A stretch of 21,501 nt of DNA from Acidihalobacter ferrooxydans (GTDB lineage: Bacteria; Pseudomonadota; Gammaproteobacteria; DSM-5130; Acidihalobacteraceae). Within the stretch, counting starts at the first letter, position 1. The number at the start of each line of letters is the position of its first letter. A program made the translations under genes and the position numbers. The stretch spans positions 2,712,418-2,733,918 of the forward strand of contig NZ_CP019434.1 of the NCBI RefSeq assembly GCF_001975725.1. Direction: 5' to 3'. This document shows, piece after piece, positions 1 through 21,501 of the stretch. The notes beneath the pieces are model-generated. The model was not told where the DNA came from, did no database searches, and saw nothing but the letters and a program-made list of their open reading frames with translations.

Positions 1-1282
1 TCCTCTACGGTAATGCGTGTGGCGTGCGCCACATGCTCATCGTGCCACCATGCCGTTCCCGGCCCCGAGGCGGGGCATCTCCTGGCGCACGATGTCCCAG
101 ATGAAGCCGGCCAGCTCACGGGCGATCGCCACGCACACCCGTTTGACGTTCTTGCCCGCCTGGGTCAGGGTGCGGTAGCGGCCACAGAGTCTTTTCTGTG
201 CCCGCCAGGCGATCGCCTTGGCCTGTTCCGGGGCCGCTTTGGCCTTGCGTTTGAGGTGCATCGTCTGACGCGCCGGGAACCGATAGCTCCAGGCACACTC
301 CACCAGCATGCGGCGCGCATGGGCATTGCCGGTCAGGGTGATCGCGCCCTGGCGTCGTCGGCCGCCGCTGCTGTGTTCACTCGGCACCCGCCCCAGGTAG
401 GCCATGAGCTGTTTGGGTGACTCGAAGCGGCTGATATCGCCAAGCTCCGCCAACAGCACGATGGCGGCCAGTGTGTCGATGCCGCGCAAGGCCACCAGCG
501 CATCCACCACCGGGGCCAATGACCAGTTCGGCAGGGCCTGCATCAATTGGGCGGTAAGATCGGCCACGCGTCGAGAGGCGGCCTTGACCGCGTCGATGTA
601 CTCCTGCAGCACCACCTGCAGCCAGGGTTGTTCGAAGCGGATCGATGCCATCCAGTTGAAGTGGGTCGCCGTCCAGCGTGTCTTGCCCGTGGGCCAGTGA
701 TGCCCGTGGCGCAACAAAAATCCGTTGAGCTGCTGGCGTGCCTTGCGCTCCTGACCCTTCATGTCGTCCCGCGCCCGCGTCAGATCCCGCATCGCTTCCT
801 GCTCGGCGTCCGGCACCCACACCGGCGTCAGTTCGCCAGCCCGTAACAGCCGCGCCAGCTTCAGCGCATCACGCCGGTCGGTCTTGACCCGCTCGCCCGC
901 CTTCTTCGGAATCAGCGAAGGCGCCACCACCTGACAGTCATGCCCCGCCGCGACCAGCCGCCGATACAATCCGTAACCACACGGGCCGGCCTCATAGCAA
1001 AACTGCAACAAGGCGCCCTCGAACTCGGCGCTCAGGCGATCCAGCCATCGGCTCACCTTCTTCGGCTCATGGGCGATCTCTCCCCGGTACAGGGGTTCAT
1101 CGCGCCCTGGCAGGGCGACCGCCACCGCAATCGTGTCCTTGTGAACGTCCAGTCCGACGTAGGCGGCATATCGCTCCGTCACGATCGGTGCCGAAGTCTG
1201 GTTTGCGCTATCCTCTTTCATGACCTGTCCTCCTCAATGTGGCTCTGTGGCGGGAGTGATTTCCCAACCCACCCCAACATAA
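1..1282 (-). mobile_element. IS110-family insertion sequence, partial (left end off-window; right boundary approximate)
   Basis: Contains the DEDD-type transposase ORF 37..1221. Only 36 bp follow its stop before the window edge. Between the start codon (1221) and the truncated integrase reading frame (open from 1283) there are about 60 bp, with a GAGGAGG Shine-Dalgarno at roughly 1229-1236. IS110-family elements lack classical terminal IRs, so the exact end cannot be read off the sequence. Confidence 0.65.
37..1221 (-). CDS. IS110-family (DEDD) transposase, 394 aa
   Basis: N-terminal YVGLDVHKDT, CYEAGPCGYGL and VKTDRRDA motifs typical of the DEDD_Tnp_IS110 domain. C-terminal LGRVPSEHSSGGRRRQGAITLTGNAHARRMLVECAW matches the Transposase_20 domain. 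Strong SD upstream. Confidence 0.93.
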   Translation of the reverse strand: MKEDSANQTSAPIVTERYAAYVGLDVHKDTIAVAVALPGRDEPLYRGEIAHEPKKVSRWLDRLSAEFEGALLQFCYEAGPCGYGLYRRLVAAGHDCQVVAPSLIPKKAGERVKTDRRDALKLARLLRAGELTPVWVPDAEQEAMRDLTRARDDMKGQERKARQQLNGFLLRHGHHWPTGKTRWTATHFNWMASIRFEQPWLQVVLQEYIDAVKAASRRVADLTAQLMQALPNWSLAPVVDALVALRGIDTLAAIVLLAELGDISRFESPKQLMAYLGRVPSEHSSGGRRRQGAITLTGNAHARRMLVECAWSYRFPARQTMHLKRKAKAAPEQAKAIAWRAQKRLCGRYRTLTQAGKNVKRVCVAIARELAGFIWDIVRQEMPRLGAGNGMVAR

Positions 1283-1540
1283 CCCACGTGCGTTGAGGTT
1301 GGGCAGGTCAAAACATCATGTCTAGCGAAACTCCATACAAGCGCTTGGAAAAGGGCGTGGGAAAAAGCGGGATTACCGTCTACAGACAGAGGAACTCGAA
1401 AAGGCGTACACAACCGGCGTCATACTTGCGGTCGCACACTGAGAGCGGCCGGGGTATCGCAGGAAACTCGAGAAGCGCTAATCGGCCACGCCAATGGGGA
1501 CATCACGACGCACTACTCGGCGGCAGAACTGTGGGAACTA
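1283..1540 (+). pseudogene. Tyrosine recombinase (phage/island integrase) remnant, part 1 (catalytic-domain fragment, N-terminus missing)
   Basis: Frame with codon starts congruent to 2 mod 3 reads ...AKLHTSAWKRAWEKAGLPSTDRGTRKGVHNRRHTCGRTLRAAGVSQETREALIGHANGDITTHYSAAELWEL. This includes an HxxR box, an LxGH box and the catalytic Tyr context (THY). No start codon. An in-frame TAA at 1280-1282 and the IS110 element lie immediately upstream. The frame is interrupted at the TA (1539-1540) by the IS630 insertion. Confidence 0.75.
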
Positions 1541-2623
1541 GTGTAGTGCGTCATTCTGTTTGGAACTTAAGCGCCGATTGGCGCGGACTACCTTCTGGAG
1601 GATGTCATTGGCACTGGCCGTCCAGATGAATGATTTCGGTTGCCGATTATGCTCAGCGATAGAGTCCTCAATCGCGTGGATCAGTTCCGGTACGCTGGTG
1701 AACACGCCACGGCGCAGTTGCTGGGTGGTGATGTCACGAAAGAAGCGCTCCACCCTGTTGAGCCAGGACGCGGAGGTGGGCGTGAAGTGGATGTGAAAGC
1801 GTGGGTGCTTGGCCAGCCACTGTTTCACTTTCGGATGCTTGTGCGTAGCGTAGTTGTCGCAGATCAGATGCAGCGCCTTGTCCCGGGGCGTCTCGCGCTC
1901 GATCTGGCGCAGGAACTTCAGCCATTCGACATGCTGATGACGCGCCTGACATTGACCGATCACGGTACCATCGAGCACGTTGAGCGCCGCGAACAAGGTG
2001 GTGGTGCCATGACGCTTGTAGTCATGGGTCATCGTCGCGGCACGGCCTTTCTTCAAAGGCAGGCCCGGTTGGGTACGGTCCAAGGCCTGGACCTGACTTT
2101 TCTCGTCACAGCAGAGCACCAGCGCGTGCGCGGGCGGATTCAGATACAGCCCGACCACGTCTTCAAGCTTTTCGATAAACCGCGGGTCGCGCGAGACCTT
2201 GAACGTCTCGATGCGGTGCGGCTTGAGGCCATGCGCTTGCCACACCCGACGAATGCTCGCCTCGCTGACACCGGTGCGCACCGCCATGGACCGCGTGCTC
2301 CAATGGGTGGCGTTAGCAGGCCGGGTCTGCGTGGTCAGGCGCACGATCTCGGCCTCGTCCACCGTCTTGGGACGCCCGCCCCGCGGGCGATCCCGATGAA
2401 TGGCCGCCAGTGCTCCTTGCGCATAACGCCTGCGCCAGCGACCCACTTGCACGCGTCCGATATTCAACGCCTGAGCAATCTCATGGTTGTTCATCCCGCG
2501 CGCGGCAAGCAACACAATCGCCGCACGACGCGCTTCGCGCACACTGGCCGTATTGGAATTCTTCAACTGTCTCAGCCGCTTCTCTTCGTCGGCGTCCAAC
2601 TCAATCACCGGGGCTACTCTCAT
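1538..2623 (-). CDS. IS630-family DDE transposase, 361 aa
   Basis: N-terminal HTH (AAIVLLAARGMNNHEIAQALNIGRVQVGRWRRRY). DDE_3 region with LICDNYATHK and FTPTSASWLNRVERFF. The stop codon TAG (complement of 1538-1540) lies outside the IR, using the duplicated TA plus one flanking base. Confidence 0.93.
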   Translation of the reverse strand: MRVAPVIELDADEEKRLRQLKNSNTASVREARRAAIVLLAARGMNNHEIAQALNIGRVQVGRWRRRYAQGALAAIHRDRPRGGRPKTVDEAEIVRLTTQTRPANATHWSTRSMAVRTGVSEASIRRVWQAHGLKPHRIETFKVSRDPRFIEKLEDVVGLYLNPPAHALVLCCDEKSQVQALDRTQPGLPLKKGRAATMTHDYKRHGTTTLFAALNVLDGTVIGQCQARHQHVEWLKFLRQIERETPRDKALHLICDNYATHKHPKVKQWLAKHPRFHIHFTPTSASWLNRVERFFRDITTQQLRRGVFTSVPELIHAIEDSIAEHNRQPKSFIWTASANDILQKVVRANRRLSSKQNDALH

Positions 2624-2673
2624 AGCGCTTGTCCTGCATCTGCCTGTTCCCGTAGTCAGACATCAGGCAGGAT

Positions 2674-4006
2674 CACTAGTGTCCGGAAAAATCTGGCATG
2701 ACCCTCTATAATCAACTGTTTTTACGAAAATAACATGCCTTTTTCGCCTGTCACCGACTTGAACTGGCCTCCGGGCCAGGCGCACGCTTCAACGCGGTAT
2801 TCCGGGTTGGAGCGACCAAGTCATGTACACAGGAAAACTCGTGTTCGCACAGGCGATAGATCACCTGCCTTTGCACACACTGCGGCGCTGCATTCAGCTC
2901 TACAACGGCAACCGGCACGTCAAACGCTTCAGCTGTCAGGATCAGTACCGATGCATGGCCTTTGCACAGCTCACCTACCGGGAGAGCCTGCGCGACATCG
3001 AGGCCTGCCTCAACGCCCAGAGCAACAAGCTCTACCACATGGGCATCCGTTCTCGCATCGCGCGCAGCACACTGGCCGAGGCCAACGAGAAGCGCGACTG
3101 GCGCATCTACGCCGACTTTGCTCAGTCACTGATCCAGATCGCCCGGCGACTGTATGCCGACGAGGACCTTGGCCTCGAACTCGACAACACGGTCTACGCG
3201 CTCGATGCCTCCACCATCGATCTCTGCTTGTCCGTATTCCCCTGGGCGCATTTCCGGCAAACCAAGGCCGCCGTCAAGCTACACACGTTGCTCGATCTAC
3301 GCGGCAATATCCCTTCGTTCATCCATATCTCCGACGGCAAGCTTCACGATGTGAATGTGCTCGACCTTCTACTGCCAGAGCCCGGCGCCTTCTACATCGT
3401 GGATCGTGGCTATACGGACTTCGAGCGTCTGCATCAGCTTCACCAGGCGTTGGCATTTTTCGTCATTCGCGCCAAGTCCAACCTGCAGTTCCGGCGGGTG
3501 TACTCCCGCCCCGTGGACAAACAGACCGGTCTGCGTTGCGATCAAACCATCGCGCTCACTGGTGTCCGCAGCGCCCGGCACTACCCGGACCCACTTCGTC
3601 GCATCAAGTACTACGACGCAGAGACCGACAAACGGCTGGTCTTTCTGACCAACAACTTCACGATCCCGGCGATCACCGTAACGGATCTCTACCGGTACCG
3701 CTGGCAGGTGGAGCTGTTCTTCAAATGGATCAAGCAGCACCTGCGCATCAAGTCGTTCTTCGGCACGTCAGAAAATGCGGTCAAGACGCAAGTCTGGATC
3801 GCCGTCTCCGTCTATGTCCTGGTCGCCATCATCAAGAAGCGACTCGATATCCCGGCCAGTCTCTACTCGATCCTACAGATTTTGAGCCTGACCATTTTCG
3901 AAACAATGCCCCTGAATCAATTGCTTACAGAGGATGACCCCGATATGACTCATTCCGACCCCCATAACCAGTTGAATTTATTTGAATAATATTCCGGACA
4001 CGAGTG
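2674..4006 (+). mobile_element. IS4-family insertion sequence (1333 bp) nested inside the IS630 element
   Basis: Imperfect terminal IRs: CACTAGTGTCCGGAA (2674-2688) versus the reverse complement of TTCCGGACACGAGTG (3992-4006), 14/15 matches. Flanked by a perfect 9-bp direct repeat AGGCAGGAT at 2665-2673 and 4007-4015 (target-site duplication). Confidence 0.87.
2823..3989 (+). CDS. IS4-family DDE transposase, 388 aa
   Basis: Carries the Y(2)R(3)E(6)K signature directly in YRYRWQVELFFKWIK. Has a DDE_Tnp_1-like core (IVDRGY...) and an N-terminal region (MYTGKLVFAQAIDHLPLHTLRRCI...) resembling the DUF4372 domain seen in this transposase group. Confidence 0.92.
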   Translation: MYTGKLVFAQAIDHLPLHTLRRCIQLYNGNRHVKRFSCQDQYRCMAFAQLTYRESLRDIEACLNAQSNKLYHMGIRSRIARSTLAEANEKRDWRIYADFAQSLIQIARRLYADEDLGLELDNTVYALDASTIDLCLSVFPWAHFRQTKAAVKLHTLLDLRGNIPSFIHISDGKLHDVNVLDLLLPEPGAFYIVDRGYTDFERLHQLHQALAFFVIRAKSNLQFRRVYSRPVDKQTGLRCDQTIALTGVRSARHYPDPLRRIKYYDAETDKRLVFLTNNFTIPAITVTDLYRYRWQVELFFKWIKQHLRIKSFFGTSENAVKTQVWIAVSVYVLVAIIKKRLDIPASLYSILQILSLTIFETMPLNQLLTEDDPDMTHSDPHNQLNLFE

Positions 4007-4048
4007 AGGCAGGATATTAAGTTCTTTTAATTATGACGCACTACACTA

Positions 4049-4183
4049 GCGCAAGCAGCCGAAGTGATCACCGGCCGTAGCATCAAGCAGACACCAGCGC
4101 TGCATGTGATCGCCCGCACAGCCGCTGTCGGCGTGTCGGAAAACAAAAAGGGGCTAACGGCAAAAAGCTCGCTAACCCCTTGA
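4049..4183 (+). pseudogene. Tyrosine recombinase remnant, part 2 (C-terminal 44 codons plus stop)
   Basis: Continues the frame of 1283..1540 exactly once the IS630 element and one TA copy are removed (...AAELWEL|AQAAEVITGRSIKQTPALHVIARTAAVGVSENKKGLTAKSSLTP*). The TGA stop at 4181-4183 lies 6 bp from the tRNA-Arg 3' fragment. Confidence 0.7.
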
Positions 4184-4189
4184 TTTTAA

Positions 4190-4234
4190 TGGCGCGCCCG
4201 GAAGGATTCGAACCTCCGACCACCTGGTTCGTAG
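4190..4234 (-). repeat. att site (distal copy): 45-bp fragment identical to the 3' portion of tRNA-Arg
   Basis: TGGCGCGCCCGGAAGGATTCGAACCTCCGACCACCTGGTTCGTAG is identical at 4190-4234 and 10379-10423. It covers the tRNA from the anticodon loop to CCA. Sequence diverges immediately after position 4234 versus 10423. Imperfect similarity continues about 14 bp on the other side (4176-4189 versus 10365-10378). Confidence 0.92.
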
Positions 4235-4352
4235 TTAGGTGAATCTAGGTTTCATGCGGGTTCAGCCCGAATCACGTAAAACGCTAACCGACTGATTTCC
4301 TTGCATTCGCGTATTCAACCCGTGTCAGCTAGAATTAGCCAAGCGCCGCAAA

Positions 4353-4384
4353 ATTGGCAACAAATTGGCAACAGATTGGCAACA
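4353..4384 (+). promoter_or_regulatory. Three 11-bp-phased copies of ATTGGCAACA upstream of int (candidate integrase arm-type sites)
   Basis: ATTGGCAACA at 4353-4362, 4364-4373 and 4375-4384. Two more copies in the same orientation sit at the other island end (10300-10309, 10311-10320). They lie between the att core and the int start codon. Confidence 0.5.
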
Positions 4385-4414
4385 GCCGCCGACCACCTGA
4401 CCCGGAACGCAAAC

Positions 4415-5692
4415 ATGGCAACTGAGAAGCGCCTTTCCCCACTGGCAATCAAGAACGCGAAAGCCACCACCCGCGACCGTTGGCTAAACGATGGTGGAGG
4501 TTTGTTTCTGCATGTCCGGCCATCCGGTAGCAAGGCGTGGCGGCTGCGATACACCATCAACGGCAAGCGGCGAGTCAAGAACCTGGGCGATGCCGGCGTA
4601 GTGAGTGCCCGCGAAGCACGCGACGCCGCGCATAAGGCACGCAAGCTGGTTGAGCAAGGGCTAGATCCGATTGAAGAGGAGGCCGCCGCACGCGAGGCCG
4701 AACGCAAAGAACTGGAACAGCGGCGCACCTTCGAGGATGCCTTGAACCGATGGGCCGAACTTGAGCTATCGAGCCGCAAGGACGGGGGCGCGGAAAGCAT
4801 ACGTGCCCTGCGTAAGGACGTGCTGCCGGTCTTGGGTGGCCGTCTGCTGGACGAAATCACACGCGGCGATGTGCTGGACGCGCTGGACGGGATCAAAGCC
4901 AGAGGCGCCGCCATTATGGCGAACCGCACCTTTGGCGACCTGCGGCAATTTTTTAACTGGTGCGCGTCACGCGAATGGGTGAGCGACAGTCCCTTGCGAG
5001 GCGTCAGAAAGGAAAACATCGGCGGACGGGAAAAAGAACGCGACCGGATACTGTCGGCGGGCGAATTGATAGAGCTACGCGACAAGCTACCGGGCGCGAA
5101 CCTTGAACCGCAAACCGTGGCGGCGGTCTGGATAATGCTTGCGACACTTTGCCGGGTGGGCGAGTTAATTCAAGCCAGATGGGAAGATATCGACCTTGAA
5201 AGCGGCACGTGGAGGATACCGGCGACCAACGCCAAGAACGCACGCGAGCATGTCGTTTTTCTGTCCGACCTTGCGATGCGGCAATTCGCCATTTTGCGCG
5301 AACGTACCGGGTGTGGCGAATGGGTAATGTTGTCGCCTTCAAAGGACGGTCACATAGGCATGAAAACCATCACGAAGCAGATACGCGACCGCATGCGCGA
5401 GGAACCCTTGAGCAACCGCACCAAGGCCGCAGGCGCATTAATCCTGACCGGCGGAGCATGGACACCGCACGACTTACGCCGAACAGGTGCAACGCTGATG
5501 GGTGAATTAGGCGTTTTGGGGGAAGTAATCGAGCGATGCTTAAACCACGTTGAGCCGAGCAAGATACGCCGCACGTATCAGCGGCACGAATACCGGGCAG
5601 AGAAGCGCGAAGCCTGGATGCGGTTGGGTGATTATTTGGATGACCTGCTGACTGGCCGTTCGCGTAAGGTTGTGAATATCCAGCGAGCATAA
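4415..5692 (+). CDS. int: Tyrosine-type site-specific integrase (P4-like, DUF4102 arm-binding N-terminus), 425 aa
   Basis: From the ATG at 4415: MATEKRLSPLAIKNAKATTRDRWLNDGGGLFLHVRPSGSKAWRLRYTINGKR (typical DUF4102 N-terminus). Catalytic boxes CRVGELIQARWEDIDL (R), TPHDLRRTGAT (HxxR) and LNHV...RRTYQRHEY (H...Y). The TTG at 4301 used by the ORF track adds 38 non-homologous residues that overlap the repeat array. Confidence 0.93.
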   Translation: MATEKRLSPLAIKNAKATTRDRWLNDGGGLFLHVRPSGSKAWRLRYTINGKRRVKNLGDAGVVSAREARDAAHKARKLVEQGLDPIEEEAAAREAERKELEQRRTFEDALNRWAELELSSRKDGGAESIRALRKDVLPVLGGRLLDEITRGDVLDALDGIKARGAAIMANRTFGDLRQFFNWCASREWVSDSPLRGVRKENIGGREKERDRILSAGELIELRDKLPGANLEPQTVAAVWIMLATLCRVGELIQARWEDIDLESGTWRIPATNAKNAREHVVFLSDLAMRQFAILRERTGCGEWVMLSPSKDGHIGMKTITKQIRDRMREEPLSNRTKAAGALILTGGAWTPHDLRRTGATLMGELGVLGEVIERCLNHVEPSKIRRTYQRHEYRAEKREAWMRLGDYLDDLLTGRSRKVVNIQRA

Positions 5693-5762
5693 TGAACGAA
5701 ACCCGGCGAGTGCGACCAACACGCGCCAGGCTTCTGACCAAACGTGATGGAGGGATCACGCG

Positions 5763-6449
5763 ATGGCTAGCGAAGATTGTACACAAATTGAATTCACGCA
5801 GGAGGGGGACTATTGGCTCGCGTTCGACGACGTGGGCAATTGTGGCGAAGGCAAGACCAAGGCCGAGGCACGCAGGGATTTACGCGGACAACAAGCCCGC
5901 AACGCCGCCGAGGTCGAGACGTTCATTGCAAGGCGCGAGCATGAAGCCGAGCAATCGAAGGCCAAGGCCGAGGCCGAACGAAAGCGGCAATTCGATGCCA
6001 ACCTGGGCCGTTACCTTCGCGCGATAGGCAAGCTTGAGCGCAGGATAAATCGCCGTGTGCAAAACGGCACCGCGCAACGTGAAAGCGACCGCCGAAAAAT
6101 AATTGCTGACGAGCTGGAAGGCTTCGCGTACGACTACCCACCCATCGAGACCACACCGCAAGCGCCCGGCTGGTTGGAGCAATCAACGGTGAAAATAGTC
6201 CCACCAACATCTACGCAGGTGGCGGACTGGCGAAAGAGTGTCAAGAAAGCGGCTAATGCACACCGGCAAGCTGCCAAAAACCGGGAAAAGCAACCTGCCG
6301 CCACCCGGGCCGCGATCAAAGCCAAGCACTTGGCGACCGAGCGCAAGAAAAAGGCAGTCAGGGCGCTGGCGGCGCAAGGGAAAACAAATCGACAAATTGC
6401 TTCCGTCCTGGGACTGAGACCCCGGCAGGTGCAACGGTTAAAAAAATAA
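5763..6449 (+). CDS. Hypothetical regulator: HicB/UPF0150-like N-terminal domain, charged coiled-coil linker, C-terminal HTH, 228 aa
   Basis: GGAGG SD 8 nt upstream. N-terminus IEFTQEGDYWLAFDDVGNCGEGKTKAEARRDL resembles the HicB-fold pattern (xDGxYxAxxPxLPGCxxxGxTxEEA). The middle is K/A/E/R-rich. The C-terminus AVRALAAQGKTNRQIASVLGLRPRQVQRLKK is a resolvase/HTH_23-like helix-turn-helix. Confidence 0.7.
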   Translation: MASEDCTQIEFTQEGDYWLAFDDVGNCGEGKTKAEARRDLRGQQARNAAEVETFIARREHEAEQSKAKAEAERKRQFDANLGRYLRAIGKLERRINRRVQNGTAQRESDRRKIIADELEGFAYDYPPIETTPQAPGWLEQSTVKIVPPTSTQVADWRKSVKKAANAHRQAAKNREKQPAATRAAIKAKHLATERKKKAVRALAAQGKTNRQIASVLGLRPRQVQRLKK

Positions 6450-6543
6450 TTCAGGGGGGTGACATTTCCCCGCTCTGCATAAAAAAGCCCGCGAATCGCC
6501 GTGTGCAATGCTTGACCCGTGTTCAATCAACAGGGGTCAAACA

Positions 6544-6747
6544 ATGCAAACTACGTTCGATCAGAACCGAATTATCCGCAACAAACAAGCCGCTGCCTTC
6601 CTGGGCGTTTCGGTTGCGACATATTGGCGACTTGTTCGTGCGGGCACGTTGCCGCAGCCGGTCAAAATCACGGCTCAAATAGGCGGCCAGCCGCTGCACG
6701 TGCTTGAGGAATTTCTCGAGCGCCTGAGCGCCGGGGGTGAGGTATGA
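6544..6747 (+). CDS. alpA: AlpA-family (HTH_17, excisionase-like) transcriptional regulator, 67 aa
   Basis: MQTTFDQNRIIRNKQAAAFLGVSVATYWRLVRAGTLPQPVKI... matches the AlpA/Xis-type winged-helix pattern (xxEVAxxLGVSxxTxYRLxxxGxFPxPxKxG). Position after int is typical. Its stop overlaps the next start (ATGA). ATG at 6544 is preferred over the ORF-track start at 6508. Confidence 0.85.
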   Translation: MQTTFDQNRIIRNKQAAAFLGVSVATYWRLVRAGTLPQPVKITAQIGGQPLHVLEEFLERLSAGGEV

Positions 6748-7181
6748 CCGCCCCGATTGACCGCGTGCTGCCATTGCTCGACGGCGTTCGTCAGACCGGC
6801 CCAAACCGATGGATTGCACGCTGCCCGGCCCATGCCGACAAAAGCCCGAGTCTGAGCATCCGCGAGGCCGAGGATGGGCGCCTTCTTGTGTACTGTTTTG
6901 GTGGTTGCGAGGCCGAAGATGTGACCGCCGCGCTTGGCTTGCGAATGGCCGACCTGTTCCCCGAACGCCCGCAGTACCGGCCCGGAGACAGGGCACAGGA
7001 GCCGCGCATTTCGCTGACCGACCTCGTTGATCTGCTGGCGCATGAGGCATTAATAGCCTACGTCGCAGCAGCTGACGCGGCGCACGGAAAGCCCATATCC
7101 AACGAGGACGCCGACCGCGCAGCCCTGGCCGCGCAACGCATCCGGACGGCTGTTGATTATGCGCGAGGGTACCCACGATGA
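6744..7181 (+). CDS. Stand-alone CHC2-type (DnaG-like) zinc-finger protein, 145 aa
   Basis: ARCPAHADKSPSLSIREAEDGRLLVYCFGGCEAEDVTAALGL matches the zf-CHC2 pattern CPFHxEKTPSFxV...CFGCG. No TOPRIM or primase catalytic region follows. ATGA overlaps at both ends indicate translational coupling. Confidence 0.8.
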   Translation: MTAPIDRVLPLLDGVRQTGPNRWIARCPAHADKSPSLSIREAEDGRLLVYCFGGCEAEDVTAALGLRMADLFPERPQYRPGDRAQEPRISLTDLVDLLAHEALIAYVAAADAAHGKPISNEDADRAALAAQRIRTAVDYARGYPR

Positions 7182-8899
7182 GCATACTTGGCCAACTTGA
7201 ACGCGCTGCGCAGGCACGCGCCAAAGCCTCAAGCGTTATCGACGCATTGGCCGACCGCGACGACCCGGAAACCGATGCAGCCGAAACGATGGACGCGTTC
7301 CAGGATTACGAGCGACTAGCGCAGGACGAACGGACGACCGAACCGCCCAAGCCCGAACAGGAACAGGGTGGCGCCGCAATCGAACGCCGAGCGCAGACCG
7401 TCGAACGGACCGGAAAGCCAAGCACGCCACCCGCGCCGCTGCCAACCGGGCTGCCACCTGTCGAGAAGTTCGATCTAGCGCTGTTGCCGGAAAGTCTAAG
7501 GGAAGCATGCGGTGACGCGGCCCATCGCATGCAATGCCCGCCCGATTTCGTCGCAGTTGGGTACATGGTGGCGGCGAGTTCCGCGGTTGGGCGCATCGTG
7601 GGCATCAAGCCAAAACGCCGTGACGACTGGCTTGTGGCGCCGAACCTTTGGGGCTGCGTCGTCGGCAGACCGTCCGCCCTGAAAACCCCCGCGCTTTCCG
7701 AAGCGCTGAGGCCGCTAAAGGCGCTTGAGGCCAAAGCGCGGGAGCAGTTCGCGAAGGAACGTCGGCAATTCGAGACCGCGCTTCAGTTGCACGAATTGAA
7801 AATGTCGAGTGATCGAAAAAAAGCAGCCGCCGCCATTGCCAAGGGTAACACCGCTGAGGCCGAAAACATTTTATTAGGGTCGGGAACAGAGCCTGAAGCG
7901 CCCACATGTCGGCGATTCATCGTCAACGACACCACGGTCGAAAAGTTGGGCGAATTGCTGGCCGAAAATCCGCGCGGGCTGCTGATGTTTAGAGACGAGC
8001 TAGCCGGGTGGTTTTCTTCACTCGACCGCGAATATGCGACGACTGACCGGGCTTTCTATCTTGAAGCGTTTAATGGAAGCGGCAGCTTCGTCTATGACAG
8101 AATCGGGCGCGGGACGGTTCACATTGAAGCGGCAACGGTGTCCTTACTGGGTGGAACGCAACCGGGACGACTGTCCGCGTATCTGCGCGGCGCGATTAAG
8201 GGCGGCGCAGGCGATGACGGGCTTGCGCAACGGCTTCAACTGTTGGTGTGGCCCGATCCGGTGAAATGGGAACACATCGATGAGTGGCCGAACGCTGACG
8301 CCAAGCGCGAGGTGGTTCGCGTGTTCGAGCACTTGGTTGATCTAAACCCGGAAGAGGCGGGGGCAACGAAAGTAGAGTACGACGCCATCCCTACACTGCG
8401 GTTCGACGACGGCGGCCAGGAGGCCTTTGACGGCTGGTACAACGCTCACATGAAGCGCCTGCGCGATGAGGACTTGCCGCCCTACCTTGAGAGTCACTTA
8501 GCAAAATACGCGAGCTTGATGCCTAGCTTGGCGCTGATCGACCACCTTTCATCGTTCCGAACTGGCCCCGTTACGGAGGAATCAGCGATTCGAGCCGCCG
8601 CGTGGTGTGAATACTTGGAGAGCCATGCCGTCCGGGCCTATTCGCCGATGGTGACGGGGGCCGTCACCGCTGCTGAGCGGCTGTTGAAAAAAATCAAAGC
8701 GGGCGAACTCGGCTCTGCATTTACGGCGCGGGATGTGTACCGGAAGTGCTGGTCAATGCTGACCGACATCGAAGATGTGCGCGAGGCCATCGATCTACTG
8801 GTGGATTATGGGTGGCTTGTCGCGCAATCCATCCCAACACGTGGGCGGTCGGCGACCATCTTCGAGGTGAGCCCTGCCGCATCCAAGGGGGGTGAATGA
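7178..8899 (+). CDS. DUF3987 (YfjI-like) P-loop protein, putative island replication helicase/initiator, 573 aa
   Basis: Central region LALLPESLREACGDAAHRMQCPPDFVAVGYMVAASSAVG..., WGCVVGRPSALKTPAL (Walker-A-like), RGLLMFRDELAGWF (Walker-B-like hhhhDE) and LGGTQPGRL is characteristic of DUF3987 proteins that follow primase domains in P4-like and CP4-57-like islands. Confidence 0.87.
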   Translation: MSILGQLERAAQARAKASSVIDALADRDDPETDAAETMDAFQDYERLAQDERTTEPPKPEQEQGGAAIERRAQTVERTGKPSTPPAPLPTGLPPVEKFDLALLPESLREACGDAAHRMQCPPDFVAVGYMVAASSAVGRIVGIKPKRRDDWLVAPNLWGCVVGRPSALKTPALSEALRPLKALEAKAREQFAKERRQFETALQLHELKMSSDRKKAAAAIAKGNTAEAENILLGSGTEPEAPTCRRFIVNDTTVEKLGELLAENPRGLLMFRDELAGWFSSLDREYATTDRAFYLEAFNGSGSFVYDRIGRGTVHIEAATVSLLGGTQPGRLSAYLRGAIKGGAGDDGLAQRLQLLVWPDPVKWEHIDEWPNADAKREVVRVFEHLVDLNPEEAGATKVEYDAIPTLRFDDGGQEAFDGWYNAHMKRLRDEDLPPYLESHLAKYASLMPSLALIDHLSSFRTGPVTEESAIRAAAWCEYLESHAVRAYSPMVTGAVTAAERLLKKIKAGELGSAFTARDVYRKCWSMLTDIEDVREAIDLLVDYGWLVAQSIPTRGRSATIFEVSPAASKGGE

Positions 8900-9405
8900 T
8901 GGGTCGGTACTTGGAAAAAATTCGCGAAAACGCCCAAAACCGCACTGACAAAACTGACAAAAGCCCCCTTGCCGCAACTTCTGTCAGTTCTGTCAGCGCC
9001 CAATCCGGCCATTTTCAGAAAAAAAACGAGGCCCCTCCGATTCATGGGATGACGGCGCACGAGGAAGCGAGCATCAGGGCCTGGTTGGCGTACATCGAGG
9101 AAACCGACCCTGCAATCGTCGCCGAGGTTCTGACCCGATGCCGCCGGATGCCTGACGCACGGGCCTACTTCCTGCGGCGGGCAAAAGAGGTTCCACAAAC
9201 AGAACCCGACCACGCGGTGACCTGCGGGGCCTGCCGACACTTCCAGCGGACCGAGCACCCGCACCTGGGGCATTGCGTCAGAGGCGAGCCGGAAGCAGCC
9301 GCTGGGCTTTGGGATAGTGACCGGCGCATGTGCCGTGTGTTCGAGCCTGTGGACCGCGACGAGAACCGACATTCTGGCAGGCAGGACCACCCCAAGCCCG
9401 CGTAA
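8896..9405 (+). CDS. Hypothetical protein, 169 aa, Cys-rich C-terminal half. Its 5' part encodes palindrome A
   Basis: The ATGA overlap with the upstream gene and the preceding GGGGGG run support the start at 8896/8899. The C-terminal VTCGACRHFQRTEHPHLGHCVRGEPEAAAGLWDSDRRMCRVFEP has a CxxC...C...C arrangement. An alternative internal start (MTAHEE..., about 9049) would place the palindrome in an intergenic gap. Confidence 0.62.
   Translation: MMGRYLEKIRENAQNRTDKTDKSPLAATSVSSVSAQSGHFQKKNEAPPIHGMTAHEEASIRAWLAYIEETDPAIVAEVLTRCRRMPDARAYFLRRAKEVPQTEPDHAVTCGACRHFQRTEHPHLGHCVRGEPEAAAGLWDSDRRMCRVFEPVDRDENRHSGRQDHPKPA
8944..8996. repeat. Palindrome A: ACTGACAAAACTGACAAAAG - 13-nt gap - its imperfect inverted copy CTTCTGTCAGTTCTGTCAG (four CTGACA units)
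   Basis: Left arm 8944-8963, right arm 8977-8996 (17/20 complementary). Homologous to palindrome B over about 90 bp. Translated in frame as TDKTDKS...TSVSSVS. Confidence 0.85.
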
Positions 9406-9469
9406 CGACGCAGAGCGGATGACGCATTACGCCAAACCGGCACGAACTTACCATTACGGAGACTTACCA

Positions 9470-9883
9470 ATGGCAAAAAAAATCGTTACCCTTCAAACAC
9501 ATATGCGCCGCAAGGAGGCCGTCAAGCTGCGGCTGGCGGGCCTGAGCTACCGGCAGATTGGTGATCGGCTCGGCATTAGTCACGTTGCCGCGCTGAACCA
9601 TGTTCGCGCCGTGCTGGATGAACTTCGGTCTGAGACCGCCGAGACCGCCGAGCAGATTCGCCGAATCGAGTTAGAGCGCTTGGACTGCGCGACCGCGTTA
9701 GCCATGCGCATGATCGACCGGGGCGAGCTGGCCGGTATTGATCGGCTCATCAAGATTCAGGAACGGCGTGCCCGGTTGCTTGGATTGGATGCTGCCGAGC
9801 GGGTGGACGTTTCGACGCAGGAGATTCCGACCGTCATCATTGCCGAGCCGGTGAGTCCGCGACTGCCTGATACGAAGCACTGA
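9470..9883 (+). CDS. Small HTH DNA-binding protein, small-terminase-like, 137 aa
   Basis: GGAG SD 9 nt upstream of the ATG at 9470. RRKEAVKLRLAGLSYRQIGDRLGISHVAALNHVRAVLDE is a sigma70-region-4/LuxR-type HTH. The following helical segment IELERLD...IDRLIKIQERRARLLGLDA recalls phage HTH proteins often annotated as small terminase subunits. The TerS assignment is from memory and untested. Confidence 0.72.
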   Translation: MAKKIVTLQTHMRRKEAVKLRLAGLSYRQIGDRLGISHVAALNHVRAVLDELRSETAETAEQIRRIELERLDCATALAMRMIDRGELAGIDRLIKIQERRARLLGLDAAERVDVSTQEIPTVIIAEPVSPRLPDTKH

Positions 9884-9948
9884 TTGCTTGAATCTGCACC
9901 GGTGCCGAGTAGCGGATAATCACCGAGGAGAATTTTCCGGGAATGGCC

Positions 9949-10020
9949 GGAATGGGAACTGACAGAACTGACAAAAGTTCGATCCGGGTAACTTCTGTCA
10001 GTTCTGTCAGTTCCCATTCC
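9949..10020. repeat. Palindrome B: 30-bp inverted repeat (29/30) with a 12-bp spacer, built on four CTGACA units
   Basis: GGAATGGGAACTGACAGAACTGACAAAAGT (9949-9978), spacer TCGATCCGGGTA, then ACTTCTGTCAGTTCTGTCAGTTCCCATTCC (9991-10020). Intergenic, 66 bp after the stop of 9470..9883. Confidence 0.9.
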
Positions 10021-10299
10021 AAGCATTTCCGTAAAACACGCCCCGGTAGCCATCCGGCACCATTCGCCGCCTAGACGCATTTTGCGTACACCGTACAAGG
10101 CGAATGCCCGCCAGCCGTACCCTAGCCTACCTTTCGCGTGATAGGCCCACAGACACCCCGCTACGGCGGTCTGGCGGCCTGTTTGTCGGCAACCGACAAG
10201 GATTGCTTGATAGCCATTCAGCGCCGCGCCTGACCGGGTGGGCGGACAGCGACCAAGGGCTTGCACGGGCTTAAACGAAACAGCCCTTGGTGGCGTTCA

Positions 10300-10320
10300 A
10301 TTGGCAACAAATTGGCAACA
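10300..10320 (+). promoter_or_regulatory. Two 11-bp-phased copies of ATTGGCAACA near the tRNA-proximal att site (candidate arm-type sites)
   Basis: ATTGGCAACA at 10300-10309 and 10311-10320, 58 bp from the att core at 10379. Same motif and orientation as the triplet at 4353-4384. Confidence 0.5.
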
Positions 10321-10378
10321 AATCCGCGTTTTCGTCTAGTGGGCGATGCCTCGCAATGCTCTAAGTCCTTGTTTTAAT

Positions 10379-10455
10379 TGGCGCGCCCGGAAGGATTCGA
10401 ACCTCCGACCACCTGGTTCGTAGCCAGGTACTCTATCCAACTGAGCTACGGGCGC
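10379..10455 (-). tRNA. tRNA-Arg (anticodon ACG), 77 nt, intact, CCA encoded
   Basis: Reverse complement GCGCCCGTAGCTCAGTTGGATAGAGTACCTGGCTACGAACCAGGTGGTCGGAGGTTCGAATCCTTCCGGGCGCGCCA folds as a cloverleaf. Anticodon stem CCTGG/CCAGG, loop CTACGAA. Confidence 0.95.
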
Positions 10456-10468
10456 TCTGAGCTGCGGG

Positions 10469-10497
10469 ATTATCCTTATGCCTTGCCGGATCGTCAA
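10469..10497 (-). promoter_or_regulatory. Sigma70-type promoter for tRNA-Arg
   Basis: Minus strand reads TTGACG (10497-10492), a 17-nt spacer, then GATAAT (10474-10469). The tRNA 5' end is 13 nt downstream of the -10. Confidence 0.55.
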
Positions 10498-10515
10498 GAG
10501 CGAACAGAATAAATA

Positions 10516-10606
10516 TGGCGGAGAGAGAGGGATTCGAACCCTCGATACGGGGTTACCGTATACACACTTTCCAGGCGTGCTCCTTCAACCACTCGGACAT
10601 CTCTCC
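10516..10606 (-). tRNA. tRNA-Ser (anticodon GGA), 91 nt, long variable arm, CCA encoded
   Basis: Reverse complement GGAGAGATGTCCGAGTGGTTGAAGGAGCACGCCTGGAAAGTGTGTATACGGTAACCCCGTATCGAGGGTTCGAATCCCTCTCTCTCCGCCA. Anticodon loop CTGGAAA. Closely resembles E. coli tRNA-Ser(GGA). Confidence 0.94.
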
Positions 10607-10738
10607 GGAACTGCGATCGTGCTCGTGCTGACGCCCATAGAGCAGCGGGCGAACAAGGCCGCAAAGGTTACCGGACTTACGCAAAAGTGTAAATCAAAAG
10701 GGCGTGGTTCATGGCCGCGGCAACGAATGGTTTTCGCG

Positions 10739-11659
10739 CTACCCAACTGCCCATGACATCATTCGTCGCGGCGCGATACGTCCGTCGTCCAGGGTTTCAC
10801 CGATACCCATGAATCCTGCCGGGCTGTAGAGACGGACACGCTTCTCGCCGGGCGCATGCGGCACCCACACCGCCTGGCCCTGGCGGATGTAACGCGCAGC
10901 ATCCATCGTCAGCTCAACAGCCGGCCAACGCGCTAACGCGGCATCCACGGGAATCAGCAATGCATCGCGCGCAGCCGCGTCCATCTGCTCCAGTTCGGCC
11001 AGCGTATGCATCGTTGGGGTGTCGAACGGTTGCACGCCCAAACGACGTAGCGATGTAACGTGTGCGCCACAGCCCAGAGACTCGCCGAGATCGTCGACCA
11101 GCGTGCGCACGTAGGTACCGCTGGAGCAGACGATATCGAATTCGAGCTCGTCACCGTCTCTGGTCAGCAGATCGTATCGAGCGATATGCACACGCCGCGA
11201 CTTGCGTTCGACTTCCTCGCCTTGCCGCGCCAGTTCATACAAGCGCTTGCCTTGATGTTTGAGCGCCGAATACATCGGTGGAATCTGCTCGATGTCGCCT
11301 CGCAACGGTGACAGCGCGCGCTCGATAGCAGCTGCGTCGATACTTGCCGGAACCGTTCGCGTTTCAGTGATTGCCCCCGCCGCATCGCCGCTATCGGTCC
11401 GCACGCCGAGGCGACAGTGCGCGCGGTAGCGTTTGTCCGCTTCCAGCAGGTAGGAGGAAATTTTGGTCGCTTCGCCAAAGCACAGCGGCAGCAGGCCGGT
11501 CGCAAGCGGGTCGAGGCTACCCGTATGTCCAGCCTTGTTGGCATTGAACAGGCGCTTGGCCGCTTGCAGGGCCTGATTGGAGCTGGGGCCTAACGGCTTG
11601 TCGAGCAATAACACGCCATGCACGTCGCGTCGCCGCGGCCTGCGCTGTGGTGTTGACAT
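10739..11659 (-). CDS. truB: tRNA pseudouridine(55) synthase TruB, 306 aa
   Basis: HGVLLLDKPLGPSSNQALQAAKRLFNANKAGHTGSLDPLATGLLPLCFGEATK contains the catalytic Asp motif (GxLDPxAxG). Located in the conserved position after rbfA. Confidence 0.95.
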   Translation of the reverse strand: MSTPQRRPRRRDVHGVLLLDKPLGPSSNQALQAAKRLFNANKAGHTGSLDPLATGLLPLCFGEATKISSYLLEADKRYRAHCRLGVRTDSGDAAGAITETRTVPASIDAAAIERALSPLRGDIEQIPPMYSALKHQGKRLYELARQGEEVERKSRRVHIARYDLLTRDGDELEFDIVCSSGTYVRTLVDDLGESLGCGAHVTSLRRLGVQPFDTPTMHTLAELEQMDAAARDALLIPVDAALARWPAVELTMDAARYIRQGQAVWVPHAPGEKRVRLYSPAGFMGIGETLDDGRIAPRRMMSWAVG

Positions 11660-11665
11660 GGACTA

Positions 11666-12040
11666 TCAATCCTCGGAGTGGCGTTCGCGGTCTTGGCGCA
11701 GGGCCTTCGCAATGAGCGCATCGAGCCGATCCCCATGCGCCTGGCTATCGTCGTAAACGAAACGCAATTCGGGCACGATCCGCAGTCTCATGCGCCGGCC
11801 GAGCTCACGGCGCAGAAAACCAGAGGCGCGACGCAGCGCGGATTCGCTCGCCGTCCGCGCCGCATCATCACCCAGCACCGTAAAATACACTCGCGCATAG
11901 GCGAGATCCCTGGAGACCTCGACATCGCCCAGCGTGATCATGCCGACGCCGGGGTCCTTGAGTTCCGTGCGAATGAGTACCGCCAACTCGCGATGGATCT
12001 GCTCACCGACGCGCAGCGCGCGGGAAAACTCTCGTGGCAT
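11666..12040 (-). CDS. rbfA: Ribosome-binding factor A, 124 aa
   Basis: MPREFSRALRVGEQIHRELAVLIRTELKDPGVGMITLGDVEVSRDLAYARVYFTVLG is canonical RbfA. Located between infB and truB. Confidence 0.95.
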   Translation of the reverse strand: MPREFSRALRVGEQIHRELAVLIRTELKDPGVGMITLGDVEVSRDLAYARVYFTVLGDDAARTASESALRRASGFLRRELGRRMRLRIVPELRFVYDDSQAHGDRLDALIAKALRQDRERHSED

Positions 12041-12061
12041 GCCTGTGTCCTGTTGCCCGCT

Positions 12062-14881
12062 CTAAAGCGTGCGGGCGACTTCAACCCGCTCGTAGACTTC
12101 GATCTGATCGCCGGGGCGCACGTCATTGTAGTTCTTGACCGCGATACCGCATTCGGTGCCGACCTTAACTTCGTTGACGTCATCCTTGAAACGACGCAGC
12201 GACTCCAGTTCGCCTTCGAAAACCACCACGTTGTCGCGCAGTACACGAATCGGGTTACCGCGACGTACCGCACCCTCGACGACCAGACAGCCGGCCACCG
12301 CGCCGAGACGCGAGGAACGGAACACATCGCGCACCTCCGCGAGACCGACGATCTGCTCGCGCATCTCAGGCGAGAGCAATCCCGTCAGCGCCTGCTTGAC
12401 GTCATCGATGACCTCATATATCACGCTGTAATAGCGTAGATCGACGTCCTTATCGGCAGCCAGCCGGCGCGCTGCCGCGTCGGCACGAACGTTAAAGCCA
12501 ATGACGATCGCATCGGACGCCAGCGCCAGATTGATGTCGGACTCGGCGATGCCACCCACGCCGGAGGAAACGATCTTGACTACCACCTCGTCCGTGGACA
12601 GTTTTTGCAGCGCATCGCGCAGCGCCTCGGCACTGCCCTGCACGTCGGCCTTGACCAGCAGGTTGACAGCCTGTACCGCACCGTCCTGCATCTGTGTGAA
12701 CAGGTTTTCGAGCTTGGCCGCCTGCTGACTGGCAAGCTTGCTCTCGCGGAACTTGCCTCGGCGGAATTCGGCCACCTCGCGCACCTTGCGCTCATCGGGC
12801 ACGACGAGCACGTCGTCGCCCGCGTTCGGCGTACCGGATAGCCCAAGCACCTGCACCGGAATCGACGGACCCGCTTCGAGCACTTCCTGGCCATTTTCAT
12901 CGAACATCGCGCGCACGCGACCGAATTCCTGACCGGTCAGCAGCATGTCGCCACGCTTGAGAACCCCCTTCTGTACGAGCACGGTGGCCACCGGACCACG
13001 TCCCTTGTCCAGACTCGACTCGACTACCACGCCCGACGCCGGGCCATGGTCGGGGGCTTTGAGTTCCAGCACTTCGGCTTGGAGCAATATGCTGTCGAGC
13101 AGATCATCCACCCCATCGCCGGTCTTGGCCGAGACGGGGATAAACTGGGTATCACCACCCCAGTCTTCGGATATCACCTCGTACTGCGACAGCTCGTTCT
13201 TCACGCGGTCCGGATCGGCGTCGGGTTTGTCCATCTTGTTCACCGCGACGACCAGCGGCACGTTCGCCGCACGCGCATGCTGCACCGCCTCCACGGTCTG
13301 CGGCATGACACCATCGTCAGCGGCCACCACAAGCACCACCACGTCAGTCGCCTGCGCGCCACGCGCACGCATTGCAGTGAACGCGGCGTGGCCCGGTGTG
13401 TCGAGGAAGGTCAGACCGCCGCGCGGCGTCGTCACATGATAGGCACCAATGTGCTGTGTAATGCCACCGGCCTCGCCCGCCGCCACCTTGGCACGCCGAA
13501 TATAGTCCAGCAACGAGGTCTTGCCGTGATCAACGTGACCCATGATGGTGACCACCGGCGGCCGCGCGACTTCTTCGCGATGCTCGTCCGTGATTTCCAT
13601 ATCCAGGCCCTGCTCGATATCCGCATCCGAGACCGGCTTGGCAATATGCCCAAGCTCCTCGACCACCAGCGTCGCAGTATCCTGATCGATGTTCTGGTTG
13701 ATGGTCGCCATCACGCCCATGCTCATCAGCGCCTTGATGACTGCCGGAGCCTTGATCGCCATGCGCTGCGCCAGATCACCCACGGTGATCGTCTCCGGCA
13801 CCTGGACCTCGTGGACGATTGGCGCAGTGGGCATCTCGAAGCCGTGCTTGGAAGGCCCTTCCGCAGACACGCGTGCGCGCTTGCCCTTGAGCGCCTTGCC
13901 GCGGCGCCCGCGCTTGTCGCTCGCCACATGCAGCTCGGTGCGTGCAGAGCCATTATTGCCCGCATCGCCACGCCCCTTGACACGACCCTTGGCGGCCTTG
14001 CCGCGTCCGCGCCCGGCATCATCGGGCTGCTGGCTACGGCGAAGCTCTTCTTCGGCCTGCCGACGGGCCTGCTCTGCTTCTCGCCGCTCGGTTTCCTGCT
14101 TGCGCTTTTCTTCCGCCAGCTTGCGTTGGCGCTCGGTTTCCTGACGTTCTTCCACGGCCTTGCGACGCGCTTCGTCCAGCCGACGACGATCTTCTTCGAG
14201 CTGCTTGGCCAGCTGGGCGGACTTGTTGGTCAGCGCGTTGAATTCTTCGTCTTTGCGTATCTGCGCGGCGGCAGCACGCTCCTCGGCTTCAATCTCTTCC
14301 GCGGTGGGCGCAACTGGCGCGGTCGGCGCAGCGTCAGCCGCCGCGACCGACTCGACCTCAGGTTCCGGCTCCGCTTCCGGCTCGGGCGTCGGCTCAGGAG
14401 TCGGTGACGGCTCGATCTCAGGATCGGTCACGGCTGGCGCCTCACTCACAGGCACTTCACTCACAGAGGTTTCAGTCGCCTGCATTTCGACCGTAGGTGC
14501 AGGGGCCGTACTGCCAGTATCGACCGGCGTCTCGGCTTGCGGCGCCTCAACTTCAGTTTCAGGCGCTTCTTCAGCCGCCACACGGCGCTCGTACACGCGC
14601 TTCTTGCGCACTTCGACGCTCACCGTCTTGGCACGCCCCTGTGCGCCGCCGACCTTAAGCTCAGTGGTGCTGCGGCGGCGCAGCGTGACCCGCTGACGCG
14701 GTTCACTGTCACCGTGTCCGCGCGACTTGCGCAGGTACTCCAGCAGCTGCATTTTCTCTTCTTCGCTCACGGCATGATCGGGCCCGCTGGCCCCGATACC
14801 CGCCTCCTTGAGCTGTTCGAGAAGACGCTCGACGGGCGTCCCGACGGTTTCGGATAGCTGCTTAACTGTCACCGTACTCAT
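12062..14881 (-). CDS. infB: Translation initiation factor IF-2, 939 aa
   Basis: N-terminus [29 protein letters not shown] (IF2_N domain). G domain [17 protein letters not shown]...DTPGH...NKMD. Start at the ATG 14881, preceded by GAAGAGGTG. The ORF-track GTG at 15010 adds 43 non-homologous residues. Confidence 0.93.
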
Positions 14882-15027
14882 CTCGGTCACCTCTTCATAT
14901 TCGTACATACTACGTGGACATTCCACGCCGGGCGGCCAGGTCGTCATTGACCCACTGCATCGCTCGCGCCGCACGCCGCCCGTCTGCGATGACCAGCCTG
15001 CGGTCACCACGCAAAAATTCCCGCTGA

Positions 15028-16521
15028 CTATTCCTCGGCTTGAGCAAACCAGGGGGCACGCGCCACCATGATCAGCGCAGCCGCGCGTTCCTCGTCAAGA
15101 TCAGCGATCCCCAGCAGATCGTCGACCGCCTGTTCGGCCAGATCCTCCGCCGTGACGATGCCACGTTGCGCCAACGCCTGCGCCAGCACTTCATCCATGC
15201 CATCGAGCGCGAGCAAATCTGCTGCCGGTTCTCCATCGCCCTCTTCGGCGGCAATCGCGCGCGTCAACAAGGCATCGCGTGCTCTGGCGCGTAGCTCCTC
15301 GACCACATCTTCGTCGAATTCCTCGATACCGAGCAGTTCAGACACCGGCACGTAAGCCACCTCCTCGACGCTGGAGAAACCTTCCTGCACCAGAATCATG
15401 GCGACCTCTTCATCGACATCCAGCTGCTGCATAAATGCATCGGTCAGTTCGCGGACTTCGCGCTCGGTCTTTTCCTCGGCCTGCGCCTCTGACATCACAT
15501 TGAGATCCCAGCCGGTCAACTGGCTGGCGAGCTTGACGTTCTGACCGCCGCGACCGATGGCCTGCGAAAGCTTGTCTTCATCAACAGCCAGATCCATGCT
15601 GCGACGATCCTCGTCGACGACGATGGACACGACTTCAGCCGGCGACATGGCGTTGATGACAAATTGCGCCACATTCTCGTTCCACAGCACGATATCGATG
15701 CGCTCGCCAGCCAGTTCGTTGGAAACCGACTGCACGCGCGAACCGCGCATGCCGACACACGCACCGACCGGATCCAGACGTGGATCATTGGAGCGTACGG
15801 CGATCTTCGCCCGCAAGCCCGGGTCACGCGCCGCGCCCATAATGTCGATCAGCCCCTGCCCTACTTCGGGCACTTCGAGCTTGAACAATTCGATCAAAAA
15901 TTCCGGCGCCGTACGGCTGATGAACAGCTGCGGGCCTCGCGCCTCGTGACGCACTTCCTTCAGGTAACCGCGCAGCCTCTCGCCGGGGCGTACGTTCTCA
16001 CGCGGAATCATGTCTTCGCGCCCGATGAATGCTTCGGCGTTGCCGCCCAGATCAAGATAGATGCCGTGGCGCTCGCTACGCTTGACCACCCCCATCACCA
16101 GATCGCCGATGCGATCCTCGAAGGCCTCGACTACCTGCCGACGCTCGGCCTCGCGCACTTTTTGTACGATGACCTGTTTGGCCACCTGAGCCGCGATACG
16201 CCCGAAATCGGCGGCATCGATCGGCTCCTCGATATATTCGCCGATCTGAATGTCCGGGTATTGTTGCTGCGCATAGCTCAGCAGACGCTGACGCTCCGGC
16301 GTTTCGAATTCCGGATCCTCATCGTCCATGACCAGCCAGCGGCGGTAACCCTGATAATCACCGGAATGTCGATCAATGCTCACCCGCACGTCGATATCGC
16401 CGGGGTGTTTCTTGCGGGTGGCCGAGGCCAGCGCTGCTTCGATCGCCTCGAAAATAATTTCCTTGTCGACCGCCTTCTCGTTGGAAACCGCGTCGACGAC
16501 CAGTAGAATTTCTTTATTCAT
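15028..16521 (-). CDS. nusA: Transcription termination/antitermination factor NusA, 497 aa
   Basis: [38 protein letters not shown], followed by S1 and KH regions and the C-terminal acidic repeat domains. Conserved rimP-nusA-infB order. Confidence 0.96.
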
Positions 16522-16575
16522 TGCAACTCTCCAGGGTACACCCGCACTTCGCAGACCACGCCTTATGAATTCATG

Positions 16576-17070
16576 TCAATCCCGCCGCGGCGGGGCATCG
16601 CCGGTGTAAACCAAACGCGCCCGCTGCACCGCCTCAAGCGCGACAACCACTGCCTTGCCATCGACCTCGACACGCACAGCCTCGTCATCGCATGCCTGTA
16701 ACACACCGATCATGTTGCGCCGCCCATCGACCGGCCAGCGCAAGCGCAGCTTCAGCATCTCGCCGCAGTACAGTCGATACTGCTCGGCCTTGAACAGCAC
16801 CCGGTCCAGCCCCGGCGACGACACCTCGAGGCGGTAAGCTTCCGGGATTGGATCTTCGACATCAAACAAGGCGCTCAGCTGAGCGCTGATGTCCGCGCAG
16901 TTCTCCAGCGTAACGCCTTGCGGCCCATCGACGAAAACCCGCAGCAACGCACTACCGCCGAACGGCGTGTATTCAAGCCCCCACAACGCCAGCCCGAAGC
17001 TCTCCACCACCGGCGCGATCATCCGTTCCAATTCGCTATGCGATGCAGCGCGGCTCATGTCAACATCCAT
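16576..17070 (-). CDS. rimP: Ribosome maturation factor RimP, 164 aa (or 160 aa from the ATG at 17058)
   Basis: LERMIAPVVESFGLALWGLEY...LRVFVD...LEVSSPGLDRVLFK is the RimP/YhbC pattern. Lies immediately upstream of nusA. Two in-frame ATGs (17070, 17058), neither with a clear SD. Confidence 0.9.
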   Translation of the reverse strand: MDVDMSRAASHSELERMIAPVVESFGLALWGLEYTPFGGSALLRVFVDGPQGVTLENCADISAQLSALFDVEDPIPEAYRLEVSSPGLDRVLFKAEQYRLYCGEMLKLRLRWPVDGRRNMIGVLQACDDEAVRVEVDGKAVVVALEAVQRARLVYTGDAPPRRD

Positions 17071-17103
17071 CCGGTCATCGTCGGCCAGTCCGTTTCGGCC
17101 AAT

Positions 17104-17129
17104 AAAAAGGCCCCATCCGGGGCCTTTTT
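17104..17129 (-). terminator. Rho-independent terminator/attenuator hairpin between tRNA-fMet and rimP (symmetric, potentially bidirectional)
   Basis: AAAAAGGCCCC (17104-17114), loop ATCC, GGGGCCTTTTT (17119-17129). Perfect 11-bp complementarity with a U-run on either strand. E. coli has an analogous leaky terminator between metY and rimP. Confidence 0.7.
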
Positions 17130-17146
17130 ATTCCAAAAAATTTCTT

Positions 17147-17223
17147 TGGTAGCGGGGGCAGGATTTGAACCTGCGACCTTCGGGTTATGAGCCCGACGAG
17201 CTGCCAGACTGCTCCACCCCGCA
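17147..17223 (-). tRNA. Initiator tRNA-fMet (anticodon CAT), 77 nt
   Basis: Reverse complement TGCGGGGTGGAGCAGTCTGGCAGCTCGTCGGGCTCATAACCCGAAGGTCGCAGGTTCAAATCCTGCCCCCGCTACCA. Three consecutive G:C pairs close the anticodon stem (TCGGG/CCCGA). Position 1:72 is not Watson-Crick paired as read (U/U). The position upstream of rimP-nusA-infB equals that of metY in E. coli. Confidence 0.93.
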
Positions 17224-17236
17224 TCAGGAGCTGCGC

Positions 17237-17265
17237 ATCATACTAAAGCACTTACATTTTGACAA
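17237..17265 (-). promoter_or_regulatory. Sigma70-type promoter of the tRNA-fMet/rimP-nusA-infB operon
   Basis: Minus strand reads TTGTCA (17265-17260), a 17-nt spacer, TATGAT (17242-17237), then the GC-rich discriminator GCGCAGC. The tRNA 5' end is 13 nt downstream of the -10. Confidence 0.6.
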
Positions 17266-17411
17266 GCGCTCTCACGGAGACTTTTTTCGCCAACCCCATT
17301 TAGTCGAACATGTAGTCGAACAGGGATGATCCGGACTTGCCTGGCCGTGACGAATCGGTGACATCGAGCCCGATAATCCAAGTACTCCGGTCGGGTACAT
17401 GCCACGCGCGC

Positions 17412-18857
17412 TTACAGACTCGCAGCGGCAAGCGCACAGTACGTCATCAATAGGCCCGGTAATATACCGAGTGCCAGCAGCGCCAGGCCGTTGATGCTCA
17501 TGACCACGCTGACATCCAGACCGGGTTTGAGTGGAGTTTCATCTTCGGCCTTGTCAAAGTAGACGTATTTAATTGCCCGCAGATAATAAAACGCGCCGAT
17601 TACCGACATGATCACCGCATACAAAGCCAGCCAGGGCTGCCCGACCTGCACCACCGCCTGAAGCACGACGAGCTTGGCATAGAAGCCGACCGTCGGCGGC
17701 ACACCGGCCATCGAGAACATCAGCACCAGCATGATAAAAGCCAGCCATGGGTTGCGCTGATTGAGCCCCCGAAAATCTTCCAGATTTTCCGCCTCGAAAC
17801 CCTTGCGACTGAGCACGGCGATCATACCGAACGCACCTGCGGACATCAGTGCATAGACCAGCACATAGAACATCGCCGCAGCATAGCCATTATCTGTTCC
17901 GGCCAGCACGCCCATGAACACGAAACCGACGTGGGAAATGGTCGAGTACGCCAACATGCGTTTGATGCTGCGCTGCGCGATGGCGACTATATTACCGACC
18001 GCCAATGACAGAATGACCAGCAGACCCAACATGCCCGACCAGTGTATCTGTGCACTCGGCAGGGCCTCGGCCAGCAGTCGGATAACCATGGCAAACGCGG
18101 CGATCTTGGTGACCGAGCCGATGTATAGCGTAACCGAGGTCGGTGCGCCCTCGTACACGTCCGGCACCCACATGTGGAACGGCACGGCCCCCAGCTTGAA
18201 CGCCACGCCGGCCACGATGAACGCCACCGCCAGCCCGACCGCCAGCGGCGGGTGTGTCGATTGCACCAGCGCGGCGGCGATCGTGGATATATCCAGCGAG
18301 CCGGTCAGTCCGTAGAGAATCGACATGCCGTAGAGCAGCAGGCCCGAGGCCAACGCGCCGAGCACAAAATACTTCATCGCCGCTTCCGATGCTCTGGCGG
18401 AATCGCGCTGGAAAGCCACCATCGCGTACAGCGCCAGCGACATCAGTTCCAGACCGAGATAAATCGTCAGCAGGCTGTGCGCCGAAATCAGCACCATCAT
18501 GCCGAGCACGCCAGCCAGGCCGAGCACGTAATACTCGCCGCGAAACAGGTCGCGATCACGCATGTACGGGCGCGAGTAAACAAACACCGCAATCGTCACC
18601 ACCAGCACAAACAGCTTGAGCAGTACCGACATCGGGTCGCTGACGAACGTGCCGGCGAAGGCCAGCGCGCGTGCGTGCGGATTGAAAATCAGCACCAGCG
18701 CAGCGGTCGTGGCCAGGCTGAACTGAGTCAGCCAGTAGGTCACGTTGCGCTGGCCATCCTTGAGAAAAACGTCGATGACGAGCACCGCGCAGATCATGCC
18801 GAGCAGGAACAGTTCCGGCACTATCAAGATGAAATCGTTGGCGGAAGGCAGTGTCAT
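17412..18857 (-). CDS. nuoN: NADH-quinone oxidoreductase subunit N, 481 aa
   Basis: Polytopic membrane protein of the Proton_antipo_M family, last in the nuoL-M-N order. N-terminus MTLPSANDFILIVPELFLLGMICAVLVIDVF is typical of NuoN. Confidence 0.93.
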   Translation of the reverse strand: MTLPSANDFILIVPELFLLGMICAVLVIDVFLKDGQRNVTYWLTQFSLATTAALVLIFNPHARALAFAGTFVSDPMSVLLKLFVLVVTIAVFVYSRPYMRDRDLFRGEYYVLGLAGVLGMMVLISAHSLLTIYLGLELMSLALYAMVAFQRDSARASEAAMKYFVLGALASGLLLYGMSILYGLTGSLDISTIAAALVQSTHPPLAVGLAVAFIVAGVAFKLGAVPFHMWVPDVYEGAPTSVTLYIGSVTKIAAFAMVIRLLAEALPSAQIHWSGMLGLLVILSLAVGNIVAIAQRSIKRMLAYSTISHVGFVFMGVLAGTDNGYAAAMFYVLVYALMSAGAFGMIAVLSRKGFEAENLEDFRGLNQRNPWLAFIMLVLMFSMAGVPPTVGFYAKLVVLQAVVQVGQPWLALYAVIMSVIGAFYYLRAIKYVYFDKAEDETPLKPGLDVSVVMSINGLALLALGILPGLLMTYCALAAASL

Positions 18858-18876
18858 TCGATTCGGATCCTGTTCC

Positions 18877-20388
18877 TTAGAGCTTCGAGGTCAAGGCCTG
18901 TTGCAAAAGGTGCTGCACGGAAACGTGCACCACATCGAGCAGGGGCGCGGGCCAGACGCCGAGCAGCAGCACGGCAATGGCCAGCAAGCTCAGTATCAGC
19001 GTTTCACGGCCGTTCATGTCTTTCAGCGCGGCCACCTGAGGATTCGTAACCGGGCCGTAAACCACGCGCTTGATGAGCCATAGCGTGTAGGCAGCGCCGA
19101 TGATTAGCGTCAAGGCGGCGATCAGCGCCAGCCAGAAACTGCCGTGGAAACTGGCGAGAATCACCATGAATTCACCGACGAATCCAGAGGTGCCCGGCAG
19201 TCCGGCATTGGCCATGGCAAACAGCACGAAAAACCCGGCAAATACGGGCATGCGGTTGACGACGCCGCCGTAGTCACCGATCTCGCGCGTATGCATGCGA
19301 TCGTAGAGCACGCCGACGCAGAGAAACATCGCGCCGGAGATGAAGCCGTGCGACACCATCTGCACCATGCTGCCCTCCAGCGCGAGCGCGCTGGCTTGCG
19401 GGTCGCCGGTGTGTGCGGCGATGGCATAAATCACGAAGATGCCAAGGGTGACAAAACCCATGTGCGCGATCGAGGAATAGGCGATCAGCTTTTTCATGTC
19501 CTGCTGCACGAGCGCGACGAAGCCGATGTAGACGATGGCCACCAGAGACAGGAAAATCATCAACCCACTCAATGCCTGGCTGGCATCGGGCGTAATCGGC
19601 AGCGCGAACCGCAAAAAACCGTACCCGCCGATCTTGAGCATGACCGCGGCCAGGATGACCGAGCCGCCGGTGGGCGCCTCGACATGCGCATCCGGCAGCC
19701 AGGTATGTACCGGCCACATCGGAATTTTCACCGCAAACGCGCCCAGGAACGCCAGGAAGATCAGAATCTGCGCGGTCATTCCCAGATGCAGGCGCTGAAA
19801 ATCGAGAATGCTGAAACTGCCCGACAGGGTGTACATATAGATCAGCGCAATCAACATCAGGACCGAGCCGAGGAAGGTATAAAGGAAAAATTTGAGCGTC
19901 GCGTACACGCGCCGCGGCCCACCCCACACGCCGATCACAATGAACATCGGAATCAGCATGCCCTCGAAGAAAATGTAGAACAGGATCGAGTCCAGCGAAG
20001 CGAACACCCCGTTCATCAAGCCTTCCATGATCAGGAAAGCGGCCAGATACTGGCCCTGGCGCTCCTTGATTACCTCCCAGCCTGCGATGATCACCAGCAC
20101 GGTACTGAAGGTCGTCAGCAAGATCAGCGGCATGGAAATACCATCGACGCCGAGGTAGTAATTGATATTCAGGGCGCTGACCCACGGCTGAAATTCAGTG
20201 AACTGCATCGCCGCGGTGTGCGGATCGAAACCGGTATACAGCGGCACGCTCAACAGGAACGTGACGATGGAGAAGATCAACGCCAGACGGCGCGTGCCGC
20301 CGGCCTTGTCGCCAGCGCCAAGCACCACGAAGCCACCGATAATCGGCGTCCAGATCACCAGGCTGAGTAGTGGCCAATGCGAAAGCAT
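18877..20388 (-). CDS. nuoM: NADH-quinone oxidoreductase subunit M, 503 aa
   Basis: MLSHWPLLSLVIWTPIIGGFVVL..., WLPDAHVEAPTGGSVILAAVMLKIGGYGFLRF is the conserved NuoM/ND4 core. Confidence 0.95.
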   Translation of the reverse strand: MLSHWPLLSLVIWTPIIGGFVVLGAGDKAGGTRRLALIFSIVTFLLSVPLYTGFDPHTAAMQFTEFQPWVSALNINYYLGVDGISMPLILLTTFSTVLVIIAGWEVIKERQGQYLAAFLIMEGLMNGVFASLDSILFYIFFEGMLIPMFIVIGVWGGPRRVYATLKFFLYTFLGSVLMLIALIYMYTLSGSFSILDFQRLHLGMTAQILIFLAFLGAFAVKIPMWPVHTWLPDAHVEAPTGGSVILAAVMLKIGGYGFLRFALPITPDASQALSGLMIFLSLVAIVYIGFVALVQQDMKKLIAYSSIAHMGFVTLGIFVIYAIAAHTGDPQASALALEGSMVQMVSHGFISGAMFLCVGVLYDRMHTREIGDYGGVVNRMPVFAGFFVLFAMANAGLPGTSGFVGEFMVILASFHGSFWLALIAALTLIIGAAYTLWLIKRVVYGPVTNPQVAALKDMNGRETLILSLLAIAVLLLGVWPAPLLDVVHVSVQHLLQQALTSKL

Positions 20389-20429
20389 GCGGTTCCCTTA
20401 CAGTCTTGTCGTTATCGGTCGAACGCGCC

Positions 20430-21501
20430 CTAGCGGAGCACGAACCAGCTCAACAGCACCAGCACGCCGATGATCATGGCAAAGCTGTAGTGGTAGAGAT
20501 ACCCGGTCTGTACCCAGCGCACCCGCGCGGCCGTCCAGCCGATCAAGCGGGCAGTGCCATTAACGACCAGGCCGTCGATCAACAGCGCATCACCCAGGCG
20601 CCACAACAGGCGCCCAAGCCCGCGCGAGCCGGCGGCAAACACCGCATCGTTAAAAGCATCGAAGCCATAGCCTTTTTCCAGTACCGTGCGTACCCAGCCC
20701 AGGCGGGAATGGACATGCAAACCCAGTTTCGAACGGTACAGGGTCACGTCCCAGGCCACAGCAACACCGGCCAGCGCCAGCCAGAACGGCGGCTGCGCCA
20801 GGCCATGCAGCGTGAACGAAAGAAGTCCATGGAAATGCTCGCCCAGGACTGCGAGCACATCATACTGTGGCGCGACATAGATCGAATTCCCGAAGAAACT
20901 GCCAAATAGCAGTGGATAAGCCACGCCACCCGCGCCAACGGTGGCGATCGCCAGCAGAATCAGCGGCACGGTGACCACCTTGGGCGATTCATGCAGGTGC
21001 GCCCGGGTGTGCGCATCCATGCGCTCCTCACCGTGATAGACGAGGAAGAACAGGCGAAAGGTATACAACGCGGTCACGAACACGCCCAGAATCAACATCA
21101 CGGCAGCAAAGTGCGCGCCTGGAATCTGCGATGCCTCGACGGCCCCGATGATGCTTTCCTTGGAAAAAAAACCGGAAAATCCTGGAAAGCCGATCAGCGC
21201 CAGCGAACCGATCAGCGACGTCCAGTAGGTAATCGGCATGTACTTGCGCAGACCGCCCATCTTGCGAATATCCTGCTCGTGATGCATCGCCATGATGACC
21301 GAGCCGGCGGCAAGGAACAGTAGCGCCTTGAAGAAAGCGTGGGTCATCAGATGGAACATGCCGGCGGCGAAAGCCGAAGCACCCAGCGCGGCCGTCATGT
21401 AGCCGAGCTGCGACAACGTCGAATAGGCGATCACACGCTTGATGTCATTCTGCACGATACCGATCAACCCCATGAAGAACGCGGTGATCGAGCCGATGAT
21501 C
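20430..21501 (-). CDS. nuoL: NADH-quinone oxidoreductase subunit L, C-terminal part (5' end beyond the window)
   Basis: DIKRVIAYSTLSQLGYMTAALGASAFAAGMFHLMTHAFFKALLFLAAGSVIMAMHHEQDIRKMGGL is the NuoL/ND5 core. The reading frame stays open to the window edge upstream of the ORF-track Met at 21473. Confidence 0.93.
   Translation of the reverse strand, partial: IIGSITAFFMGLIGIVQNDIKRVIAYSTLSQLGYMTAALGASAFAAGMFHLMTHAFFKALLFLAAGSVIMAMHHEQDIRKMGGLRKYMPITYWTSLIGSLALIGFPGFSGFFSKESIIGAVEASQIPGAHFAAVMLILGVFVTALYTFRLFFLVYHGEERMDAHTRAHLHESPKVVTVPLILLAIATVGAGGVAYPLLFGSFFGNSIYVAPQYDVLAVLGEHFHGLLSFTLHGLAQPPFWLALAGVAVAWDVTLYRSKLGLHVHSRLGWVRTVLEKGYGFDAFNDAVFAAGSRGLGRLLWRLGDALLIDGLVVNGTARLIGWTAARVRWVQTGYLYHYSFAMIIGVLVLLSWFVLR

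Follow-up and report, generated by a model that had tools for sequence, protein, structure and literature searches.

A stretch of 21,501 nt of the Acidihalobacter ferrooxydans genome (the window, i.e., the whole stretch of DNA that was analysed) contains, between positions 1326 and 4183, what is by its sequence a tyrosine recombinase pseudogene, reduced to the C-terminal catalytic part, broken by nested insertion sequences (IS) and facing a displaced fragment of tRNA-Arg(ACG). The account that we favor, at a probability of about 0.8, combines an island at tRNA-Arg, a later 6.1-kb element at the same target, IS insertions and an IS-associated loss of the island body. According to this account, an island would once have occupied tRNA-Arg(ACG) in its 3' half, its integrase gene pointing toward the tRNA, and the present stub would be the 3' end of that integrase gene. 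An unrelated 6.1-kb element with a P4-type integrase would have used the same 45-nt core for its own recombination and would now separate the old junction from the complete tRNA, so that the old integrase would be left facing only a 45-nt tRNA fragment. An IS630-family element would have entered codon 71 of what survives of the gene, as a simple insertion into a TA, and would later have been struck by an IS4-family element; with the border at 1325/1326, an IS110 copy would have taken the place of everything upstream of codon 276. A deletion associated with IS110 and/or a neighboring IS3-family element most likely removed the island body (~20 kb in relatives), and in the remaining scar four IS families occupy ~6.5 kb from nrdB to the tRNA fragment.

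Extent and identity of the integrase stub

The stub consists of two forward-strand parts, positions 1326–1540 (2 nt of a broken codon and 71 codons, including the HxxR motif as HNRR, GH and the catalytic Tyr in THYSAAE) and 4049–4183 (44 codons and a TGA stop at 4181–4183), which amount to 115 codons plus the stop. The first part is 70% identical to residues 276–345, and the second 51% identical to residues 347–387, of a 389-aa integrase of Lentisalinibacter salinarum, and both together map unbroken onto residues 276–387 of this protein. A single tblastn alignment of the stub with a paralogue in the same genome crosses the IS630 junction (residues 12–105, 67% identity). The colinearity of the two halves with one integrase and the alignment across the junction indicate that the join is biologically real, confirming the proposal of an earlier sequence-only reading that removal of 1541–4048 restores the frame, without a shift, up to the TGA stop.

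The Pfam profile Phage_integrase (PF00589) matches the stub alone with E = 9e-6 over profile positions 108–168 of 172, the score of 26 bits falling just below the cut-off of 27.1 bits; full-length relatives of the stub score 61–64 bits. The stub keeps the C-terminal catalytic residues HxxR, His/Trp and the Tyr nucleophile, its HNRR, GH and THY aligning with conserved columns of full-length relatives. The profile match and the 70% identity substantiate the earlier assignment of this frame, through 1540, to a tyrosine-recombinase catalytic fragment. A complete enzyme is not encoded: the first catalytic Arg and the Lys are absent, as are both the core-binding and the arm-binding domain, only residues ~276–389 of 389 being represented. 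With relatives of 389–414 aa as a yardstick, the missing N-terminal part comes to ~275 codons, within the range of 250–300 proposed before. An integrase gene split by an att site of its own, as in SSV1, was also considered and rejected, since the stop precedes the att core by 6 nt and the core is thus outside the frame.

Insertion sequences around and within the stub

The left border of the stub is formed by an IS110-family element, of whose ~1666 nt the right-hand 1325 nt lie in the window (1–1325, reverse strand; transposase at 37–1221) and the other 340 nt in a masked stretch to its left. The element encodes a DEDD transposase (NCBIfam transpos_IS110, 269.8 bits vs. a cut-off of 140) and belongs to a set of five genomic copies with identical ends, the four others being 98.6–99.9% identical and ending at the equivalent of 1324–1325. 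All five copies agree up to ...GTCTAG and diverge beyond; since this divergence begins after 1325, positions 1283–1325 as well as the TAA at 1280–1282 belong to IS110, and the first base of the integrase remnant is 1326. The integrase fragment originally placed at 1283–1540 is, thus, retained for 1326–1540 and gives up its first 43 nt, and the in-frame TAA can no longer be regarded as the upstream end of the integrase frame.

The two parts of the stub are separated by an IS630-family element (1541–4046, reverse strand; transposase at 1538–2623) with 1165 bp of its own DNA (1541–2674 and 4016–4046). Its assignment rests on a DDE_3 transposase (NCBIfam transpos_IS630, 269.1 bits vs. a cut-off of 100; Pfam DDE_3 and HTH domains), 14-nt perfect terminal inverted repeats (1541–1554 and 4033–4046) and a TA target duplication, read from the sequence at 1539–1540 (part of the integrase Leu codon CTA) and 4047–4048. 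The genome holds no second identical copy of this element, the nearest being ~79% identical. Nested within it is a 1332-bp IS4-family element (2675–4006, forward strand; transposase at 2823–3989), characterized by a DDE_Tnp_1 transposase (NCBIfam transpos_IS4_1, 279.4 bits vs. a cut-off of 115), 15-nt inverted repeats and a copy-specific 9-bp target duplication, AGGCAGGAT, at 2666–2674 and 4007–4015; the other genome copy, 99.2% identical, has its own, differing 9-bp duplication. The insert had been described as one IS630 element: the family and the TA duplication are upheld, and the notion of a single element is not, as the IS4 element is nested inside. At least two IS events do touch the old integrase gene, as had been proposed, namely the IS630 split and the IS110 end at 1325/1326.

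The tRNA-Arg target and the DNA left of the window

The stop of the stub is indeed only 6 nt away from the displaced 3' part of tRNA-Arg(ACG) (4190–4234, reverse strand; 45 nt, anticodon loop to CCA), so that the remnant has the adjacency of an old-island integrase, next to the 3' end of its target tRNA or an att copy. The fragment represents the distal att copy of an intact 6.1-kb integrative element (4235–10378, forward strand), which lies between the stub and the complete tRNA, has 45-nt direct repeats at both ends and carries its own P4-type integrase (4415–5692; Pfam Arm-DNA-bind_3, Phage_int_M and Phage_integrase), unrelated to the stub. The complete tRNA-Arg(ACG) (10379–10455, reverse strand; ARAGORN) is followed by tRNA-Ser(GGA) and truB. 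Positions 4190–4234 are 100% identical to 10379–10423. A third 45-bp repeat had been anticipated further left by the sequence-only reading, which itself named its absence as one half of what would speak against it; neither the 40 kb to the left nor the rest of the readable genome contains such a copy.

The same reading had placed the older island to the left of the window, which the readable DNA there does not bear out: the leftward order from the stub is IS110, masked stretch, IS3-family element, ~300 nt, core nrdB and nrdA, with nrdAB ending ~2.35 kb left of the window (93–95% identical in same-genus genomes), and no accessory cargo is present in readable DNA left of the stub. The 1843 bases directly left of the window (genome positions 2710575–2712417) are masked, which hides the sequence that separates IS3 from IS110, and all genome results refer to the readable genome. 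Besides the 340 bases of IS110, the masked stretch holds 1503 non-IS110 nt. The 1321-bp IS3-family element starts 210 nt before it, and its visible part matches a full copy elsewhere at 100% identity; if the copy here is complete, ~1110 of the masked bases would be IS3, leaving ~390 nt, and if it is truncated, up to ~1290 nt of non-IS DNA would be possible, enough for the missing 825 nt, in which case IS110 would have inserted simply and would not mark a deletion. A second copy of the tRNA 3' end, as a direct repeat that would mark the far border of the old island, is absent from the readable genome, ~390–1290 masked bases being unread. Given that this genome offers neither a third att copy nor cargo, we infer the island body from relatives only. 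A relocation of the N-terminal half by IS110 recombination was also considered and rejected, there being no N-terminal piece of the stub's integrase lineage elsewhere in the readable genome.

The masked stretch is central to an alternative that we consider unlikely, in which all IS are simple insertions, the integrase gene is interrupted with its N-terminal 275 codons lying left of IS110, and the old element would have been a lone integrase gene with a few hundred bases. IS110-family elements usually insert without flank deletion, and 1503 non-IS110 nt could accommodate such a piece; however, a complete IS3 would leave ~390 nt where at least 825 nt are needed, and the absence of any N-terminal piece from the readable genome also counts against this alternative.

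Comparison with same-genus genomes yielded neither a stub orthologue nor a usable empty site among those searched; in two drafts the contigs break at this locus, and one of them has tRNA-Ser without tRNA-Arg. The match of a same-genus contig end to window positions −2062 to −1934 was considered as conserved core flank and rejected, the matching DNA being the IS3-family element, at which, as a repeat, that assembly is broken. At the family level, the neighbors of truB and nrdB are not kept, which leaves no empty-site comparison.

Relatives of the stub integrase and known systems

A family survey of the stub integrase, comprising 67 related loci, places this locus in a broader context. In 39 of the 67 loci the integrase is convergent with a complete tRNA, 11–224 nt away (overlapping in two), and the tRNA is Arg-ACG or Arg-TCG in 26 of these 39. 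In 13 related loci of other genomes, the integrase is followed only by a 42–49-nt tRNA-Arg fragment and then other DNA, the fragment ending in most cases on, or close to, the base at which it ends here. Three genomes have contigs with three or four att copies each, with island-sized spacings of 19–21 kb among them: the arrays of a Sedimenticolaceae MAG (G041; spacings of 19.3 and 71.4 kb) and of Lentisalinibacter salinarum scaffold2 (G043; 21.5 and 8.8 kb) end in a complete tRNA-Arg, and that of G042 (3.7, 19.3 and 5.2 kb) is on a contig with no complete tRNA-Arg. The 21.5-kb island of G043 carries type I restriction-modification, AbiEii and ThiF genes. Convergence of the integrase gene on the tRNA 3' end, claimed for the locus from the outset, is, thus, usual for the lineage, and the family loci, the fragment layout and the att arrays together establish tRNA-Arg as the recurrent hotspot that it had been suspected to be.

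True C-terminal stubs number ~17 among the related loci. A shared break point, suggested by many matches that start at query residue 27, was rejected because full-length references show the breaks scattered over residues 157 to 349; this scatter fits random deletions sparing the tRNA-proximal end. This genome has two further members of the lineage, both truncated as well, and a second C-terminal stub in it adjoins tRNA-Ser(GCT). A frameshift or upstream extension of the latter, suggested by MAFFT, was rejected as the same nucleotides read in another frame.

An old island first and the 6.1-kb element second is a plausible order of events. The reverse, in which an already resident 6.1-kb element would have received the island at its distal 45-nt att copy and the island would have decayed later, would give the same layout, and we judge it improbable. 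The repeats of the stub integrase lineage are the same 42–49-nt segment, so the fragment alone could be a target, and the two 45-nt copies are identical and, therefore, carry no information on timing. Against this order, the stub's island is nearly erased and struck by two to four IS elements, whereas the 6.1-kb element is intact; the greater decay fits an older stub, but the degree of decay is not a clock. We give hardly any credence to the idea that the stub arrived already decayed, as a passenger flank of a composite segment (by recombination or cis-mobilisation) with no island of its lineage ever integrated here: transfer of entire composite tandems is documented (PMC5704250), neither a third att copy nor cargo is present and the other two lineage members are truncated too, but the stub is on the chromosomal side of the 6.1-kb element, beyond its repeats, and so would not travel when that element excises, and the near-identical copies of IS110, IS4 and IS3 elsewhere in the genome point to decay in place.

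Overall, the favored account of an island overtaken by the 6.1-kb element and worn down by IS implies no new mechanism, and its main use is in annotation, providing exact borders for four IS elements and one integrase pseudogene. In addition, the core of tRNA-Arg(ACG) from the anticodon loop to CCA emerges as a common target of at least three integrase lineages across Gammaproteobacteria, and the tandem arrays of relatives supply intact examples of ~20-kb islands, one with defence genes. A functional reading, which we regard as very unlikely, would have the short 3' integrase stubs beside tRNA-Arg and tRNA-Lys in many Gammaproteobacteria persist for more than the sparing of the tRNA by deletions and be kept as a maintained "landing pad": the last ~100 codons and, by the tRNA end, a conserved GCTAACCCCTTGATT-type motif might work as a terminator or as flanking-arm DNA, and, if so, later elements (satellites, defence islands) might need or prefer stub DNA when using the same core.

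The stacking and decay of islands proposed here is an ordinary, already published and well-documented scenario. How integrative elements accumulate in tandem at a single att site and then decay is described by the ICESt1/CIME model of Pavlovic, Bellanger and Guedon, which is reviewed in PMC5704250 (section 2.3). The locus resembles this model in having two unrelated elements on one tRNA 3'-end target, the distal one decayed and an internal att between them. A CIME keeps both att sites, attL and attR, and loses its integrase, whereas this locus retains part of an integrase gene and a single, shared att copy, the att copy adjoining the stub and neither a distal copy nor cargo occurring in the readable genome. 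Further parallels are offered by tRNA-Arg islands with this integrase lineage in other Gammaproteobacteria, such as those of G043 and G041, in which the integrase (60–75% identical over the stub) converges on the 3' end of tRNA-Arg(ACG) with the same 45-nt core and, as part of a tandem array, likewise points at a displaced fragment. These islands have full-length integrases (389–405 aa), extend over 19–21 kb and show a third att copy, in contrast to the 115 codons left here. With regard to the position of the core within the tRNA, sublocation classes were reportedly set out by Williams in 2002. The locus is also comparable to lone C-terminal integrase remnants beside tRNAs (footprints of degraded islands), with which it shares a tRNA-proximal stub and a core running from the anticodon loop to CCA, and from which it differs in that the stub is also split by a nested IS pair and capped by an IS110 copy.

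An integrase remnant interrupted by insertion elements

The C-terminal remnant of a tyrosine-recombinase gene occupies two plus-strand pieces (1326-1540 and 4049-4183, with a TGA stop at 4181-4183) in the single 3.45-Mb contig of this genome (G+C 61.5%; window at G000:C1:2712418-2733918). It ends 6 nt before a 45-nt tRNA-Arg fragment (4190-4234), which is followed by a 6.1-kb element with its own P4-type integrase (4235-10378), by the minus-strand genes for tRNA-Arg(ACG) (10379-10455) and the adjoining tRNA-Ser(GGA), and further right by truB, rbfA, infB, nusA, rimP and then tRNA-Met (genes named by order and ORF sizes). Translation of 1283-1540 reproduced the peptide given in the sequence-only reading, and with 1541-4048 removed the frame indeed runs on to the TGA. 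The proposed recombinase identity also holds: the first piece matches Pfam Phage_integrase at profile positions 108-168 of 172 (E=9e-6, 26 bits, cut-off 27.1; 61-64 bits with PF00589 for the Lentisalinibacter salinarum integrase and two other full-length relatives). The two pieces correspond to residues 276-345 (70% identity) and 347-387 (51%) of the 389-aa L. salinarum protein, and an in-genome paralogue aligns unbroken across the join (stub residues 12-105, 67% identity, E=1.6e-33, tblastn), which shows the join to be no chance agreement of frames. Counted from 1326, the 115 codons contain the HxxR, GH and Tyr motifs and lack the first catalytic Arg and any N-terminal domain. Between integrase end and tRNA CCA end, a GCTAACCCCTTGATT-type DNA motif is conserved across the lineage (window 4165-4189 and loci L023, L025, L026, L030, L039 and L086); in L023 it is the 3' arm of a G+C-rich hairpin, and it may represent a terminator or part of attP.

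The insert between the pieces (1541-4046) has 14-nt perfect inverted repeats (1541-1554 and 4033-4046), has a TA on either side (1539-1540; 4047-4048), the IS630-family signature, and matches NCBIfam transpos_IS630 with 269 bits. The assignment of an IS630 element to a TA target stands, while its description as one element does not: nested within it at 2675-4006 lies an IS4-family element (1332 bp, 15-nt inverted repeats) with a 9-bp duplication (AGGCAGGAT, 2666-2674 and 4007-4015). The ends of this inner element are fixed by a second genome copy (99.2% identical) carrying a different 9-bp duplication. The nesting proves that IS630 preceded IS4, which is the sole step of chronology established by the sequence.

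At the left border, four other IS110-family copies (98.6-99.9% identical) match the window to 1324-1325 and diverge past ...GTCTAG. Since the shared sequence extends this far, 1283-1325 and the TAA at 1280-1282 are IS110 DNA, so that the 43 nt and the in-frame stop formerly attributed to the integrase have to be removed from it. A complete copy measures about 1666 nt, and the left 340 nt of the window copy lie beyond the window edge. In all four readable left flanks among the five copies (genome 27184, 264623, 512719 and 1208946, plus the window), GAAAYATYCGGGY or AAGGATTC immediately precedes the IS110 end, and such a common motif suggests guided target choice. On its right side, copy 2 is flanked by a dispersed repeat (about 160 nt) that occurs more than 35 times in the genome.

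The same integrase lineage at other tRNA genes

A scan of species-representative genomes yielded 67 related loci. The integrase frame converges on a complete tRNA in 39 of these (Arg-ACG 17, Arg-TCG 9, Lys-TTT 11, Val 1, Met 1), at a distance of 11-224 nt, with two overlapping the tRNA end. Another 13 loci with enough downstream sequence have only a 42-49-nt 3' fragment of tRNA-Arg followed by unrelated DNA, the boundary mostly coinciding with, or lying close to, that of the fragment in the window (...GGTTCGTAG), and 8 or 9 of these 13 encode full-length integrases. Geometrically, site-specific integration puts an integrase that lies on the CCA side of such a fragment outside the fragment-bounded element, an arrangement that marks a tandem array. 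Indeed, whole-record searches of three genomes confirmed several att copies in each: 913782 and 933141, with the complete tRNA at 1004598, in G041 (a Sedimenticolaceae MAG); 360046 and 381555, with the complete tRNA at 390415, in G043 (L. salinarum scaffold2); and four 45-47-nt fragments in one orientation within 28 kb (contig C7, 558895-587227; spacings 3.7, 19.3 and 5.2 kb) in G042, a multi-element stack on a single att site. Taking the distance to the att copy that comes next behind the integrase as island size gives 19.3, 19.3 and 21.5 kb. Genes on the G043 island specify a type I restriction-modification system, AbiEii, a ThiF-family protein and a second recombinase. The neighbour of this island on the tRNA-proximal side brings an integrase of its own (48% identity to the first), and a 30%-related recombinase adjoins a complete tRNA-Arg in G041 and G042 (in G042 on a contig separate from the fragments). 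Together with the P4-type integrase of the 6.1-kb element, these show the tRNA-Arg core to be common to several integrase lineages. The three-part layout seen at this locus recurs independently in L023 (MAG contig CAVQCX010000024.1, 2794-5532), with a lineage C-terminal stub, a 45-nt tRNA-Arg fragment and a P4-type integrase 36-44% identical to that of the window and broken into frames.

Comparison with full-length references identifies about 17 true C-terminal remnants among the 67 loci, with breaks at residues 157 to 349; some others are full-length pseudogenes with frameshifts. The genome studied here has two more decayed lineage members. One is a stub (about 95 codons) separated by 157 nt from tRNA-Ser(GCT) (718688-719101; L003/L011; 67% identical to the window stub) and surrounded by ordinary genes with no IS nearby. 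The copy at tRNA-Pro(GGG) (1975071-1976169; L015) lacks about 110-130 N-terminal residues and is joined at its 5' end to a solo end (59 nt) of the IS3-family element also present left of the window; its apparent start (..ENGAMNK) derives from that end, including the orfA start codon. The simplest reading is that island-erasing deletions are tolerated only when the tRNA is spared, so that what survives of the integrase is its tRNA-proximal 3' end. Two pieces of a distantly related integrase (N-terminal 2427173-2427445, C-terminal 2430754-2431512; 29-32% identity to the reference), about 3.3 kb apart, may be another insertion-split gene.

DNA to the left of the remnant

An older island extending left of the window, as had been proposed, is not visible there. 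The 1843 bases directly left of the window are masked as N, and the last 210 readable bases before them (genome 2710365-2710574, window -2053 to -1844) form one end of an IS3-family element. Copies elsewhere (2607993-2609313 and 1688291-1689609) measure 1321 bp and have both orfA and orfB and a typical rve C-terminus; one further copy, near 2078660-2081412, is interrupted. Farther left come about 300 nt that contain a small low-G+C ORF, next nrdB, which is core DNA given its 93-95% identity among same-genus genomes, nrdA, and genes for a TonB-dependent receptor, a cation-efflux protein, an HD-domain protein and a sucrose-phosphate synthase/phosphatase-type protein. No third att copy was found within 40 kb to the left (best match 13 nt), nor any further 45-nt core in the readable genome. 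A complete IS3 copy would end at -733, with IS110 starting near -340, and so leave about 390 unread non-IS bases, into which the missing ~825 nt of integrase cannot fit; with a truncated copy, up to ~1290 nt of other DNA could be present. Taking the IS3 copy as complete, non-IS DNA from nrdB to the tRNA fragment amounts to about 1 kb, in a gap holding four IS families (IS3, IS110, IS630 and IS4). In a same-genus draft genome (G001), contig C82 (L017) likewise ends downstream of nrdB inside a copy (88% identical) of this IS3-family element; the insertion may be older than the divergence of the species, or this position may be an insertion hotspot.

Proposed history and known systems

Overall, we assign a probability of roughly 0.8 to the following history as a whole. 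An island of this lineage would have entered tRNA-Arg(ACG), as its relatives do; the 6.1-kb element would then have recombined at the same core, pushing the old junction away; IS630 entered a TA of the old integrase, and IS4 afterwards IS630; and the remaining gene and the island body would have been lost, again by analogy with relatives. The integrase break coincides with the IS110 end, and the IS3 element is close by. The order of the two integrations may also have been the reverse: an "old" island entering at the distal att copy of a 6.1-kb element already in place would yield an identical map. The IS events may have come before or after the arrival of the 6.1-kb element.

Section 2.3 of PMC5704250 describes both tandems of elements with distantly related integrases of shared specificity and a three-step scenario in which an element integrates, decays and is then joined at its att site by an incoming element through accretion. 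With part of its integrase still present and a distal att copy lacking, the present locus is not a strict CIME; it is an ordinary case of the published integration-decay-accretion scenario.

Follow-up and report, generated by a model that had tools for sequence, protein, structure and literature searches.

A 6.1-kb island at the tRNA-Arg(ACG) gene of Acidihalobacter ferrooxydans: a likely phage satellite of PICI type in unusually small form

Satellite P4 and its relatives combine a P4-type integrase, acting at the 3' end of a tRNA gene, with an AlpA-type regulator and a dedicated replicative helicase, the SF3 alpha protein, which works on repeated short sites and has a second repeat cluster at a distance, the arrangement known as ori and crr. 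Packaging depends on the cos system of P2 and on redirection of capsid size. The proteobacterial PICIs are recognised by SatelliteFinder from five core components, namely an integrase, a regulation module (a homologue of alpA, merR or stl), a primase-replicase module, a capsid-morphogenesis gene and a small terminase gene (terS), together with the absence of portal, holin, connector and tail genes; their median is 9.5 kb and 15 proteins, and the Type B forms, about 74% of those detected, have four of the five components (PMC10085698). Smaller still, at about 6 kb, are the PICMIs, defined by co-located int, alpA and a DUF3987/DUF5906 'prim' gene; their 'hallmark characteristic' is that they integrate at the fis 3' end, and complete forms are found only in Vibrionaceae (PMC10803314). 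The original prediction for the locus presented here had invoked minimalist vibrio satellites endowed with terS and a DNA-bending protein. PICMIs encode neither of these, nor any other packaging-redirection gene (terS, sid or ppi), and fis is the chromosomal target gene that defines their family (PMC10803314).

The island considered here lies in an acidophilic, halophilic member of Chromatiales, within a window of 21,501 nt (the whole stretch of DNA that was analysed) to which all coordinates refer. It comprises 6144 bp (4235-10378) enclosed by a perfect 45-bp direct repeat, which we re-found where it had been predicted. The right copy, the attR core (10379-10423), forms the 3' 45 nt of an intact tRNA-Arg(ACG) gene on the minus strand (10379..10455; ARAGORN, and 68 bits with the Rfam tRNA model), of which the attL core (4190..4234) is the displaced copy; a weaker similarity between 4172-4189 and 10361-10378 extends the repeat leftward by 18 bp. 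Each end also carries candidate arm-type integrase sites on the plus strand: three copies of ATTGGCAACA in tandem, with a period of 11 bp (4353..4384), which lie 118 bp from the attL core and 30 bp before the int ATG, overlapping the int promoter region, and two tandem copies (10300..10320) in the other attP arm, 58 bp from the attR core. All five exact copies of ATTGGCAACA in the window lie at these two ends, against an expectation of about 0.04 for a given 10-mer. A direct repeat of a tRNA 3' end with arm-type sites in both attP arms is the signature of islands that tyrosine recombinases insert into tRNA genes. The att sites are built like a functional attP, in which arm-type repeats flank the core on either side, and judged from this anatomy the element was inserted at the 3' end of tRNA-Arg(ACG) by its P4-type integrase. 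Immediately to the left of attL there are three IS transposase genes, which the earlier reading had overlooked along with the arm-type repeats and the two ACTGACA modules described below.

Seven intact genes, all on the plus strand and all with the GC1/GC2/GC3 pattern of coding DNA, occupy the island, in agreement with what had been anticipated. The first (4415..5692) encodes a tyrosine integrase of 425 aa, whose assignment to the P4 type is borne out by the succession of Arm-DNA-bind_3 (E 1e-21), Phage_int_M (2e-10) and Phage_integrase (6e-17) domains, by its match to phrog_1 (6e-65) and by the HxxR and Y motifs found in the translation. The second, orf2 (5763..6449, 228 aa), matches itself alone among 5.8e9 proteins; it had been described as a HicB-like HTH protein, of which a C-terminal HTH was detected by weak matches, whereas no HicB signal was found. 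It holds the position of the iolg/icg gene of PICMIs and may be an excision cofactor or a regulator. The third gene (6508..6747, 79 aa) encodes an HTH_17 protein which lies just under the Pfam cut-offs (25.4 bits against 27 for HTH_17, 18 against 21 for Phage_AlpA), though its AlpA label is upheld by phrog_66, 'excisionase and transcriptional regulator' (E 2e-7); relatives L180, L181 and L056 have an HTH_17 gene at the equivalent position, and the protein is a candidate regulator of excision and induction. ATGA overlaps at 6744, 7178 and 8896 chain this gene to those of the CHC2, DUF3987 and orf6 proteins in one operon. The predicted chain is therefore present, but two of its three couplings hinge on the choice of start, since NCBI annotates later starts for DUF3987 and orf6, giving proteins of 482 and 164 aa; relatives retain the ATGA start that follows the helicase stop. 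Profile searches of the island found no family of capsid, tail, lysis, conjugation or defence genes, as had been claimed for the first four, and no portal, holin or connector gene.

The replication module begins with a short protein of 145 aa (6744..7181) that has a DnaG-type zinc-binding domain without a Toprim domain. Its CHC2 label is supported by phrog_6088, a primase N-terminus (E 2e-14), while the match to Zn_ribbon_DnaG (E 5e-5) scores 23.5 bits, under the Pfam cut-off of 24.9. A short form also occurs in L056 (42% identical), and CHC2 is fused to DUF3987 in L021, L022 and L072. The adjoining gene (7178..8899) encodes a protein of 573 aa with intact Walker A (GRPSALKT) and Walker B (LLMFRDE) motifs. 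Its DUF3987 label stands (E 5e-88), but the helicase class initially suggested, SF3 or SF4, gives way to SF6, for this MCM-like family consists of 5'->3' replicative helicases with a C-terminal winged HTH (PMC11724360, PMC4889955); by homology, the product is an SF6 replicative helicase. Its relatives, the best of which is 55% identical, include fusions to Toprim, PrimPol or RepB-primase domains, and no catalytic primase domain was detected in the island. The next gene, orf6 (8896..9405, 169 aa), belongs to a conserved family with 943 cluster representatives at E<=1e-3. Its predicted structure (pLDDT 78 overall, above 90 in the core) has a disordered N-terminus, a three-helix bundle and a Cys4 domain (C110, C113, C127 and C146) with weak similarity to HiPIP-like domains; homologues follow DUF3987 in L032, L055 and L056.

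Within the 5' end of orf6 lies an inverted-repeat module, IR-A (8944..8997), composed of ACTGACAAAACTGACAAAA, 20 nt and TTCTGTCAGTTCTGTCAG. In relatives, modules of this type are found 5-84 bp beyond the DUF3987 stop: at least two exact ACTGACA heptamers follow that stop in 20 of 87 related loci and in none of 1605 control windows, and because of this conservation the module is probably the replication origin. Across phyla the module goes with the helicase clade, and it is missing from L081, a mini-element that has the TerS family of the island together with a different Rep protein; by this comparison, the module tracks the helicase and not the TerS family. The claim that the island has its own replication module is thus sustained, with an SF6 helicase and a conserved cognate repeat module adjoining its gene. 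About 1 kb downstream of IR-A, after the TerS gene, a near-perfect intergenic copy, IR-B (9913..10056, core 9958-10011), is embedded in a 144-nt palindrome (fold dG -44.5 kcal/mol, z = -9.6). It may serve as a second origin site or as a pac region, and perhaps also as an operon terminator.

The terminal gene (9470..9883, 137 aa) is central to the interpretation of the island. It had been suspected of encoding a small terminase, and homology and synteny converge on this assignment: the protein matches phrog_645 (E 5e-24) and is 30-48% identical to proteins encoded directly upstream of the genes for TerL and portal; TerL lies within 2.5 kb downstream of the homologue in 68 of 80 IMG/VR loci; the homologues in the annotated actinophages Bolt007, Leaf and Blett are labelled TerS and stand upstream of TerL; and some metagenomic homologues overlap TerL. 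On these grounds we take it for a genuine member of a TerS family of phages, one that no Pfam or NCBIfam TerS model matches. Small terminases as a functional class combine an N-terminal HTH with a helical core for oligomerisation and a tail to which TerL binds. In the predicted model (pLDDT 90.5), an N-terminal HTH is followed by a helix of 46 residues, a further helix and a disordered tail. This layout of HTH, helical hairpin and tail in the monomer, whose BFVD matches include proteins annotated as TerS, appears to depart from that of an ordinary transcription factor lacking an oligomerisation domain, the outcome that was to have counted against the original prediction. No solved TerS structure was matched by the model, and its matches among solved structures are HTH domains alone. 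In relatives, the order helicase, orf6, TerS is kept with unrelated TerS families, as in L032, where genes for DUF3987, a protein resembling orf6 and a TerS from a different family are coupled by ATGA; in L055, int, DUF3987 and orf6 are found with a major head protein and Terminase_4.

Compared with the PICIs, the island has four of the five core components: the integrase; the alpA-type regulator; the primase-replicase module, judged by the DUF3987 helicase and the CHC2 protein; and the small terminase, recognised by homology and synteny and not by Pfam or NCBIfam models. For the fifth, capsid morphogenesis, no head or morphogenesis family was matched in the island, orf2 and orf6 being unassigned. 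Automated satellite finders may score three of the five, because this TerS family has no Pfam TerS model. The order of int, accessory gene, alpA-type regulator, primase/replicase and terS is that of Type B PICIs (PMC10085698), as are the origin 3' of rep, the tyrosine integrase with direct repeats, the presumed use of TerS as a packaging-redirection device and the lack of tail, lysis and portal genes. The island differs from PICIs in its size (6.1 kb and seven genes), its host, the absence of a capsid-morphogenesis gene and its SF6 DUF3987 helicase with a CHC2 zinc ribbon as sole partner. With PICMIs it shares the size, the co-located int, alpA and DUF3987 'prim' core, an extra gene between int and alpA, a small one between alpA and prim, ATGA-coupled genes, the integrase at the end away from the target gene and the lack of capsid remodelling. 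It is not a PICMI, however: it sits in tRNA-Arg(ACG) instead of fis, encodes proteins of the TerS and orf6 families and is absent from the supplementary tables of PICMIs (PMC10803314). With P4 it has in common the type and site of the integrase and the AlpA-type regulator. Its two repeat clusters, served by a dedicated helicase, recall P4 ori and crr, but that helicase is of SF6 and not SF3 type, packaging specificity would reside in TerS, and beyond equivalents of int and alpA no match to the psu, delta, sid, epsilon or alpha families was found in the island.

These partial resemblances raise a question: What is an element with an integrase, regulators, its own helicase with an origin and a TerS, and nothing more? 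Such a gene set makes a known lifestyle in unusually small form, that of hitch-hiking in helper-phage particles, the most likely answer, and we consider it reasonably probable that the island represents a phage satellite of PICI type, integrated and dependent on a helper, that has shrunk to roughly PICMI size. Every part of the satellite reading that could be tested in silico has held, from the TerS family and the replication module to the att anatomy and the lack of a TerL remnant; dependence on a helper, excision and transfer are inferred. In the proposed cycle, a helper phage (pac-type, with a TerL of Terminase_6 class) would trigger AlpA, and Int, possibly with orf2, would excise a 6.19-kb circle. 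The helicase would load at the ACTGACA origin(s) via its C-terminal winged helix, and the circle would be replicated into concatemers, with priming by the host primase or in a rolling-circle mode. The island TerS would then bind a pac site in or near terS/IR-B and recruit the helper TerL, so that headful filling of helper capsids would enclose about 6-7 tandem island copies, the transferred element re-integrating at tRNA-Arg. Several observations weigh against the satellite reading: AlpA and CHC2 fall under the Pfam cut-offs, no catalytic primase domain was detected, no close relative was found, most DUF3987-clade loci have no recognisable TerS, and the TerS protein matches no Pfam or NCBIfam TerS family and, as a model, only HTH domains among solved structures. 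The three IS elements abutting attL, consistent with a decaying region, have been counted in the same sense.

The alternative that survives best, which we still consider unlikely, is a satellite that was mobile in the past and has since become fixed and inactive as a cryptic island. E. coli CP4-57 is such a cryptic element, retaining int, alpA and yfjI. Cryptic elements annotated 'YfjI family' likewise have the trio of int, alpA and DUF3987 as their core. This trio, the flanking IS transposases, the undetected primase catalytic domain and the lack of relatives to show polymorphism (the best DUF3987 and TerS matches being 55% and 63% identical, with none for orf2) would all suit such an island. 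Decay, however, has left no trace in the seven reading frames with their coding composition, in the Walker and recombinase motifs, in the 45-bp repeats and the arm repeats, which are exact at both ends, or in the near-perfect palindrome of IR-B.

Slightly more doubtful is a self-replicating integrative element, a plasmid or episome with non-phage transfer, in which the TerS-like HTH protein would be a transcriptional regulator or an origin-binding partition factor. The solved-structure matches of this protein are confined to LuxR/GerE/sigma-r4 HTH domains, the two ACTGACA modules flank orf6 and the TerS gene and could be operators, and most DUF3987-clade islands have cargo such as toxin-antitoxin (TA) systems and no recognisable TerS. 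Yet the family stands overwhelmingly directly upstream of TerL in phages, the modules follow the helicase, unrelated TerS families occupy the equivalent slot in relatives, and no relaxase, oriT-associated or partition gene was found in the island. Very improbable, finally, is a deletion remnant of a temperate phage that lost everything from terL to its right end, for although int, regulators, replication genes and a phage-family terS are ordered as in the left and middle parts of many temperate phages, neither TerL nor any other structural fragment was found after terS, a random deletion is unlikely to have spared the right-end arm repeats with an intact core, small islands are where this helicase clade is typically found, and L081 independently ends in the same TerS family.

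L081, a metagenomic unit of 4.4 kb (Logan SRR24974075), differs from the island in having an integrase of another type, an unrelated 226-aa replication protein with its own iterons and a Cys-rich protein that is not homologous to orf6. Like the island, it has an AlpA-like gene, a terminal repeat resembling a tRNA, arm-type repeats at either end and, as its last two genes, a small Cys-rich one and one for a TerS that is 63% identical to that of the island, with the integrase at the opposite end.

The element sits in a tRNA-Arg(ACG) gene, which ARAGORN places on the minus strand at 10379-10455 and which adjoins tRNA-Ser(GGA): the 45 nt forming its 3′ end (10379-10423) recur as a perfect repeat at 4190-4234, with 6144 bp in between, and 18 bp more of decayed similarity extend left of the 45-bp repeat. 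Between the repeats lie seven open reading frames on the plus strand (int, 4415-5692; orf2, 5763-6449; alpA, 6508-6747; the CHC2 gene, 6744-7181; the DUF3987 gene, 7178-8899; orf6, 8896-9405; orf7, 9470-9883), all showing the GC1-high, GC2-low and GC3-high pattern of real genes, with start and stop codons overlapping as ATGA at 6744, 7178 and 8896. The repeats, the seven plus-strand frames and the overlaps listed in the original prediction are all confirmed. The integrase combines Arm-DNA-bind_3, Phage_int_M and Phage_integrase domains, which is the P4-type architecture, and its candidate arm-type sites, overlooked by the original prediction, are five exact copies of ATTGGCAACA in the window (about 0.04 copies would be expected for a given 10-mer): a tandem triplet at 4353-4384, which lies just upstream of the int start and 118 bp away from the attL core, and a pair at 10300-10320, separated from the attR core by 58 bp. 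Excision into a circle would place these repeats on either side of the core, like the arm-type sites of a functional attP. Searched for Rfam non-coding RNAs, the 495-bp right arm yielded no more than hairpin matches to microRNA models, all below threshold.

The host is Acidihalobacter ferrooxydans, whose 3.45-Mb chromosome is recorded as encoding identical proteins. The right flank of the island is core genome (truB, rbfA, infB, nusA and nuoM). Its left flank is crowded, directly left of attL, with three different IS transposase genes, namely an IS110-type DEDD transposase (37-1221, minus strand), an IS630-type DDE_3 transposase (1538-2623, minus strand) and an IS4-type DDE_Tnp_1 transposase with DUF4372 (2823-3989, plus strand); on the chromosomal side, the former 3′ flank of the tRNA would be either a hotspot for insertions or what earlier elements have left behind. 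Within the island, the HicB-like label first given to orf2 has to be dropped, for the protein shows no HicB signal in Pfam, NCBIfam or PDB and has no homologue among 5.8e9 proteins, a C-terminal HTH being its only detected feature. By analogy only, its position matches that of iolg/icg, which PICMIs need for excision; an ORF overlapping the int stop (5692-6027) was considered as the iolg analogue and rejected for its off-frame GC pattern. PADLOC gave no notable match to a defence function.

By homology and by synteny with TerL, the last gene, orf7 (9470-9883), belongs to a phage TerS family, as originally guessed. Pfam and NCBIfam detect its HTH only, no TerS model being matched, and PHROGs place it in phrog_645 (E 5e-24), a group labelled "RNase E." With tblastn against phage genomes it matched 33 actinophages (30-44% identity), whose homologous gene is either gene 1 or the immediate upstream neighbour of the large terminase gene and frequently bears the annotation terminase small subunit: gene 1 of Bolt007 overlaps TerL, after which comes the portal gene, gene 4 of Leaf overlaps the terminase, and gene 1 of Blett lies 1 kb upstream of TerL. 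In homologues from metagenomes, which are 40-48% identical, the gene overlaps or directly adjoins TerL (Terminase_6N/6C), and portal genes come next. The family is encoded in at least 532 IMG/VR stretches; among the best 80 of these, 68 loci have a TerL homologue at most 2.5 kb downstream on the same strand, and the others mostly look like single TerS-TerL reading frames. The AlphaFold model of orf7 (pLDDT 90.5) shows an HTH followed by two helices, the first 46 residues long, and by a flexible tail. It has 15 BFVD matches at E ≤ 1e-3, including viral proteins annotated as TerS, and HTH domains as its only matches among solved structures; with its HTH and long helices, the predicted monomer would not be that of an ordinary transcription factor devoid of an oligomerisation domain. 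Longer orf7 starts at 9317 and 9419 were rejected on composition (the upstream extension is off-frame), on the ribosome-binding site at 9470 and on the NCBI model. A rival account of this gene would make the TerS-like protein a regulator, the island then being an integrative replicon moved without phage particles.

The name "RNase E" in phrog_645 traces to a few RefSeq phage records (NC_047972, NC_047974, NC_047977 and NC_048152); in GenBank, the records of these phages name the family TerS or HTH protein. The label looks like a propagated misannotation. Since there is no Pfam or NCBIfam model and the existing label looks wrong, satellite finders are likely to miss elements carrying an orf7-type TerS.

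The replication module is centred on the DUF3987 protein (E 5e-88), in which Walker A (GRPSALKT) and Walker B (LLMFRDE) are intact. The family falls among the MCM-like helicases of SF6, which have a winged helix at the C-terminus (PMC4889955); for one member, ATP-dependent 5′→3′ helicase activity and binding to its primase have been demonstrated (PMC11724360). A primase of Toprim, PrimPol or RepB type is often fused to DUF3987 relatives or encoded ahead of them; the gene upstream of the island helicase encodes just a 145-aa CHC2 zinc-ribbon protein, and no catalytic primase was detected in the island. This CHC2 protein is not an obvious truncation, since a short form 42% identical to it is present in the related locus L056; the possibility of a truncated Toprim primase found no support, alignment with the primases of two other relatives (L180 and L181) having failed.

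How would such a helicase recognise its origin? Directly after its stop codon lies IR-A (8944-8997), consisting of two ACTGACARA repeats, 20 nt and two inverted copies, while a more perfect copy, IR-B, is found 3′ of the TerS gene, with its core at 9958-10011 in a 144-nt palindrome (dG -44.5 kcal/mol, z = -9.6). At least two exact ACTGACA/TGTCAGT heptamers occur within 220 bp after the DUF3987 stop in 20 of 87 related loci, and at least three in 15 of the 87, as against none of 1605 control windows with two or more. The loci bearing the module come from Alpha-, Beta- and Gammaproteobacteria, Desulfovibrio (Desulfobacterota), Firmicutes and viral contigs, and their helicases are only 41-55% identical. 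In its full form the module reads ACTGACARAACTGACARAA, a short GC-rich spacer, TTYTGTCAGTTYTGTCAGT and an A-tract, all in the first ~150 bp after the DUF3987 stop (L009, L010, L012, L016, L018, L030, L032, L045, L094, L098, L180 and L181). It is intergenic in the loci of Firmicutes and Desulfovibrio and falls, in proteobacterial loci, inside the 5′-terminal part of the ATGA-coupled downstream ORF, where it is read as a recurrent "TDKTDK...VSxVS" peptide, which points to an element acting at the DNA level. From this comparison across DUF3987 loci, IR-A is probably the cognate origin of the helicase. IR-B could be either a second origin site, in a two-site arrangement, or part of the pac region; a second ACTGACA cluster is also present in several relatives. 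The P4 satellite has a two-site ori/crr arrangement, which IR-A and IR-B recall. No published description of an ACTGACA module after DUF3987 was found in the literature searched. The module offers a directly testable origin and recognition site for a widespread and poorly characterised family of replicative helicases; this by-product is the most reusable result of the analysis and may outweigh the island in usefulness.

The gene that overlaps IR-A, orf6, belongs to a family of sizeable membership (943 cluster representatives) and consists of a disordered, non-conserved N-terminus overlapping the repeat, a three-helix bundle and a Cys4 domain. Weak Pfam HPIP_like matches in 16 of 48 family members, together with the spacing of the cysteines and non-significant HiPIP matches in a Foldseek search that gave no significant match for the fold, hint at a metal or Fe-S site. 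The first 51 codons (8896-9048) have a weak coding signal, with a GC3 of 0.53 versus 0.75 in the remainder (9049-9405). This stretch, which is not conserved and is predicted to be disordered, amounts to little more than a translation of the origin module. Since some homologues begin at the equivalent of Met52, it is uncertain where orf6 truly starts.

The satellite interpretation of the original prediction is supported in outline by the att anatomy, the TerS family of orf7 and the helicase with its origin-like module, and all seven genes are intact. The PICI core consists of integrase, regulator, primase-replicase, a capsid-morphogenesis gene and TerS, of which Type B elements have four (PMC10085698); the island has four of the five and none of the forbidden structural genes, so that, on its gene content, it can be filed as a small Type-B-like PICI. 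Classical PICIs are larger and include capsid remodelling, and the island lies between them and the PICMIs, which lack TerS. The defining feature of the latter is integration at fis; they occur in Vibrionaceae only and do not have terS (PMC10803314), and the original prediction erred in giving them terS and a DNA-bending gene. They have the same size and the same core of int, alpA and DUF3987, but membership fails on two tested features, and the island is absent from the PICMI supplementary lists. Nor is it P4-like, since it lacks psu, delta, sid, epsilon and the SF3 alpha protein. A literature search on mobile elements of Acidihalobacter found no paper describing it. Judged from its sequence, the island is probably a new and unusually small example of a known satellite type, with no close relatives.

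As a satellite, it would be awakened by a helper phage triggering the induction of AlpA, after which Int would excise the island; replication from the ACTGACA origin would then produce concatemers, of which the helper TerL, directed by the island TerS, would package some six to seven copies by headful, and the element would finally re-integrate at tRNA-Arg. Next to movement as a replicon independent of particles, the rival is that the same intact genes form an inactive cryptic island. A remnant left by deletion of a prophage is less likely, given the intact sites of the right arm and the lack of any TerL fragment after terS. If the satellite is active, its seven genes and ~6.1 kb would be near the minimum for redirecting packaging by its own TerS, and satellites would be extended to the extremophilic iron/sulfur oxidisers used in saline bioleaching, from which, to our knowledge, no phage-satellite system is known.

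In the scan of genome contigs, relatives reached at most 50% identity and none had the same cassette; among 5.8e9 proteins, no relative exceeded 63%. That value belongs to the TerS of L081 (Logan SRR24974075, 1-4390), a mini integrative element of 4.4 kb with a tRNA-like repeat at its borders, which carries int, a 212-aa gene, an AlpA-like gene, an 85-aa gene, a 226-aa Rep-like gene, a 71-aa Cys-rich gene and, as the last gene after it, TerS. A 14-nt repeat resembling a tRNA T-arm is found at both ends of the contig, and the arm repeats are its own GTGGGACACT, laid out like ATTGGCAACA in the island. Having the TerS family in common with the island but a different Rep, L081 is without the ACTGACA module and has its own iterons instead, internal to the Rep-like gene (2995-3137). 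It would be an even smaller candidate for a TerS-bearing satellite. In the locus L032, DUF3987 and ACTGACA modules are accompanied by an orf6-like gene and by a TerS from another family (phrog_51), coupled through ATGA; L055 combines int, DUF3987 and orf6 with a DUF3102 protein, a major head protein and a Terminase_4 TerS, in a layout like that of cfPICIs. The genes found downstream of DUF3987 at 72 loci form a mixed set (two Sf6_terminase, one Terminase_4, three DUF5681, toxin-antitoxin and other cargo); hence the helicase clade serves several kinds of islands, only some of which have TerS.

These observations could be joined in a single reading, which we consider rather unlikely as a whole: the island would be the smallest example of an unrecognised, cross-phylum satellite lineage built on the SF6 helicase DUF3987 and on an ACTGACA inverted-repeat origin that is strictly conserved, in which the slot after the helicase takes interchangeable, unrelated TerS matching different helpers, the Cys4 protein of orf6 (HiPIP-like, possibly Fe-S) is a new cofactor of replication or packaging, and the duplicated module bracketing orf6 and terS is a two-site (ori/crr-like) origin or a recombination scar of TerS-cassette exchange.

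DUF5681 recurs in the slot downstream of DUF3987 (3 of 149 downstream ORFs scanned, including 3742-4149 of L181), and it might be another packaging or DNA-binding module at the TerS position. Many DUF3987 relatives in metagenome-assembled genomes lie on short contigs of 2-6 kb (L003, L004, L006-L008, L011, L013, L017, L020, L032, L038 and others), as would be expected of multi-copy, excised or repeated islands breaking assemblies.

Follow-up and report, generated by a model that had tools for sequence, protein, structure and literature searches.

Two CTGACA palindromes as candidate replication origin units of a tRNA-integrated DUF3987 helicase island in Acidihalobacter ferrooxydans

Introduction

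Replication origins of the SaPI/PICI chromosomal islands, part of a Pri-Rep-ori module, lie directly 3' of rep and carry at least two iterons per side in opposed orientation; a self-loading helicase reads them with a winged-helix domain at its C-terminus (PMC9371898; PMC6092414). For EcCICFT073, replication has been assayed by plasmid maintenance (PMC6092414). The PICMI satellites of Vibrionaceae are elements of roughly 6 kb that encode an integrase, AlpA, a DUF3987-type replication protein and few others (PMC10803314). In the searchable literature, we found no description of an origin for DUF3987/YfjI replicons. Here, we examine two homologous palindromes, A and B, in a 21,501-nt stretch of the Acidihalobacter ferrooxydans chromosome (NZ_CP019434.1, positions 2,712,418–2,733,918, forward strand)—referred to below, at its full length, as the window.

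Three other systems offer points of comparison. Satellite phage P4 has separated ori and crr clusters of one short repeat, together with the alpha primase-helicase, which carries a C-terminal winged-helix DNA-binding domain. In phage lambda, the iteron-containing ori lies inside gene O and is translated, such that a tolerant linker peptide takes its sequence from the DNA site. The core origin of SV40 and the polyomaviruses (site II) is a four-repeat palindrome of two inverted pairs bound by an initiator-helicase, with an A/T-rich melting sequence outside. A preliminary description of the A. ferrooxydans locus had likened the palindromes to P4 ori/crr or to a packaging site and had mentioned the SaPI/PICI origins in passing—yet the latter prove to be the closest system. 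Judged from sequence, palindromes A and B most likely represent the replication origin, present twice, of a small mobile island integrated at a tRNA gene. The candidate A/B origin is undescribed until now; the type of origin is already known.

The island and its gene content

Within the window, a 6.2-kb island bounded by att repeats has inserted into tRNA-Arg; it carries genes for an integrase, an HTH protein, AlpA, a zf-CHC2 protein, a DUF3987 helicase, ORF169 and HTH137. The features relevant to this study, in window coordinates, are:

4172–4240, no strand: attL, in which the 3' part of tRNA-Arg is copied over 69 nt; direct repeat of 10361–10429 with 90% identity
4301–5692, + strand: island tyrosine integrase, with Arm-DNA-bind_3, Phage_int_M and Phage_integrase domains
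6744–7181, + strand: CHC2 zinc-ribbon primase-like protein (Pfam Zn_ribbon_DnaG, E = 5e-5, slightly under the curated cut-off; PHROG DNA primase, E = 1.9e-14)
7178–8899, + strand: DUF3987-family helicase, the proposed initiator (Pfam DUF3987, E = 5e-88; PHROG DNA helicase)
8896–9405, + strand: ORF169, a Cys/His-rich conserved accessory protein whose start overlaps the helicase stop (ATGA)
9470–9883, + strand: HTH137, a small HTH protein between units A and B (HTH_23, E = 6.8e-5; phrog_645, E = 1.2e-23)
10361–10429, no strand: attR, overlapping the 3' end of tRNA-Arg(acg) at 10379–10455 (- strand)

None of ORF169, HTH137 and the helicase could be named from NCBIfam. In its size and its int, AlpA and DUF3987 genes the island resembles the PICMIs; these, however, combine int, alpA and a DUF3987/DUF5906 primase with a defining fis gene and integration beside fis, whereas the present element resides in a tRNA-Arg gene of Acidihalobacter, and no Fis family member was detected among the proteins scanned. 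With the SaPI/PICI elements it shares a primase gene upstream and the format of a chromosomal island with integrase and AlpA, but it spans only 6.2 kb, within which no capsid-remodelling genes were recognised.

Anatomy of the two palindromes

Both palindromes have the same architecture, laid out as follows:

8913–9022, no strand: candidate origin unit A, 9-bp iterons in a 2+2 inverted arrangement between conserved flanks; a 110-nt repeat common to unit B, in the 5' end of ORF169
8944–8963, + strand: left arm of unit A, a pair of CTGACA(A)AA iterons with 9-bp spacing, ACTGACAAAACTGACAAAAG
8964–8975, no strand: unit A central segment, GC-rich, CCCCCTTGCCGC; 3/12 identity to the unit B spacer
8976–8996, - strand: unit A right arm, two inverted iterons, AACTTCTGTCAGTTCTGTCAG
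9913–10056, no strand: candidate origin unit B, complete, more symmetric and intergenic; 67-nt arms, 79% complementary; flanks fit the family-wide pattern
9958–9977, + strand: unit B left arm, two iterons, ACTGACAGAACTGACAAAAG
9978–9989, no strand: unit B spacer, TTCGATCCGGGT
9990–10010, - strand: unit B right arm, two iterons, AACTTCTGTCAGTTCTGTCAG, same as the unit A right arm

The window holds eight CTGACA units, all of them within palindrome A (8944–8996) and the core of palindrome B (9958–10010), and the iterons run in ++-- orientation at 9-bp spacing in both. This count agrees with the preliminary description, as do the identities that it gave for the left block (19/20), the right block (21/21) and the spacer (3/12). 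Palindrome B was likewise real, but its extent had to be revised: positions 9958–10010 form the core of a longer palindrome, 9913–10056, in which the arms 9913–9979 and 9990–10056 are 79% complementary. The two units, 1014 bp apart with eight iterons in common, are 70% identical over 110 nt (8913–9022 vs 9927–10036). The core of unit A lies 46 nt downstream of the DUF3987 stop codon, and its inner TGACA cores are 22 nt apart; unit B starts 30 nt past the stop codon of HTH137 and lies about 300 nt short of attR. Flank symmetry reaches 17/22 in unit B vs 10/22 in unit A, the flanks of B being nearer the family consensus, and the folding energy of single-stranded DNA is -45.5 kcal/mol for unit B (z = -9.1) vs -22.2 kcal/mol for unit A (z = -2.5). 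The heptamer ACTGACA occurs seven times in the window, always at A or B, against 1.56 expected (two of 100 shuffles reached seven), and the 16-mer ACTGACARAACTGACA, with up to three mismatches, gives five matches against 0.12 expected, a number that none of 100 shuffles attained.

As originally reported, copy A is located inside ORF 8896–9405—ORF169 reads it as TDKTDKSPLAATSVSSVS, unit A making up codons 16–34—and copy B generates a 43-codon ORF at 9943–10074 that begins MAGMGTDRTDKSSIRVTSVSSVS. A LexA box was considered and rejected: CTGACAGAACTGACAG resembles CTGT-N8-ACAG, but the majority variant has ACAA at the half-site.

Several features of this layout recall known origins. As in SaPI/PICI elements, each unit carries at least two opposed iterons per side, and the candidate origin sits directly 3' of the gene for the proposed initiator-helicase; there, the centre is AT-rich, whereas the present units have a GC-rich spacer and AT enrichment outside the arms. 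A further difference is that the A. ferrooxydans site is translated within the next gene. In this last respect it resembles lambda ori—an iteron origin embedded and translated in a gene of the replication module—except that the gene in question is downstream of the initiator and the proposed initiator is the helicase itself. A central palindrome of inverted repeat pairs with A/T-rich sequence outside is also found in SV40, which is an analogy of layout only, the proteins and hosts being unrelated.

Distribution of the motif and conservation at the DNA level

A scan by DNA pattern alone retrieved 124 loci, four viral and 120 from metagenomes; CTGACA double-inverted units occur in soil, marine and host-associated metagenomes. 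A DUF3987-family protein is encoded at 75 of the 124 loci, and at 21 of the 25 that have at least 2 kb on both sides. The remaining 49 loci are mostly short contigs cut near the site, and also include four of the 25 long ones. The palindrome falls between -60 and +150 nt of the helicase 3' end at 62 of the 75 helicase-bearing loci—a position that matches the SaPI/PICI arrangement. In L081, L098 and L155 it overlaps the 3' end of the helicase gene itself, which brings these loci nearer to lambda. The earlier proposal that the palindromes serve the replication machinery is thus borne out to the extent that a motif found by its DNA pattern tracks DUF3987 helicase genes.

Depending on the locus, the motif is read as TDKTDK..SVSFVS, as LTKLTE..FVSSVS or CQFCQ, or is intergenic, 9 nt past a stop codon. 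Since it appears in different frames or outside genes, the peptide is not the conserved entity and selection acts on the DNA, as had been suggested from the window alone; a peptide repeat was accordingly ruled out, the motif being read in two frames or non-coding. The expectation that arms are kept while spacers drift was also upheld. Beyond mere base pairing, the arm sequence itself is invariant across helicases that are only 25–60% identical, while spacer sequence is free. Out of 128 cases, spacer lengths cluster at 10–11 nt (52), 21–23 nt (48), the class that includes unit A, and 32–34 nt (13), i.e., one, two or three helical turns, a further departure from the SaPI/PICI centre. Such helical phasing is what binding along a single face of the DNA duplex would give, and is not expected of a hairpin loop. 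Spacers are GC-rich family-wide (AT content 0.25 vs 0.43 for the loci, p about 1e-18), and the sequence outside the arms is AT-enriched (0.49 vs 0.43). Extra tandem iteron pairs are present in 40 of 125 loci, often 96–184 nt downstream across an AT-enriched interval.

These data bear on whether the palindrome could instead control transcription or translation, either as the operator of a regulator or as a hairpin terminator or attenuator between the helicase and downstream genes. Its location where two genes meet in an ATGA overlap and its capacity to form a hairpin are compatible with such a role, which we nevertheless consider very improbable: arm invariance and loop lengths quantised in helical turns are not what a hairpin would demand, the motif also occurs intergenically, within helicase 3' ends and on plasmids, a terminator scan returned no site at A or B, and no Rfam family reached threshold there—only sub-threshold miRNA hairpin models, on both strands. 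Selection for a cruciform was set aside as well, the signal of locus-specific flank palindromy being weak (9.0 of 22 positions for own flanks vs 6.5 for cross-pairings).

A packaging function can be weighed against the same loci. If the palindromes, B especially, were pac or cos sites, they would be recognised by a small-terminase-like HTH137 or by the terminase of a helper phage. Unit B does lie just past the gene for a 137-aa HTH protein whose N-terminal HTH and helical region may resemble small terminases, and the island is of satellite size. The motif, however, follows helicase 3' ends, homologues of HTH137 were found at none of the 124 pattern loci, HTH137 has no terminase family match in Pfam, NCBIfam or PHROGs, and the sole match of unit B among 50,697 phage records was 23 nt long, at chance level. 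Because HTH137 accompanies the motif at none of these loci and the phage records show no meaningful match to unit B, we consider the packaging site, and with it the proposed link to terS, very unlikely.

The helicase and its candidate reading domain

The region of the helicase most suited to reading the iterons is its C-terminus:

8492–8896, + strand: C-terminal 135 residues of the helicase, a predicted winged helix and candidate iteron reader (AlphaFold2 pLDDT 89.5, helix-helix-wing topology)

Foldseek searches of the PDB with this region returned MarR, PadR and ROK winged-helix regulators as top matches (probability about 0.99, E = 0.01–0.1), and sequence searches of the PDB with the helicase and with a C-terminal profile yielded no significant match. 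A C-terminal winged helix on a proposed self-loading helicase would be another likeness to SaPI/PICI, here at the level of a predicted fold, and the same prediction recalls P4 alpha. The P4 alpha domain, however, was not among the Foldseek top 50, and a Pfam scan of the helicase detected no family besides DUF3987. Whereas SaPI Reps are AAA+ helicases of 3'-5' polarity, 5'-3' activity has been shown experimentally for one DUF3987 protein (PMC11724360).

As the iteron-reading domain, the winged helix is a tentative candidate. In helicases of the CTGACA type, its conservation does not exceed that of the core, and the recognition helix does not stand out either; when the GCGACA and GCTACA groups are compared, the helicase diverges in its N-terminal as well as its C-terminal region. 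Moreover, two loci with CTGACA iterons (L114 and L155) have a C-terminal domain that, by eye, is like that of the CGCAGAA group. The CTGACA motif is also found beside AAA_25 and PrimPol-DUF5906 proteins, in which a homologous C-terminus is not detectable. One conceivable reading is that the double-inverted unit is a portable origin cassette employed by unrelated replicative ATPases (DUF3987, AAA_25 and PrimPol-DUF5906), from which would follow either a shared reader so far overlooked or an exchange of origins among replication modules through recombination at the palindromes; the two cassettes of the A. ferrooxydans island, flanking a swapped-in segment, would then be a snapshot of such an exchange, perhaps acting as a looped bipartite origin. 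We give this reading a small, though appreciable, likelihood.

Sister islands, plasmids and the standing of unit B

ORF169 has more than 100 homologues, in which about 110 aa at the C-terminus are conserved and the N-terminus differs by iteron type. None of them is encoded at the 124 pattern loci. Inverted iterons occupy the position of unit A in 27 of 28 ORF169-family loci, and the ATGA overlap between helicase stop and ORF169 start recurs in 23 of 26. Islands of this family that have other DUF3987 clades carry GCGACA, GCTACA or CGCAGAA iterons with layout and position unchanged, and members whose upstream gene belongs to no Pfam family, or is unresolved, showed no comparable palindrome. Going by these sequence comparisons, the variable N-terminal ~45 codons of ORF169 are dictated by the putative origin DNA. 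Inverted iterons also follow the DUF3987/YfjI gene in four of five plasmids of an unselected sample: pYUSHP14-1 of Acinetobacter bears the CTGACA palindrome itself, and pBT01 of Bartonella has iterons on both sides of an AT-rich stretch. A blastn search with a short unit B query against E. coli genomes and plasmids gave no matches; the query is too short for such databases, given that the motif-bearing Acinetobacter plasmid was found only via its protein.

The island's closest true relative, L169, shares its helicase type and encodes an ORF169 homologue; it possesses copy A and lacks copy B, having no second site within 1.4 kb downstream. This observation bears on the possibility that the two copies are obligate halves of one bipartite origin, as ori and crr are in P4, both needed in cis and bridged by looping through the primase-helicase. 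Two separated clusters of the same repeat in one small element do resemble P4, all eight iterons are preserved beside a diverged spacer (3/12) and diverged flanks (about 60–70%), two further loci (L075 and L161) each have two full palindromes, 370–490 nt apart, with identical arms and diverged spacers, and accessory iteron pairs are present, as described above, at 40 of 125 loci. Yet a second iteron cluster was found in no ORF169-family locus, a second full palindrome is present in only three of 125 loci (two of 124 besides the island itself), the helicase belongs to the DUF3987 family with no other Pfam family detected, and, compared with P4, the island repeats are compact inverted pairs whose second site is not conserved in relatives. 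The ori/crr pair put forward in the preliminary description is not supported, since the nearest relative is without B and only two other loci have a second unit; we regard it as improbable.

Alternatively, unit B could be the passive scar of a recombination or cointegration event, involving two elements with the CTGACA origin in common, that brought in the ORF169 C-terminus and HTH137 between two copies, one active copy being enough. The island has a chimeric look: its helicase belongs with those of the CTGACA type, which are not accompanied by ORF169 (none of 124 loci), its ORF169 C-terminus is 57–64% identical to GCGACA/GCTACA-type homologues vs 37% to the CTGACA-type homologue of L169, and A and B, as 110-nt direct repeats, flank exactly the segment that comprises the ORF169 C-terminus and HTH137. 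On the other hand, the iterons of B are perfect and its flanks nearer the family consensus and more symmetric than those of A, which implies either recent acquisition or continued selection; an origin as a scar is, furthermore, compatible with activity of unit B. We consider a passive scar less likely than not.

A model of the origin

The explanation that we regard as likely in its entirety is that the candidate replication origin of the island comes in two units, one at either CTGACA palindrome, with the DUF3987 helicase as initiator. It builds on observed anatomy, genomic linkage, DNA-level conservation and spacer phasing and on a predicted fold, from which we infer binding, the assembly on both arms, melting and whatever activity unit B may have. 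Each unit sets two 9-bp iterons (TTYTGTCAG) against two more in reverse orientation across a GC-rich spacer, and short A/T tracts lie about 14–30 nt outside each arm. The DUF3987 helicase, encoded directly upstream, would act as a self-loading initiator, reading the iterons with its C-terminal winged-helix domain and assembling on each arm, both assemblies being on the same duplex face. The AT-enriched flanks would then open and be primed by the zf-CHC2 primase-like protein. Unit A would represent the ancestral, family-wide origin directly 3' of the helicase gene, and unit B a second, complete, more symmetric and lineage-specific unit—an auxiliary or duplicate origin, or the recent recombination product of two elements with the same origin type, but not a crr-like second element kept across relatives.

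Implications for DUF3987 replicons

Very many small islands, satellites (e.g., PICMIs) and cryptic plasmids have a DUF3987/YfjI helicase as their replication marker. The signature proposed here for their origins—inverted 9-bp iterons just 3' of the gene, whole-turn spacers and A/T tracts outside the arms—would permit the annotation of DUF3987 replicons, and the iteron type would permit the prediction of incompatibility or specificity groups. The same candidate signature would account for the recurrence of peptides such as TDKTDK..SVSFVS and TATPAT..VATVAVA at the starts of unrelated hypothetical proteins, and would provide a clean natural case of DNA-level constraint over protein coding.

Two CTGACA palindromes in a tRNA-bounded island

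The palindromes belong to an island of 6.2 kb, bounded by two tRNA-Arg repeats:

4172-4240, repeat of the 3' part of tRNA-Arg (attL side), 90% identity over 69 nt
10379-10455, minus strand, tRNA-Arg(acg) (attR side)

Its genes encode, in order, a tyrosine integrase, an HTH protein, AlpA, a CHC2 zinc-ribbon primase-like protein, a DUF3987 helicase (7178-8899, plus strand; E = 5e-88 against DUF3987), ORF169 (8896-9405), which had no match in Pfam, NCBIfam or PHROG, and the 137-residue HTH protein HTH137 (9470-9883). On its right, the island is followed by tRNA-Ser and truB and then by large minus-strand ORFs. One database match, at 99% identity, is a protein annotated from Acidihalobacter ferrooxydans. 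HTH137 matched phrog_645 (E = 1.2e-23), annotated in PHROG as 'Rnase E'—seemingly an unlikely name for such a small HTH protein. Further repeats were also observed. The 11-bp repeat AATTGGCAACA is present as three tandem copies just inside attL (4352-4387), overlapping the start of the listed integrase ORF, and as two just inside attR (10299-10320). Their probable role is that of arm-type integrase binding sites, in which case the true integrase start would lie downstream of 4387. Immediately preceding the right-hand copies is an inverted repeat (10249-10294; GCGACCAAGGGCT / AGCCCTTGGTGGC) whose 13-nt arms enclose a 20-nt loop. Finally, an exact 15-nt direct repeat, AATCGCCGTGTGCAA, at 6048-6062 (within the gene of the 228-residue HTH protein) and 6494-6508 (just upstream of alpA), its copies 446 nt apart, may constitute an operator pair.

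The two-palindrome layout given in the preliminary description proved exact: the arms of copy A (8944-8996) and copy B (core 9958-10010) agree at 19/20 and 21/21 positions and the 12-nt centre at 3/12, within a 110-nt span of 70% identity. ACTGACA occurs seven times as an exact match in the 21.5-kb window, each time within A or B (1.56 expected), and the 16-nt double iteron, with up to three mismatches, is found five times in the window against an expectation of 0.12. The spacer between inner iterons measures 22 nt in both copies. Copy A begins 46 nt downstream of the stop codon of the helicase gene and copy B 30 nt downstream of that of HTH137, with attR following some 300 nt further on. Copy B is complete, and its iterons are perfect; it forms the core of a longer palindrome (9913-10056) and has higher flank symmetry than copy A (17/22 versus 10/22) and a more stable single-stranded fold (-45.5 kcal/mol, z = -9.1, versus -22.2 kcal/mol, z = -2.5). 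Reading the ORFs upheld both the placement of copy A within ORF169 and the 43-codon look-alike ORF created by copy B. The G variant of the double iteron, CTGACAGAACTGACAG (9958-9973 and 9996-10011), is one base off the LexA-box form CTGT-N8-ACAG; this likeness is probably coincidental, because the corresponding base is mostly A across the iteron family (ACAA).

The motif accompanies DUF3987 helicases

Scanning public viral and metagenome collections with the DNA-only pattern CTGACANAACTGACA-N8-38-TGTCAGTTNTGTCAG yielded four viral and at least 120 metagenome loci. Among the matches listed, the DUF3987 profile detected a helicase in 75 of 124 loci—and in 21 of the 25 in which the site is flanked on either side by 2 kb or more. 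For 62 of these 75, the palindrome is positioned between -60 and +150 nt relative to the 3' end of the helicase gene. This position supports assigning the palindromes to the replication machinery as its cis sites. Relatives of ORF169 or HTH137 were found in none of the 124 loci among the matches listed; the lack of HTH137 relatives there counts against a packaging (pac) site, a role we consider very unlikely for copy B. Across the pattern loci, the motif either falls in coding sequence, where two different frames are used, or lies between genes, 9 nt past a stop codon; selection therefore acts on the DNA, not on the peptide, as had been suggested. In one locus (L045), a short ORF reading into the motif ends right after it.

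We also observed the palindrome with other replicative proteins: inside the 3' coding end of AAA_25 helicases in a few loci, and near a PrimPol-PriCT_2-DUF5906 protein and a DnaB_N/PC4 protein. No homologue of the DUF3987 C-terminal domain was detected in the replicative proteins of the four loci below.

Palindromes beside or inside the 3' end of non-DUF3987 replicative proteins
L081, 277-320
L098, 1022-1066
L120, 568-607
L044, 2990-3041

In an AT-rich viral contig of 37.7 kb (L043, 185-236), a palindrome and an extra iteron lie beside the 3' end of a 1410-residue ORF with no Pfam family.

Five plasmids taken from helicase-protein matches, unselected for any repeat, were inspected as well. Acinetobacter pYUSHP14-1 carries CTGACAAAACTGACAGAAC-ATA-GTTTTGTCAGTTTTGTCAG a few bases past the stop codon of YfjI; in Bartonella pBT01, GGTTTTGAA iterons flank an AT-rich stretch on both sides; in a Rhodovastum plasmid, a perfect inverted repeat of 24 nt that contains TGTCGACATTGTCGC begins at the stop codon; Skermanella pTT6-5 contains three inverted TGTCAG/CTGACA pairs; and a Sulfitobacter plasmid shows only a plain 17-nt inverted repeat.

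Anatomy of the unit

The repeat unit is the 9-mer TTYTGTCAG. The arms are kept and the spacer sequence is free—the pattern for which the preliminary description had proposed a scan—with spacer length quantised: among the matches listed (n = 128), inner spacers measure 10-11 nt (52), 21-23 nt (48) or 32-34 nt (13). Steps of 11 bp are expected if the duplex is bound on one face, whereas a hairpin loop would lack this phasing. The spacers are rich in GC, their AT fraction being 0.25 against 0.43 for the loci, and flanks at +10 to +35 are AT-enriched (0.49 versus 0.43), with an (A/G)TTT(C/T) peak at +14; this family-wide pattern accounts for the weaker rightward similarity of A and B noted earlier. 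Extra tandem iteron pairs occur in 40 of 125 loci among the matches listed, typically 96-184 nt downstream across an AT-enriched interval or in a variable linker of the helicase gene. Five loci (L077, L115, L090, L140 and L156) have this second, intragenic site in the DUF3987 coding linker, about 420-463 nt upstream of the palindrome, where it reads as SVSFVS or SVSSVS.

A probable origin embedded in the ORF169 gene family

More than 100 ORF169 homologues were recovered, with a conserved, Cys/His-rich C-terminus of about 110 residues (CGxCxHFxRxxHPHLGHC...GEPEAIAGLWDTDRRYC). The N-terminal 45 residues or so are kept as a pattern only: most read TATPATPAT...VAPVATVAVA, that of the window TDKTDK...SVSSVS, and others THNSQNTQ...CADIADSA. 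The DNA beneath is an inverted array of two to four iterons per arm with a 9-bp period, 36-125 nt into the gene and seen in 27 of 28 analysable loci, its core being CTGACA, GCGACA, GCTAC(A) or CGCA(C/G)AA according to subfamily. The gene always lies directly 3' of the island replication gene, its start overlapping the upstream stop via ATGA in 23 of 26 loci. The upstream proteins scanned from palindrome-bearing subfamilies (n = 3) were all DUF3987, alone or fused to Toprim or PriCT_2; no comparable palindrome was seen in members whose upstream gene had no Pfam family or was unresolved. In a Thiohalocapsa locus (L005, 7866-8369), unrelated sequence stands where the homologue's 5' end and the left iteron arm would be, with the right arm (TGTCGC repeats) retained—apparently a broken origin.

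The helicase C-terminus as candidate reader

The predicted model of the last 135 helicase residues is a helix-helix-wing fold (pLDDT 89.5), its best PDB matches being MarR, PadR, ROK and GntR winged-helix regulators (probability ~0.99, E = 0.01-0.1). C-terminal domains group by iteron type: in comparisons of the GCGACA with the GCTACA group, identity is 65-88% in the helicase core and 41-56% in the C-terminus, and the N-terminus diverges too. Among CTGACA helicases, the winged helix showed no special conservation, with R518, R522, W525 and L528 invariant. L114 and L155 combine CTGACA iterons with a C-terminal domain resembling, by eye, that of the CGCAGAA group. From the model, we infer that the winged helix may read the iterons.

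Copy B and the nature of the origin

The closest true relative of the island (L169) encodes, in order, Toprim_3, a CTGACA-type DUF3987 helicase, an ORF169 homologue with embedded palindrome and flank as in the window, and, directly after it, a DUF5681 protein. A conserved ori/crr pair was not supported: a second site is absent from L169 within 1.4 kb downstream, as from all ORF169-family loci examined, and among the matches listed only L075 and L161 carry two full palindromes (in L161, the first intergenic and the second embedded in the next ORF). Judged across these loci, copy B is not conserved. The island also looks chimeric, since the helicase groups with CTGACA-type helicases lacking ORF169, whereas the nearest homologues of the ORF169 C-terminus, at 57-64% identity, come from GCGACA- and GCTACA-type islands; units A and B are direct repeats flanking exactly the ORF169 C-terminus/HTH137 segment. 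On both counts, we rate copy B as either an additional origin (auxiliary or duplicate) or a product of recombination; an obligate crr-type partner is unlikely.

Among known systems, SaPI/PICI replicons offer a close match to the palindrome-helicase arrangement. Their origin lies immediately downstream of rep, with at least two iterons per side in opposite directions, read by the C-terminal winged-helix domain of a self-loading helicase (PMC9371898). Gram-negative PICIs share this organisation, and a pri-rep-ori segment replicates autonomously (PMC6092414); one DUF3987 protein has been shown to be oligomeric, to have 5'-3' helicase activity and to bind the primase-polymerase that is its partner (PMC11724360). 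The island differs in its helicase family and in the centre of its palindromes, which is GC-rich and helically phased, the A/T tracts lying outside the arms. This layout is nearer to the SV40 core origin, where easily melted A/T-rich sequence lies outside the palindrome. Unlike in SaPI/PICI, the site is also translated as part of the next gene—as is the lambda ori, embedded in gene O. In the searchable literature, we found no published report of the CTGACA motif or of a DUF3987-element origin. Most likely, the palindromes represent a previously undescribed origin of the PICI/SaPI kind that varies from the others in some features, and this predicted origin type would generalise to a large class of DUF3987 replicons.
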